From: Tricharina praecox
Taxonomy: Eukaryota
Length of the DNA: 64,000 nt
Direction of reading: 5' to 3'
Assembly: GCF_024521635.1 (NCBI RefSeq)
Contig: NW_026250417.1
Span: 186,001-250,000 of the forward strand
Every line of letters starts with the position of its first letter. Position 1 is the first letter of the stretch. Below, in pieces: positions 1-64,000 of the stretch. The position numbers and the translations under genes were made by a program. The notes beneath the pieces were generated by a model. It searched no databases. It was given only the letters and a program-made list of their open reading frames with translations, and was not told where the DNA came from.

Positions 1-1459
1 TTGGCTTTCTTGTCTTGGTGGCGGCCCTTCACGGCTTGGATGGTAGTGGGTTTCTTCTCCTTCTCAAGTGCTCGCCACCCCTCCCCCCCTCCCCCTCCTC
101 ACTCCCCCCCAATGGCCCCATGTGTGGATCAGGGATTGTAACAGTTCGGTGTTTCCTAGAATAGCGCCACAGTTACAAGCCCATGTATAACTTGCAAGGA
201 CTTCGGGAACCGGGATGCCCAAAGCTCACGCCTAAGCTGAGAGGATATCCGCCAAAAAGCAAACAATCGAGGGGCAAGTAGGCATGTATGGAAGTATGTG
301 AGCATGTACAATATCTACATACCGGATACCAGGTAGAAGATTATACATATCAAACTCAGGCGAGGGTGGCAGAGGGGTGGGGCTGGGTATCAAGTAGGGT
401 ACGTGCTGCTCGATTACGAGCAGCACGTACCCTTACCTGTATCTGCTGTAGGGAATCTCCCTGACCAAACGCTGCGGACTTCGGACTTTGTTTCTCGAGA
501 GAGGGACGCCGTATGCGCATCCCATCGCGTTTCTCCGGGGTACATGTTTCGTACGAGCGGTTCCCAGGAGTATCTGCTGTACTCTAACTCCCGTACTTCC
601 CAGTCGAGGTCTCGATGATGCCCGATGGCCTTCGGATTGATTGATTGGTTGTCCTCAGCTGTTTGCTGTTTGCTGATGGCGAGAAGCAGAGGCCCTCTGC
701 CTCCTCTACATGCCGTTGTTCGTCGCCGTGATCAGGACTGTCTGGCCAAAGAGCAAGACGGAACCACACACGCCTCTCCCGGACATTCAATGTCATTGGG
801 AAATTGGCCACCGCTCCGGCGACATTGTCTTGAGGACAACAACGACTACAGCAGATTGATTCTTGGTCCGTGCCGGCTTGCTGCTTGCTCGGGTCTCCGC
901 TATTGGCGCCATCGCGGTGCCCACTTGTCAGTCTGGTTATTCTAGTCATTCTAGCCATTCTAACGTGGAGAATGCTCCATCCTGACGACTCTAACCGTGT
1001 CTGAAGAAGAACTACACCACCGCCCATCCACCGTCTGGGTACGTATGAATCGGTGCTGTCAACCCCTGTCAGCCGTGAGCTTCCGCCAATGCATTGCGAT
1101 TTAAACCTGAACGACCCTCCACCTCTTCCCGCCTTTCCTGCTCTTCTTGCCCTTATATCTATCTCCCCCCCAATCCTCCATCAACAAAAACTCTATCTCT
1201 TCCTTCCCTCCCTTCGTCCTCCGTCAATCCACACCTCCCTCTCCCCCAATACCGCCCCACATTCTTCAGTCAGGTCTCTTTCTTCATCTGTCGGAGTCTC
1301 TGCTTTGTATCAGTATCAACACCACCGACCCAGCTCCGTAGCACAAACACACCTGCTGCCGCTTCCCCCCGCCTTCTCAGACCCTCTTCATCCCACCCGG
1401 ACGAACGACACCTAATCCATCAGCGTTTTTTTTTTGCAATCGAATAATAGCCGTTAGCC

Positions 1460-4062
<2,603 letters not shown>

Positions 4063-5209
4063 ATACACGGGTGACTGGGGGAAGTCGTGCGTCCTTGGGC
4101 TGGGTCTGGGTTGAGTTGGAGCTCTCCTGCGTATACCATTTCGTGCTTTGATCATGGGGTTTCGGTAAACAGTGGGGAATGGGATGGACGGATGGCATAC
4201 GATAGATGGCAGATGGAATCGAACATGCCCCCACTGCTCTGAGCAATTTTGTGACCCATCGTAAAGTGATATTGTGGCCACGCAGATGAATCTAGAAAGC
4301 CACCGCCTTTCTCCCGCCGTCAGGTCTTCCTTCCCTCCTTGGAGAAATGCAAGTGTACTATTCTCTTGGCGGCCGATAATCAATTGGCTTGTTTGTTATT
4401 TTTATCCACGAATGACGCAGCCAGTGCCACTTGCCCACTCCCAGTGCCCAGACTAGCAAACACGCATTGGCAATTTGGCAGCCTCGTCCTCGTCTTCGTT
4501 GTCAGTGCCCACAGCCCACAGCCTTCCCTGCCCGCAAACAGACGGCTACCCACATATCTACCCACAGGACATGAACATGAACACGACATGCATGTGTTTT
4601 TGCGCGTTTCACGGGGCTCGCCAATTCCTAGGGCGAGCGGGCGAGGGGGGCAAACCGCATATGGCCAATTGCGATTGCGATGTTGTGTGGAATGGTCGGG
4701 TGGGTGGTTGGTGGACAGGGGGGGTTTGGTTGAGTTGTCAGGTTGTCAGAGACCACCGACCTATGTACCGTACAGACATACCGACCTACATACCGACCTA
4801 CATACCGACCGGGCGAGCGACCGGACGATCCTGGCCGGGTTCGTCATCGTCCTGGCCACTCCGCTCGAGGAGAGAAGGCGACTACATACATACGGTATGG
4901 ATGGTATGGATAGTGCTATGGATGGTACTATGGAGTGCTCTATCTATCTGTCTAACCATCTGTCTATCTATCGTGCCGCTCCCGCCCACACTCTTCCTCT
5001 TCCTTTCCGTCTCCCCCCCTCGCTCACCCTTCTCCTCACGAGTCACCGCCGTCGTCACCACCATATATCATATACCATATATACCGACCGATCTTCTGCA
5101 ACCAGCCGACGAACCGAACGAACGAAACGAACGGAGTGAAACGAAACAACCGTCGGCGACACGAAATAATAATACCAAATTCGAAAGGCAGCACTGAGCA
5201 CTGAGCAGT

Positions 5210-5346
5210 CCCCCCCCCCCCCCCCCCCCCCCCCCCGCGGCTACCCGTCCCGTCCGTCCCGTCCGCCCGCCCGCTCCCGTAGCTATCTCGCAAACACCAC
5301 CACCACCACCACCACCACCACCACCACCACCACCACCACCACCACC
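5210..5346. repeat. Poly-C tract followed by (CCA)n microsatellite
   Basis: C run at 5210-5236 and CCA/ACC repeats at about 5295-5346, upstream of the ATG at 5457. Confidence 0.9.
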
Positions 5347-5456
5347 AAAACACAAACAAAAACCTCGTACCCACACACCACCCCCTACCTTCGCCGCCTC
5401 TACTACCACACCGCCGCCTCCGCCGCCGTCCCACCACCACACCGGTCACACGCACC

Positions 5457-6245
5457 ATGTGTCTAATCCGCGTCAAACCCGAAATAGACTCCGACACGGA
5501 GCGGGAGCACTCCTTACCACCACGAATCGTCACCGAACGTCGCAGCTCTCGCGCGCAGCACGGCACCGCATCGCGCAACTCCGTGCGCGGCTCCGTGCGC
5601 GAGTCACGACGGGGTAGTCGGAACTCCATCCACTCGACGCGCGAGGCCCGGGAGGTGCGGGGGTCCCGGGAGTCAAGGGGGAGCTTCATCGAGACGGTGC
5701 AGATTCCGCCGCCGAGTGTGGTTTTGGGCGGTGGGGGGATGGGGATGGGTGCGGGGAGGACGGTCGTAAGGGAAACGCAGATTGTGCAAGCGCGCCCACC
5801 GCCAGCGACGACGACGACGCAGATAGTCAAGCACGATGGGCGGAGCCGGAGCCGCAGCCGCAGTCGGCAGCACCAGCAGCGCGAGGACGTGTCGGTATCC
5901 GAGTACCGGGGCTCGCACGCCAGTGTTGTGAGCAGTCGCAGCCGCGACGGCGGCAGGGAGCGCGAGCGCGGCTACTACGTCGACCAGAACCGGAGTCCGA
6001 GGAATTCATACCGCGCGCTGACTGCGGATGAGGCGCATCGGGGAAGTGTCGGTGGAGGACTGGGTGGTCTGGGCGCAGGTGGTGGGGAGAGGATCGGCTA
6101 TAATAATTTTCATGGGAGGAGGTCCGGTAGTGTTAACTATGTCAACCCTAGACATAGCCATATGAGTGTACGTAGCACTGGTGGCGCAGGCAGGATGTCA
6201 AGGGAGAAGGTGGTCGTTGTGGAGAAGGAGGGGGGGTATTATTGA
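5457..6245 (+). CDS. Arg/Ser-rich, low-complexity hypothetical protein (262 aa)
   Basis: Uninterrupted ATG-initiated ORF in good context (CACCATG). MCLIRVK N-terminus, RSRSRS repeats and an REKVVVVE C-terminus. No catalytic motif recognised. Confidence 0.7.
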   Translation: MCLIRVKPEIDSDTEREHSLPPRIVTERRSSRAQHGTASRNSVRGSVRESRRGSRNSIHSTREAREVRGSRESRGSFIETVQIPPPSVVLGGGGMGMGAGRTVVRETQIVQARPPPATTTTQIVKHDGRSRSRSRSRQHQQREDVSVSEYRGSHASVVSSRSRDGGRERERGYYVDQNRSPRNSYRALTADEAHRGSVGGGLGGLGAGGGERIGYNNFHGRRSGSVNYVNPRHSHMSVRSTGGAGRMSREKVVVVEKEGGYY

Positions 6246-6746
6246 TTCATTGATGGGCGGGATAGTAGTGGATATTGTGTGTTTACTTTCCTTCTTCTTC
6301 TTCTTCTTCTTCTGTGGCGAGCGAAACGGCGCATTGGCACAACTTACTTGTGTATATATTGGGCTTGCTTTTTAGATTCGAGATCTTTTCGTTACCTTTT
6401 GTTTTGCGCACTTTACTTTGCTTTTGCTTTTGCATCGAGTTGCATGTACATAATTTGGGGCGATATACCACTCGAGAGTCGAGAGTCAAAATGCCCATTT
6501 ATAAGTTATACCCCGTTGAATTGTGTGCCATTCATTGATGGTCGAGACTCGGGACACTTGTTATGAAATAATAAATACACAATACACGATACTCTATTCT
6601 ATATGATGAACACGCTCAAGCCGGAAACAGAACCAGAAAACAGACAAAACCAGAAACAGAAAACAGACAGACAAAGCAAAGCCAGTACACCAGCGCCAAA
6701 GTTATTCCCCAGATCCCCCCAATCCCATCCTTAACATCCTCAACAT

Positions 6747-9700
6747 CTACCAACACTCCGCCTTCCAGTACCCCAAAAACTTACCGACCAACTCCGCATC
6801 GACATTCCTAGCCTGTCGCAAGGTCGGGGAGTACTTCCTCGCCTCAGTGGTCATAAAGTACGGGGCGCCTCTGGCCTCCTCCTCTGCGCTCTTCTCGGCA
6901 TACTGGGCCTTGAACCACTCCAGCAGCTTGATGGGGGGGTTCTTTACGGGATCCTGCTCCTTCGTCAAGCGGGAAATCCACTCCTGCTGCTCGACCTCCT
7001 CGAACTCGAGCCCGGCCTCGCGGAGCGCAGGGAGAATATCGCTCTTCCAGCGGAGGACCGCAGGATGACAGACGTGCAGCACGGCGTCGCGCGGGAGCGC
7101 CGCGGTGGTCACGGGGGGAAGGCGGTCGAGCAGGGCCAGGTCCACGATGGTGCCGGCGGTGGTGTCGACGGGCAGCCAGGAGTGCTCGGCGTTGCCGTTG
7201 GGGAGCGCGCCGATCGTGACTGCGGATTGCAGCGTCAACGGCAAAGCCTCGGTCGCGTTCCAGACGCCGTGCACGGTGTCGCCGACGATCTGGCCGACAC
7301 GGAGGATGCGCGCGGAAATGGGGGTGGAGGCGACGGCGGCAAGGCACATGCTCTCTGCTACCATCTTGGATTGCCCGTAGCCCATCGGCATCACCGACGC
7401 GAAGGTCGAGGGGATCTCGGGGATCTGCCCGTCGGTCGTGTGTAGCGCCATCATGGTGCTCACCGAGGAGATGAGATTGAAGGAGGCGGGAGTGCGGTGT
7501 GGGGATGCGAGGCACAGGTTGATCAGGTTCCAGGTGCCCCGGATGTGGTGCTTCTCGAAACTGGTCACGTCCATGTTGAAGTTCACCGACCAGGCGACGT
7601 GGATGATGTTTGTGACCGAGTGCAGGATCGTGCTGTAGACTTCTTCGGGGAGGCCGAAGGTCTCTTGGCTGAGGTCGGCAGGGAGCGCGACGATCTTGCT
7701 CTTCTGCGCTTCGGTGAGTGTCTCGAAATGGCGGGCGTGCTTGAGGGCGCTGATCACTCGCTCATGTCCGGCGGAAGGAGTTGCAGCTCGGACGAAGCAG
7801 TAGACCTGCTTGACGGCCAGCCTTCGAACCAGGATTGCCAGAGTGTGGGCTCCGAGTGACCCAGTGGCTCCAGTGAGGACCTTTTCTACTGTTAGCTTGT
7901 TGGAATTTATACACAAAGTGTAGAATACTCACAATGTACTCGCCATCCACAGTGACGTCTTTGGGAACATGCTGCTTGAAAGTCGAATACTTATCAATCA
8001 GTCCCTGCATCACTTCCTGCACAGGCCTCTGTTGCACTTCCACTCCTCCCCGCAAGCCAACCAGGAAGCTTGTAAGAGCATCCACGGTAGGATGCTCAAA
8101 CACGATGTTTGAGCTCAGAACCTTGCCGGAAGTGTTGACTTCCTTGGTGAGAGTGCGGCGGACACTGATGGCCATCAGGGAGTCGAGACCCAGGGTGAAG
8201 AAGTCAGTGTTGTCCTTGACCTCACTGCTGTCCACCTGGAGGGAGTTTGCGATGGTCGTGCGAACAAGCTGGCGGATCTCATCGGCTGAGAGATCTTTGC
8301 CCGACTGTGCCTCCTCTTGCTCGAGACGGGCATAGTAGCTTTCGATATCGTTCTTCGTTGCCCGCAGGAAAGCAGCACGGATACTGTTCGAATTTTAGCA
8401 TCATGATATCAACAGAGTAGAACCGGGAAGTGAGTCGCATACAAGTTTCCTTTGTCAGTCCTTGGGAAATCGGTGTCCGCCTCCTTGATGATAACAGCAT
8501 CGTGGAAGATCCTGGCGTACGCTGGGACCTTGGTGTTTCCACGCTGGATATCGGCCGCGATACTGGCGAGGAACTCTTCCCTCGACATGCTATCCGCATA
8601 TTCCGACTTGACGATGATCACTCCCAGTGTTGGTTTTCCGGTCCCGAAAACGAGTGCTTCCGTGACGAACCGGCTGTCTCGTAGGGCGTCCTCGAATAGC
8701 ACCGGACTCGCCTTCTCGCCGTTGGAGAGAACGATTGTCGAGTCCATCCGGTCAACATACCTGTACACCATCGGGTTCTCCGGGTGTCGCTCGAACAAGT
8801 CCTTGGTAGCATACGAGCCATCCTCGCGGTTACTCGCAGCCAACGACGGCCAGCCAGGCTGAACAATGATCTGGTACAGTCCCTCGCCTTCCGCCTCCCA
8901 CTTAATGTACTTCTCCGCCATGGGAACAAGCCTCAGCCAGTTCCAGCCCTCTTCCGCATACCGCATTAGGTAACCCGTCTCGGTGCTGCCGTAATGATTC
9001 GCCAGCTTCACGCCCTCACGGACCAGCATATCGCCAAGATCCTGAGGACACCCGGCACCGCCATAAACAACGGTTTCCAGTTGCGCGATCCTGGCAGTTC
9101 CGCCCTCCGTCTCGGCTATTAGCTTGATCACGTACGGCACTGTGAAGAGAACGCCGCATCCGGTGGCGTTGAGCGCGGCGATGACGCTCGGTCCCGTCAC
9201 GGGGGCTTCGGCGCTGTGGAAGACCGTGCGGATGCCCGTGTACAGGCCGTGGAGCAGCGTGTACAGCCCGAATGTGTGGAACAAAGGCACCGTGATGAAG
9301 CCGCCTTCGTCGGGAACTACCATGCACTTGGCTGCAGTCAAGGCGCCAATGTGCGTGTGGCCTACGGGCTTGGGGAGACCAGTGCCTGCGTGCAATGTTA
9401 GCATATGTTCTCCAGCACATTTTCCGGGGAAGGACACTCACTGCCAGAGCTATGGATGTACCATCCGACCTGGCCTCTCTCGGCCTCAGGATCGAACTCA
9501 ACGCCCAATGGCGTCTCCTCCTGCTCCGTCACGGTCTCAATAGTCGCCAGCTCGACCATCGGCAAAATCTCCAACTGACCCTCCATCCTCCCCCTAGTCG
9601 ACTCCATGATCCCCTTGAACTCCGGCTGGACCAGCACGACCGCACAATCCGTCTTCTGGAACAGATGTACGAACGCATCCTCAAGCAGTCTCGTGGACAG

Positions 9701-9991
9701 GAAGAGACAGGTCAGACCCAGGCGCTGCAGGGCGAGGTACGTGACTATGTACTCCATATTGGTGACGCCGAGGACGGCCACGACGATGCGCGGATCGGCA
9801 GAGGTGCGCCGCACTCGGGGGAGGAGCTGAAGGTAGTGCCGCGCTGCACGGCTGACGGCTAGGTCTAGCTGCGGACCCGTGTAGTCGGTGAAATTGATCG
9901 GTGAGCCAGTTGAAGGGTACGAGATCACCGCTGTCGTGGGGTGCGCGACGGCGCAGTGGCGCACAAGCTCGTCGATGGTGCGGGCGGCCAT
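6747..9991 (-). CDS. NRPS-like adenylation-thiolation-reductase (A-T-R, carboxylic acid reductase-like) enzyme, 4 exons
   Basis: A domain motifs YIHSSGS|TGLPKP, YGSTETG and PRTDKG; carrier motif DFFTLGLDSL; SDR reductase motifs VLTGATGSLG and YGQSK. Introns at about 9387-9441, 8385-8441 and 7888-7932. Confidence 0.93.
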
Positions 9992-10913
9992 TTTGTCTTG
10001 TCTTGCAGTTATAGGTAGGTGGCTGATTTGGAATGAGGTGAAAGCGAGCTGTGTTGTGTATTCGGTTCAGAAAATGTCTGTATGTATATGGAGCTGTAGT
10101 AGATATATGGAGCTGTAGTAGGTAGATGTCGGTATTCGAGTGCGGTTCTGTGTATTGCAGTAACTACCACAACGAGAGCAGCGAACGGCCTTATTATACA
10201 CCCGACACAGCTCTCCCGTAACGCTCAGTCACATAGGTACACTGGCTGTATCTACGAAGCACCTCTCTGTCTCTCTCTCTGTACAGGACAGTACAGTTGA
10301 GGGATATCGCTGCCCGCGTCATGGCGGGAGAGTCGGCACGGATCGATATCCATATTCCAATGGGGCTATCCGAAGTTCCGGAGCTGTAGTGTCTCGGAAA
10401 TGTATGTATGCATCGTGGCGACGGATGCAGAGTCAGTCAGGAGGATGGATGGATGGTTCTTGCCGATTGCCTGCATGCCTGCCCATGGGATCTTTTTTCC
10501 CCATGCACTAGTTAGTGATTGGGTTGAGCGGGTTCCGACTCCCGAGACAGTTCCTGGGTGTAGGCGTGTATGTACACATGCAGAGTACTCTACACGAGGA
10601 TACGGGAATGCACGGAGAATCACTCGCTTACCGTGTTCGCCCCCGCCATTATTGTCCGATGGAACTTCCCATAGTAGGTACTGTACTCTACACCCACAAC
10701 CAACTCCTACAACCACCTCTCCGTCAACTTTTGCCATGGCCATGATGTTTGAAAAGTTGGGGGATCACCAAAGTGCCGAGCGAGCCGATCTAACGCTTGG
10801 TCCCAGTAACTCCTTGATATCCTAGCTTCCCGATTGGATACATAACTACCTGGGCACTAGCCCGTGCACCCGCGTGGCCACCTTTCCTGTGCGCACAGAT
10901 CGGAGTTTCGGAA

Positions 10914-10974
10914 AATACGGCACGTCGTCGAAACCCCGGTCTGTGAATACGGCACGTCGTCGAAACTCCGGTGC

Positions 10975-11014
<40 letters not shown>
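10914..11014. repeat. About 27-bp direct repeat (AATACGGCACGTCGTCGAAAC..) x2 followed by a (TG)n microsatellite
   Basis: Copies at about 10914-10940 and 10946-10972; TG run at about 10976-11014. Confidence 0.85.
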
Positions 11015-11018
<4 letters not shown>

Positions 11019-11275
11019 TGTCTACCTACCTACTGTAAGGTAGCTCTGCCGTTGATACATATGGAGTGCATGATAGATAGTTGCGGGCCTGGAACTGGAT
11101 CTGGATGCCAATGGGCATCGGTCTATAGTATTGTCTTTCCGCTCCTTCCCCCCCACTCTATGTATGTATGGATGCATATAAATAAAGCGCTCATTCCAAT
11201 TCGATGCATCCTTCGCGAAACGCCGTGTCTACCGTACCGTCTATGTATCTATGATAGGTACCCATATCGTTGTCG

Positions 11276-13559
11276 TCAGTTATGTACCGGGATGATTAGC
11301 GATCTCTGTGCCGGCCCGGTTGGTCCTCCCTGTACTGGGGTGGTCAGTGATCTCGGCTTCGGCATGGAACTCGACATTCGCGGTCGGAGTTCGGGAGCGT
11401 TTACCGTCATTTCCGATTCCTGAGTGAGAGGACATAGAAATATTGTCTTTGCCGTTCTGTATATACCCGTCATCATCAGCCGTATATCCGCTGTCAGGGA
11501 AGGTTCTAGAAACATACAGGACGGTGATAGTCTTGACAACATGCGGACATGTAGCATTGGGATAACTCATAGTCGGCTTCCGCTTCAACTGCCCACTCCA
11601 CACCGAGCTTTCAAGCCCGACCGAAAACATCCCCGGATCCTTCGCATGCACAGACAGCTCCAGCTCCAGCTTCGTCACCACATCGACAGAAATTGTGACT
11701 CTCCCGTGCGAATCGGTCGTCTCCTCCACGTCGAGCGCAGTTGCACTGCGAACGTCCCACAATGTCGAGTTGAGGTACTCCGTGCCCAGAGCGTGGATGG
11801 AGAAACCGAGCTTCTCGCCCGCGCGAGCGGTGTACGTGAAGATACTGGGGTGCGAGGACGCAGCGGGGATGAAGACTGTTAGGCCCGGGAGAAGTGCCAT
11901 ACCACTGCCTGCACCACCGCCATCGTCGTGGTCTGTTGGCCCGTGGGCGACGAACATCTCCACAAAGTTTGTGAGCGCCCTGGGTGTGTCGATTTCTGCG
12001 TAGAGACCACGCGTGTCGAGCACAGCGGTTGCGAGGTCCAGCAAGGAGGCCGGGGGATCCTCCCTTTTCGGTGACGGTGGAGATAGATGACCGAGGGCTA
12101 CGCGGATTCCTAAAGCTCGTGCGCGCGACACTTGGTTGACGAGCCTCTTGGTATCCTCGTCTGCGCTGCTGGTGAAGACTACGATTCCGGATTTGTGCGC
12201 GGTACCAACGAGACCATGTGCACCCTTCGCGAGCTCGTCGATTGCCGCACCAAGTCCACTTGCAACGGAGCTTTCACCATGCGCATCGATCCCGTCGAGT
12301 GCAATTCCAGCAATTGATGGATCACCCAACGGGTAGATCACCTTTGCTGCATCCCTAAAGCCAACGACGGTGACCAAGTCCGGTATACTGTCATCACCGG
12401 CCTGCTCCTGGTTGTGTAGCATATCGATAAAACCCTTCGCCGCCGCGGTCCTGAGATTCTCCGGATCAATATCGGCATTGAACCTCGAGCTGTCCAATAC
12501 CACCGCTAGTTTCCGGCCCTGACAGGACTGGGCTGGATCATCGCTCGTCAACGCACAGATCATGAGCCCCGCACGCACCGGCCCATATTTCGACCTCAAC
12601 TCGGAGCGGAAGTGTTGCCATTGCCGCTGAGTATCCTTCACGGCGACCTCCACTGCGCGGCCAAAGTTGTTGCCGATCTTCCCTCGGTCAGTGAACGGCG
12701 ATGTCGTATTGCCGCTTTCAAGATTTATCATCCCGCCGTCCTTATTGAGCGTGTTGTGGGTTACTCGTCCACTGCAGGTCAGGAACCCTGGGGTCATGTC
12801 CACCAGCGGGCCGGCGAAGCATCCAGTGCTCAGATCCCGCGGAACAGAGATTGGCGCGCGGGAGCGCAGGTCCAATAGTGGCGCGGGCTCGGTCAATTCC
12901 AAACCAGGCGGGTTCTCGGGGGTAAAAGGTGGCTCCGCCGTATCCGCCCAATTGCTATGAGAATAGAAGTCCTGGACACCATGCAGTGCCCTCCCCAGTC
13001 CTTCCAGGGTGTTGCATTTCGCGCGGCCCTTCACGCTGATGGGACCGAATATGCAGTCGCTATCGACGTTGACCTGCCCCTTAACGATCTGATTCTTGTC
13101 ATTCAACATCAATTCCGCCTCCGCGAGACCCTCCTTCATTCTCCCCCGCAGGTGTGTCACGCATTTCTGCAGCACCTCCGTAGCATCCTCCCGGCTCTGC
13201 GGGTAGTCCGAGGAATCGAAGAAGTCCGCGTCGTCGCAGTGCGCCTCTGGCCCTTCCGGCGGTGGTGTATCCGGTGCCCCGACTCCCCCGAAGGTTCTTC
13301 TGTCGCCCGCAAGCTGGTTAAGCGAGAGGGGCTCGAAGCAGTCTCGTGTGGACGCGGCGCCCGGTGGGCAGGCTAGTGCTAGCCGTGTGATCCGCTCATG
13401 CTCGCTGTGTTGGCCTATGATATCGGATTCGACGGTGTAGAAACTGGACACGGATGCGGCTGCGAGAAGCACGCCGAGAACGAGAGATGTCTTGAAGGTC
13501 GTGGCTGGAATGGCCGCCGAGTGTCGTTTTTGAACCCTGTCGAGAAATGTCAATGCCAT
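11276..13559 (-). CDS. Predicted secreted protein: CinY/HET-C/VWA7-like N-terminal domain, vWA domain and beta-rich C-terminus
   Basis: Hydrophobic signal-like segment (SLVLGVLLAAASVSS), EHERITR, AHCDDADF and LGRALHGVQDFYSHSNWAD, then a vWA-like domain starting KLAVVLDSS. A probable 61-nt intron at 11517-11457 (GTATGT..GCTGAT..CAG) moves the stop to 11276. Confidence 0.8.
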
Positions 13560-15289
13560 GATCGCCAGTCATTCCATCCGAGCCAAACTTACATGTGTCT
13601 ACCCCACAGTTGCCCCCAACTCTGTACCGTACCTTCAATTCAAGAGCGAGGAAGGAAAGATCAGCTGCCTTTAAATATGGGGATCAGCTTTGAAGTGTTC
13701 CTTGCTAGTGCAGCTCGGCAGCAGTCAGACCAGCTCAAAGTCTACATCCATTTCCATCGCGGACACCCGAAGGGCGATGCAACATTCAGCCGGAGCAGCT
13801 ACCCGCATCGATTGTCCAGCGTGACAGCGCTTAGTGTTGCCCGACGCCTTAAGCGCTGCATGGCGGACAAATCAACATCGTTTCGCTACGTGGTTCATGT
13901 GTGCGTGTGTACAACACACAGATTCCGGCATGCGATGGAGACTGCCTCCAAACGTAGAGTTTGGCTTCGAAGAACGGCGGGCCGGGCACCGATCTTTTTT
14001 GTATGGAGCAACCCAAGAGTCGTACGTGACAGTCACCTCGTCTACTATGCCCAGCAGAGAGAAGGCTTCGAGGTTTAGGAACAATGAACAAAATGTTTAG
14101 TCTCGAGAAGAATGAGTCTGGCATCCAATCATACATATCAAAGTCGCATCAAGGACAGTGCGAAGAGGAACCCAAGAGAGAGAGAGACGAGGAAGGGAGG
14201 TAGAAGGGTCATAGCTTCATATAATGAGAGACCTGCGATGGGTACGGGCAACTGGGGTGACCAATTGAATTGCCTAGAAAGCAATAAGAAAAGAAAGCAG
14301 CCTGTGTTCTTCAGGCCAAACAACCCCCAAGTATCTCCGCGATGTTGAAGCACGGATGAGGGAAAACAATCGCAACAAACTGGTACACCACTGTGGTGAG
14401 ATGTCCGCTGTTACGATCCACTCGCCCCCGCTACTGCTCACTCCCTCCCATTAAAGCCCGCCGTCACAACATCAAATGTCATCGTCACATCAACGACTGC
14501 CGCCCCTGTCTGCCCCTATCCGCACTCCTGGGAAAGCTGGTCCCACCAGGTCTCAACCCGGTCTCCACCTCTTGGCTGAAGGTCCCAATCAAGTCTGCAG
14601 TCCCGGCATCTTGCGGCCTCACAAAGCCAACCTTACCGCTGGGTCCCACAATATGTAGGCGTTGTCGGCCAAAACCTGCTTTCATAAGTACATACAGTGA
14701 CCACGGGGATGCGATGGCAGAAAAGCAGGTAAGGAATCGTCTTCTATTCGCTTGGTTGGTGTCTGATTGCCACTCTGATTTCACTGTGCGAGAGACCGAG
14801 AACGCTCGTATATACTTCTCTAAACCTCGATTCTCTTTTAACCCTTGGAACAACCGTGTAAACTTCTACTATTTTGTCTACTCCGTTTAGTGTTGTTTAG
14901 GCGAACATGTCACCACAGCGTCCATATCCAACTCACCCGAGTGATATCACATGTATGTGTGTAACCTAAAATCCCATATTCCACCCAAAATACTGGCCAG
15001 AACTCTTCACAATCCCATGAAAAGTATCTCCAGCCGCTCCTGATACATAAAAGCCTCGTTTCCGTTCGCCGAGCCGTGTGACCTGGCATGGTCGCGCGAG
15101 CATCGCCGCAACGAGTTAATCCACAATGACGAACCTATCTAAATATCTTTCTCCTCCGTTCTTCCTTCCTTCCTTCCTTCCTTCCTCCTACAACCTCGAT
15201 CATCATCATCACCATCTCAGCCCATCGGCGGAATTTCATCATTAGCAATAAACAACTCTATGTTTCTTCATCATCTTCATCATCTTCAT

Positions 15290-15470
15290 CCTCTTCGCCC
15301 TCTCCATCCTCTCCAACCTACAACCTCCATCCTCCAACCTCCATCCTCCAATCTCCAACCTCCATCCCACCTCTCCATCCCACCTCTCCATCCCACCTCT
15401 CCATCCCACCTCTCCATCCCACCTCTCCATCCCAGCTCTCCATCCTATCTCTCCATCCTCTCCATCCTCT
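15290..15470. repeat. Degenerate CCATCC/CCACCT low-complexity tandem repeat
   Basis: Many copies of (CTCCATCCCAC)-like units. Confidence 0.8.
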
Positions 15471-16258
15471 TTCTTCTCTGGACAAACAGCGACCAACACC
15501 GTAACGTCTTGGAGAAGGTTCCAGTTCCAGGATGTGATGACTTCAGATTATCTCCCGATAACCTTCTGCCCAGCAACCGCAGTGAGTATAATGCTGCGTT
15601 TGAGAAGGTCCGTGGATGTGATGACCTCAAATTATTTCAACCCTTCGAGGTGCTTTAACTTGACATAACTGACGATTGGATTCAAGACTTTTGAGCAGCG
15701 AGCGCCGTTGGCATGGCATCGGACGAACCTCCTCTATCAACGGCGAAGAACATGAACTGCACGTGGACCCTACGGCTACAACATCGGGAGAAATAGCTTC
15801 CCACGGCTGAGAACGATCGAACCTTTATAGGACACCTAAGCTAAGTCTTCCTGCTACTTCCTTTTTTCGAAGGTGAAGCTACCATTACTTCCCCGAGGGA
15901 TTTCGCACGTGCGGAGGGACTCGGATATGGAAAAAAAAGCCAGTCTGGAGCAAAGGTAAGCTTTCTTCCCTCTTTCCTCTCAGAATTGGATTGTGCTAAC
16001 ATGAGTCCACAAAGAAAACTTGCCTTAGCACTGAGGTTTACCACACCAACCCCCGAGCAGAACCGGTCTGCCACAGTGCAAGCGGCCTGGAAGTGCTTGA
16101 TTGAACTTCTCCACGCTCATTACTACGTCCCATGAAACAGCCGTACATTTTTCTGCGTTCGTCTCGTAGAAACAATTGACTCGAGTTGTTCTGTGTTGGT
16201 CGGGTTTAAACAGTGGTACCTAATTGTTCTGCGTTGGTCGGTTTCAAGCAGTGGCATC

Positions 16259-16345
16259 GATGGCCTGTTCATCCAGTGCGATCAGTGCAAGGTCTGGCAA
16301 CACGGCTTAAGTCGCCGAAGTTACCGCGGGAGATGTCTTTCTTAG
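16259..16345 (+). pseudogene. Orphan PHD-finger fragment (Cti6/Set3-like)
   Basis: Translates as DGLFIQCDQCKVWQHG, then diverges and stops (TAG 16343-16345). The other PHD cysteines are absent. Confidence 0.6.
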
Positions 16346-17134
16346 TTGTGAGATGATGAGGTCTTTCCTCCTGGCCATGCGAGAGTTGGAGTAATGAGGA
16401 CGACGTCGCTGTTGTTTCGCTTCTGTCGTTCATCTCTTCCGAGATGCTTCTATTCCTTCATTGCTTCTATTCTTTTGTTGCTTCTATTCTTTTGTTGCTT
16501 CTATTCTTTCGGTGCTTCTATTCTTTCGGTGCTTCTATTCTTTCGTTGCTTCTATTCTTCATTGCTGTACATCGACGATGAGGTCTTTCCTCCTGGCCAT
16601 GTGAGAGTTGGAGCAATGAGGACGATGTGGGCATGAGTTGTGGGAAGAAGGAGTTGACAGGGCCTTTTGTACTGGAAGATGGATGGAGCTGTACAATTGT
16701 AGCTTGCGGTCAGGCTCACAGTGGCGGACGAGTGGGAGTTTTATTTATTGCTGAATCATGATCATGGCCTGCACATTCTGTTTGTCCTGTATAAAGCTGA
16801 TAAGATTGGAATTTATGCGACTTCACGGTGTTTTGAGTAAACTACTCTACTCGAGTGATGTCTTCAAGATCTACTCTAGTTCTCCACACCTTGTATATAG
16901 GCTGTAGCTGCACATAGCGTCCCGCTGCTCGACCCTGCTAGCGCGCGCCGAAACTTTCCTCTTGCCTACTTCGCGCCCTGCTTGGAACATGAATTCTGTG
17001 CTACCCTCGAAATTTTATTTCCAAATCCACCCACCACCACCACCACCACCGTATTCTCCACGACGGTTCAATCCACCACTCACCACCCTCCCCCACCACC
17101 CTCCCCCCGCACCAAGAACAACAACAACAACACA

Positions 17135-18578
17135 ATGGCCTCAATAATCAACCCCGCGCGCATGGCGCTGATGGCGACGTCCGTGCCCGACTCGCCGGCA
17201 CCATCCTCGGCACCCCCAGGAGCAACAGAGCGAGCCGGCCGCAGCGGCCGCGGCGGAAAAAACGGCTGGCGCCAGGGAAAAGGCGGCCGCAGCGGCTGGA
17301 GGGGGAATAATGCCGGCGCCAGTGGTGAGAATAAACAGGCCCTGGGGAAGGTTAGGGATTTTGGGGCAAGGTGGATCGATGAAACTGCCGGTGAGGAAGG
17401 GACTGCTACGCCTGAAGAGCCCACGCCGGTGGTGAGTGGAGGGGTGAAGGAGGGTGGGGCAGTGATGGGTGCGGCAAGGGCGTCCAGGGCCGAGAAGAGG
17501 AAGTGGGGGGGTGATGAGGATTTCGTGAGTGCGCTCTGTGCTATGGGGAGGGGAGGGGGGGAGTGCGGGATTGGGCTGATTGAGGGAAACAAACAGAGCG
17601 CGAAATATAATGCGACCCTTGTGCAGTCCCTGGTTGGCGGCGAGTCGGATAAGAAGCGCCAGAAGTCTGAGCGGAAGGAGAAGGAGAAGGAGGCGAAGAA
17701 GGAGAAGAAGGAGAAGAAGGAGAAGAAGGAGAAGAAGGAGAAGAAGGAGAAGAAATCCACCACGCCTGCCGAGACTACCGCTTCGACTGAGGACAAGGAG
17801 AAGCTGCTTAAGGAGGAGAAGAAAGCGGCCCGAGCTGCAAAGAAGGCGGCGAAGAAGATGGAGGAGGAGTCGGCTACTGCTGAGAAAAAGGAGAAGAAGG
17901 ACAAGAAGGAGAAGAAGGGATCTAAGTCTGCTGAGCCGGAAGCTGAGAAGTTTAGCGAGGACGGTGAGAAGAAGGAAAAGAAGGATAAAAAGGAAAAGAA
18001 GGAGAAGAAGGAGAAAGTGAAGGAATCCGAGGATGACACAGCCGCCGAGAAGGTGGAGAAGAAGGACAAGAAGGAAAAGGACAAGAAGGACAAGAAGGAA
18101 AAGAAGGACAGCAAGCGCTCCAGGTTGGAAGCAGACAACACCGAGGTCAGTCTCAGCCATGTATAGTTATCGTTAAACAATCCGTCCTGATAATCTCCAG
18201 GACAAGCCGACTTCCAAGAAGGCCAAAAAATCCACAGCTACAGAAGACTTGGCATCCAAGGCAAAAGAGGTTAGCACAGGAACATTCTCACCAGCTTCCG
18301 TCGTGGTCAAATCTGATATCTCCTACTAGCAACCGATCCTAGCCAAATGGAATGCGGCCGAGCTCGCCGGAGGTGACCAGCGCCAAACCAAGTACCTACG
18401 ATTACTAGGTGCCGGCAAGGCAGGAAACCTCGCCGCAGCGGCAGCCACAGCCACCGCGAAGACGGGCGACAGCGGCACACCAATAAAGGGACGGGATGAA
18501 GAGCTCGAGAAGCAGTTCAACGCGGGTCTCAAGATGAAGACGGAGCCCAATGGCAAGCGGCGAGGATTGGGCGCATGA
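17135..18578 (+). CDS. Lys/Glu-rich protein with C-terminal small acidic protein (SMAP)-like domain, 3 exons
   Basis: KKEKKE repeats; introns 18146-18200 and 18270-18329. The last exon encodes WNAAELAGGDQRQTKYLRLLGAGK...ELEKQFNAG...KRRGLGA*. Confidence 0.8.
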
Positions 18579-18917
18579 AATATCATATCATGATGCCCTT
18601 GCACACATCACCTAGATAAAAAGTTTTGTATTGATGCTACTTTCGGGAGTGGCAGCAGCTCGATCTAGCTGCCGCTGTAATGTTTAAAAAACGCCTTTGA
18701 TAACCGAGCAACTACTGAAGTATAGTAGAAACCAATATCCAACCAGTAGTTTCCCCACGCAGTCCTGCAGCGCTTCCCCCCCGCCGTGTCCCATGTTGCG
18801 TATTGTGTTGTGTTGTGTTGTTGTGTTGTACAGCTCCAGCCAGTCATTACCGCCCATCCCCCCCCGCCGCGTAGCCCAGCCCAGCCCAGCCCAATCCCCC
18901 CGCGTGCGTGCGTGAGC

Positions 18918-19284
18918 TCAACCAAATCGCGACCAGATCAAACGGACGAACTCAAACAGCAGTCCGCCTCCAATGGCGAAGATCAGAAGAGCTGTAACAT
19001 CCCATTCGCATTAGCACCCACCCACCCACGCGCGCGCACGGGAAGGGGAGGGAGAACTCACTCAACCAGATCCCCGAGAGCTTGTTCTTGGCCGCTTTCT
19101 CGCGCTTGATGGCCTCTTCCGACTTGCCCATCTTCTTCTCTTGCAGCGCGGCGAACTTCTGGTTCGCTTTGCGTTGGCCGGGGGTTTGCACCTGCGTTCT
19201 TGTCAGCTATGTACGGCAGCTACGGGGGGCGCGCTCGGGGATGTCGGGCGGGTGAGAGGGTGAGGGGGTGAGAGGGCGGACCAT
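18918..19284 (-). CDS. YSY6: RAMP4/SERP1 (Ysy6-like) tail-anchored ER protein, 3 exons
   Basis: ATG-only first coding exon (19284-19282), intron to 19192 and a second intron at about 19061-18992. Product: MVQTPGQRKANQKFAALQEKKMGK...GIWLTLLIFAIGGGLLFEFVRLIWSRFG*. Confidence 0.85.
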
Positions 19285-19947
19285 TTTGATATTTGTATAT
19301 AGGGTGGTTGTTTGGGAATGCGGTGGGTGTGTTTTTTTCTTTCTTTTCTCGGGGAGGTCGAGCTGGAGGTCGAGCTGGAGAGTTGGTGATGTAGGTGCTT
19401 GGGTAGGTGCTTGGGGAGAGGTGAAGTTGAGGTTCAGGGACCGGACGTGGTTATTGTTCAGGGACCGGACGGCGGAGGTGGTTGTTGCTGGCGAGGAAAG
19501 TGGACACGGTACACAAGATTACAGGTGACAGATGCTTGGACCACAGGGTGCGCAATACATGGCAGCTTACTCTTCCTACCTTTATTCTGCTATGTACGCG
19601 TACGGTCGAATCTCCCTTTTGCCAAAAATGGAGGCGGAGTATAGGCGCATCTCCCACATGCCAGTACTATGCACAGCCCGTATCGAACGAAATGGCAGTC
19701 TGGCCATCTCCGACGCCGTTCATTCAAGGCTGCAACTCGGGTTTCGAGACTGCATGTATGCATCACAGAGATCCCACTCGCGCCGCGCCGGAAGTTGCCG
19801 AATCACGAATCCTCGTGCAACCTTGTTCGCTTCCGCACTGCATCTCCGTTCACACGTTCACACAAGCCACCGCCCGCCCCCGGCCCTCCCATCTTCTCCG
19901 CAACACGAACGTACGCACCCCCGCGACCACCATCCATCGTCGCCGCA

Positions 19948-20368
19948 ATGTTTCCACGCCGCCTCACAGCTTCCCTATCCCGCCGCCGCGCATACTCCAC
20001 CCCCGCGCCCGCCGCACCACCACCACCACCACCACCGCCGAAACCCGTTTCACCGCATGCACGTCTCCCCTCCCCCCATCTCTTCCCCCCCACCACCACC
20101 GCCACCCCTGCTGACGGCTCAAAGGTCAATGTGTACAAAGAGTTTGGTCGGCCATTCGCGAAGGTGTTCTTGATGGGGATATTTACGTACCAGGTGCTCT
20201 ACTGGACCTGGATGAAGATGGAGAAGGATGAGGAGAAGAGGGAGAAGAACGGTATGCTACCCCGCCGTCGATGAGGATGAGGGTGGGAAGGGTGGTTGAT
20301 GTTCCGCAGCGGTGATCGAGACGCTGCAGAAGGAGGTGGAGAGGTTGAAGCCCACCGCGGGGAAATAG
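19948..20368 (+). CDS. Small mitochondrial inner-membrane protein, Ina17-like
   Basis: Presequence-like MFPRRLTASLSRRRAYST, then YKEFGRPFAKVFLMGIFTYQVLYWTWMK and a coiled-coil tail. Introns at about 20047-20123 and 20252-20309. Confidence 0.65.
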
Positions 20369-20975
20369 TAGTGGGAGGAGCGGAGGGAGAGGGGGATGGG
20401 AGGTGGGGGAAGATACCGGTATATCTGACGGGGTGGCAGCTGTATGATACCTACGTAGGGAATTGTTACGATTAGAGAGTGCGCAGACGCAGGTGCAGAG
20501 GCGCGGGCGCGGACATGTCCATAACTGGCATTCCAGAATGCGGCTTCGGGGACGCGCTGAGATCTATGTAGAAGCTCAAGAAGCTGAAGAAGCATATCTG
20601 ACATTGCCGGCACCCGCCGCTGACTGGTGGAGGATCTTTTTCTGCTTGTGCGACACGACACGGCGGGACCTCGGTTCTCCCCATGACGTAGCGCGTTTGG
20701 GGTATGAAACTGGGGCGGCAGAGCGGCGGCAAAAAACGAAGAAGAGCGAGTGGAATTCAGCCAGGCCAGAATGTGAGCCAAAACCGGACCGGACCTAGGT
20801 ACTTTTCCTTTTCTAGCCCGGCGATCAATGCGGAGCACTAGGTATCATACCTGCTAGTAGAATACGATAAAACACTGGGTGGGATATCTATACTTTAATT
20901 CCTGCTTGCCCGCTTTCCCTTCCCTCACCTCTGACGACGACGACGAACAAAGACGAGCCAGGAGGAACAGGAACC

Positions 20976-23091
20976 ATGAGTTACAGCGCAACAATAACGC
21001 CGTCGCCCACGCCGCGTCCGGACCAGCAGCGCGGCCGCGGCTTGTCCTTCATGCCACTGCAGGAACCCGAACTGCTGTACTCGCGCAACCACCTTCCGGG
21101 ACTCTTGCTGCAGACCGCAACCAACAGCGACGAGGACCTCCTCCAGAGCCAGCACCTGCGCCGCCAGGCGGCCGCGTTCAATAATCCCCACATGCGATAC
21201 ATGCGCCTCATAGGCGACAATAATCCGCGGTACCAATGGGAGCAGTATCGCAAAAGCCCCGAGGAGGTGAAGGGGATGAAGAAGCCGCTGTTAGTTTTTT
21301 CCACAGACCGAGGCGGGCGAACAAGGGTGGGGGTCCGACGATAGGGCTGACGAGCGTGGTTATTGTGCGCGCACGCAGGAGGGAGTACTACGAGAGGAAC
21401 AATTCGTTGATCGATCAATACATCTACATCGACAAGCTGCTCGATTCGACGCTACCGAGGGATCTGCTGCAAACGTACCATGACAACCACGATGTGAGTG
21501 TGCGCCGCGCCGATCGTTCCAATTCCGATCGATGCCAACTGTGTTAGCTGGAAACTGTCAACGAGGGTCTGCGCTCCCCGCAAAGCGCGCGGAGTGGTGG
21601 CGATGGTGGTGGATACACGGACGCCTACGGGTCCACCGATTCCCTGACGGAGCTCCTCCGAGTGCAAGCGCCCCGACCTCTCGCTCCCCAGCGAAAACGC
21701 CCTAGCTACATCTACAGGATCGCAGACGAGGAATCGCCATTGCTCCAAGGAGAGGCCAATGGCGGCGGCGGCGGAGGCTCCGAAGAATCGCAAGCTAGCA
21801 TCGTGTAAGTTTCGGTGTGTCGGGCGCTGGCGTGCGCGCGAAAGAAGGCCTCTCTATCCTCTACTCGGCTGCACTGAAATTGACTCCCGTCCGGGTGCGG
21901 AACAAAAGGAAAACCGCCATCTATATCAACTTCACGGCGAATGGGGTGTTGTTGGTCGCCAAGTTGTTGGTAGCCCTGTTGACGAATTCGTTGTCTGTGC
22001 TTGCGAGTTTGGTGGATGGTTGGGACTACTCTTTTTTCTTCTTTCTGTTGTCCATGTCGGTACCTGAAGGCGGATAACTGATAGATGCATTTAGGCGTCT
22101 TGGATTTCCTCTCGACGGTGATTGTTACCACCACGGCAAGGTGAGTCAGTGCGCACTGGACATCGCTCGCACTATCACTGACTTGCGTAGATTGATGCGC
22201 CGAAAAGACTCCTACACCTGTTCATTCCCCCTCGATGACCCAGTCTTCTACTGCTCGGCTACTGATAGCCGTGGGAATAGATCCTATCGGCCGTTCCCGC
22301 CTCGAGCCCCTCGGAGTCCTTGTGTTCTCGGTCATCATGGTCACCTCCTTCGTTCAAGTGGGCATCACGGCGCTACAGCGTCTATTCGGTCCCGAGCGCA
22401 CAGTGGTCACTGTCGGACCCACCGCAATAGCAATCATGGCTAGCACCGTCGTCGTCAAGGGCGCCTGCTACTTCTGGTGTCGACTGATCCGAAATTCATC
22501 AGTGCAAGCACTTGCGGAGGACGCATTCACCGATGGTACCCGCTCCCCGCCCCTCTATCTCCACCACTCATCAGTTATGCTCATCCTGCCGCAGTTATAT
22601 TTAACTTCTTCTCCATCATCTTCCCGCTCCTCGGTAGTTTCACCGGCCAATGGTACCTGGACTCCCTCGGCGGTCTCCTCCTGTCCATCTACGTCGTGAT
22701 CGCGTGGGTGCGCATATCCAAAGGGCACATCAAGAACCTTACGGGAGCCGCCGCGTCCGCCGACCAACGCAACGTGCTCCTCTACGTCACTATGCGCTTT
22801 GCGCGGAGTATCCGACAGATCACGAGCGTGCATGCATATCATGCGGGCGACAAGCTCAACGTCGAGGTCGATATCGTCTTGGATGATGAACTCGGCCTGA
22901 GAGACTCGCACGATCTCGGAGAGTGTCTGCAGTATACCCTCGAGAGTCTGCCGACTGTCGAGAGGGCTTTGTGAGTTCCTCCGTGACGAGTGCGTGACGA
23001 CTGCGTAAGATGGGTTGACTAATGATGATGATGATGCGGAAGTGTCCATTTGGATTACGACTCTAGGAACCCGCCGGGCCATTTGCGGTAG
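20976..23091 (+). CDS. Cation diffusion facilitator, Mn-CDF (MTP8-11-like) subgroup, multi-exon
   Basis: REYYERNN, ASLVDGVLDFLS (TM2 DxxxD), YPIGRSRLEPLG, ALAEDAFTD (TM5 DxxxD), AYHAGDKLNVEVDIV, DSHDLGE and ERAFVHLDY. Confidence 0.9.
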
Positions 23092-24733
23092 GGAATATAC
23101 TGTGTGTGTGCATGTGTGGGAAATAGTTTTCGTATTTATGGCGGGTTTTTGGGTACCGGAACTTGGAAGAGTCATTTGGATGGCTTTAATTTGTACGTGT
23201 TATACTTGTCGGATTAGAGTAGGCGGAGTAGCGATACCAGGAGAGCTCTAGGTAGAAGAATAGAGGATCAGAATACCTTGTAATCCTCAATGTTGGAATT
23301 GAGAGAAGAACTTGACTTGATTGATATATTAATACGAGAAACATGAGAAAGAAGACTGCTTATAAAGAGAAACGAGCTCGTGTAGACGACGAGGAAGCCG
23401 GGCCTCAGGCAGATGATGCGACAATAGTCGTCGCCGTATAGTCGTCGGCGGACTGGGCTGGTGGCTTGAAGGCTTTCAGTTGACGAGGCTGATTCTAATG
23501 AGAAGCCGCAGACAATGCTAAGCAGCCACAAAGGAAATGAGGTCAGTATGCAAAGGACAGTGGAAAGTAGCCGTGACACCGGAACAGGTGGTAATAGGAC
23601 GCATAGTATCAACACCCAATTCTCGCTCTCGAGCGAGTGACTCGCTATGTAGAGTACCATGCACCCCTCCTCGCATCGGCCCGCCCCACTATGTACTATA
23701 GAAATGATCGCTGCAATCGAGCCGATCGGCAGCAGCCTTGTCCGTTCGCAAACCGGGAAGTTGGAACGCCCTCCGCTGCCAAGATTCGTAGATTCGAGTG
23801 CCGGTTCGGAAACTGACGGCGACTCTAGATACTCTTGCTTTTCAAAAGAGCAAGGACAACGCGCGAAGGGAGCAGGGCCGCTGTGCTCTGGAATCTCTAA
23901 TATACTTTGCGGGTCATTTATTCGTTTGAGGTACCTGAAGCATCTTTTCAGCGCATATGCAGGGTCCACGTATCGATATACTCTATAGCAACTCTAGCAA
24001 CTCTAGTATGTAACTCTACACACTCCGAAGCAAGTGTCGCCGGTCGGAGAGTTTGAGGTTCGAAATCCTATGCGAACAGGTTTTAGCGCGGTTCTAGACA
24101 GTTCCTGCCCAGTGCCAGCGTCGAGCGGCGAGCGATCGCCGGCCAGCAACGGCGCCGGATGGGACCCCCACACGGGGGGCCACGGCCACAGCCACCGGGT
24201 CGTGGTGGTCTCCACACACCGAGCTGGAGCGTGCTACAGGTTTACAGTTTTCGTCGCTACACACGGGTTGGGTATTTGAGTTGAGTTCCGCTGCTCGCTC
24301 GGCTGTCGCGCTGCTGGCGTCGCGGTACTCTACAGTCATCGCGGGCGTCGCGGGGGGAGGAGGGTGGCCGGGACCTTGGATTCGGGAGGATAAGAGCTCG
24401 CCAGTTACGTACCGATGAGATAGGCAGAGGCAGTGTGTGATCCTGCCTTCACATCCCAGCAAAGCTTGGCCCGCATTAGTGTAGCTGAGATTCACGGCGC
24501 AAACAACCGTGCTCCCTCCCTTATATCCTCCAGCTACGCTACCTATCGACCAATCTTCGCTATGCTTCGTTGTCGTTGCTACCAGTACCAGTACCCGCAC
24601 ACGTACCAGGACCCGGACACGTACCCGGACACGTACCCGGACACGGACACGATCGTGACTACCTAGACACCCGAGACCGAGATCGACACCGTACCCGAGA
24701 CCGAGACCGAGACCGAGAGATTCATTAGCCCGC

Positions 24734-27700
24734 ATGAACGTCGTCGTCGACGAAGAGAGTGTGACGCGCCGCCGCGAGGCTCCGCGCGGGTGGATGCGAT
24801 GGCGCGGTAGGAAGAAGGCGTCGCCGACGGCTGGCGCGCAGAACGGGGTGGGCGTGGGTGGCGGAGCGGCGGCAGAGAAGGCGGCCGGCGCGAAGGCGAA
24901 GAAGTTGGGGACTTTTAGTGGGGTATTTACCAACAGCCCCCCCCCCCCCCCCCCTCCCCGGCGGGGGCGTTGTGAAGGGATTGGGGATTGGCAGATGATG
25001 GAAGGTGGCTTACGCGCCGTGGCAGGTCTGGGTGCCGACTACGCTTAATGTCTTGAGGTATGGATTGGATGGGATGGGATTGGATGGGGAAATGGGGGGA
25101 TGGGGATTGCGTGCTGATGGTGACGGCGGTGATAGTATCCTGATGTTCCTGCGCTTCGGGTTTATTCTTGGGCAGGGAGGAGTGCTGGGGATGATGGGTA
25201 TGTGCACCGTGTGTGCCCCGGCTGTGGACTTTGCTGAATGATTGTTTGTGTGTGCGCAGCGATGCTCATAATCAGGTCTTTCCCTCATGCGATAGCACGA
25301 TAGCAGGCGTACGGCGAGACTGACGTTCGCAAAGCTACATCATCAATTTGATCACAACTCTCTCGGTCTCTGCGATTTCCTCCAACGGCACCGTTCGCGG
25401 CGGCGGCGCATACTACCTCATCTCGCGATCTCTCGGACCCGAATTCGGCGGAAGCATTGGCCTCGTGTTCTACCTGGGATTTGTCTTCAATACCGGCATG
25501 AACGCGGTCGGATTGGTCGACTGTATCGTCAACAACTTTGGGGAGTTGTCGGGCACGGTGACTGGGGGTATACCCGAGTCGTATGTGAGTAGTACGACCA
25601 ACGACGTCATGCGACAGGGAATGGTGAGAGAAGTGCAATATGCTGAGAGGAGGTTTTGTAGTGGTATCGATATCTGTACGGCACGGTCGTTCTGCTGGTT
25701 TGCACCGGTGTCTGCCTGCTGGGGTCGGGTATGTTCTCGAGGGCTTCGACGATGCTGCTCGTGATATTACTTGTGGCGACGTTCTCGATTCCGATCTCGG
25801 CGCTTTTCGTGGGCCCGTTTGAGGATACCTCCGGGATTGTTTATACTGGCATCTCGATGGATACGCTGAAGGAGAACCTCATGCCTCGATTTACCAAGGG
25901 AGCGGCTGGGAGTGATAGTAAGGAGAAGTGGGTCGCAATCCCGATGTTATGACCTGGATAATGCCTAACAGACTGTTGTAGGGAGAACTGGCAGAATCTA
26001 TTCGGCATCCTGTTCCCAGCGACGGCCGGAATCTTTGCAGGAGCCAGCATGAGCGGCGATCTTAGGAATCCGAGCAAGTCCATTCCAAAGGGCACTCTAC
26101 ACGGTCTTCTGTTCACATTCGTGGCATACACACTGGTGATCCTCGCCATGGGCGCCACCATCTCAAGAGAAACATTGTATACGAACACAAACGTCATCCA
26201 AGGTGTAGGTTCCATTAAGCCCCGGCCCCTTCTCCCATCCACATCCTATTGACAGGCAACCGCGGCCCGTGCCAGATCAATGCCTCGCCGCCAATCATCC
26301 TCATGGGCGAATTCGCGACATCCTTCTTCTCCGCCCTGATGGGCGTCATCGGTTCCGCAAAATCTTTGCAGGCTCTGGCCAGAGATAATATCTTTCCGGG
26401 GCTCTCGATATTCGGCCAGGGGACGAAATCCAGCGACGATCCTACATATGCCATCTTCTTCACCTTTCTCCTCTCGCAACTGACACTGTTTATGAATATC
26501 AACTCTATCGCTAGCTTTGTGACTATGACTTACCTCATCACCTTCTGGGTTACTAATTTTGCGTGTTTCCTCCTCAAGATCGGGAGTGCGCCGAACTTTC
26601 GGCCGACTTTTAAGTTGGTCACCTAGAGCGGGCGGTGCGATCGGCAATGATGCTGATACTTTGGTTGGCAGGTTCTTTACTTGGTGGACGGCCGCTGTTG
26701 GAGCACTGATAAGTGTTGCGACGATGTTTTTCGTGTGTACCCAAGGGTAATCACCGGTTCCTGGCTAGTAGCTGACAGCCTTGTCTTGATAGGTTGATGG
26801 TACCTATGCCTCGGGAGTCATCGGGATGATTTTGTTCTTGTTCTTGATTATCCATTACTTTACTCCCCCGAAGCCCTGGGGCGATGTGTCGCAAAGGTAC
26901 GGTAGTCGAATCTTTCTGCTCGTATCAATGCTGACCGGCGTAGCTTGATCTACCACCAAGTGCGGAAGTACCTGCTCAGATTGAGGACTGAGCACGTGAA
27001 GTTCTGGCGGCCACAGATCCTGCTACTGGTCAACGACCCCCGGCGATCCTGGAAACTGATCCAGTTCTGCAACGCCATGAAAAAAGGAGGACTCTACATT
27101 CTCGGGCACATAGTAGTCACCGCAGAATTCCAGGATTCCTTTCAAGAAGTCAAGCGGCAGCAGAGCGCGTGGATGAAATACATTGATTTCTCCAGGATCA
27201 AGGCTTTCCCGCAGGTCTCCATTGCACCCACCGTCGAATGGGGTGCGAGGAATATTGTTCTCTCTGCTGGGCTCGGCGGAATGAGACCGAATATTACCGT
27301 GATGGGATTCTTTAATATTCAGGAATACCGCGATTCCAGGCCGCTGATTGATCTAAACACGCCTGGCTCGAGCCTGAGCAAATCTGGAGCTCATCGTCAG
27401 CGGAAGCAGAGACATGATCTGCAGGATCAGCTGCCGACTGATAGTATGCGCCCTGAGTCTGCGGTTGACCCAAAGAGCTATGTCAATATCTTGGAGGACC
27501 TGCTGCTTTGCTTGCAAATGAATGTGGCTGTGGCGAAGGGATTTGAGGACCTGGAGCTTCCGAGCGAAGCTTCGGAGAAGAAGTACATTGATCTCTGGCC
27601 GATTCGTGAGTACATACGCCTACGTGTGGTATTTACGGGGCTGACAATGGAGTAGAAATGTCTGCTGAGATCCAAGATGATACGAGCGGGAATATCACCA

Positions 27701-29072
27701 CCACCAACTTTGACACCTACACTCTCATCCTCCAGCTGGGGTGCATCCTGAACACCGTCAGGACGTGGAAGAAAGCGTACAAACTCCGCATCATAGTATT
27801 CGTGGAATACGAAACCGACGTAGCGGAAGAAAGCGATCGTGTCAAGAAGCTTCTCGAAAATCTCCGGATTCAAGCCGACGTGATCGTTGCGTGGCTCGCT
27901 AACGGATCTTTGAGAACGTACGAAATCATCGTTAATGGTGCCGACCCTGGCATACCCGGCGACGAGCGCATCGAGAGAATTCTTGGGCAGGAGGCGTGGT
28001 GGTCGGAGTTGCGAGACCGCCGGCGAAATCCGCAGGATGATACGCCTGCTGTGCAGATCCGGGGAGTCAATGAGCTGATGGGTGATGGTATGTGGCCGGG
28101 AAGCAGCTTCCAACAGCTGGGAAGGACGGATTCGTCGCCTATGCACCGACTGGGCCTCAAGAGGCTCCGCAAGGCGACGAAGCGGCATTCCATCTCCGGA
28201 CTTGCGATGATGGGGCTGTCGGTGTCTTTCAACATGAGGACGCAACGTTTGAATCCCGATGCCCTCCTGGGAGGGTCGGCGTCCGAGGAATCCAGCGACG
28301 ACGAGTCATCGGTCGTCAGTAGCGCTGCCAGTGAGAATGACGCCGATGAATTCGACGACGACGACAGAATTGCTTGGAATCTAGGCAGGCCTCGGCGTGC
28401 TAGCGCTGGTGCTGCGTTGACTTCGAGAGAGACGCAGACGCTCAGGCAGAAAGCAGACAGCATGAAGTTCACGAGCGAAGCACCCACCGCTCCTAGTACT
28501 TTTCCCACCACTTCTCTCATCACCGCTCCCACTGCCATTCCCGCCACCGCTCCCACCGCCGGCGATCCAGCCCTACTAGGGGCCAAACTCAACCCGTCAC
28601 TGGCCAGACTGAAGCTGATATCCCGTCCGTCATCCCCCAGTTTCTCGTCTAGGGCGATTCCGGATACGCAGCTTGCCGTCGATGACGGTCCAGGCCCTAG
28701 CATCAGGTTCGCCACCCCCGACTCACCCGTGCCCGTGCCAGCCGGCAATGTTGAGTCGCCTATTGGAGCTATTCCTGCGCTCTCTTTCAATGATCTGCCG
28801 TCTCGCGGACAGCATCTCATCCTGAACGAGCTTATGCAACGGTACTCGGTTGATACGGCGGTGCTGTTTACTACGCTCCCGTCACCCCCGCCGAATAGTT
28901 GTAAGAATGAGCAGGAGTCTATGTCGTATCTGGAGGGCTTGGAGGTATGCTTCACATCCACGTTCCCCCTACTATAGCGGTGGGCTAATATTACTCACAG
29001 CTGTTGACCGAGGACCTACCACCGACGTTGCTGGTGCACAGTAATTCTTTGTGCGTGACAACGTCTTTGTAA
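24734..29072 (+). CDS. VHC1: Cation-chloride cotransporter (SLC12 family, Vhc1-like), many exons
   Basis: KKLGTFSGVWVPTTLNVLSILMFLRFGFILGQ, SAISSNGTVRGGGAYYLISRSLGPEFGGSIG, FPATAGIFAGASMSGDL and HVKFWRPQIL; ends LVHSNSLCVTTSL*. Includes a 16-nt micro-exon at 25260-25275. The start codon is less certain. Confidence 0.9.
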
Positions 29073-29439
29073 ACTCTTGAGAAAGAGTAGAAGTATTTTA
29101 AATTGATTCCCCCCCTTTGTCTGTGTACTGCTAGCGGTCTGCGGCGTTTGTACTGCTCTTTCTTGTTTCTGTTGTGGTCATACATACCCGTAGAATAGAA
29201 TGGATCTTATCTGATGACATGTGTGGCGATACCTATCATGAATCATGACGTCCCGCGCTGAGTTGGCCTTCGACTAACCATGACCCTTGCATAACCGTCC
29301 CGATCGCGTTTCCGACCGTTGTGCCACCTCCGCCGGCCAGCACCGGCGGTGGGGGCGCGATATTGTCGACGGCTCGAAGCGAGTATAATAGCTGCCGCCA
29401 CAGCTCTTGAATTACATCAAGATAACTACCGTAGTGATC

Positions 29440-32159
29440 ATGGAACAACGAAATCCACACGAGCTATGCCGCGAATCTGCGCTGGAACGCGCGCTTTCCT
29501 ACGGCTACAATACCGCCATCGAGCGTACTCGGCCGCAGGAATATCCGCAACTGACAGGTGGGCATCCCATCCCTCCCCTCCAGCTCTATGCATCCCAGCA
29601 GCAGCAGCAGCTGAACCAAGCAATTCAGAATGTACGTACCTCGACCACGCGGGCGCCACGCCTTCGCCCGTATCGGGCATCCGCGCGTTCTCTGCCGACC
29701 TGTGCAGCAATCTCTACGGCAACCCGCACAGCGCCTCGCCGTCGTCGCTGCTGTCCACCCAGCGCGTAAACGATGTGAGGCTCCGCGTGCTGCGGTATCT
29801 CAATGCGGATCCGGAGGCGTTTGATGTCGTCTTTTGTGGCAATGCGACGGCTGCTGTGAAGCTCGTTGCGGAGGGGTTTGTGGCTGCAGGTGAGGGAGAG
29901 GAGGGATGGAGATATAGGTTCCATGGCGATGCACATACGAGCTTGGTCGGCGTCAGGGAGTTGGCAACTGATGCGAGCTGTCTGGAGACGGATGCGGATG
30001 TGGAGCGGTGGTTAGAGGAGCCTTCGGAGCCTTCCGAGGGGGGGAGGGGCGAGGACGGGCCGGGACTGTTTGCGTGGCCGGGCCAGAGCAATCTCACCGG
30101 GCGGCGGCTGCCTCTGCAGTGGGCGGGTCGGATCCGCGCCCGCCGGCGGAACTACTACACACTGCTTGACGCGGCGGCACTGCTGACCACCTCGCCGCTG
30201 GACCTTAGCGGCGCCGGTGCCGCCCCCGACTTCACGGTGTTCAGCTTCTACAAGATCTTTGGGTTCCCGGACCTAGGCGGGCTGGTCGTGCGGCGGGCGA
30301 GCGCGGGCGTGCTAGCGGGCCGGCGGTATTTCGGCGGCGGCACGGTGGGCGGCCTCACGATCCACGGGTTTGTCGCACGGAAGACTGAGGCGCCGCATCA
30401 GTTCCTTGAGGACGGGACGGTGCCGTTCCATTCGATCATTGCGCTGGACGCGATGATGACCGCGCGGGAGCGCGTGCATGGATCGCCGGTGGAGGTGTGC
30501 GCTCACGCTTTCTCGCTGGCGAGGCTGGCACGGGAGTTGATGGGGGAGTTGGAACATGGGAATGGTCGGAGGGTGTGCACTATCTACGGCGCGGGCGACT
30601 TCGCGTCCGCCCGAGAACAGGGCCCGACTATAGCGTTCAATATGCGGAAGCCGGATGGTGCCTGGGTCGGCTACGCCGATGTCGAGAAGCTGGCCGCCGT
30701 GAAAAAGATTCATCTCAGGGTCGGCACGATGTGTAACCCCGGCGGTATGAGCAGCTATGTCGGCCTCAAAAGCTGGGAGATGGAACAGAACTATAAGGCA
30801 GGACATGTGTGCTCGGACGATCGGGATGTCATCGGCGGGAAGCCGACGGGCGCCGTCAGGGTCTCGTTTGCGGCGATGAGTACGCTCGACGATGTGCTGG
30901 TGCTGGTACGGTTCTTGGAGGAGTTTTATGTGGATCGCGGGTGTGTTCCGACTCCGATCCCGGTGCCGGATGGGATTGGAGACGGGCAGGATGAGGTCGT
31001 CGTGGATAGTTTAATAATATGTAAGTGCTCGTCCCATGGTGGGACTGGATTACCATTGACTGGATATAGACCCGATCAAGTCCTGCGGTGGCTACAAGAT
31101 TTCGCCAAACGTCGCATGGGAGATCAAGCCACACGGGCTGGCCTGGGACCGCGAATGGTGTCTCGTGCACCTTGGTACCGGCGCAGCACTGAGTCAAAAA
31201 GCGTATGTCTATCATTCCCACAACTCTCACCATGCGCTGATATTTCCACACGCAGCTACAACAAAATGGCCCTCCTCCGACCAGAGATAGATCTCTCAAC
31301 CGGCGTGCTCACCGTCACCTCCCCGACTACTTCCCTCCCACCTCTACAAATCCCGCTCCACGCATCCCCCACATCCCTCCACGCATCCGCCTCCCGCGTC
31401 TGCGGCGACAAGATCACAGCGCTGACCTACAACACCCCGTCCATAACCAACTTCTTCACCGCGGCCGTCGGAGTCCCGTGCACGCTGGCCCGGCTCCCAC
31501 CCGACTCTGCAAGCCGCAACTACAAGCCGCACCTGAGCGTTCCGCCACAGCCGGGGGGGAGCAAACAACCAGCGATCCAGCTAAGCAACGAATCTCCCAT
31601 CCTGCTGCTGAACCTCGCCAGCGTCGCCTCCCTCAACCTTGCGATCTCATCCACCGGCGGAAAACCCGCCAGCGCGGACGTATTCCGCGCCAACATTGTG
31701 GTGCGCTGCGCATCCGCTTATGCGGAGGATGCATGGGCGCGCGTGAGGATAGGAGAAGAGTGCTTTGATATCCTTGGCCCGTGTAGACGCTGCCATATGG
31801 TCTGTATCGACCAGACTACCGCACAGAAGGATGAGGAGCCGTTTGTAACCCTCGCCAGGACACGCAGGGTTGAAGGAAGGGTGCTGTTTGGTATGCATGC
31901 TACGCATTTGCCGCGACTGGCTGGCGATGAAGACAGTAATGGCAATGGCAATGGCAATGGCACGCCGACGATACGGGTGGGCGATAAGGTAGTGGTGCTT
32001 CCTCGTGAGGAGGAGGCGGAAGTGGAGAGCTCCGTGGATGCGCGGAGGCAGACGGTGGAGGTGCAGGTAGAGGTCGAGGTGGAAGCTCGCAAGCAGCAGG
32101 GAGGGTTATTGCACTCATTGGCGGCGATGGTTCCAAGGTCTTTACGGGCTGGAGCGTAA
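29440..32159 (+). CDS. hxB: Molybdenum cofactor sulfurase (NifS-like PLP domain plus MOSC), 4 exons
   Basis: EYPQL|..TYLDHAG, YGNPHS, FSFYKIFGFPDLG (PLP Lys), GTMCNPG, YPIKSC, FRANIVV and CRRCHMVCIDQ. Introns at about 29558-29628, 31021-31069 and 31203-31255. Confidence 0.93.
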
Positions 32160-33330
32160 TGTTGGTGTTGGCAAGCATACATGTATTTCATAATTATCTT
32201 GGGCGTTCTTGGGGGAGTTGTATTTACCGATATTTCCAAGCATTTACCGTTTACGTTTTATTCCGCACTTCGGATTACCGTACTGCACCTGCATGCGCGT
32301 GTATGTGTGTATGTAGATCCTAGTGGAGAGCGGAGGTGAGATCTCCGTATGCATAGAATACTTACCCACACGACGGGAGGAAAATCTCCCAGACTCGGGC
32401 CTGCATACTACATACATACCTGGAATGTGGAGTAGACAGCCGTTCCGTGAATACCCACCGGTACCCAGCTGTCACTCGGCGCTTTGACCGCCGCCGACCG
32501 GCTCCGTCTGGGTCAGGTGGGCGGGAGGGAGTTCTCCGTTTGCACTCACTTACTCACGGACGCCACGCACACGTATGTAACTATGGGTGGTGTATGGGTG
32601 GTGTATGGGTGCACTTTCCCCTTGCACACCTCACGTGCATGGCGGTAGTTCTCGACTCTCCAGGTGTGCACCGGGGATGGGCTGGACTGTAGGGGAGGGT
32701 GCGAGATCATGATCCACCGTCCACGCACGCAGCTTCCGCCAGCGCCCACGCCAGTGCCAGCACCAGCGGCCGTGACCGCGCACTCGGGAAGTGTGGAGTA
32801 CATATCATACCCAAGCTAGGCTAGGTAATTAGTCACATATGTACCTCCCTCCCCTGCCCAGAAGGGAAGCAAGATCCCCACTCCCGCGGGAGAAAACGGC
32901 TGCATGGATGTACCTCTGGATGTATGGATGGCTGTATGGATGGCTAGATAGACGGATGGACGGCGCAGCTCTTGCAGCGCATGTGCAGCGGTGCATCTAC
33001 AATATCTGCAATGCACAGTCATCGAATCGACATCGATGCACCAAGTGGGTTAATTGTTCCCCTTCCCCCCTGCGACGGACCATGGTGTCGGAGGCGGAAG
33101 CGCCCGCTTCTACCCGCCCCGGCTGCTCTCTCCCCCGCCAGATAGGGCCGATAGGTAGGTACGATGGAGGTCGCTGGAGCCCGGAGCTTGGAGGGTGGAG
33201 GATGGAGTGCATGGATGGAGTGAATGATAAGGTTGGTAAATCGATACGAGAGGTAGGGTTGGGTAGCTATATAAGCTTCTGGGAGCTTCCATTCCAACAT
33301 GGGATACACAAACGAGTCATACGGGTGATC

Positions 33331-33508
33331 TACATACAGCTGCCTGCTAGAGCTCTATATACCTCGTTATACTCTTCTAATCCATCTCCATTGTTCTGAG
33401 TATCACCACCCAGCACCTTCTGTACACACAGCTGCTAGAGCTTTATATACCTCCTTCCACTTCTCTAATCACCCTCTATTGGTCTCGGTATCACCACCCA
33501 GCACTTTC
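33331..33508 (+). repeat. Diverged tandem duplication (about 88 bp x2) of a TATA-containing promoter segment
   Basis: CAGCTG..CTAGAGCTYTATATACCTC..CTAATC..GTATCACCACCCAGCAC occurs twice, at about 33331-33419 and 33423-33508. Confidence 0.8.
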
Positions 33509-33534
33509 TCCAGCTTCCCCTACAGACAACAGCA

Positions 33535-34631
33535 ATGACGATCCCCACCGCGCCCTCGCCCTCTTCCACCACCTCCACCCTTCCCCCCGCCCCATCGCGG
33601 CCCTGGATCCACACGCCTTTGATCCCGTCTGCCACACTCTCCACCCTAGCGGGGTGCACCGTCCTTCTCAAGCTCGACCTGCACCAGCCGAGCGGCTCCT
33701 TCAAATCGCGCGGGGTGGGCTACCAAATCCTGCAGATCCTCCGCTCGCACTCCCTTGTCTCCAGCAGCACAGCGCACATCTACAGCTCATCTGGGGGCAA
33801 CGCGGGCCTAGCGGCGGTGCACGCGTCCCGCATGCTAGGAGCACGATGCACCGTCGTGGTGCCCGAGAGCACGTCCGCGTTCATGGCGGAGAAGGTGCGG
33901 GCGGCGGGCGCGGAACAGGTGCTGGTCTGCGGGAAGAGCTGGGTCGAGGCGGATCAGCACGTGAGAATGCTGGTGGAGCAGGATAAGGACGGGTACTACT
34001 GCGCGCCGTTTGATCATCCCGATGTCTGGGAGGGCAATGCGACGTTGGTCGATGAGATCCTAAAGGATATGAACGGCGACGTGCCGGATGCGGTCGTGGC
34101 GAGTGTGGGTGGTGGAGGTCTGTTGGTGGGCTTGCAGCTGGGGCTCGAGAGGAGCGGGTTGGAGGAGAGGACTAGAATGGTCGCCGTCGAGACGAGGGGC
34201 GCCGAGAGTTTGAATGCTAGTCTTAGGGAGGGTAGGCTGGTTACTCTCGAGGAGATCACGAGTATTGCGACGAGTCTGGGTGCGAGGACCGTCGCGGAGA
34301 AGGCGTTTGAAGTTGGGTCGTGGGGGAACGTCATCTCGAGGGTGGTGAGTGATGGCGCGGCGGCGAGGGCATGTGTAAGGTTTGCAGAGGAGGAGAGGAT
34401 GTTGGTTGAGGCGGCGTGTGGGGCCAGTTTGGCGGCGGTGTATGAACTTGGCTTGAGGAAGATGATGCCCGAGTTGACGAGTGAGAGTAAGGTGGTGGTC
34501 GTGGTTTGCGGAGGTAAGTTCATCCATTCACTGTTTAGGTGATCACGCACTGACGGCGAGCAGGTAGCAATGTCAACTTGGAGATTCTGGAGAAGTACAG
34601 GACGGAATATCCACTTCAGCAGAAAGCATAG
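33535..34631 (+). CDS. CHA1: PLP-dependent L-serine/threonine dehydratase, 2 exons
   Basis: QPSGSFKSRG (PLP Lys), SSGGNAG, SVGGGGL, ATSLGA and VVVVCG|GSNV. Intron at about 34514-34563. Confidence 0.9.
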
Positions 34632-34755
34632 ACACCGAGAGAGAGATAGAGAGAGAGAGAAAAGGAAGATACATAGAGCATCATAATTTTGGAAGTATGT
34701 AGGAGAATATAATAAATTTCATGTCATTTATCGTATCCCCTGGACCAAATTCTAT

Positions 34756-35848
34756 CTAAGCAACAGCCTTCTGCAAGAGCACTTTCCGGTGATTCCAATA
34801 GTTCGTTCGTATTGGATCGTAAGTCTTGGCCAGCAGCTCGAGGGCTTTGATGGCCGTGTCCTTGGTCTCCGGCTTCTCGGCGCCGATATCAGCGAGCCAG
34901 TCGAGGCCGTGGGATGATGTGATACGGTCGGGATTGTCAACGGGGGCATAGTGCTTGCACAGAGCCTCCATCTTGGAAAGCGGCAGCTTTGCGCGCGAGA
35001 TCAGTCTGTCCCCGCTTATCAGTCAATGCGGTCACTACATAGCTGGATGTTCAACTCACCCCCGCAGGTAGTTCCAAGGGCTCTGATTCTGCGGCGCCAG
35101 GTAGATCGCGTCCTCGGCGTACCTACACCAGTCAGCAAAGTCCCCCATCCACTAGCAGTAGGTATCACATACTTGATCTCCCTCTCGACGACGTCCATAT
35201 CGACCTCTCCGCCCCTCCCAAAAACGACGAAGAAGCGATGATTCCACGCCGAATTGTTCCTAATATCCTTTGCGAGGAGCTTGTCGACATATTCCAACTC
35301 GCCCCCTTCCCAAAGCTCGAAGCGTCTCACCAGCCACTGCCGGTAGCTCCAGACATGGTAGTTCTTCGAATCCTTCTCGAACATCTTCGCAACGAACTCG
35401 GCCTCGCCCGTGGGGTCCCCCAGCTTGTCCATAATCAGCTGGCGGTGGTGCCATATCTGATAGTTCTTCTCGTGCCGCAGCGCCTTGTTGTTGAGGTACG
35501 CGATCTCCTGTCGCAGGTCGTGCGAGAGCGCGAAGATGCATTTCGCGCGGTAGAGCCTGTCCTCCTCCTCTCGCCACTAGGTATCAGCTTCCTTGCCTAC
35601 CCCCACACAACATAAAAGGAAATGGAAAGGGATAGGAACCAGACGGTGTAGTGCGCAGGGTTCATCTCAGTGATGTGCTCCGTGATCGCCAGCGCGCGCG
35701 CACTGTACTCCTCCTTGGCCATTATCGCCCGCAGGTACGACATGGCCTCCGCGTACTCCTCGGTGTACGCGATCTGCGCGAGCGGCTTGTCGCCATCGTC
35801 TTGCGGCAGCGGGATGATGTCGTCCCACGCCGGGTCTTCTTGATACAT
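34756..35848 (-). CDS. RAM2: Protein farnesyltransferase/geranylgeranyltransferase-I alpha subunit, multi-exon
   Basis: WDDIIPLPQDDG, prenyltransferase alpha repeats NPAHYTVW, KNYQIWHHR, KNYHVWSYRQW and RNNSAWNHR, and C-terminal YDPIRTNYW. Confidence 0.93.
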
Positions 35849-36668
35849 ATTGTGGTCGTATGTAACAGTGGTCGTGGGCGTGGTGGTGGTTGGTGGTGGG
35901 GGTTGAGGTTCCGACGAGAGGGAGAAGGGTAAGAGCGCGAATGGGTGAGGTGAGGATGTGCGCGAGCCTTGAAGCTCTATGTAGCATTGAATCGCAGTAA
36001 TTGCGGGGTTCGGGTTGTTCCGTCAGGCTTGCTGCTATCCATGCTAGTTACACACAGCCTGCAAGGCGTCACGCTCCAACGACAATAGCAAGACATTCCA
36101 AAGGAGTGATCACTGATACATTCCAACTCCACAGCCCGGTGGGTCCTTATTCACCAACCAAGACCGAGTGATGGTTTTCACAATCACCAAGAAAGGGGGT
36201 CTTGACCGATCCACGGCGCAGAGTACCCAAGAAAAGAACAAGACTCAGATGCATTTGTCGCTTCTACCTATTCTATTCTAGATATGTAGTATTACGGAAC
36301 TATACTAGTGCGTGCTTCATACGAGTCAGTATGTATCGTCGAAGCGTCTTCCCGAATCATCTCCATCTCCCCTTACTCCAGCTTCGACAATACGAGTACA
36401 GAGCCACACTGCACTAACATGGCTCACATTTACCACATCCCCCCGCATCGGCGCGTCAAGGTCCTCCAACCAGCAACCCCCTCACTACAAACAGGTATCC
36501 CTCGGTTCCCTCCCCCATCCGTCAACGGTATCAACAACCCCTTCCCCCGGCATTCACAAGCCAAAGCAATTACAAGAAATATCTAACAACCAGTACCCAA
36601 TTCACGAAACGAAGAGAAGAGAAAAGAAGTGCAGCAAAGAGAAAAAAACGAAACCCCGCCTCCATCAA

Positions 36669-38304
36669 CTAGGCCTCCGGAGACCACTCCGTCCAGAAGC
36701 GCCACTTGCGCTTTCCGAGCGTGTCTACGCCCACCAGGGACTCGACTCCCTTCACGCCCTCGGCAGCCAAGAACATCTCCTGGCTGATCTCGACGGGGTG
36801 GCCGAGTTCATCGGACCGGGTGATGGCCGGCCACAGAACGCCGACACCCGAACCACCAAGGGTAGTCTCGTACTTCTCGAAGCCCTCGGACGAGAGTTTG
36901 TTTTCAAGCTCCTGCATGATGCTTGGCTTGACATTGGGCTTCAAGAGGGTGATCGAGCAACCGCCTCCTCCAGCGCCGGTAAGCTTGGTCCAACCGATAC
37001 CCGCGTGGTCGATCAGCTCTCGCACACGCTCCAACCGGGGATGCGACACGCCGAGTGATACCAGAATTCCATGGTTGATCCGGATCAGCTCGCCGAGTCG
37101 GACGATGTGAGAACTGCCCGAGTGATTACTAAAGTCGGGATCTGAGATGATGTTGTGCGCTTCGATTGTGATCTTGTCGATCGTGTCCAACATTGAGTTG
37201 GTGATGTCCTCGTATTGTATGAGGAGGTTTCGGACGTTGGCGACTTGCTCCGAGGTCCGGCGGGGCTGTTTGGTGTTGACCAGTAACAAAGGTAATTCTG
37301 GGAAACTGCAAAAGAGTCAGTAATGTAAATCGCAATAGTGACGGATGAAGCATACTTCTTGAGATGGGTAACTTCGGGAGGCTGCGAGTAGTCATTTCGC
37401 TGAAAGAACACCGCCTTTCCTCCGGTAGCTACAGTATTATCAACTCCACTGGGGTTGCCATGGATACACATCTCGCCAACGAACGCCCAGTTGTTGACCC
37501 TTTTGAGCTGCAATTGAGTTTCGCGTGGCAACATGCCTCTGAACGGCATGGTTAGGGTACCGCTCTGGATCTGGAGAGCCGCGCTCAAACAGACAGCAAT
37601 GCTGGCGCTGCTTCCCAATCCCGCTCCGATAGGAATCGTTGACCGCAAAGTGTAGATAGCGCCGGGGGAGTGCTTGTTTCCGATCATCAGGAACAGGTAC
37701 AGGAACGAGGTGGCCGCAGCCTGCAGGACTTTGCCAGGGATCTGGGCAACGATGGGGGCGATGGCCTTCATGAGCTGCGGGTCCAATCTCTCAAGGACAT
37801 CGAAGTAGTAGCGTTTCTTGCCGGGAGCGGCAAAGGCCGTCCAGGGCAACGTGTCAATGTCCCACGACTGGTCGAGCTCAATGTCCGCAAACCGAAGCGT
37901 GAGCATTTTCGAGGGTTTCGGGTACGGTGTAACGAGCAAGTACGAGCGCAAAGAAATGGCAGCAGCAATCGCTCCCTATGCGTGGGTCAATCACTCTTCT
38001 TCCTCTGTCATCCCACGGTTGAAATGCAAAGGATGCCACGAACCTTTCCATGTACCACCGCGTGTTCTCCGTACACGATGACCTTTCCAGGAGCCGAGAC
38101 CATGAACGAAGGAATCTCGGAAGCGGTATCGGAGCGGTGGGATCTGGTCGTCGGCGATGCCTGGCCGCTGTTGGCAGACGACGTCAATTCGTTCGTGAGC
38201 TTGGTGCCTCCATGCAACCGGAGGCCGTCCATGGCGTTTTTCGTGTCGACCATCAGGTGTGACATGCCGCCGTTGGAATGCACTGCTGAAACCGTTTCAG
38301 CCAT
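36669..38304 (-). CDS. ERG12: Mevalonate kinase, 3 exons
   Basis: SAPGKVIVYGEHAVVHGK, PIGAGLGSSAS (GHMP motif), HGNPSGVDN and KLTGAGGGGC. Confidence 0.95.
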
Positions 38305-40041
38305 CGACCAATGCTGTATTATGGACGAGATGCGTAACGGGGGGGAGGCAAAGGTGTTGAGTGGCCGCTATTTGTGAGGGTGCGGCGGGAGATGGGGGTT
38401 ATATGCTGTTGAACGTTATGGGGAATAAAGAGGAGGGATTGTGATGCGCAGCAGCGAGTGCGAGGACGCGCGGAAGCGACGGATCAAGTTGGGAAGCTGA
38501 TATAAACGGGTGTTGTGATTTGCGGGAGGTAGTTGACAGCCGTATAGTTGGACGCGGACCAGGGATTCCCGCCAGTCGCCGCGACACAGCCCACCACCTC
38601 AAAATGCCCAACGTTCATGAAAAACATCTCACGATGTAGAAACTCTTTTCCAAAGCGAAAAAGAGCCTCTGAGCGAAGATATCTCAATCCTCGGCATTTC
38701 TTAACGCAAGTAGTTGATCCACTCATTTTGAGATCATAAAGCGTATCGTTCTGGTGGCGACCATCCGTAATGTCAATCAGAGATAGGGGTATGACGCGCC
38801 TGTTCGAGTAATGTAGTCACGTGTTTGATTCTGTTAATCAGAGAATTGGATGACACTAACACCTTGCGGTCCACGGCAACTCGAGTAGTATCGCCCATAT
38901 ATCCCGCGGGATCCTCCGACAGCGCAAGAAGCGAATTCAACGTGTGCCTGCCTATTACCTCTGCTGCTACCGTTCTTCTCCCCTAACCACTGCCTCATTC
39001 ACTAAAATCATCGAACTGAATGTAGGTTGAACGTCGAAAAGGATAGGGTGGTGGATTCAGTGAAAGGAGTTATCGGAAGGAAGGAAAGGAAGAGGAGGCC
39101 GTGTTTTATCAGGTGTCGTCACGCTTTGGCCGACAGTCTCAGGTCATGCAGAATCAAAAACCATGGTATCACGACATCGAATTTAAAGACCGAGTGAAAA
39201 ACCATGCCCAGACCCATTCAGGCTTCTCTTGCTTCTCTCCTTACCATTCTCCTCTTTCTTCTCCGTTGCTACATACTACGATATGACCGTACTAGCCTTT
39301 GAAGCAGTAAATTTCCAGCGATAGCATTGCCAGCGTTCCTCATAGTCTGGTCCGGATTGCCTCTGTCCGATCCCGTCTGCCGATAAATCAGGATCGACCC
39401 TGACAGACGGAGCAGTGTATTGATATATCAGGGCCTCACGGAATGTATGGAACAAACTACCATCATCTTGTGCCCGCTCAATGAATCAAAGTACACTTAA
39501 ATCAGAGGGGGCTCGTTAACAACGGACTGGGGGCATATCATACCTCTTCAGGTGATCAGGCTGTCACAATGAAGAGAAGGGAAGAGCTTCTTTGTCGAAG
39601 GACACATGGAAGAGGCTCGATGTATGCAGAATATAGCTTCCTAACCGTGGAATCACAGTTTCTCAACTCATGCGCGGATATTGTCCGTGATCAGCACCGA
39701 ATTTAATCAAGGTCTGAAAGCAACTGGACAGGACTCTCAAGTTCCCAGTAATGATCGGACGAAAACTCGGCACCCAACCTTGGAATTTTGGAACTGCCGC
39801 ATAATGTCTCAGTGACCGTTGATGATGCACATGTTAACTGCAGCTTGGTTCCAGGATGTTTAGCGTAACCTCTTCAGGCTCATGCATGCACAACCCACTT
39901 AGCGCATTGGCTCTGAAATTTTCTGTGAGCCGCAACAATTAACTTCACCTCGCGGCCACCATTTCCACCTCCTACCAAATCACAACTCCCACCAAACCAC
40001 AACCACCGCCTCAAACCCACAACTTACAACCCACAAGAACC

Positions 40042-41447
40042 ATGGAAATCGACCAGCCAGAGCCGCGGGCGCAAAGCCAGGTGCAAGTCAAATTCGTGAC
40101 ACGAGACACCGAGATCTCCGTGCCGACCGCGCCGATCCTGGTTCCAAGCAAGTGAGTGAGTTCTCCCTCCGCCATTGGGATTCCAGCCGCCTAACCGCCA
40201 TTCCTCGCAGCCTGAAGCGTCTGGGTCTCTCGCAAGTAGTGAACCACCTGCTCGCCTCCTCGCAATCCATCCCCTTCGACTTCCTCGTGGACGGCGCCTA
40301 CCTCCGCAGCACGATCGACGCCTACATCCTCGAGAACGGGCTGTCGTCCGAGAGCGTGCTGACGCTCGAATACGTGCGGGCGGCGGTGCCCCCAAAGTTC
40401 CTGACCTCGTTCCAGCACGACGACTGGGTCTCCTCCGTCGCCGCGTCAACCGCAACCAACAAGCAGCGCGCCCCCGTGGTGCTGACGGGCTCGTACGATG
40501 GTATCGCGCGGGTGTGGAACACGAGCGGCGCGGTGCTGTGCGAAGCCGCGGGCCACCAGGCAGCGATTAAGGCGGTCAAGTGGGTCGACGGGGACTCGTT
40601 CGTGACGGCGGGGATGGACCGCGCGCTGCGCGTGTGGCGCTACACCGCCGACTCGACGGTCGAGGCGGGGGTGAAGGCCGTCGCGGAGTACGTGGGCCAC
40701 AAGGCGACGGTCGAGGCGCTCGCTGTCGACGCCGCGACGAAGCGGATCCTGTCGGCGTGCGCGGACGGAAACGTCGGCGTGTGGAGCTCGGTCCCGAAGG
40801 AGTCCCCCGCTGCGCCTGAGGTCGAGCTCCCCGCGAGGACGAAGAAGCGGAGGCTGGCGCAGACAGGGCCGAGGGTTGCGCATTACGGTGCGCTGCAAAT
40901 GCTGCAAGGTCATACCGCGCCCGTGTCGGGTGTCGCGTTTGCACCACAGGATTCGTCGGTGGCGTACTCGGTCTCATGGGATCATACGATTAAGACGTGG
41001 GATCTGACGACGATGGTCACGATCGACACGAAGACTACACAGCACCCCATCCTGAGCCTGTGCGCTATGAAGTCGCTGAATATCCTTGCGTGCGGCTCGT
41101 CCGCGAGACACATCATCCTTCACGATCCGAGAGAGTCGGCGCAGGGTGTGAGCGCGGCTACGTTGAGAGGTCACTCGAATGCGGTGGTGGGGCTGAGTGC
41201 GAACCCCGAGAATGAGTGGCAGCTTGCGTCAGCAGGTCACGATGGAACTGTACGGGTGTGGGATGTCAGAGCTTCCAGCAGTGGGAACCTGTTCACCATC
41301 AACAGAGAGGGTGAAGGGTTGAGCGGGAACGAAAAGGTGTTTGATGTGGAGTGGAGCTCGGTGGGCATCGTCAGTGGAGGAGAGGACAAGCGCGTGCAGA
41401 TCAATGCTACACCGAGGGGACAGGATGTAACGGTGAATAAGCCATAG
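40042..41447 (+). CDS. YTM1: Ribosome biogenesis WD40 protein Ytm1/WDR12, 2 exons
   Basis: N-terminal NLE domain (VQVKFVT, LSQVVNHLL, PFDFLVDG, LTLEYVRA), HDDWVSSV and WD repeats. Intron at about 40153-40210. Confidence 0.93.
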
Positions 41448-41649
41448 GGGGAGGCGGAGGGAATACTGGCGTTCAAAAGCATCATTTAGAAACCATAGAA
41501 CAACCAACCCGGGTATAACTCTAATATCTGAACAAACACCGTTCCGCTTGTCAGCATCCGTATCACTACCATCTACATGTAGAGCAGAAGCAAATAAACT
41601 CCACCGGTCAATCCACACCCATATAAAACCCGCAACGCCATTTACCCTT

Positions 41650-42883
41650 TTACAGCTTTTCAAACACGGCCTGCATCCAGCGTCTATACATCTTGATCTT
41701 CCTAGTCCGATTGACCAGCATGCGCTTATCGGTAGCCAAGCTCTCGACCTTGAAACCGCCGTACCCATCCTCTGCATCCTGCGCGGGCAGATCCGAGCCC
41801 TCGCGGAACACACCCGAGAAGATCTCGCCCAACTGCTCCTCCTCGAAGAAATACACCCTTGTGCCGTCGCCGCGGATGTAAAAGTTCTCATCGAGGTATC
41901 TCCCTCCCTTGAACCTTACCTGGGCGAGGTCATGGCGGCCATAGTCGCGGAACAACACCTTCCCACCCGGCTTCAGCATCCGCCGCACGTTCCGCAGCGC
42001 CGCGATCCACTGCGACGGCGCCAGCGCCGAGAACACAAACACCATGATCACGATGTCGACCGAGCCCGCCTCCACCCCCTCCGGCAGCGTGTCCTCCGCC
42101 GAAAGGTCGTACACACTGGCGCGCACATTCCCCTTGGGCTCGTACTGTGCATACAGCTCCTGGGCCTTCACGACCGCGACAGCATTCGGCGCGAAATCAC
42201 ACCCATGGATGCAAAACCGTGGGTTCGTATTGATCTGGAGCACAGGAAACAGGGTATTTCCCGCGCCACAGCCGAGTTCGACCACGACGCACGGCCCGTA
42301 CTCCTCACCAGTCGCGGCACTCAGGATCGGAAACTCCTGCTGAAGCCACTTCCGGTCCTTGAAGAAGTTCTCGCCGTTGTTCTTGTAGAAGATGTCCCAC
42401 CACTTGGCCGGGTTGCCGTTGAACCGCGCCTTGTCATGCGCGCTCACGGGCTTCGCGCGCTGCGCCGATAGCTGCTCTTGCGTGAACGCGGCGTACTCGT
42501 CGTCGATCTCGACGTGGTCCCATGCGTTGAAGGAGAAGGGATCGTCGGTCGGGAGGAGGAGTCTTTTTTTCCCCAGGAATCAGCAAGGGCGCGGGAGGGG
42601 GGGAGGGGGGGAGAGGGTGAGGGGGCACGGAGCGCATATCATACCTCGAGCCGAATTGGAAAGGATCCGAAACCTTGGGGCCGTCGGGCTTTGCGTTCGC
42701 GGGCACGGAGGTCTGCTCCTGCTCCTCCTTGGCGTCAACGCTTTCCTCTCCCTCTCCCGCCGCCGCAGCAGGGTCCGCGATGGCGAGAGTCGACAGCTCC
42801 GGCAGGCTGTCCCTGGGACTCGACGACGACGACGACGACGGCATGGTCGCGTGCTCAGGTGGAACTTCCGGATCTGTGGTCAT
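41650..42883 (-). CDS. TRM140: tRNA m3C methyltransferase (Trm140/METTL2 family), 2 exons
   Basis: FQFGSR|..FNAWDHVE, WDIFY, FFKDRKWLQQEF, ELGCGAGNT, FRDYGRHDLAQVRF, YIRGDGTRVYFF and MYRRWMQ. Confidence 0.9.
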
Positions 42884-44084
42884 GGTGTGTATGGTATCCG
42901 TCCTTGCTGCGTGCGTGCGGGGGGGCGGCGAGGGTTGGAAAGGTTCGGACAAGACAAGACGGGTCGCGCGCCTGCACCTGCAGATGATAACACGCCCCGC
43001 CAAACTCTTACCCCACCACTGCCAGGCCGCGCCACAGAGCCTCACTAGTTAACGAACTAGAGGCGTGCGAGTGAGTGCGGCCGGAGCGTTTCGGCGGGAG
43101 TGTTTCGCAGAGTACCCGCGGGAGATTGGCTTTTCGCTGCTCTGTGTACTCTAAGTACTCTGCTCACATACCTTCCCGGTTTTCTTCTGCTTGTTTGTGA
43201 AATCTTGATTCTTGGGATATGTATGGGCAGGTGGTACTGCACCGTACTGTACTGTACCACGCCATCAGTTTCGTCATGCAATAATTCATGTCCAGGGTGA
43301 ATGAATGGGGAAAGCCTGCCAGCCATCACCATTTCTGAACACTGGACACCCATACCAGCCTCCGGATTTCCATGACGGAGCGCTGCTCACCTCCTCCGCG
43401 CGAATTGTCACTCGGTCTGCGTTTATTAACCGAATCGTTTCCCCGAACTGTAGAGTGCCCATGCGGAAGAGATGCACGCCAGCCACCACCGCCGGCTATG
43501 ACAAAATGTCGATGAATCAAAATTCGAGAAATGAGAATTCGAGAAAAGTGGAATAAAACGGATAATCGACCGATTGGGAGCGAGAGTCAAGGGGATTGGG
43601 GGGTAAACAGATACCGACTGGTTGGCGCGGACTGGACGTCTGACATGGCCTGGCCTTGCACCTTGCTTTCCCTCTCTTGTGCGTTTTACCGAATTAGATA
43701 TCATCAATTCAACCACACCATCACCGCTGCCACTGCCACTGCCACCACCATTACAGTTGCTACCACCACCGCCAAAACAAGCATCCCAGTCCTCCCCTGC
43801 CCGGGTATTCCCATTCCACATGTAGACTATTTTATTATCATTATTGTGCGGATGACCGTTGCGTTTGGGGGGGGGCTGCTTCATGATGCCTGGCCTGGCC
43901 GCCTCCCACATACCCCGTTGCTTTCGCCCCATCCTGCCTGTTTCCATTCTGCCTCCCGCCTCATCCTCCTCCTCCTCCTCCTCCTCCTCCAGATGTCCCC
44001 GCGATCTCAGCGGCTAGGCTGAATAGTGCTCTGATCTCTCGACTACTACGACATTTTGAATTCTGACAGCGGAACGGACGGAAC

Positions 44085-45455
44085 ATGGGATCGCATCACT
44101 CGGTTCCACTCCTGGTCGACGACGGCGTTGGGGGCGGCGGTGGGGGGAACGAGAAACAAAAACGGAAGCCCGGAGATCGACGCGGGAGACTGACGAAGCC
44201 GCGGACCAACACCAACACGGAGTCGGGGCAGTGCCTACCGTTCGTGTCGAAGCTGGCCGCTCTAGGGGTACTCTCCTCACGGCGGCCCGCAACAGCGCCA
44301 GGATCAACAGCGGTCCGGCCGGACGACTTCCTTCCTCCTCCCCCGCTCCCAATCGCACCCACTCCTCCTCCGCGGGAAGCATATCGGACGGGACGACCGC
44401 GGCCCCTCAGCTACGGACTGTACCGAAAAGACTCGCTGCGGGGCGCCGACGATAATCTGCAGGCAGCCGTCCCGGACCTCAGCATGCCGCTCCGTCGGCG
44501 CTCCACGTTGCTGGCCGCGCCGCCCGCAACAATCTCGCGGAAGCCCCACCCACCCGCACCAGCGCCAGCGCCAGTGTTCGAGATCGACGAGGCACCCTCG
44601 CAGCAGCCGCCGATAACACTGCAAGCGTTGGATCTGGCCCTAGCCGTCAACGTGGTCGATCCGCGTAGCGGCACGCCCTCCGGCTACTCGGTACTAGGCA
44701 ATTTCAAGCGCGGGTCACTGCGCATCATGAACGGCAACGCGTCCCCGTCGCCGGCCCCGAGCCCCGCGCCAACGTCGCCGATGTTGACGGCTCAATTCCA
44801 CACCGGGGAAGTGCCGCCGCCCTCCATGCTGCTGGAGCAATACATCAATCCGCGGGATAGCATCCGGCTCATCCCGCCATCGCCAAGCCTGTATCCCAGT
44901 AGCAACCGCCTCAGTTTCGAGGACAGCCCGCTGCTGGAGTGGACAGAAGAGTACGGCTACGACTACATCGAGCCGCTGTCCCTCCCCGACCTCGCGGCAG
45001 AAACCACCGCCCCAACCCCGTTCGAGCGCTTCACCACCGCCACCACGGCATCACCGCAGCGACCCGTAATCCTGCAAACGCAAAGCCCGTACGACTCCGG
45101 CTACAGCTCCACGGACTCCACCACGTCATGGCGCACAGCGCAGGAGTCTCTAGCATACGCTCCCGAGCGAACCGCCACCATAGCCGCGCTCGAGGGCGGC
45201 CTCTTCGGCTCATCAGCGACGCTGAGAGAACGCAAGTCTTTCCCCGCACCGTCGCCGTCGCCCCTTCAGCGACAGCGGAACAAGCGCCCGGCTCCACGGC
45301 CAGAGATGTATGTCAATGCGTATCCTGGCGTCTCCCGCGCTAGCTCGTGCTCCGCCGCCGCCGCTGCCGCTGCGCCAGATACCCTCGAGAGGATCACCGG
45401 GCAGGAGTATTATCAGAGGTTCTCGAGGAGGAGGAATAGTACGCTGGTTACGTAG
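44085..45455 (+). CDS. Pro/Ser-rich hypothetical protein with possible N-myristoylation
   Basis: Uninterrupted 456-aa ORF; MGSHHS fits the MGxxxS pattern. Short conserved-looking islands: RLTKPRT, YSVLGNFKRGSLRIMNG and DSGYSS. Confidence 0.7.
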   Translation: MGSHHSVPLLVDDGVGGGGGGNEKQKRKPGDRRGRLTKPRTNTNTESGQCLPFVSKLAALGVLSSRRPATAPGSTAVRPDDFLPPPPLPIAPTPPPREAYRTGRPRPLSYGLYRKDSLRGADDNLQAAVPDLSMPLRRRSTLLAAPPATISRKPHPPAPAPAPVFEIDEAPSQQPPITLQALDLALAVNVVDPRSGTPSGYSVLGNFKRGSLRIMNGNASPSPAPSPAPTSPMLTAQFHTGEVPPPSMLLEQYINPRDSIRLIPPSPSLYPSSNRLSFEDSPLLEWTEEYGYDYIEPLSLPDLAAETTAPTPFERFTTATTASPQRPVILQTQSPYDSGYSSTDSTTSWRTAQESLAYAPERTATIAALEGGLFGSSATLRERKSFPAPSPSPLQRQRNKRPAPRPEMYVNAYPGVSRASSCSAAAAAAAPDTLERITGQEYYQRFSRRRNSTLVT

Positions 45456-48400
45456 AGGACTGGAGTTTTCGTTTGTATTTACTTTAGCTTTTACATCTTT
45501 GTTTTTGCGGCGTTGGGTAGTTAGGCGTTGGTTGAGTTGATTGAGTTGACCTTGGGACTGGAATTTTTATATAATCGCGATGGATTGGATTTGGATTTTT
45601 GGTGGGGTTTTTGGTGGGAGCAGGTATTTTTCCTTCTTTCCTTTTCTCTTTTTGGACATGATGAAATGTGTGGATGTGGAAGTGGATGGCGGATGCGGGA
45701 TGCGGACTGACGTCAGTGGAATGGATGGAATGGATGGATGAGATCTACGCATGATGATGATGACGATGATATGATATTTTGCCCGTTGTATGTATCGTAC
45801 CAGTACTGAGTAGAGTACTACATATGATGGTCCACTTGCAGCCGAGATCTCCGAAAGCTTGCGTCGTACGGAGTAGAGTAGAGTGCTTGCGGATTTGCTG
45901 CATGGCGGGATGACGAAACGTATCGACGTTAACTTTACTTTGCTTTGCTTTCTTGGTTTGTGAAGGTGGATGTGAAGATGGAGGTGGTGGTAGTGGTTTT
46001 TTTGTTTGGTCATCGTAGCATTCTTATCAGATCATGGCTGTAGAGTACACACGTCCGGTTCCACACCACTGCACGGTCTCCGACCGCTGGCCGCGAGCTC
46101 GAGGTGGGTTCCCCGTTGCTGGGGGAAAATGGCGGAGCTTGGGCGGCCAAGGGCGCCGGGCGGGGTGGGGAGGTGTGTGGGGGTAACTATGCGGGCAAGT
46201 GGCTGGTGACTTGCTGAGGAAGTGTGTGGAGTGCGTGCGTAAGTACACTGCGTACTCGTGTGATCGCCTACTCTACATCTTACCCACACACACCGGTGAC
46301 CGGTATGATACCGAAATCGATCACTGAACCAACCGCCATCCTGGACTGGACTGGATGCTTGGCGGCAAATACCGAAGTACTTACCGACCTCAGACAACGG
46401 AGTGGGGAGTTCTCGGAATCTCGGGGGTGAGGGATGCGTGGTGCGGATCACCCGTTCACAACTGGCGATTCGGACGGAGATCGAGGGCGGGGATGGAGGG
46501 TGGGGATGGGGTTTTGAGTGTATGTAGATAGGTATCTAACGGTTGTTTAAAGTTTTGAAGTGGGGGGCGGACTGCTGCAGCCTGCAGGGCTGAGGACTCA
46601 GCAGATGTTAATGGCACGTCAATTGGTCCATGACTCTAGTCATGCGGTCGTCAAGCATTTCATTTAGTCAGGCGGAGACGATGATCGTATGTACTGTACC
46701 GTACGTACTCCGAGATCAGCCGTAACTACCGTACCTCATTCCGTTCATGCGCCCATATACTCATCCCACTCATCCCACTCATCCCACTCATGCTTCCCCG
46801 TCCCGTCCTAACTATCCGAACTGCGTGAACCCCGCCCGTTCTCAGCCCAGCCAGCCCCGCCCCGCACCAGCCCCCGCACCAGCCCCCGCACCGCCTTATC
46901 TCAGCCCCGCACCATCTCAGCCCACAGTCATCCGGCATGCGGACTCGTCACCTTTCGACCTTTCAAACGCCCTGCTTCGAAAAACGAACCATGACCGACA
47001 GCGGCCCCGAGAATCGGCATTAAGTAAGTAAACGCTTGCGCACCCAGCTGACGTCCGGAGGCTCACGTATGTACACTGTACAGCGACAGGTGTGTCCCGC
47101 TATGTAGAAGAGTAAGTGGTTGGGGAGACGGTGCTCCCAGACAGTCGGGAATTCTAGGATATATGTTTAGGTAGCTTGATGCGGTACCGCAGACGGTTGG
47201 CGTATGTACACATGTAGACTGTCACTTTCAGAGAGGAAGGTGACAATCATCTGTTACCTAACTTGAGTGGTCTGAAGGCTGAAGCTTTTTTGAAGTTCCG
47301 TTCCCCCATGCGATGGCGTTGCAGGTACAAACGTTGATCCTCCCGTCCCCGGTGAAAGATCGACTCGCGAACGTACCATAGACTGGGGAAACAGCCGGAG
47401 TAGTGTATAGTAGGTATCCTAAATGATGGCAGTGTGTATTATAACTCTGGTCAGCAGTTAGATAACGGGGGCGGGGGGGAGGAGGTTCAACGCAACCTCC
47501 GCGTCGTAGCACCTATTCCGGTCCCAGTCTCTCAAAACTCCTCGAGCCATTTTGCTTTGCTTGTTTGTCCTGGGTGTGCTCAAGCTCGACAGTCGACTCG
47601 GCCGACCAGTTCCGATATCGCATTCGGCCTCCGAATCGAGACGAGAGGATACGATGCCAGGCGAAACTGCCGGCCGCGCGTTTTCTACTTTGTTGAGGGG
47701 ATAGGGATCAGGAAAACTGCTGCGGACATCGAGATTCGAGACAGATGCGGTGGATGCATGAGTAAGTACTATACATTATGTAAGTAAGAAGTGTGTAAGT
47801 ACATGACATGTACTCGCTTATGAGGGACGAATAATGCGCTCACGGGGCTGGAGACTCAGATATATAAGCTGACATAATTTCTCAGCTGGTGATATGTTCT
47901 TGCATAAGGTTATATAGCATCCACGACATTCTCACGACCGCAGAACGCAGAACATTTGATGATCATGCGGAGAGTATCGACTATGGTCATTCTTACTTAC
48001 CTCCTGGTAGTTTCCTAGATGCTCATCGGTGCACCGCTGATTATCGTGCCGAGCAGTGATTTTTGTTGGTATATACGGTATGAACTGTAGATGGAGAAGA
48101 GCTCAACGGAGCCGACACGGCGGAACGACGAGATGACGAGGCTCTTTGCTAAGCGAAGACGGTGCTGTAGTGAAAGCTCTAGTTACTTGGCACGTGCTAA
48201 ACAAATCTACGGCACAATGGTGACACTGTATAATTGTCAAAACTAATCTGCCTGTTTCGATTACCTTACATACTTAGGAGGTATGTAGATGACTTCAAAC
48301 TTCAAACTTTAAAGGAGGTATCCGGATTTAAAAATACCATGTGGCGAATGATGGGAATTGGGAACAATATTCGGAATAATGTTCCGCCGAGGGCTAGAGC

Positions 48401-48849
48401 TAGAGCGTGGCTGTTATGGACATTGTGGGATAGAATTTCCAAGATCATGAAATTCATCACTCCCGTTTGAGGAACGATAGGTACTACTAGAGCACCTGAG
48501 GGTAGCTCGGTCCGATTCACCTGGCCTTTGCTATGCATATCCGCCGAGCCCGGCCAGTCAAGGCTTTTGGGAACACGATATCGGGCCGTGATTACCGCGG
48601 TTCCGAAGTTCGACGGGAGATCTAATCAGAGAACCGCCTCCATTCCGTATATACCGGTAGAATGTAGTTCTTCAACGGTGCGGCCTCATGTTGCATCACT
48701 CGTCGCAAGTAGCTAAGCTTTCGGTGCTCCGGTCGCGCCAAGCCACTAACCGGCCGGACCAGCAACTAGACTAGCGCATTCAGAGCTCCTACATCGGTGA
48801 AGACCTTCAGGAGTGTTGCAACCTCTCTGCAGTGACCATTTCAAGCTCA

Positions 48850-51800
48850 ATGGCAGTTCGCATCCTCCACAACGACTACCCACACCGGTCCGTCGCGCTC
48901 GTCAGTCCATCCTACACACTCGTCTTCCACCATTCCAGCGGGAACACCAAAACCTCGGAGTCCAAATGCGCCGTCGAGTTCTCCGCGACGGAGAATGTCG
49001 ACCTGGCGGACTATAATGTCCTCTCAAACCAGCCGTGTCTGGGATGCCTCGGTATCATCAATATCGGACGGGATACGTTCCTGTGCACCATTTCGCTGTC
49101 GAGAGAGGTCGCGCAGGTCCGCCCGGGGGAGATGGTGTATCGGATCCTGGGGATCGAGTTTCGTATGTGAATGCTCGTGGAATGGGCGGGACGGAAGACC
49201 GGGGGTGAGGGCTAAACGTGTACGGATGGCCAGACTGTCTCAACCGCAGCGACTACGACAATTTCCTCGAGAACGAGATCAATCCGTATCCGGTCGAGAG
49301 CGACGGCTGGGACCAGGGGCGATCGCAGCAGCCGATAGGTGTCGAGCACCCATGTCTCGCCTTGAAAAAACTCCTCAGCGACGGAACGTTCTACTACTCT
49401 GGCGACTTCGACCTGACCAGTCGCCTACAGGACCGCTCGATCTCGCTCGATGACTTCGATATCGGCTCGTTTGATCCCGGGTTCATGTGGAATTCCCACA
49501 TGATTGGGTCGCTGCTGCAGTTTCGCTCGCATCTGGGTGATGAGGAGAAGGGCAGGCTGGATCATGCCGGCTTTTTGACGTGTGTGATTAGAGGGTTTGT
49601 GGAAAGTCTTACCATTCAGCGGCCGACCACTAGGATGGAGGGTAGGAGCCGGGCGACCGGGCTTCCAGCAAGGTTGACGTTGATTTCGAGACTGAGTTGT
49701 CGGAGAGCCGGGACGAGGTTCAATGCGCGCGGCATTGACGACGACGGTAATGTAGCGAATTTTGTCGAGACTGAGACGGTGATATGGAATCCGTCTTCCG
49801 GCCACCCGGCACGGGCCGTCGCATTCAGTTACTGCCAGATCCGCGGGAGCATACCGATATTCTGGGAGCAGCAGACGGGGATCTTGCCGAATCAGCAGAA
49901 AATACAGATCACGCGATCACCGGAGGCGACGCAGCCGGCGTTCGATAAACACATTGAGGGGGTGATACTGAAATATGGTTCTGCACATATCGTAGATCTC
50001 CTTTCGGAGACCAAATCCGGCGAGATCGAGCTGTCGACTAGATATAGACTGCACACCCAACACGTGTGCGGTCGCGGGAATGACAAAACTATCCGGGATC
50101 TACTGCGTAGCACTGAGTATGACTTCCATGCACAAACCAAGGGGCCGGCTGGGTACGAAGCGGCCAGTCAGATCCGAAGGATTGTGGAGGACTCCTCGGA
50201 TGCGTTTGGATACTTCCTGATGGAGGGTGCGTCCGAGGGCGAGGATGATCCGAAGGGAAGCTTCGTCGTCGTGTTGCAGCAGGAGGGTGTCTTCAGAACC
50301 AACTGCCTGGACTGCCTGGACCGCACAAATCTGGTCCAGGGAATACTGAGCAAGTCGGCCGTGGAGGCGTTCTTACAGCAGCGCGCGGAGGTCGTGGGTC
50401 ATGACTTTTGGATGCAGCATTCGACGCTGTGGGCCGATAATGGTGATGTTAGTTTCCTCCACTCCCTCCTCTTCGAAGCAGCAGTTGATGGGAATGAATA
50501 CGAAAGGCACTCTCCAAGATCTACGCCGGCACCGGTGCCCTCAAGTCGAGTTTCACCAGGACGGGGAAGATGAGTCTTGCGGGAGCTTTCGCGGATGCCC
50601 GGAAAAGTGCCACGCGCGTGTATATCAATAATTTTGCAGACAAAGATAGACAGAATACCATTGATGTTCTACTGGTATGGGTCCACAAGTGATAGAATTT
50701 GGAAACGCATTATTCTTTTTTTGCTTACTTTTGGCCCCGGTTTGGTTGTGTAGGGTAGACTTGTGGGCCAGGAACCGGTGTCTCTATATGATCCGGCGAA
50801 TGACTATGTCACCGCGGAGTTGAATAAGAGGTTGATCCTTCTACATCTGCACGCTGGAGCGTATCTGATACGGACGAAATAGATCCTCCGAATTCACCAC
50901 CGAACTGCCGGTCCACATCTACGCCGGCACCTTCAACCTCAACGGCAAGACCACCGGCATAGACCATGACCTGACAGAATGGCTCCGCCCGCCGTTTCTC
51001 AGCGACGTGGAAAAGAAGCCAGAGCTGGTCGTCGTGGGCTTCCAGGAAATCGTCGAATTGAGTCCGCAGCAGATCATGGCTACTGATCCCGCCAGAAGAA
51101 AGCTGTGGGAAACAGCCCTGCTTAAGTGTCTCAACCGGGATAACGATGATCCGTATATCCTGCTGCGAGGTGGACAGCTGGTTGGTGCGGCGCTGCTGAT
51201 TTTTGTGCGCTCGTCGGTTATTGGGGAGATCAAGAACGTGGAAGGGAGCTTGAAGAAGGTACGCATTTTGCCGTGAGGGTTCCAATGATGAGTGCTGACA
51301 GATTTATGGACCGGCCTGTCCGGCAACGCGGGCAACAAAGGTGCCGTCGCGATTCGGATGGAATACGCCAGCACTCGCCTCTGCTTCGTAACCGCGCATC
51401 TCGCCGCGGGCTTTTCCAACTACGACGAGCGGAACAAAGACTACGCCACGATCGCCAACGGACTCCGCTTCCAGCGAGGCCGCAAGATCGAAGACCACGA
51501 TGCCGTCATTTGGCTGGGCGACTTCAATTACCGCATTGGACTCCCTGATGAGAAAGTCCGGAAGCTCGTCGAGATAGGCGATCTGCAGACGCTTTACGAT
51601 AACGATCAGTTGCAGAATGCGATGGTTGCGGGATTGACATTCCCATACTATACGGAAAGCAGGATCAATTTCGATCCTACGTATAAATATGATATCGGTA
51701 GCGATGATTATGATACCTCGTTTGTTGCCCTGCGCCTTACTCCCGCAGTCAATGGCTGATATCTTTGCCAGTGAAAAACGCCGAATCCCAGCCTGGTGTG

Positions 51801-52707
51801 ACCGCATCTTGTGGAAAGGAAAAGGACTGGAGCAATTGACGTACGGCTGCGCCTCAACAATAAGATTTTCCGACCACCGCCCCGTGTTTGCAACGTTCAA
51901 ATGCACGGTATCAGTCGTCAATGACATAGTCCAGACACAGCGGAGTAGGGAGTTGTACCTGAAGTACCAGGCAGGCAAAAAAAGTGGTGGTGTAGAGGTG
52001 GAGGATTCGCTGCTAGATGATGAAGAGGACGATCTCCTCGACTTTCAGCCGTTGGCGCCTGGGTGTATGCCTCCCCTCTCCTCTCCTCCAAGTCGATGGT
52101 AGCTAAAGATGTGCTCGCAGTACCTCCGCCGAGTTCCGAAAAGCAAAAATGGTGGCTCAACAATGGTCTCCCCGCAAAATCCACCGTCGCCCCACCGCAA
52201 GGAACGGTCCCGAATCCGCACCGCCCACCCAACCCCTTCACAGAGACGGCAGAGCCCGACTGGGTCAAGATCGACTCCGCCTCCATCAAAAAGCCTGTCG
52301 CGCCGCTTCCCCCGCCCACAAGAAAACTCCCGCCACCCTACGACCCCTCCGCACTTCCCACCCTCGGTGGTGGTGGGACGGGAAGGCACACATCCAATTC
52401 CTCCGTCTCCAGCAGTAGTGCGGGTAAATCCTCAAAACCGCCGATCCCGCAGAAGCCGTCGGTGTTGCGACGGAAGAGCTTTGAGGGGAAGAACCACAGC
52501 TTCGACGGTGGAGCGGGAGGGATTGGCGAGAGAGATATTTACCCGCCCCCACCCCCGAGGAGGGTCATGACTATAGGCATGGAACCGCCGCCAAGCGTGA
52601 AGAGGAAACCGCTGCCGCCACCGGGGCTCCCGCCAAGGCCGAGTGTGGATCTCATGGGTGGCGAGGAGCCGATGATCGGAGGCTGGGAGCCGCTGAAACC
52701 GTCATGA
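48850..52707 (+). CDS. INP53: Synaptojanin-like phosphoinositide phosphatase (SAC1 domain, inositol 5-phosphatase, Pro-rich tail), 8 exons
   Basis: RAGTRFNARGIDDDGNVANFVETE, RTNCLDCLDRTN (SAC catalytic motif), GFQEIVEL, WLGDFNYRI, PAWCDRIL and SDHRPV. One intron has an anomalous acceptor (see findings). Confidence 0.92.
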
Positions 52708-53688
52708 TTGGCAGTTGGCAGTTGGTTGTAAGGTGTCGTTGCTTTGAGCGTGAGTGCGTTTTTGTATGGTATGGCAATTGTGGATGGCACGTAGCTAGGC
52801 TTAAGATGGTCTGATTGAGATATACACGTGGCAACACCTGGGTTTCGGTTTGATTGCAGGGAGCTAGAGTCTGGAGATAATCATGCCCGTCCGCTTTGCC
52901 GTAGTGAGGTCTTGAATCAAAATTCACAATACCGAACGCCGAAAGATCCGCTGATCCTCCGTAGAGACTCGATCCTCGATGCGCAATCAACAGCTTAGCC
53001 TGGAGCTTTGCTGTTCCGTAACCCCGTAACCCCATGTCAAGGTATGCAAGTGTGGAGAGGGGAAGCTGCGGGAGTGATGTGGTTTATATATTGCCGTTCC
53101 GGAAGGACATTGTAACATGAAAGGATTAGCAGTTCGACATGGCATGTCACTCGGTACAGAATTTCGAGGCCGAATTTTTTAGCAGATGGCAGAAATGGAG
53201 AGAAATGTGCAGCAGCTTGCGCATAGATATCCAACAGCTGTCAATACTGCCTTGTGCTATGGGATGCAGAGCGGCAACCGGCTTCCCAGTGGGTAGAGGA
53301 GCAAGTCGGTGGTCACCTCGGACCCCCAAAATAGGGAGTCAGTCACGACCCCCAAGGGTTCGGAGTCATCAGTCCTTGAGGTCAAGGCACCCGAGGGGAG
53401 AGCAACGGCCAAGGTAAGCACGGTGAACCAGCTGCCGAGGTGGATGAGTGCACATGCTGAGGTTGGAGATTGTGTTGTGGACACAGGCAAGTAGATTCTG
53501 TTGAGGGTGTCGGGAGAAAGCGTGTGAGCAAGCGTGCGGTCGGACCCACACCGCACCCGACTCGCACGTGTCTTGAAGTCGGCCGGCGAGCTTCGATTCT
53601 CACCTACCCTCGTTCCCAGCCCTAAGCCCCCAGTCAGCTAGCTACTTCCCGTCGGCGAAATCGGCCCCCCTAGAACACCTAGAACACC

Positions 53689-53695
53689 TATAAAA
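53689..53695 (+). promoter_or_regulatory. TATA box of U1 copy A
   Basis: TATAAAA about 52 nt upstream of ATACTTACCT, followed by a C/T-rich spacer. Confidence 0.7.
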
Positions 53696-53740
53696 CCCCC
53701 CGTCCCCACCCACCCTTCCTCCTCTTTTCTTTTCTTCTTC

Positions 53741-53895
53741 ATACTTACCTTGATGCGACTTTGCTGGCTCATCGATCAGTAAAGCTCCAGGGATAAGGTT
53801 CTCATTGCACAGCGAGAATCGAGTCTCTGCGAATGATCTTAGGGTCTTTCGGCATCGCAATTTTTGATTTCTTCCTTTTTTGATGAAGGCGTTTT
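53741..53895 (+). ncRNA. U1: U1 snRNA, copy A
   Basis: 5' ATACTTACCT; helix H GATGC/GCATC; stem I CTTTGCTG/CAGTAAAG; stem II with ATTGCAC loop; stem III; Sm site AATTTTTG at 53859-53866. The 3' end is approximate. Confidence 0.88.
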
Positions 53896-54145
53896 CCATC
53901 GGTTACTTGGGTGCTCTGTGAGGCCGAGGTGGCGAAGGAGGATGGTATGGAGGATCTGCGGCATGGCGTATGGAAGTTGTACATACTGTGAGTAAACCCA
54001 ATACAGCGCAAGCACAGTGTAAAGAAATATTCATGGTCCCAAACTTCATGGCTTACATCCATCCCATCCCGTCAGCTGTCGTATCAGGACACCCGATGCG
54101 ATCTTTCTTGCAGCCATCATATGTACCGTAGTTTACAATAAAGAC

Positions 54146-54411
54146 GCAGACGAGCGGTACAGCCAGGGCGCAGGCCATCCTAGATTTCCTCTCATCCACT
54201 GATGTGGGCAGACGGATCCCAGAGGTCGCTGAGGAAGGTGCAGCATGTGAGGTGTCCGAGTGGGAGCCCGGGGAGAGGGAAGAGAGGGAGGCGGAGCTGC
54301 GGCGAGCGGAGCTGCGGCGAGAGGAGGAGGAGGATGCTGAGGTCGAGGAACCGCGATCACTCCCGCTGTTCCTCCCCACACCCTCTTCTATGGCGTCTCC
54401 TGATGAAGTAG
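54146..54411 (+). mobile_element. 5'-truncated, frameshifted 3' remnant of a non-LTR (LINE-like) retrotransposon ORF2
   Basis: Translates as ADERYSQ/QAILDFLSSTDVGRRIP..EVSEWE..ERE..LPLFLPTPSSMAS. From memory, this resembles the C-terminal tail of fungal non-LTR ORF2 proteins. A small insertion near 54167 breaks the frame. Confidence 0.55.
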
Positions 54412-54604
54412 CAGGGGGCAGGCGGGGGAAGCCACGTCGGGCCGCTTGACGAAAGCCGGGTTGGACAGTGGTGTGGAAACGGAGTGTGTACGGGCGGATA
54501 TTACCATGACCTGTCTCCGGAGCAAGAGGGAGTCCTGATCGATGTAACACATTTTCTTCGAAGTCTCGGCCTTCTGAGGAGAGAGCCCAGCACCATCAAC
54601 GAAA

Positions 54605-54759
54605 ACGCCTTCATCAGAGCGGGGGAAGAAATCAAAAATTGCGACGCCGAAAGGCCCGAAGACCTTTCGCAGAGACACTCGACCCTCGCTGTGCAATGAG
54701 GGGGTGTCTCTGGAGCTTTGCTGATTGTTGAGCCAACAAAGCCGCATCAAGGTAAGTAT
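54605..54759 (-). ncRNA. U1: U1 snRNA, copy B
   Basis: Reverse complement reads ATACTTACCTTGATGCG GCTTTGTTG-loop-CAGCAAAGC, CAGAGACAC..CCCTC ATTGCACAGC GAGGG..GTGTCTCTG, GAAAGGTC-TTCG-GGCCTTTC, then GCGTC and Sm site AATTTTTG (54640-54633). Confidence 0.9.
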
Positions 54760-54797
54760 AAAGAAGAAAAGGAAACGGTGGGTGGGGGGAAGGGGGC

Positions 54798-54909
54798 TTT
54801 TATAGGGGTTTTTGCTGGCTAGTTTGGCGACACTGCGTGTCACTCGGTCAAAAACCCTGGCTAGCTACTTCCCGTCGGCGAAATCGACCCCCCTAGAACA
54901 CCTATAAAA
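54798..54909. promoter_or_regulatory. Back-to-back TATA boxes of the divergently transcribed U1 copies B and C
   Basis: TATAAAA on the minus strand at 54804-54798 and on the plus strand at 54903-54909. Confidence 0.7.
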
Positions 54910-54953
54910 CCCCCCGTCCCCGCCCCCCCTTTCTCCTCTTTCCTTTCTTCTTC

Positions 54954-55105
54954 ATACTTATTTTGATGCGACTTTGCTGGCTCAACCATCAGCAAAGCTC
55001 CAGAGATAAGGTTCTCATTGCACAGTGAGAATCGAGTCTCTGCGAATGATCTTCGGATATTTTGGCAACTCAATTTTTGTGTGCTTCTGCGTTTTCCGTC
55101 GGGCA
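54954..55105 (+). ncRNA. U1: U1 snRNA variant or pseudogene, copy C, with altered 5' end
   Basis: Starts ATACTTATTTTG instead of ATACTTACCTTG. Stems I-II, the ATTGCAC loop, the TTCG stem III loop and the Sm site (55072-55079) are retained. Helix H carries a mismatch (GCAAC). Confidence 0.8.
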
Positions 55106-55921
55106 CTTGGGCGCTCAGTGAGGCCGAGGTGGCGAAGGATGATGGTATGAAGGATTGCGGCGTGCTGTGTGGGTTGTAGGTATGGCATACGGCTGCGGGG
55201 CCGAGACGTGGAAGAAAATGGATCTAGACATAGTAGGCCGCCAAACCCGTGCGAGTGATGAATCCGCCAAAAAACCAGATGCTCGCTCCCACCGCTGAGC
55301 ACCTCCTATGTCTTTACGCCCCTCCTCGTTAGTGGAACCTCCCCCTTAAGGAGCAGCTACCTAGAGTAGCCGATCGCAGCAGCACCCGAATCCCAGCGGG
55401 GGAGAGTCCACCAGTGCCCACCAGTGCCCAACAGTGCGGCGGGTGGGGGGGCAGAGCACTCGACCAACGGTCCAACCCTTCCACCCCGTTACCGCTCTGG
55501 GCCCTGGAGGCTGGAGTTCTTCAACCCGCCAGCGGGCCAGCGGCGACCTACATCAGCGTAAGTATACATGATACCTTTTCCCAGCCGGCCAGACCGCACA
55601 TTCGAGGACCTTGCGGATTTCGTGCAGGCTGCGGCCGACTCGGGCTAGACTGCGGGCTAGACTGCGGGCTGGACTGTGGGCTACGGGTTCTGGAAACACC
55701 ACACCACACCACACCACGGCAAAAACAACCAGCACCGCACCCAGACCCGCACCCGCACCCAAACCCATCACTAGAAGTCTAGACTATGCACCACGCAGCC
55801 CTGCCGCCACCGGTCCACAAAGAATGCAGAATACGTTCTGGCCGACTCTCCCGCACCCCGCCCGCCGTCCGCCTGGCGCCCAGGTCCTTCCGACGGGACT
55901 ACCGTGAGCGACGGAATGCGT

Positions 55922-56080
55922 GACTGCCAGGACTGCTGGGACTACTGAGACTGCTGAGACTGCTAGGACTGCTAGGACTGCTAGGACTGCTAGGACTACC
56001 GGGACTGCTGGAACTGCTGGAACTGCTGGGGCTACCAGGACTGCTGGGACTGCCGTGACTACCGGGAGCGACGGGACTGC
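55922..56080. repeat. 9-bp tandem repeat (GACTGCTAG/GACTGCTGG)n
   Basis: More than a dozen degenerate units are directly visible. Confidence 0.85.
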
Positions 56081-57175
56081 CGCTGGCTGGAGCAGGAGGA
56101 ATTGAAACTTGAAACTTGAAACTTGATGGACGGCAGGACGGCAGGACGGGAGCGTGCTCTATCATACCTAGGATTCCCCGGCTCCCCAGTACCTACCAGA
56201 TCATAACACGTCACGAACGAGCACTCGCCGACGGAACGGACTTTCGCCGGGACTACCGCCGGGACTGTACTGTGCTGCACTGAGCCCGTTGCCGGGACTG
56301 CTGCCGGGACCGCTGACGGGATACCTGTTATATAGTCTACCCGCAAAGTGTGTTTTGCCGTGTTCTAGACGTGCTCAGTGCTCAGTGCTCAGTGCTGTAT
56401 GTAAACAGCGAAATGAGAAATAAAACAAAAACGGACTGGGTCATGACCGGACTAACTGAATAAAAAAACAAAGCTAGACTCGACTCGCCATTCAACTCCT
56501 CACAGAGCCTCACATTCAGACTCCAGAGGACAGGATACCGGTATATATGGATTTGATATCCACCGGTACTATGGCCAGGAATGACCACATTCGATGATGG
56601 AATAATAATGATGATAATAACGGGCCGTAATAATGCTGATCCAGGTCTCACATCACCCACCATTCACCGGTTTACCAAAAACTCGAGTCGAAATCCCAAA
56701 ATTCCATCTATTCGTTCCAATGCCACCCAGTCCAATGCCACCCAGTACCACCCAGTCCAGCCCAGTCCGTCCAGTCCAGTCCGTGCAATCCATCCGTCCC
56801 ATGCAGAACGCAGGATTAACCTATCAAAACATCAAAACAACAAAAAAAAAACGCAATACACACAACAAATCAAAAGCAAAACAATTCCACTCCACCCACC
56901 TCCCCCTCCCCCCCCCCCCCACACACACACACAGCCAAAATCACCCAGCTACATCGCTGTAGTCGTCCGTCCTTCTAAAAACTTTTATCTTCACACAACA
57001 CACACCACACACCGCACAAAAACGCACAAATACAATGATACGAATAATCGATGAATATTTTCACAACGCAACGCTTCGTACAACAAAACTCCCCAACACA
57101 CACAAAAACGTAACGTAAAACACATAAACGAAATATTTTCAATAGAAATAGAAATACCTAAAGGTAAATAGGTTT

Positions 57176-58641
57176 TTAGGCAAGCATGGCTTGAGCTCCG
57201 GCCTCCGACACGACGTAGATCACGCGATGATCGTCGCTGAAACCGTTGAACTTGGTGGCTGAGCACTTGGAGTAGGCTGATATCTATCGTTAGCATCGCG
57301 AATGGGTAGTCAGGGATGAAGGGGGATACGAACCTCCCATGTTAGTGAAGTATAGCCAGTCCCCAACCTCCAAGACCTCCGGGAGGAAGCACGACTTGGA
57401 GATGCAGTCGATACCGTCGCAGGTGGGGCCCCAGACGGAGCACTCGGTGAGCTGCACCCCGCGGGTCGGCGGTGAGTTGTAGTGGTAATCGGATCCGCGC
57501 TTCAGCACCCTCGGCACGGGGATCTGGTGGTCGAACATGATGCCCGAGAAGTTGCCGTACACGCCGTCGTTCATGTACAGCATGTAGGACTGTTGACCGG
57601 CCTTCAACTCGTCCTGCACGGTGCGACGGGCGATGACGTGGGTGGCGATCGTGAAGGCGCTCTCGACGTAGTAGCGGCCGGGCTCGGCGATGACGCGGAC
57701 GCTCGACGGGAAGTACTTGTCGACCGCCGGTCCCAAAACGCTGGCGATCTGCTCAAAGTTGTCGTTCCCGTATCCACCACCGACATCCAACGTGCGCAGG
57801 TCGTAACCAATCTCGGCAGCTTCATCGAAGACCTTGCGGGCGTCCTTAACGGCGGTAGCGAATGCGGTAGGGTCGTACGATCCGGACCCGACGTGGAAGC
57901 TGACACCGACGACGTTCAATCCGAGCTCCTTGGCCAAGCGAAGGAGATCGGCAGTGCTGTCGAGAGGCGCTCCGTACTTGAGACTCAGCCGGCAGAGGGA
58001 CTTGGAGTCGTCGGTCGAGATACGCAGGAACAGCATCGCGTCGGGGAAGAACTTCTTGACCTTGTAGAGCTCTTCTGGGTTGTCGAAGGTCATCATGCGG
58101 ATGTTCTCCTCGGCTGCATAGCGCACGTATGAGGCCGTCTTGCAGGGATTGGCGTAGATGATGCGCATCGGGTCGACGCCCATCTCGATGACTTGCTGGA
58201 TCTCGGTCTTCGAAGCGCAGTCGAAGCCGGTGCCAAGCGCGGCGAGAAGCTGCAGGACTTTAGGATCCTGGTTGCACTTCACAGCTGCAGAGAGAGAGAG
58301 GTTAGTATCACAACGGCTTGTGGTGCGAGACATAAAAGTAATATAAATAAAAAAGATAATAATAATATTGATGACGTACCATAGAAGGGCTCGATACGGG
58401 GAAGGTTAACCTTCCAGCGCATGTGCTGGCGGTAAATTTCGCCGAGGTCGGCAACGAAGAAGGCATCTTCGGCACCAGCATCGCACTCGTCGGGGTCGAT
58501 GCTCTCGATGTGAGTCTGAAGGGCATGGCCGATCATGGCCTGAGCCAGGGACCTGGTGCACGCATTGGATTGACTGAAGCGGCGCTGCTGAGGCGACAGC
58601 TTCGACGTAACGGGCGAAGTACCTAGGGCGACGGGAGCCAT
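57176..58641 (-). CDS. SPE1: Ornithine decarboxylase, 3 exons
   Basis: FFVADLG, PFY|AVKCN (PLP Lys), GFDCAS, HVGSG, LDVGGG, EPGRYY, WGPTCDGID and MG|AYSKCSATKFNGF. Strong-context ATG at 58641 (ACCATGG); a weaker in-frame ATG lies at 58722. Confidence 0.96.
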
Positions 58642-58811
58642 GGTTGTAGGGCAGCGGGGTTCGATGGTGGTGAAAGGCGAGGCCTCGGGGATAGTCCAAG
58701 CAGTAGTCTCTGAGGGACTCATTGGGCGGTTCTGGATGGGATTATTTGTAGAGAAGGGTATTCTCAAAATGACTGATTGGTGAGGATTCGATATGTACGT
58801 GTCAAATAGTG

Positions 58812-59135
58812 TTATGGTGGCCGGAACCGTATACACACGTAGTAGGACGACCGCCTCGACCCTCCCTCGAAAAGAGGAAGGAAACGACGGCGAAAGCTAT
58901 GCGGCAGGGGAGAGATATTGGGTGATGTCTTTGTCGTTTCCGAACTAGAACCCCTCCGTCGCTCGAACTCGAGATGAAAGCTGGGTCTGTGGCGGCGGGA
59001 TGTTGTTGAAGATGTTACGGGAGGGGCGTAGGTATGTAATCTTGGAGGACTCTCTGGAAAGGTTGCGTTGAGCCGTGGTGAAGGATGATTATATGGCGGT
59101 TGGATGATGTGCTTGAAACGCAAGAGGGCGGAAAT
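58812..59135 (-). promoter_or_regulatory. Candidate non-AUG regulatory uORF (uCC) in the ODC leader
   Basis: About 107 open codons with no ATG, near-cognate ATT (59135) and TTG (59123), ending SSYYVCIRFRPP*. Confidence 0.65.
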
Positions 59136-62100
59136 CGAGGCTTCTTAAGAAGCAGCCTCAGGCCCTAGAAATGACTGGCCTCGTCTGTGCTGAATGGTGA
59201 CTAGTTTTCCTTCAGAGGAGGAGGAGGATGATGCTTGGGGGGGGGGAGCGGCGGCAGCGGTAGATATGAGATGGGGGGGAGGGAGGGGAGGGGGGGAAGG
59301 AGAAAGAAGAGGTCTGAGAGAGATTGTGCGTCGAAACCCTACACTTTGTAGTTGTCCCTTTTTTTTTTTTGCCTGATTCGTCGACCTCAGTACTTAGTGG
59401 AGTTATTTCAACCCTGCGCCTCTTTTTTGTGTGTGCGGAAGCGGGCTATGTGCGGCTTTGGGCAGCGAGTTGAAACGGCAAGACGCCCACAGGTCCGGGA
59501 GGGGCCCAAATGTTCTACAGTTAAGGACCGTAGTAGCGTCCGATGATGGGATGACTGCTCCTCTGTGTTGCAGGGTAGGTCTTTTTTTTTTCTCCCTCCT
59601 GCTTCTTCTTGATTGATGGGGGTTTTCGAGTCAGCACGCTTTACATACTCCCATACAAAGTGCACGGCGATAGGACAGAAAGGGAGAACAAGGTAGCCAC
59701 CGGGAAGGGCTTGACGTCGATCAAACAATGGAAGAGCCATTGATCTCACCGACAGGACTTCGCGACCACTAGGACTTGACGAAGGCAGACCTGGAGAGCG
59801 GGGGCTTGGACGGGAGGGGGCATTTGGATTACCAACTCACAGGAATCTATCGCAGTGACGACGACAATTTGTTGAGGATGGGGGGGAGGGTATTGAGGGC
59901 TATTCTCTCTCCTTCTCCTTCTCTCTCTCCGTCTCTTTCTTTCGATCGAAGGAAGAGAAGAGGGGTTGAGGGGTGAGAAGGTGGGGAGGGGGAGCGGGTT
60001 GGTGGCTTAGTTTTTGGGTGGGGAAGAAGAGGTGAAGGAGAGGAGGTGGAGAAGAAGAAGGAGAACAAGAAGAAGAGGAGGAGGAGGAGGAGGGGAAGGA
60101 ACAGGATCGGAGGCAGAAGCGGCGCGAAATTGGAGTAGTGAAGGAGGGGTTTGGCCTGGGGAATCTGGACGGGCGGACTGTCGACTTTCGACTGTCAACT
60201 GTCAACGGACAACGGACAACGGAGGTGGTGGTGCACTTATTCGGTCAGGTAAGGCGAGCAAGGTAAAAATCCGCAGCGCGAGGATCACCTTGTCTATACC
60301 GAACTCAAAGTTTTTTTTTGTTTCTTTGCGGCAGTTCAGGACGATGCATCACGCACCGCACATGACACGGACGCTCCTGCCCGGCCCAGTGCGAATATAC
60401 CGATCGCGAAGGCATAGGATGGACATGGACATGGACATGGCCATGACCGTGGCCGTGGCCGTGGCCGTCATCTCTGTGTCTTTGCCCCATCTATGCCTCT
60501 GGCACAAGATGGACTCGATTGATCCTTGATGGACTAGGTACCATACTGCCTAATAATATCCTAGCAGTACACGGTCGATCGACTGCCATCACCACGCACC
60601 TGTGGCTCACTGGCCGAGCTGGAGGCCGAATTGGAAATTTGCTCGAGTACCGGTAGGTATCTCAGCTACAACGGTACGTACCACGGCCTCCCTCGTGGCT
60701 CGACCACCGCCCCACGAGCCAACGGGGATAAGTACGAGCTGAAGGCTCCGCTCCTCACGTCCACACTCACGGCCCCCAGGACGACCCAAGTCTCAAGGTG
60801 GAGTACTCTGGGTGCTAACTGTACGCAGCGCGGCCGGATTCCCACCCCTCGCACATCTCCCTTTACATATCTAGACATCCGGATTCCGTTGTGGGCAGTG
60901 GGCACGCTCCTAAAAAAAGCACACAAAAGCGATCTGTGATGGGATGCGCCTCAGGACTGCGATCAAGCACCGCACGCACGCACAAAAACATCTGTACGCA
61001 CGCACACACACATAGGTGGTTACAACGAGAGGGAGCGAAAGAGAGAGAGAGTGGGAGTGGGAGAGTGGGGAGGGAGATGGAGAGTGGGAGAGAGAGACGG
61101 CGGGCGGGCGGGAGTGAGGGAGTGGGATGAATATGCGCGAATTAAAACCCCTCAGCTCAAGGGAGCAACAACGTAAGTAACTGAGCACATCCATCCACCA
61201 TCCATCCATCCAGCCAGCCAGCCATCCATCCATCCATCCCACCCAGCATGGCATCGGCTTCTTGCGTGCGTGCGGGCTGTGTGGCCCGTCCGATTTCTTG
61301 TGATCGGAAAATCTTGGTACTCTTACGCAAGTTCGTGACAGCTTTCTTTTCGCTAGCTAATTCTAGGGAGGAAGCGAGCGAGCGGGCGGGGCGGGCGAGC
61401 GAGAAGAAGGAAAGAAAAGAAAGAAAAGCCCACACCCCTCCCCACTCCCACCCCCTCCCCACCCCCGACTCACAAGAACTCGAGACTCTGCAAACTCCGA
61501 CCAACCAGTTGTGCGTGTGCGTGGTGTATATAGAGTATCGTACCTGCGGACGAGTACTCTACTCTACGGTACTACCCTTATACACGACAGCGGACAAGCA
61601 GGCAGGCAGGCAGGCGTGCGTGCGTGTGTGCGGAACACTCAACGCAGGTACAACGATCAGCGGTCCTCAAATCACATCCCGCTGCACAGCTCCACAACGT
61701 CGGATTCTGTCATCATCATCATCATCACCATCCACATCATCATCGTTGTCGTTGTCGCCGTCTTCGTCACCACGACGTGCCGGCGGGGGAAGGCCGACCA
61801 TCGGTGATGATGATGATGACTGTTGGCGTGGAGGAGCACTATCTACTATACTACTCTATATAGTACTAGCAGCCCGTCGAGACACCCAGTCGCTGTGGCG
61901 GTCCGCATACGTATGATATCGCAGACTCTCCCGAGGTACTCTACATGTCATACATGCTCTACTCAGTATACCCAAGTAAGTACTTGGGTAGGAATGTGAT
62001 GTACCGCTACATGTCAACTACATCCCCATCGTGATCCGCCGGCGCGCAACGCGATATATATATGATCACATCGGTTCCTGTGTCGTAACCGATAACCAAT

Positions 62101-62337
62101 CGATTCGGCGGTCGGCGGGTACCTGTAGTCTGTAAAATACTATACATATAGGCTGTGCCCAGATTCGCGCATAAATTCCCCACTCCAACTTGCCTGCTCG
62201 TCGATACTCTACCGTCCATGTGAGCGGTTTTTTTTCTTTCCTTTTTTCGGTCTTTTTTTTCTTTCGCCCTCCTCTCCTCCATCGCGGAAAAAGAATAAAA
62301 GGCACGGACTCGGATCAGATCGGTGATATATAAAGTA

Positions 62338-62792
62338 CCCTGACAAAAAGGATTGGACAAAGCCCGTTTTACACCAAAAATGCCCACTTTCATGCAACCC
62401 AAACATACCCTCCACCTGGTCGAAAAAAATCATCTCTTTTACAGAAGCGTTAGAATCACAAGCTGCTTCATCAATAAAAACTTTGACGACTTTCATCACA
62501 GATTGGGGCTGTACGACGTTGTATTGTGCAGGAGTTGAAAAGTGACATTACATTTTGTATGGGGCTCCCATACAAAAAGCTACTTAGCAACCATCAATTT
62601 TTCCCTCGTCTGGTATTGCTCCACAACAACAATTCAGAACTCCGTGAGGAGTTCCCATATCGTTGTCGGTGTAGTTATAGAGGTCTCCCGATGGTCCCTA
62701 ATTTTTTTCGATACGTTGTGATTGTTGTATCGGTGGCTGAAAATGGCCATTTTTGGTGTAAAACGGGCACTGTCCAATCCTTTTTGTCCTAG
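62338..62792. mobile_element. Non-autonomous Tc1/mariner-type element (MITE), about 455 bp
   Basis: About 55-bp imperfect terminal inverted repeats (GACAAAAAGGATTGGACA..GCCCGTTTTACACCAAAAATG), flanked by TA at 62336-62337 and 62793-62794. No transposase ORF. Confidence 0.88.
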
Positions 62793-64000
62793 TACTGTAC
62801 CAAGTATCTGGTAGCTAAATGTAGCAACTATTAGTTGCTCTACTCTAGAGTCTAGTGAATGCTCCGCTAGAGTAACGAGCGCGTCTCAGGGATGTGCCCA
62901 TCTGTCCGTTCAGTTGCACATCGCCTCACCGCGTAAATAGTAGTTGCCGAGTGAGCTTTCGAGTAGTCGCCGAAGTATAGTATGCTACGTATACATATGA
63001 GGTATGTACCTATATAGCGGTGCAGAATACAGAGGGAGCTGGCAGTGCTGGCGTTGGGGGTGCACGCGTGGGGAGGGACAAGGGAGAGGAGAAAGGATGT
63101 GGTAAGGACTTACTTGCCCGTTGGTTACTTGAGGACTTACTTGAAGCACTTATTAAGTTATTCGCTCGGAGGAGAGTAAACCATTCTCCAAAAAACAATT
63201 CCCTCATCAGGTTAGATACTCTAGGCATTCCATAGTTCCACTCTCACGCTGAATCTGATGCTTCTTGGCACGATGAGTCCGTCCGTCCAATTAAGGCCCG
63301 CCCCGGCCCCCGGGTCCTACTTGGCAGGCTTCTCGAAGCCCAGCCCGACCCGGAGCTTGCTGGAGCTTGAGCTTTGAGCTGGAGCTGGAGCTTGACACCG
63401 GTAGAGCAACTACGGTACGGTAACTACTACGGTACCATCCCTCCTCGCTTCTCTAGCAGGGGGGATGGAAAGACCAGCGTCCGTGGGGTCCGGATCCGTC
63501 GGTTCAATTTCATACAAGTCCCAAGTCCCAACTCCCCGAGTAACTACCGTACGCGGTACACGGTACACGGTACAGACTTGCTCGGTATGACTGCCCTTTT
63601 CCTTTCCTTTCCTTTTCCTCCTCGAATTCCTAAACGTCGAAACGTCGAAACCTGCTCCTCGAGCTCCTTCTCGAGCTCCTAGGTAGCTAGCTAGCTGTCG
63701 TCAGAATCCCGGCTGATGCTTGCTTGCTTGGCCATGGGCTCTACGAAATATCCCCAACAAAACACTCCCCCTAAACTAAGCTCGAAGCTCGAAGGGCTCC
63801 ACTCCACTTCAGCTCATGGTTTTGCCGCAGGTGATACCCGGTAACTACCTTTGTAGAGTAGTTAGAGGTACCTAGAGCACCCAGGTAGACAGGCTGTTAT
63901 GTACTCACAAACATAGGAGTCCCCTGAAACGACGACGGCTGCAATTGTTGAGGGATTCGCCTCGTTCTTCTCGTCACTTGACGTTTGCGAGCCTTAGCCT

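Follow-up and report, generated by a model that had tools for sequence, protein, structure and literature searches.

A cluster of U1 snRNA gene copies in Tricharina praecox with signs of duplication and decay

The U1 gene cluster and its surroundings

We analysed a 64-kb window of the Tricharina praecox genome (the window being this whole stretch of DNA), in which four copies of the U1 snRNA gene, here named A, B, C and D, lie within 2.3 kb. The upstream neighbour contains SacI-homology and 5-phosphatase domains (49218–51759, plus strand), as in a synaptojanin-type inositol phosphatase, and the downstream neighbour is an ornithine decarboxylase (57290–58333, minus strand); these domains agree with the first-pass annotation of this DNA, which had placed the cluster between INP53 and ODC. 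The nearest Atlas clusters of the window's ornithine decarboxylase are mostly from Ascomycota. Two open reading frames within the cluster, at 54053–54550 (minus strand) and 55414–55782 (plus strand), matched no Pfam family. Four sequencing runs were compared with the locus, and the matches are short contig pieces from other organisms; a GA-rich low-complexity stretch at 54140–54490 took most of the matches from two of these runs (X1 and X2). No contig covered the body of A or of C, to which we attach no meaning.

A motif pattern that combines the U1 5' end, loop II and Sm site (ATACTTAYYT..CATTGCAC..AATTTTTG) has exactly three matches in the window, at 53741 (plus strand; A), 54759 (minus strand; B) and 54954 (plus strand; C), where 100 shuffles gave an expectation of zero. 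The Rfam U1 model, RF00003, aligns to the same three genes: A at 53741–53890 (51.3 bits, whole-window E-value 7e-10), B at 54628–54759 on the minus strand (50.1 bits, 1.5e-9) and C at 54954–55108 (42.6 bits, 2.2e-7). Pattern and model together confirm the three U1-like genes that had been proposed at these positions from the sequence. The check suggested at that stage, an Infernal search with RF00003, has a divided outcome: the E-values are significant, but every score is below the RF00003 gathering score of 69.5 bits, and a scan of the window at Rfam gathering thresholds returned no match. Lesser matches to MIR1858, MIR2118, MIR408 and mir-H20 across 54731–54982 are far below gathering (48 versus 137 bits), and we regard them as an artefact of the inverted repeat formed by B and C, which stand head to head (89-nt arms, 82% complementary).

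JGI metagenome contigs scanned with the same pattern yielded at least 116 U1 loci, and among those listed are six close relatives of the Tricharina genes (L053, L103, L104, L073, L054 and L026; 70–87% identity by BLAST). When RF00003 was run on 16 metagenomic loci, 13 of the 17 U1 matches scored below 69.5 bits (32.8–67.5) and the other four reached 105.6–155.5 bits; we take these four to be non-fungal because they are clustered with other snRNA, 5S or U3 genes. The six close relatives score between 50.1 and 56.0 bits, all below gathering, so the scores of A and B are typical of their lineage, and C scores lower than all six. The RF00003 gathering score is too strict for this lineage, and automated annotation, missing such genes, would give genomes without any U1.

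In alignment A2, whose nine sequences are those of A, B, C and the six relatives, the RNAalifold consensus contains helix H together with stem-loops I–III. Standard pairs occupy 95.0% of 418 cells against a shuffled mean of 86.9%, and 20 of 48 pairs have changed on both sides against a shuffled mean of 9.7, with none of 500 shuffles as high in either case, although a structure taken from this alignment itself favours both counts. When the 3' partners are shifted by 1–3 columns, pairing falls to 41–55%. The U1A site, AUUGCAC, is invariant in all nine sequences and reads AUUGCGC in D. The loop of stem-loop I would provide the U1-70K site. The failure of anything to match at the gathering threshold might be taken to mean that the matches are due to chance, or to something other than U1. 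With E-values down to 7e-10, a motif pattern for which no match is expected, relatives that score alike and strong covariation, that reading has practically no probability left, and we count it as refuted.

Copies A and B, their flanks and their relatives

Copy A (53741–53889, plus strand, about 149 nt) and copy B (54609–54759, minus strand, about 150 nt) are intact, and B is the most canonical of the copies. The minimum free energy (MFE) folds of both contain the U1 cloverleaf. That of A (−44.7 kcal/mol, z = −2.67) has a free 5' ACUUACCU, helix H, stem-loops I–III, a single-stranded Sm site and stem IV, and that of B (−53.8 kcal/mol, z = −3.97) likewise forms the cloverleaf and leaves the 5' end free and the Sm site single-stranded, with stem IV absent because the folded stretch stopped before its 3' strand. 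In both genes the ACUUACCU 5' end is complementary to the 5' splice site, and the Sm site AAUUUUUGA (the Sm consensus being purine-AUUUUUG-purine) is followed by a stem IV of the form UUUCUUC/GAUGAAG. The two genes have the same sequence at the 5' end, in the AUUGCAC loop and at the Sm site. Stem III of B is paired at 9 of 9 positions and capped by a UUCG loop; in A, UUAG replaces this otherwise invariant loop and the stem carries one U-U mismatch. Consensus pairs are broken once in 32 in A, once in B and three times in C. At columns invariant in the other eight sequences, B has no private change, A has two and C has seven, and the sole sequence near the count of C is the most distant relative, L026, with six.

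Between the 5' end and the Sm site, 19 of 122 aligned positions separate A from B, in addition to three indel columns, and 12 of the 19 differences fall in paired columns. Both partners have changed in three pairs: stem II has two of these (U-A to C-G) and stem III has one (A-U to G-C). The first-pass annotation had held that differences between the copies in stems I and II preserve pairing. The letters that it quoted are correct, and for stem II the claim stands, UUCUC/GAGAA versus CCCUC/GAGGG amounting to two double changes, but the differences in stem I are one-sided changes to G-U wobbles without double compensation.

Upstream of A, a promoter at 53689–53740 (plus strand) consists of a TATAAAA box (53689–53695) and a C/T-rich leader that continues up to the start of the gene, and the TATAAAA box of B lies at 54796–54802 (minus strand), 43 nt upstream. 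In the intact units the TATA box is found 43–52 nt upstream, TATAAA is aligned in all nine sequences, and in all nine the C/T-rich leader runs to the first base. The spacing of 45–52 nt given previously was nearly right, the boxes starting 52 (A), 43 (B) and 51 nt (C) upstream. The same arrangement extends in part to the metagenomic genes: among the matches listed, 43 genes start with ATACTTACCTTG and have 200 nt of upstream sequence, and of these 41 have a leader that is at least 80% C/T over 20 nt and 15 carry a perfect TATAAA somewhere from −65 to −35, while a leader of at least 80% pyrimidine precedes 12 of 64 other metagenomic genes. A further element lies between B and C at 54828–54848 (repeat family D5, reading GAGTGAC on the minus strand) and is 86% identical to 53135–53155, upstream of copy D. 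GAGTGAC also occurs upstream of L026 (−90), L053 (−115) and L104 (−95), and in only 3 of the 43 ATACTTACCTTG genes among the matches listed.

Just 3' of the gene, every copy except D can form a long imperfect hairpin of 21–24 bp with a loop of 3–4 nt. The hairpin of A (53888–53946, plus strand) has about 24 bp with bulges and a 3-nt loop, that of B (54542–54614, minus strand; −26.4 kcal/mol, z = −2.53) has a core of about 24 bp, and C retains one of about 21 bp (55090–55144, plus strand) with 1 of 16 pairs broken, the same as in A. The hairpin also folds in L053 and L103. In the consensus it corresponds to helices 7 and 8, whose 16 pairs include seven changed on both sides and are paired in 93–95% of cells; the z-scores of the individual hairpins are modest, from −1.3 to −2.5, with L103 at +1.45. 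In Schizosaccharomyces pombe, according to the available part of PMC8421224, hairpin stems of 23–32 nt lie directly downstream of snU1, snU2, snU4 and snU5, the RNase III enzyme Pac1 binds these snRNA genes, and polymerase II reads through in its absence. The stems of A, B and C are each at least as long as the roughly 20 bp that this work suggests for an RNase III terminator, and they lie immediately 3' of the gene. By analogy, the 3' hairpin probably serves RNase III as a signal for cleavage and termination: an RNase III homologue would cut the hairpin, which begins right after stem IV, and this would both end transcription and start trimming of the 3' end.

The 3' flanks fall into two types, one beginning UUUUCCAUCG, as in A, and one beginning UUUUCGUUGAUG, as in B. 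The flank of L103 differs from that of A at 7 of 50 positions and the flank of L053 from that of B at 8 of 52, compared with 19 of 49 between A and B themselves, and L053 and B have in common a 2-nt insertion between stems II and III. L103 and L104 stand in tandem on a single 1532-nt contig, their starts 900 nt apart; their bodies differ at 2 of 123 positions, and the flank of L103 is of the A type while that of L104 begins as the B type. Additionally, contigs of run X2, which derive from a different organism and are about 90% alike, cover the 3' flank of A and the body of B. A 147-nt contig from a soil metatranscriptome (X5) matches the body of B with eight differences and is the U1 of another fungus. 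The occurrence of both flank types in relatives implies that the two types of paralogue already existed before these fungi diverged and have been retained, and on this comparison both paralogues appear to be maintained. Expression of a single copy, with the others absent from relatives, had been named beforehand as an observation that would count against selected copies; on the side of the relatives, L103/L104 and L053 show the opposite for A and B, both types being found in them. In the available flanks of L053, L073, L054 and L026, which extend at least 800 nt on at least one side, there is no second U1 copy. Two U1 genes stand in tandem on another fungal contig, L004, and the second of them lacks both a TATA box and an Sm site, so duplication followed by decay is not peculiar to the T. 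praecox genome.

The differences between A and B could also mean that only one copy, most likely B, gives functional U1, with A, C and D being duplicates at different stages of decay. The absence of private changes from B, its perfect stem III with the UUCG loop and its fold, the strongest obtained, fit this explanation, as do the UUAG loop and the U-U mismatch in stem III of A. However, stem II of A differs from that of all other sequences by two doubly compensated pairs, which points to selection on the lineage of A and C. Moreover, all motifs of A are intact and it breaks as few consensus pairs as B, and its type of 3' flank is conserved in L103 and covered by an X2 contig. We therefore consider a single functional copy unlikely, and prefer the reading in which A and B would both be functional.

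Copies C and D

Copy C (54954–55089, plus strand) is a U1-derived gene that is probably impaired. It is a duplicate of the whole A unit, a segment of about 330 bp at approximately 53635–53968 having been copied to 54858–55168, with 94% identity in the upstream block and 90% in the 3' flank. The promoter was duplicated along with the gene (54860–54953, plus strand; repeat family D4) and has its TATAAAA box at 54903–54909 and a pyrimidine leader. The figure of 82% identity for repeat family D1 comes from an ungapped comparison, in which an indel reduces it. Across the body, C and A differ at 13 of 123 positions, none doubly compensated. Polarised with B and the six relatives, nine of these differences are derived in C, three in A and one is ambiguous, an excess that is non-significant when taken alone (one-sided binomial, 0.07); polarisation of the 3' flank is ambiguous, an X2 contig having C-like letters at three flank positions. 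Divergence in the body (13/123) and in the flank (6/51) shows no meaningful difference. Repeat-induced point mutation was considered as the source of the changes and set aside: six of the nine C-derived changes are C-to-T or G-to-A, with none in a CpA/TpG context and two in CpG.

The changes in C fall on several parts of the RNA. Its 5' end is ACUUAUUU, in which CC at positions 8–9, within the sequence that pairs with the splice site, has become UU. Two of the six pairs of helix H are broken. The Sm site, AAUUUUUGU, is followed by U where the other eight sequences have A, and a deletion of about 15 nt has taken in stem IV. The 'stem IV' that cmscan draws for C (55080–55108) was rejected, as it borrows the 5' arm of the 3'-flank hairpin and includes several non-standard pairs. 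In the MFE fold, a change from AGC to AGU in loop II lets the AUUGCAC loop close and the new post-Sm bases pair with the 5' end, leaving the 5' end, the Sm region and the AUUGCAC loop sequestered. The folding core (z = −3.84) keeps most of the cloverleaf, and the core Sm sequence is also kept. The altered 5' end and lost stem IV of C, like copy D, had been missed by the first-pass annotation.

These features can be read in two ways. C might be an expressed, functional variant U1, in which U8/U9 at the 5' end would alter 5' splice-site preference, or which would have a regulatory role outside splicing, like that suggested for some human variant U1 RNAs. Its promoter block is 94% identical to that of A and its terminator hairpin is intact, the core cloverleaf is predicted with the AUUGCAC and AAUUUUUG motifs kept, and in L081 (a non-fungal metagenomic U1 scoring 105.6 bits) one C-to-U substitution affects this site, next to a canonical copy that shares its contig. 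There is precedent in human variant U1 genes, formerly called 'pseudogenes', which are transcribed and processed according to the part of PMC3561869 available. Against this, C has lost stem IV, its helix H is weakened and its post-Sm base changed, it has seven private changes at invariant columns, no change in it is compensated, and the changes are spread over body and flank as they would be under neutral decay. Its ATT 5' end is likewise found in none of the 116 other U1 genes among the matches listed, which have ACC in 115 cases, ACU in one and AUU in none, under a pattern that allowed any pyrimidine. On the sequence evidence we regard a functional variant as decidedly improbable, and favour the reading that C is probably decaying or impaired; it may well be transcribed even so.

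A broader form of the variant reading, in which C is a transcribed specialised U1 and A and B are non-redundant isoforms with different snRNP properties, seems to us very improbable. In that case U8/U9 would form Watson-Crick pairs with A at intron +1 and exon −1 (sites of the type A|AUAAGU) or, alternatively, the U8/U9 end would pair weakly with normal sites. The consequence would be a fungal U1 isoform dedicated to a few unusual splice sites, or one that dampens U1 activity, and C, if expressed, would offer a tractable fungal model of variant U1 function.

Copy D (52915–53051, minus strand) was found by an nhmmer profile built from nine U1 bodies that do not include D itself (E-value 2.5e-13, profile positions 4–116). 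Some 40 nt upstream of the point that corresponds to the U1 start there is a TATATAAA box, at 53083–53090 (minus strand). D has a disrupted 5' end and, in place of stem I, a GGGGTTACGG duplication, and both loop II (AUUGCGC) and the Sm site, degraded to GAAUUUUGA, are altered. The MFE fold of D has no cloverleaf (z = −0.25), and folding found no 3' hairpin (z = 0.29). By its sequence D is a clear relic.

The contrast between the copies bears on the suggestion that structure-preserving divergence places more than one of them under selection and that the locus may hold a fungal variant-U1 family. The first part is borne out for A and B, which have three doubly compensated pairs between them and types that recur in relatives, but not for C, in which none of the 13 differences from A is doubly compensated. 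The second part gains no such support: C looks impaired, D is a relic, and the differences between A and B are in stems. A variant U1 in the human sense is a divergent copy that is transcribed, processed and assembled into an snRNP, and since the differences between A and B lie in stems, outside the sequences that bind proteins or the splice site, that description is unsupported here.

Probable turnover of the cluster and comparison with known U1 genes

Taken together, the locus looks like gene birth and decay rather than three selected variants. We think it fairly probable, judging from sequence, that this is a U1 cluster undergoing duplication and decay in which A and B are functional, C is probably decaying and D is an old relic. 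The intergenic space between the inositol phosphatase and ornithine decarboxylase genes would thus hold a U1 cluster that turns over through these processes. In this model A, on the plus strand, and B, on the minus strand and convergent with it, would both be functional U1 genes, about 150 nt long and transcribed by RNA polymerase II as separate units, each made up of a TATA box, a pyrimidine-rich leader and a 3' hairpin. They would represent two old paralogue types, told apart by their 3' flanks and both retained in related fungi, whose bodies have drifted apart with base pairing preserved. C would have arisen more recently, by duplication of the A unit (about 330 bp), and stands head to head with B; it has kept its promoter and terminator hairpin, is altered in the 5' end, helix H, the post-Sm base and stem IV, and is most likely a decaying or non-functional copy. 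D would be an old relic of the same process. On this view the locus is ordinary gene-family turnover and no new kind of RNA. There may be further U1 genes elsewhere in the genome, with A or B perhaps a minor source of U1.

In budding and fission yeast U1 is a single-copy gene. The present cluster suggests that, in at least some filamentous ascomycetes, U1 genes are organised as small families of linked copies, in which duplication and decay bring about turnover. A search of the literature on clustered or variant U1 genes in filamentous fungi, with subscription journals mostly outside its coverage, returned only PMC2377427, and Supplementary Table S7 of PMC11347168, where we sought fungal U1 gene counts, holds minor-spliceosome snRNAs only in the part available. 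The accessible text of PMC2377427 describes two expressed isoforms in Aspergillus fumigatus, U1-1 and U1-2, which are encoded at separate loci, are distinguished by a single nucleotide and were both recovered as cDNA (157 and 67 clones). This likewise is a filamentous ascomycete in which more than one U1 gene gives isoforms, but here the distance between A and B is about 1 kb, their sequences differ at 19 of 122 positions and two degraded copies lie alongside, and whereas the A. fumigatus isoforms were shown by cDNA to be expressed, the Tricharina copies are known from genomic DNA.

When compared with the RF00003 family, A and B have in common with it the 5' AUACUUACCU, the four-way junction with helix H, stem-loops I–III, the loop II sequence AUUGCAC, the AAUUUUUGA Sm site and a terminal stem IV. 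They differ in score (50–51 bits against a gathering score of 69.5) and in the shortness of stem IV, and C differs further in having no stem IV and UU in place of CC at positions 8–9. Humans and flies have multigene U1 families that include variants and pseudogenes, with five U1 genes in Drosophila, as far as the available parts of two reports describe them (PMC3561869, PMC10645366). A clustered mixture of canonical genes, dead copies and divergent copies whose 5' ends are altered is a feature that those families and the Tricharina cluster appear to share, on the same partial sources, although the families are far larger than the four copies seen here. The promoters also differ, those of human and fly U1 being of the PSE/DSE type and that of Tricharina U1 of the TATA type. 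The 3' ends of human and fly U1 are formed by Integrator and a 3' box; in Tricharina an RNase III hairpin presumably serves instead.

Like the Pac1 hairpins of S. pombe described in the part of PMC8421224 available, the Tricharina elements are long imperfect hairpins with small loops placed directly after the mature snRNA; they differ in stem length (about 21–24 bp here, 23–32 in S. pombe) and in that their role here is predicted from sequence. Taken as a set, the TATA box near −50, the pyrimidine leader and the covarying 3' hairpin could provide a practical signature by which snRNA genes in these fungi are located and their limits drawn, and the likeness to S. pombe suggests that the RNase III-triggered termination of snRNA transcription in fission yeast extends to filamentous fungi.

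Upstream sequences of the U1 genes

The promoters of copies A and C, the two plus-strand U1 genes of the cluster (53741 and 54954), differ in a short tandem repeat. A 9-nt unit (AGAACACCT) is tandemly duplicated in the promoter of A at 53666–53688, immediately 5' of the TATA box, whereas this duplication is absent from the promoter of C. A separate 21-nt element, with GAGTGAC in its minus-strand reading, occurs at 54828–54848 and at 53135–53155, approximately 70–90 nt upstream of the minus-strand copy B and of the degraded U1 relic D, respectively. The same heptamer is seen at -90 to -115 in L026, L053 and L104, three of the metagenomic loci closely related to the window U1 genes, but is found in only three of the 43 metagenomic U1 genes of the class that shares one 5' end. 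This element may represent a lineage-specific upstream promoter element, common to the divergent B/C pair.

A U1-like fragment distant from the cluster

Sixteen nucleotides identical to U1 positions 8–23 (CCTTGATGCGACTTTG) are located on the minus strand at 14139–14154 (context 14100–14240), far from the U1 cluster. Searching for these positions with at most one mismatch returned three matches (0.01 expected), corresponding to this fragment and to copies A and B. The fragment is preceded by a pyrimidine-rich tract and a TATA-like sequence, TTATATGAAG, and is followed directly by a 95-aa open reading frame with an ATG start, for which no Pfam family was found. It may be a piece of a further, fifth U1 unit; alternatively, another gene may be reusing a promoter and leader here.

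Repeats near the cluster

The interval between A and B (54140–54490) is low in complexity and GA-rich. Many contigs from the sequencing runs X1 and X2, which derive from other organisms, match this interval to a very great depth, up to about 4000–6000, with identities below 95%; these matches probably reflect a common simple-sequence motif and not the U1 cluster locus itself. Downstream of the cluster, at 55913–55993, GACTGCTGG-like units are repeated in tandem every 9 nt, giving at least six overlapping 36-nt copies.

U1 genes on metagenome contigs

Small RNA genes are densely clustered, within approximately 3 kb, on the contigs carrying the U1 loci L009, L002, L080 and L081, which are taken to be non-fungal. 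U1, U2, U3 and U4 accompany a tRNA at L009, and U1, U6, 5S and U4 occur together at L080. The contig of L080 also carries L081, a U1 with a high score (105.6 bits) whose 5' end has a variant sequence, ACUUACUU. Another fungal contig, L004 (1112–1625, minus strand), contains a tandem pair of U1-like copies approximately 370 nt apart, the second of which is preceded by a CATACT microsatellite and has neither a TATA box nor an Sm site.

Follow-up and report, generated by a model that had tools for sequence, protein, structure and literature searches.

The U1 genes of the locus

The window, i.e., the whole 64-kb stretch of DNA analysed (C12:186001-250000 within the 38.4 Mb assembly of Tricharina praecox), carries several copies of the U1 snRNA gene, among them copies A to D, two of which (B and C) lie head-to-head (Table 1). 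An ornithine decarboxylase gene is found 2 kb away; its product shows 100% identity to a Tricharina praecox record, and its next nearest protein matches come from other Pezizomycetes. The 5′ end of copy C (window 54954-54965, +) reads ATACTTATTTTG, in which the TT at 54961-54962 corresponds to C8U and C9U, whereas CC stands at the matching sites of copies A (53741, +) and B (54759, -). The C8 of U1 pairs with the donor G+1 and C9 with the donor G-1. A reading made from the sequence alone (hereafter the sequence-only reading) had picked out this replacement of CC by TT, which is confirmed by the comparison with copies A and B, and its pairing logic was right and is established knowledge, U1 nucleotides 3-ACUUAC-8 being those given for donor pairing in PMC3985668. 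It was also correct in describing the variant 5′ end as complementary to AAAUAAGUAU.

Table 1. Features at the U1 locus, in positions of the window.
Feature	Position	Strand	Basis
U1 copy D, degenerate, 30 bits (not in model)	52914..53049	-	family model
U1 copy A, canonical 5′ end	53741..53870	+	
Dispersed repeat remnant between copies A and B	54145..54509	+	
U1 copy B, canonical 5′ end, head-to-head with C	54629..54759	-	
B-C head-to-head spacer, common to both copies	54760..54953	no strand	
TATA-like box 52 nt upstream of copy C, the spacing seen in most copies	54902..54909	+	
U1 copy C, 5′ end to just beyond the Sm site	54954..55083	+	Rfam, family model
5′ splice-site recognition segment of copy C; C8U, C9U at 54961-54962	54954..54964	+	
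Stem-loop 1, intact, -10.8 kcal/mol	54970..55000	+	
Stem-loop 2, U1A motif at 55017-55023	55001..55042	+	
Stem-loop 3, weakened by two changes	55043..55064	+	
Sm site, intact	55072..55079	+	
Conserved downstream block, common to sister copies; SL4 or 3′-end signal	55091..55129	+	

The identity of copy C as a U1 gene was examined with the Rfam model RF00003, which scored copies A, B and C at 51.3, 50.1 and 42.6 bits (E 2e-7 for copy C), all under the gathering score of 69.5; a search of the 64-kb window against Rfam at the gathering threshold returned zero matches. All 24 RF00003 matches in the genome lie under this score (the top one at 62.8 bits), and because the canonical copies fail it too, the low score of copy C reflects the divergence of the family. 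A model built from 25 copies of the family (C included) gave copy C 133.7 bits, within the 134-148 bits of copies A to C, and copy C is 86-91% identical to its six nearest U1 copies over 125 nt. Within the clan CL00005, U1 and not U11 was retained as the best match, and this, together with the near identity to canonical U1 sisters, led to the rejection of copy C as a U11 snRNA of the minor spliceosome. Matches to MIR1858 in Rfam were rejected as spurious, since they stem from the inverted arrangement of B and C.

Promoter and scaffold of copy C

The spacer between copies B and C contains a TATA-like box in each direction (54798-54805 on the minus strand, besides that of copy C) and two conserved upstream motifs (54837-54849 and 54860-54886), and would thus seem to be a bidirectional promoter. 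In the 110 nt upstream of copy C, 14 sites differ from copy A and the TATA-like box is kept. The claim that promoter, stem-loops and Sm site were all kept holds for the promoter and the Sm site, and for most of the stem-loops: 33 of the 35 consensus pairs are formed in copy C, the broken ones being an A.A in helix H, also present in the canonical copy 263975, and a G.A in stem-loop 3 (SL3), as compared with 0-6 broken pairs in canonical copies. SL3, at -2.7 kcal/mol, is the weakest among the 27 copies of the genome (-4.8 to -12.5 kcal/mol in canonical ones), whereas the energy summed over all stems of copy C, -34.8 kcal/mol, is close to the canonical mean of -34.3. In the U1-70K loop of SL1, copy C resembles its canonical sisters, the whole family departing here from the Rfam consensus; the folds predicted for the terminal SL4 region vary among copies.

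The U1A loop sequence AUUGCAC is present in SL2, with its first bases predicted to be paired: a C-to-T change at 55026, private to copy C, should close off the loop at its first three bases. The idea that such occlusion is limited to the variant copies was rejected, as it is predicted in four canonical copies too (the test that found it in 4/6 variants was set aside), and for this reason the predicted occlusion is weak evidence of decay in copy C. Taken alone, copy C looks only mildly damaged. Having an intact promoter and Sm site and almost intact stems, it may be transcribed; transcription would start from the spacer in common with copy B, and the transcript might be packaged.

U1 and other snRNA genes in the genome

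Profile searches of the fetched regions gave 28 matches to U1, from which C12:225269 was dropped (E 0.03, partial), leaving 27 copies, of which 22 lie at C12:239-306 kb, a further two at C12:491-492 kb and single ones at C10:501602, C16:144234 and C50:904340. An exhaustive genome-wide search for the pattern of U1A motif plus Sm site returned 26 matches, namely 24 of the known copies and two others (on C20 and C50), which were rejected as they are without U1 similarity; the three copies missed by the pattern have lost the U1A motif. A pattern scan of metagenomes found 37 loci, none of them U1-like beyond the pattern itself, and no orthologue of copy C from another species was seen there.

The copies diverge from one another by up to about 30%. 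Six head-to-head pairs, B-C being one, have their members about 190 bases apart with a TATA-like box each way in the common spacer, and repeated blocks of 300-900 bases occur in both orientations, with 70-88% identity. The family would turn over by duplication and inversion of such pairs and by exchange of sequence among copies. In an alignment of 25 of the 27 copies, 15/35 stem pairs are changed on both sides, a number reached in 0/500 shuffles (relatedness uncontrolled); this covariation points to selection on structure in most of the copies.

The first 11 bases are canonical in 20/27 copies, differ only at position 1 in one, and are changed within positions 3-9 in six. Among these last six, helix H is broken more often (4/6 vs 2/21 of the others; p 0.011, post hoc and among related copies), and the U1A motif is lost in 3/6 of them vs 0/21 (p 0.007, likewise post hoc, the copies not being independent). 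Two of the U1 copies, L022:4801-4932 (+) and L025:9355-9484 (-), have a rewritten 5′ end in common and are both without a U1A motif, and retain the TATA-like box and the Sm site.

Other spliceosomal RNA genes were counted in the same genome, with lower bounds of 16 matches for U2 (15 over the cut-off), 6 for U4 (5 over), 1 for U5 and 2 for U6 (1 over). As U2 and U4 are amplified too, the amplification is not peculiar to U1, and the 27 U1, 16 U2 and 6 U4 matches are unusually many for a fungus. In 15/16 of the U2 matches (L073:3856-4130 and 14 further loci in L074-L084) a spliceosomal intron of 55-99 nt is predicted, with the donor GTACGT in nine, GTATGT in four and GTACGC in two; in the same 15/16 matches the 11-nt first exon upstream shows complementarity to the U6 3′ end. 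Introns in U2 are cited for Rhodotorula in PMC5855946; none was found for Pezizomycetes in the literature consulted. Two U2 copies are damaged (L084:4327-4527, +, and L085:4334-4536, -), one with changes in both its Sm site and the sequence that pairs with the branch site, the other with a duplication at the branch-pairing sequence.

The region upstream of U1 matches that upstream of a U4 gene (L031, about 5110-5330; C83:87137-87328), which suggests a promoter design common to the snRNA genes. It also matches one unexplained site on C23 (L030; C23:301006-301064).

Authenticity and origin of the two substitutions

The TT of copy C lies in a T-rich stretch of a repeated family, a setting in which an assembly error might be suspected. 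Such an error would, however, have had to produce two substitutions with the length unchanged, one of which is carried by a sister copy, C12:259000 (L021:8871-9000, -), which reads ACUUUG and has C9U only. Four soil metagenomes from one study contain parts of the stretch, and in one of them (X1) a contig of 151 bases is identical to 54994-55144 with zero differences, i.e., it carries the 3′ half of copy C, so the lesions in this half are not private to the assembly. For the two bases themselves the support from X1 is indirect: none of the nine T-to-C places tallied for it is at 54961-54962, and a contig that differs from the assembly at 54975, 37 letters from its end, should span these positions. 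The TT would thus seem to be present in X1, which may not be an independent genotype. An assembly error at 54961-54962 is unlikely, and in our estimate extremely so.

Copy C and C12:259000 belong to duplicated pairs that match each other. They differ at 2/60 sites in the 5′ half of U1 and at 9/66 in the 3′ half, with 18/110 differences upstream and 15/104 downstream. Since the sister also has C9U, two successive mutations, both of the type commonest in the family, probably gave rise to the TT: C9U would have come first and been spread by a recent exchange of the U1 5′ half, and C8U would then have arisen in copy C.

The sequence-only reading had suggested that the C-to-T changes might reflect repeat-induced point mutation (RIP) or methylation-driven deamination of repeated DNA. 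Both changes are indeed C-to-T, in repeated sequence, and transitions dominate the U1 family, in which C>T and G>A together make up 80/188 substitutions on terminal branches (copy D excluded). Against this, C>T occurs without a bias of context, the rates per site in the family being 0.043 at CpA, 0.070 at CpC, 0.056 at CpG and 0.036 at CpT, and those in the dispersed repeat 0.069, 0.087, 0.093 and 0.079, respectively. The TpA/ApT ratio is not raised either (0.66 in the U1 cluster vs 0.74 in random DNA), and the two changed Cs sit in CpC and CpT contexts. With no preference for CpA or CpG and no rise in TpA/ApT, neither process is indicated; the mutation spectrum largely refutes this origin, to which we give very little credence.

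Pairing of copy C with donor sites

Duplexes with the recognition segment were computed, with no modified bases, for 30 GU donors and 6 AU donors. On G|GUAAGU, copy C pairs about 5 kcal/mol more weakly than canonical U1, in agreement with the claim that it would meet G|GU donors only by G-U wobble. Over the 30 GU donors it never exceeds the better of canonical U1 and 259000, and its advantage over canonical U1 is at most 0.1 kcal/mol. On the six AU donors copy C is the best, at -5.5 to -7.7 kcal/mol vs -4.4 to -5.6 for canonical U1.

This last result is what would be expected of a U1 with shifted specificity, as had been proposed for copy C, serving rare introns that begin with AU (in the same register) or GA (in a shifted register). 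The intron G+1 is, however, needed also after U1 has left, which counts against such a role. The targets themselves were sought genome-wide as a donor sequence followed by a branch site and YAG, the search covering short introns with an RCTRAC branch site, a scope in which a few introns starting with AU or GA would go undetected. While the positive control GTAAGT was found 590 times vs 119 expected, the perfect complement of copy C had 0 occurrences, and ATAAGT, a pattern that spans both the AU register and the shifted GA register, occurred 46 times vs about 61 expected from composition (99 for the reversed control), several of these loci holding a GT donor a few bases downstream. TTAAGT occurred 25 times vs 33 expected. 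As to precedents, a shifted GA register was proposed, speculatively, for a C8U copy in Eurytemora affinis (PMC7072748), where it speaks for the idea; the same source puts AT-AC introns at 0.019% of annotated fungal introns, and a tunicate with 95% non-GT/AG introns retains the canonical U1 end (PMC13326754), both of which speak against it. No target having been detected in this search, a specificity-shifted copy C appears improbable.

Other variant copies

A broader version of this idea is that the family is a panel of U1 RNAs re-tuned for common donors that mismatch canonical U1, with copy C at its far end, serving rare donors that begin with AU or GA. The copy at C12:492536 (L028:7410-7536, -) carries U5G and U10A and is thereby complementary to UG|GUACGU, which is the intron donor in eight U2 genes of the same genome; it keeps the promoter, the U1A motif, the Sm site and helix H, with a fully paired SL1, and is a better candidate for a functional variant than copy C. 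The 5′ end of copy D is complementary to G|GUAUGC, though copy D is degenerate and its C9 is changed in the metagenome run X2. In the computed duplexes, 259000 reads A|GUAAGU better than canonical U1 does, and A is found at -1 in 13/53 candidate donors.

A donor sample of 512 kb without snRNA-targeted loci, with 296 branch/acceptor anchors, showed the largest excesses for GTGAGT (15 vs 1.2), GTATGT (13 vs 2.0) and GTATGC (9 vs 1.6), so that the commonest short-intron donors in it (GUGAGU, GUAUGU and GUAUGC) mostly mismatch canonical U1. An enrichment of GTACGT (18 vs 6.2) in another sample, which contained U2 introns, was rejected as inflated by them; without these, both GTACGT and GTAAGT fall outside the 20 largest donor excesses in the 512 kb. 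Among the four scorable variants, two match common donors, for which the post hoc chance is about 0.04-0.06. We regard a re-tuned panel as a doubtful reading, with the odds well against it. If true, the panel would be a natural, gene-encoded specialisation for splice sites in a fungus, possibly with feedback of a U1 variant on the maturation of U2.

Comparison with known systems

The closest known parallel to copy C is offered by the variant U1 (vU1) genes of humans, the class I "pseudogenes" of 1q12-21, which, as described in PMC3561869 and PMC8457000, were duplicated at the DNA level with promoter and flanks kept and stand beside several canonical genes. All eleven human variants found in snRNPs have one to three changes in the recognition segment (PMC8457000), and copy C has two. 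To judge from its flanks, promoter and number of changes, copy C shares the tested features of a promoter-retaining vU1 gene. Unlike the human genes it is fungal and stands in a head-to-head pair with a TATA-type spacer, in a family with a canonical majority. The C8-to-U change has likewise been reported in one of several copies in Eurytemora affinis, and in a human U1 annotated as a pseudogene (PMC7072748); copy C differs in the added C9U, and the copepod has, according to the same account, thousands of GA-AG introns, while the donor search found no matching class here.

With canonical U1 (RF00003), copy C has in common the four-way junction, SL1-SL3, the U1A motif and the Sm site; it has lost C8 and C9, i.e., the ACUUACC that pairs with G|GURAGU, and has a weak SL3 and one mismatch in helix H. 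It thus lacks the pairing feature of a canonical U1, and the target expected of a co-evolved U1 was likewise not found in the donor search. The family as a whole resembles the multi-copy snRNA families in concerted evolution treated in PMC4291461, with many similar copies and signs of exchange between paralogues, and differs from many fungi, for which PMC8457000 gives a single locus per snRNA. In the literature covered, which took in the main fungal snRNA surveys (Canzler 2016, Marz 2008) as citations only, nothing was found on multi-copy or variant U1 in Pezizomycetes, nor a yeast C8U phenotype.

Interpretation of copy C

The reading that we favour, and hold to be probable, is that selection on copy C has relaxed and that it is a young U1 variant with its promoter retained, similar to the human vU1 genes. 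Among the possibilities first offered, that of a young pseudogene or weakened variant is accordingly the one that fits best. Copy C would be a weak or idle U1 heading for loss and would read no new class of donors: on real donors two G-C pairs become G.U, at a loss of about 5 kcal/mol on G|GU, and this weaker pairing would be tolerated because some 20 canonical genes supply U1. Relaxed selection is favored by the matching duplicated pairs of C and C12:259000, both with C9U, beside a canonical majority; by the greater frequency of other lesions in the six copies with a changed segment; by the amplification of U2 and U4, U2 with damaged copies; and by the human case, in which the variants combined make up <0.1% of U1 in 293T cells (PMC8457000).

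On the other side, the scaffold of copy C is no more damaged than that of the average canonical copy, it has an intact promoter, SL1, U1A motif and Sm site, and a soil metagenome carries its 3′ half unchanged over 151 bases. Human variants with one to three changes in the segment do enter snRNPs and spliceosomes (PMC8457000), and one human U1 variant functions in 3′-end processing (PMC3561869). A rival reading takes copy C to be expressed as a variant snRNP that acts outside splicing or as a regulator; as reported for some human vU1s, it might bind U-tolerant sites in nascent RNA to affect 3′-end formation, or soak up U1 proteins. The promoter in common with the canonical copy B, the kept Sm site and SL1/SL2, and the human vU1.8, which acts on 3′-end processing and not on splicing (PMC3561869), are consistent with this. 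The change is, however, recent, is found in one of the 27 copies and is of the commonest mutation type, and nothing that would indicate selection for it was detected; a non-splicing role is therefore unlikely.

As a damaged spare, copy C itself would matter little, and its family setting more. In a small-genome fungus with 27 U1, 16 U2 and 6 U4 genes, the variants of the U1 5′ end (C9U, C8U plus C9U, U5G plus U10A, and others) make up a naturally occurring allelic series, in which every member has a separate locus and can be deleted singly. Whether variant U1 genes tune the choice of splice sites is an open question in humans, where such genes are difficult to study one by one. Were 492536 or copy C to prove functional, this would be a gene-encoded specialisation of U1 outside animals, of which none was found for fungi in the literature covered.

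Repeats around the cluster

The dispersed repeat between copies A and B has a short reading frame and an A-rich tail, and pieces of it occur in L115, L123, L033, L025 and other regions. We take it to resemble the 3′ end of a non-LTR retrotransposon; a Pfam search gave no match above the cut-off, and one unnamed homologue was found. Pieces of this repeat lie near several U1, U2 and U4 genes, and also in 6/40 random 10-kb pieces of the genome. Elsewhere in the window, a tandem array of 9-nt units is located about 800 bases downstream of copy C (55904-56092), a 17-nt tandem array flanked by two 55-nt direct repeats is found at 16352-16628, and a 62-nt inverted repeat, 87% complementary with its arms 345 nt apart, at 62331-62799 may represent a small transposon.
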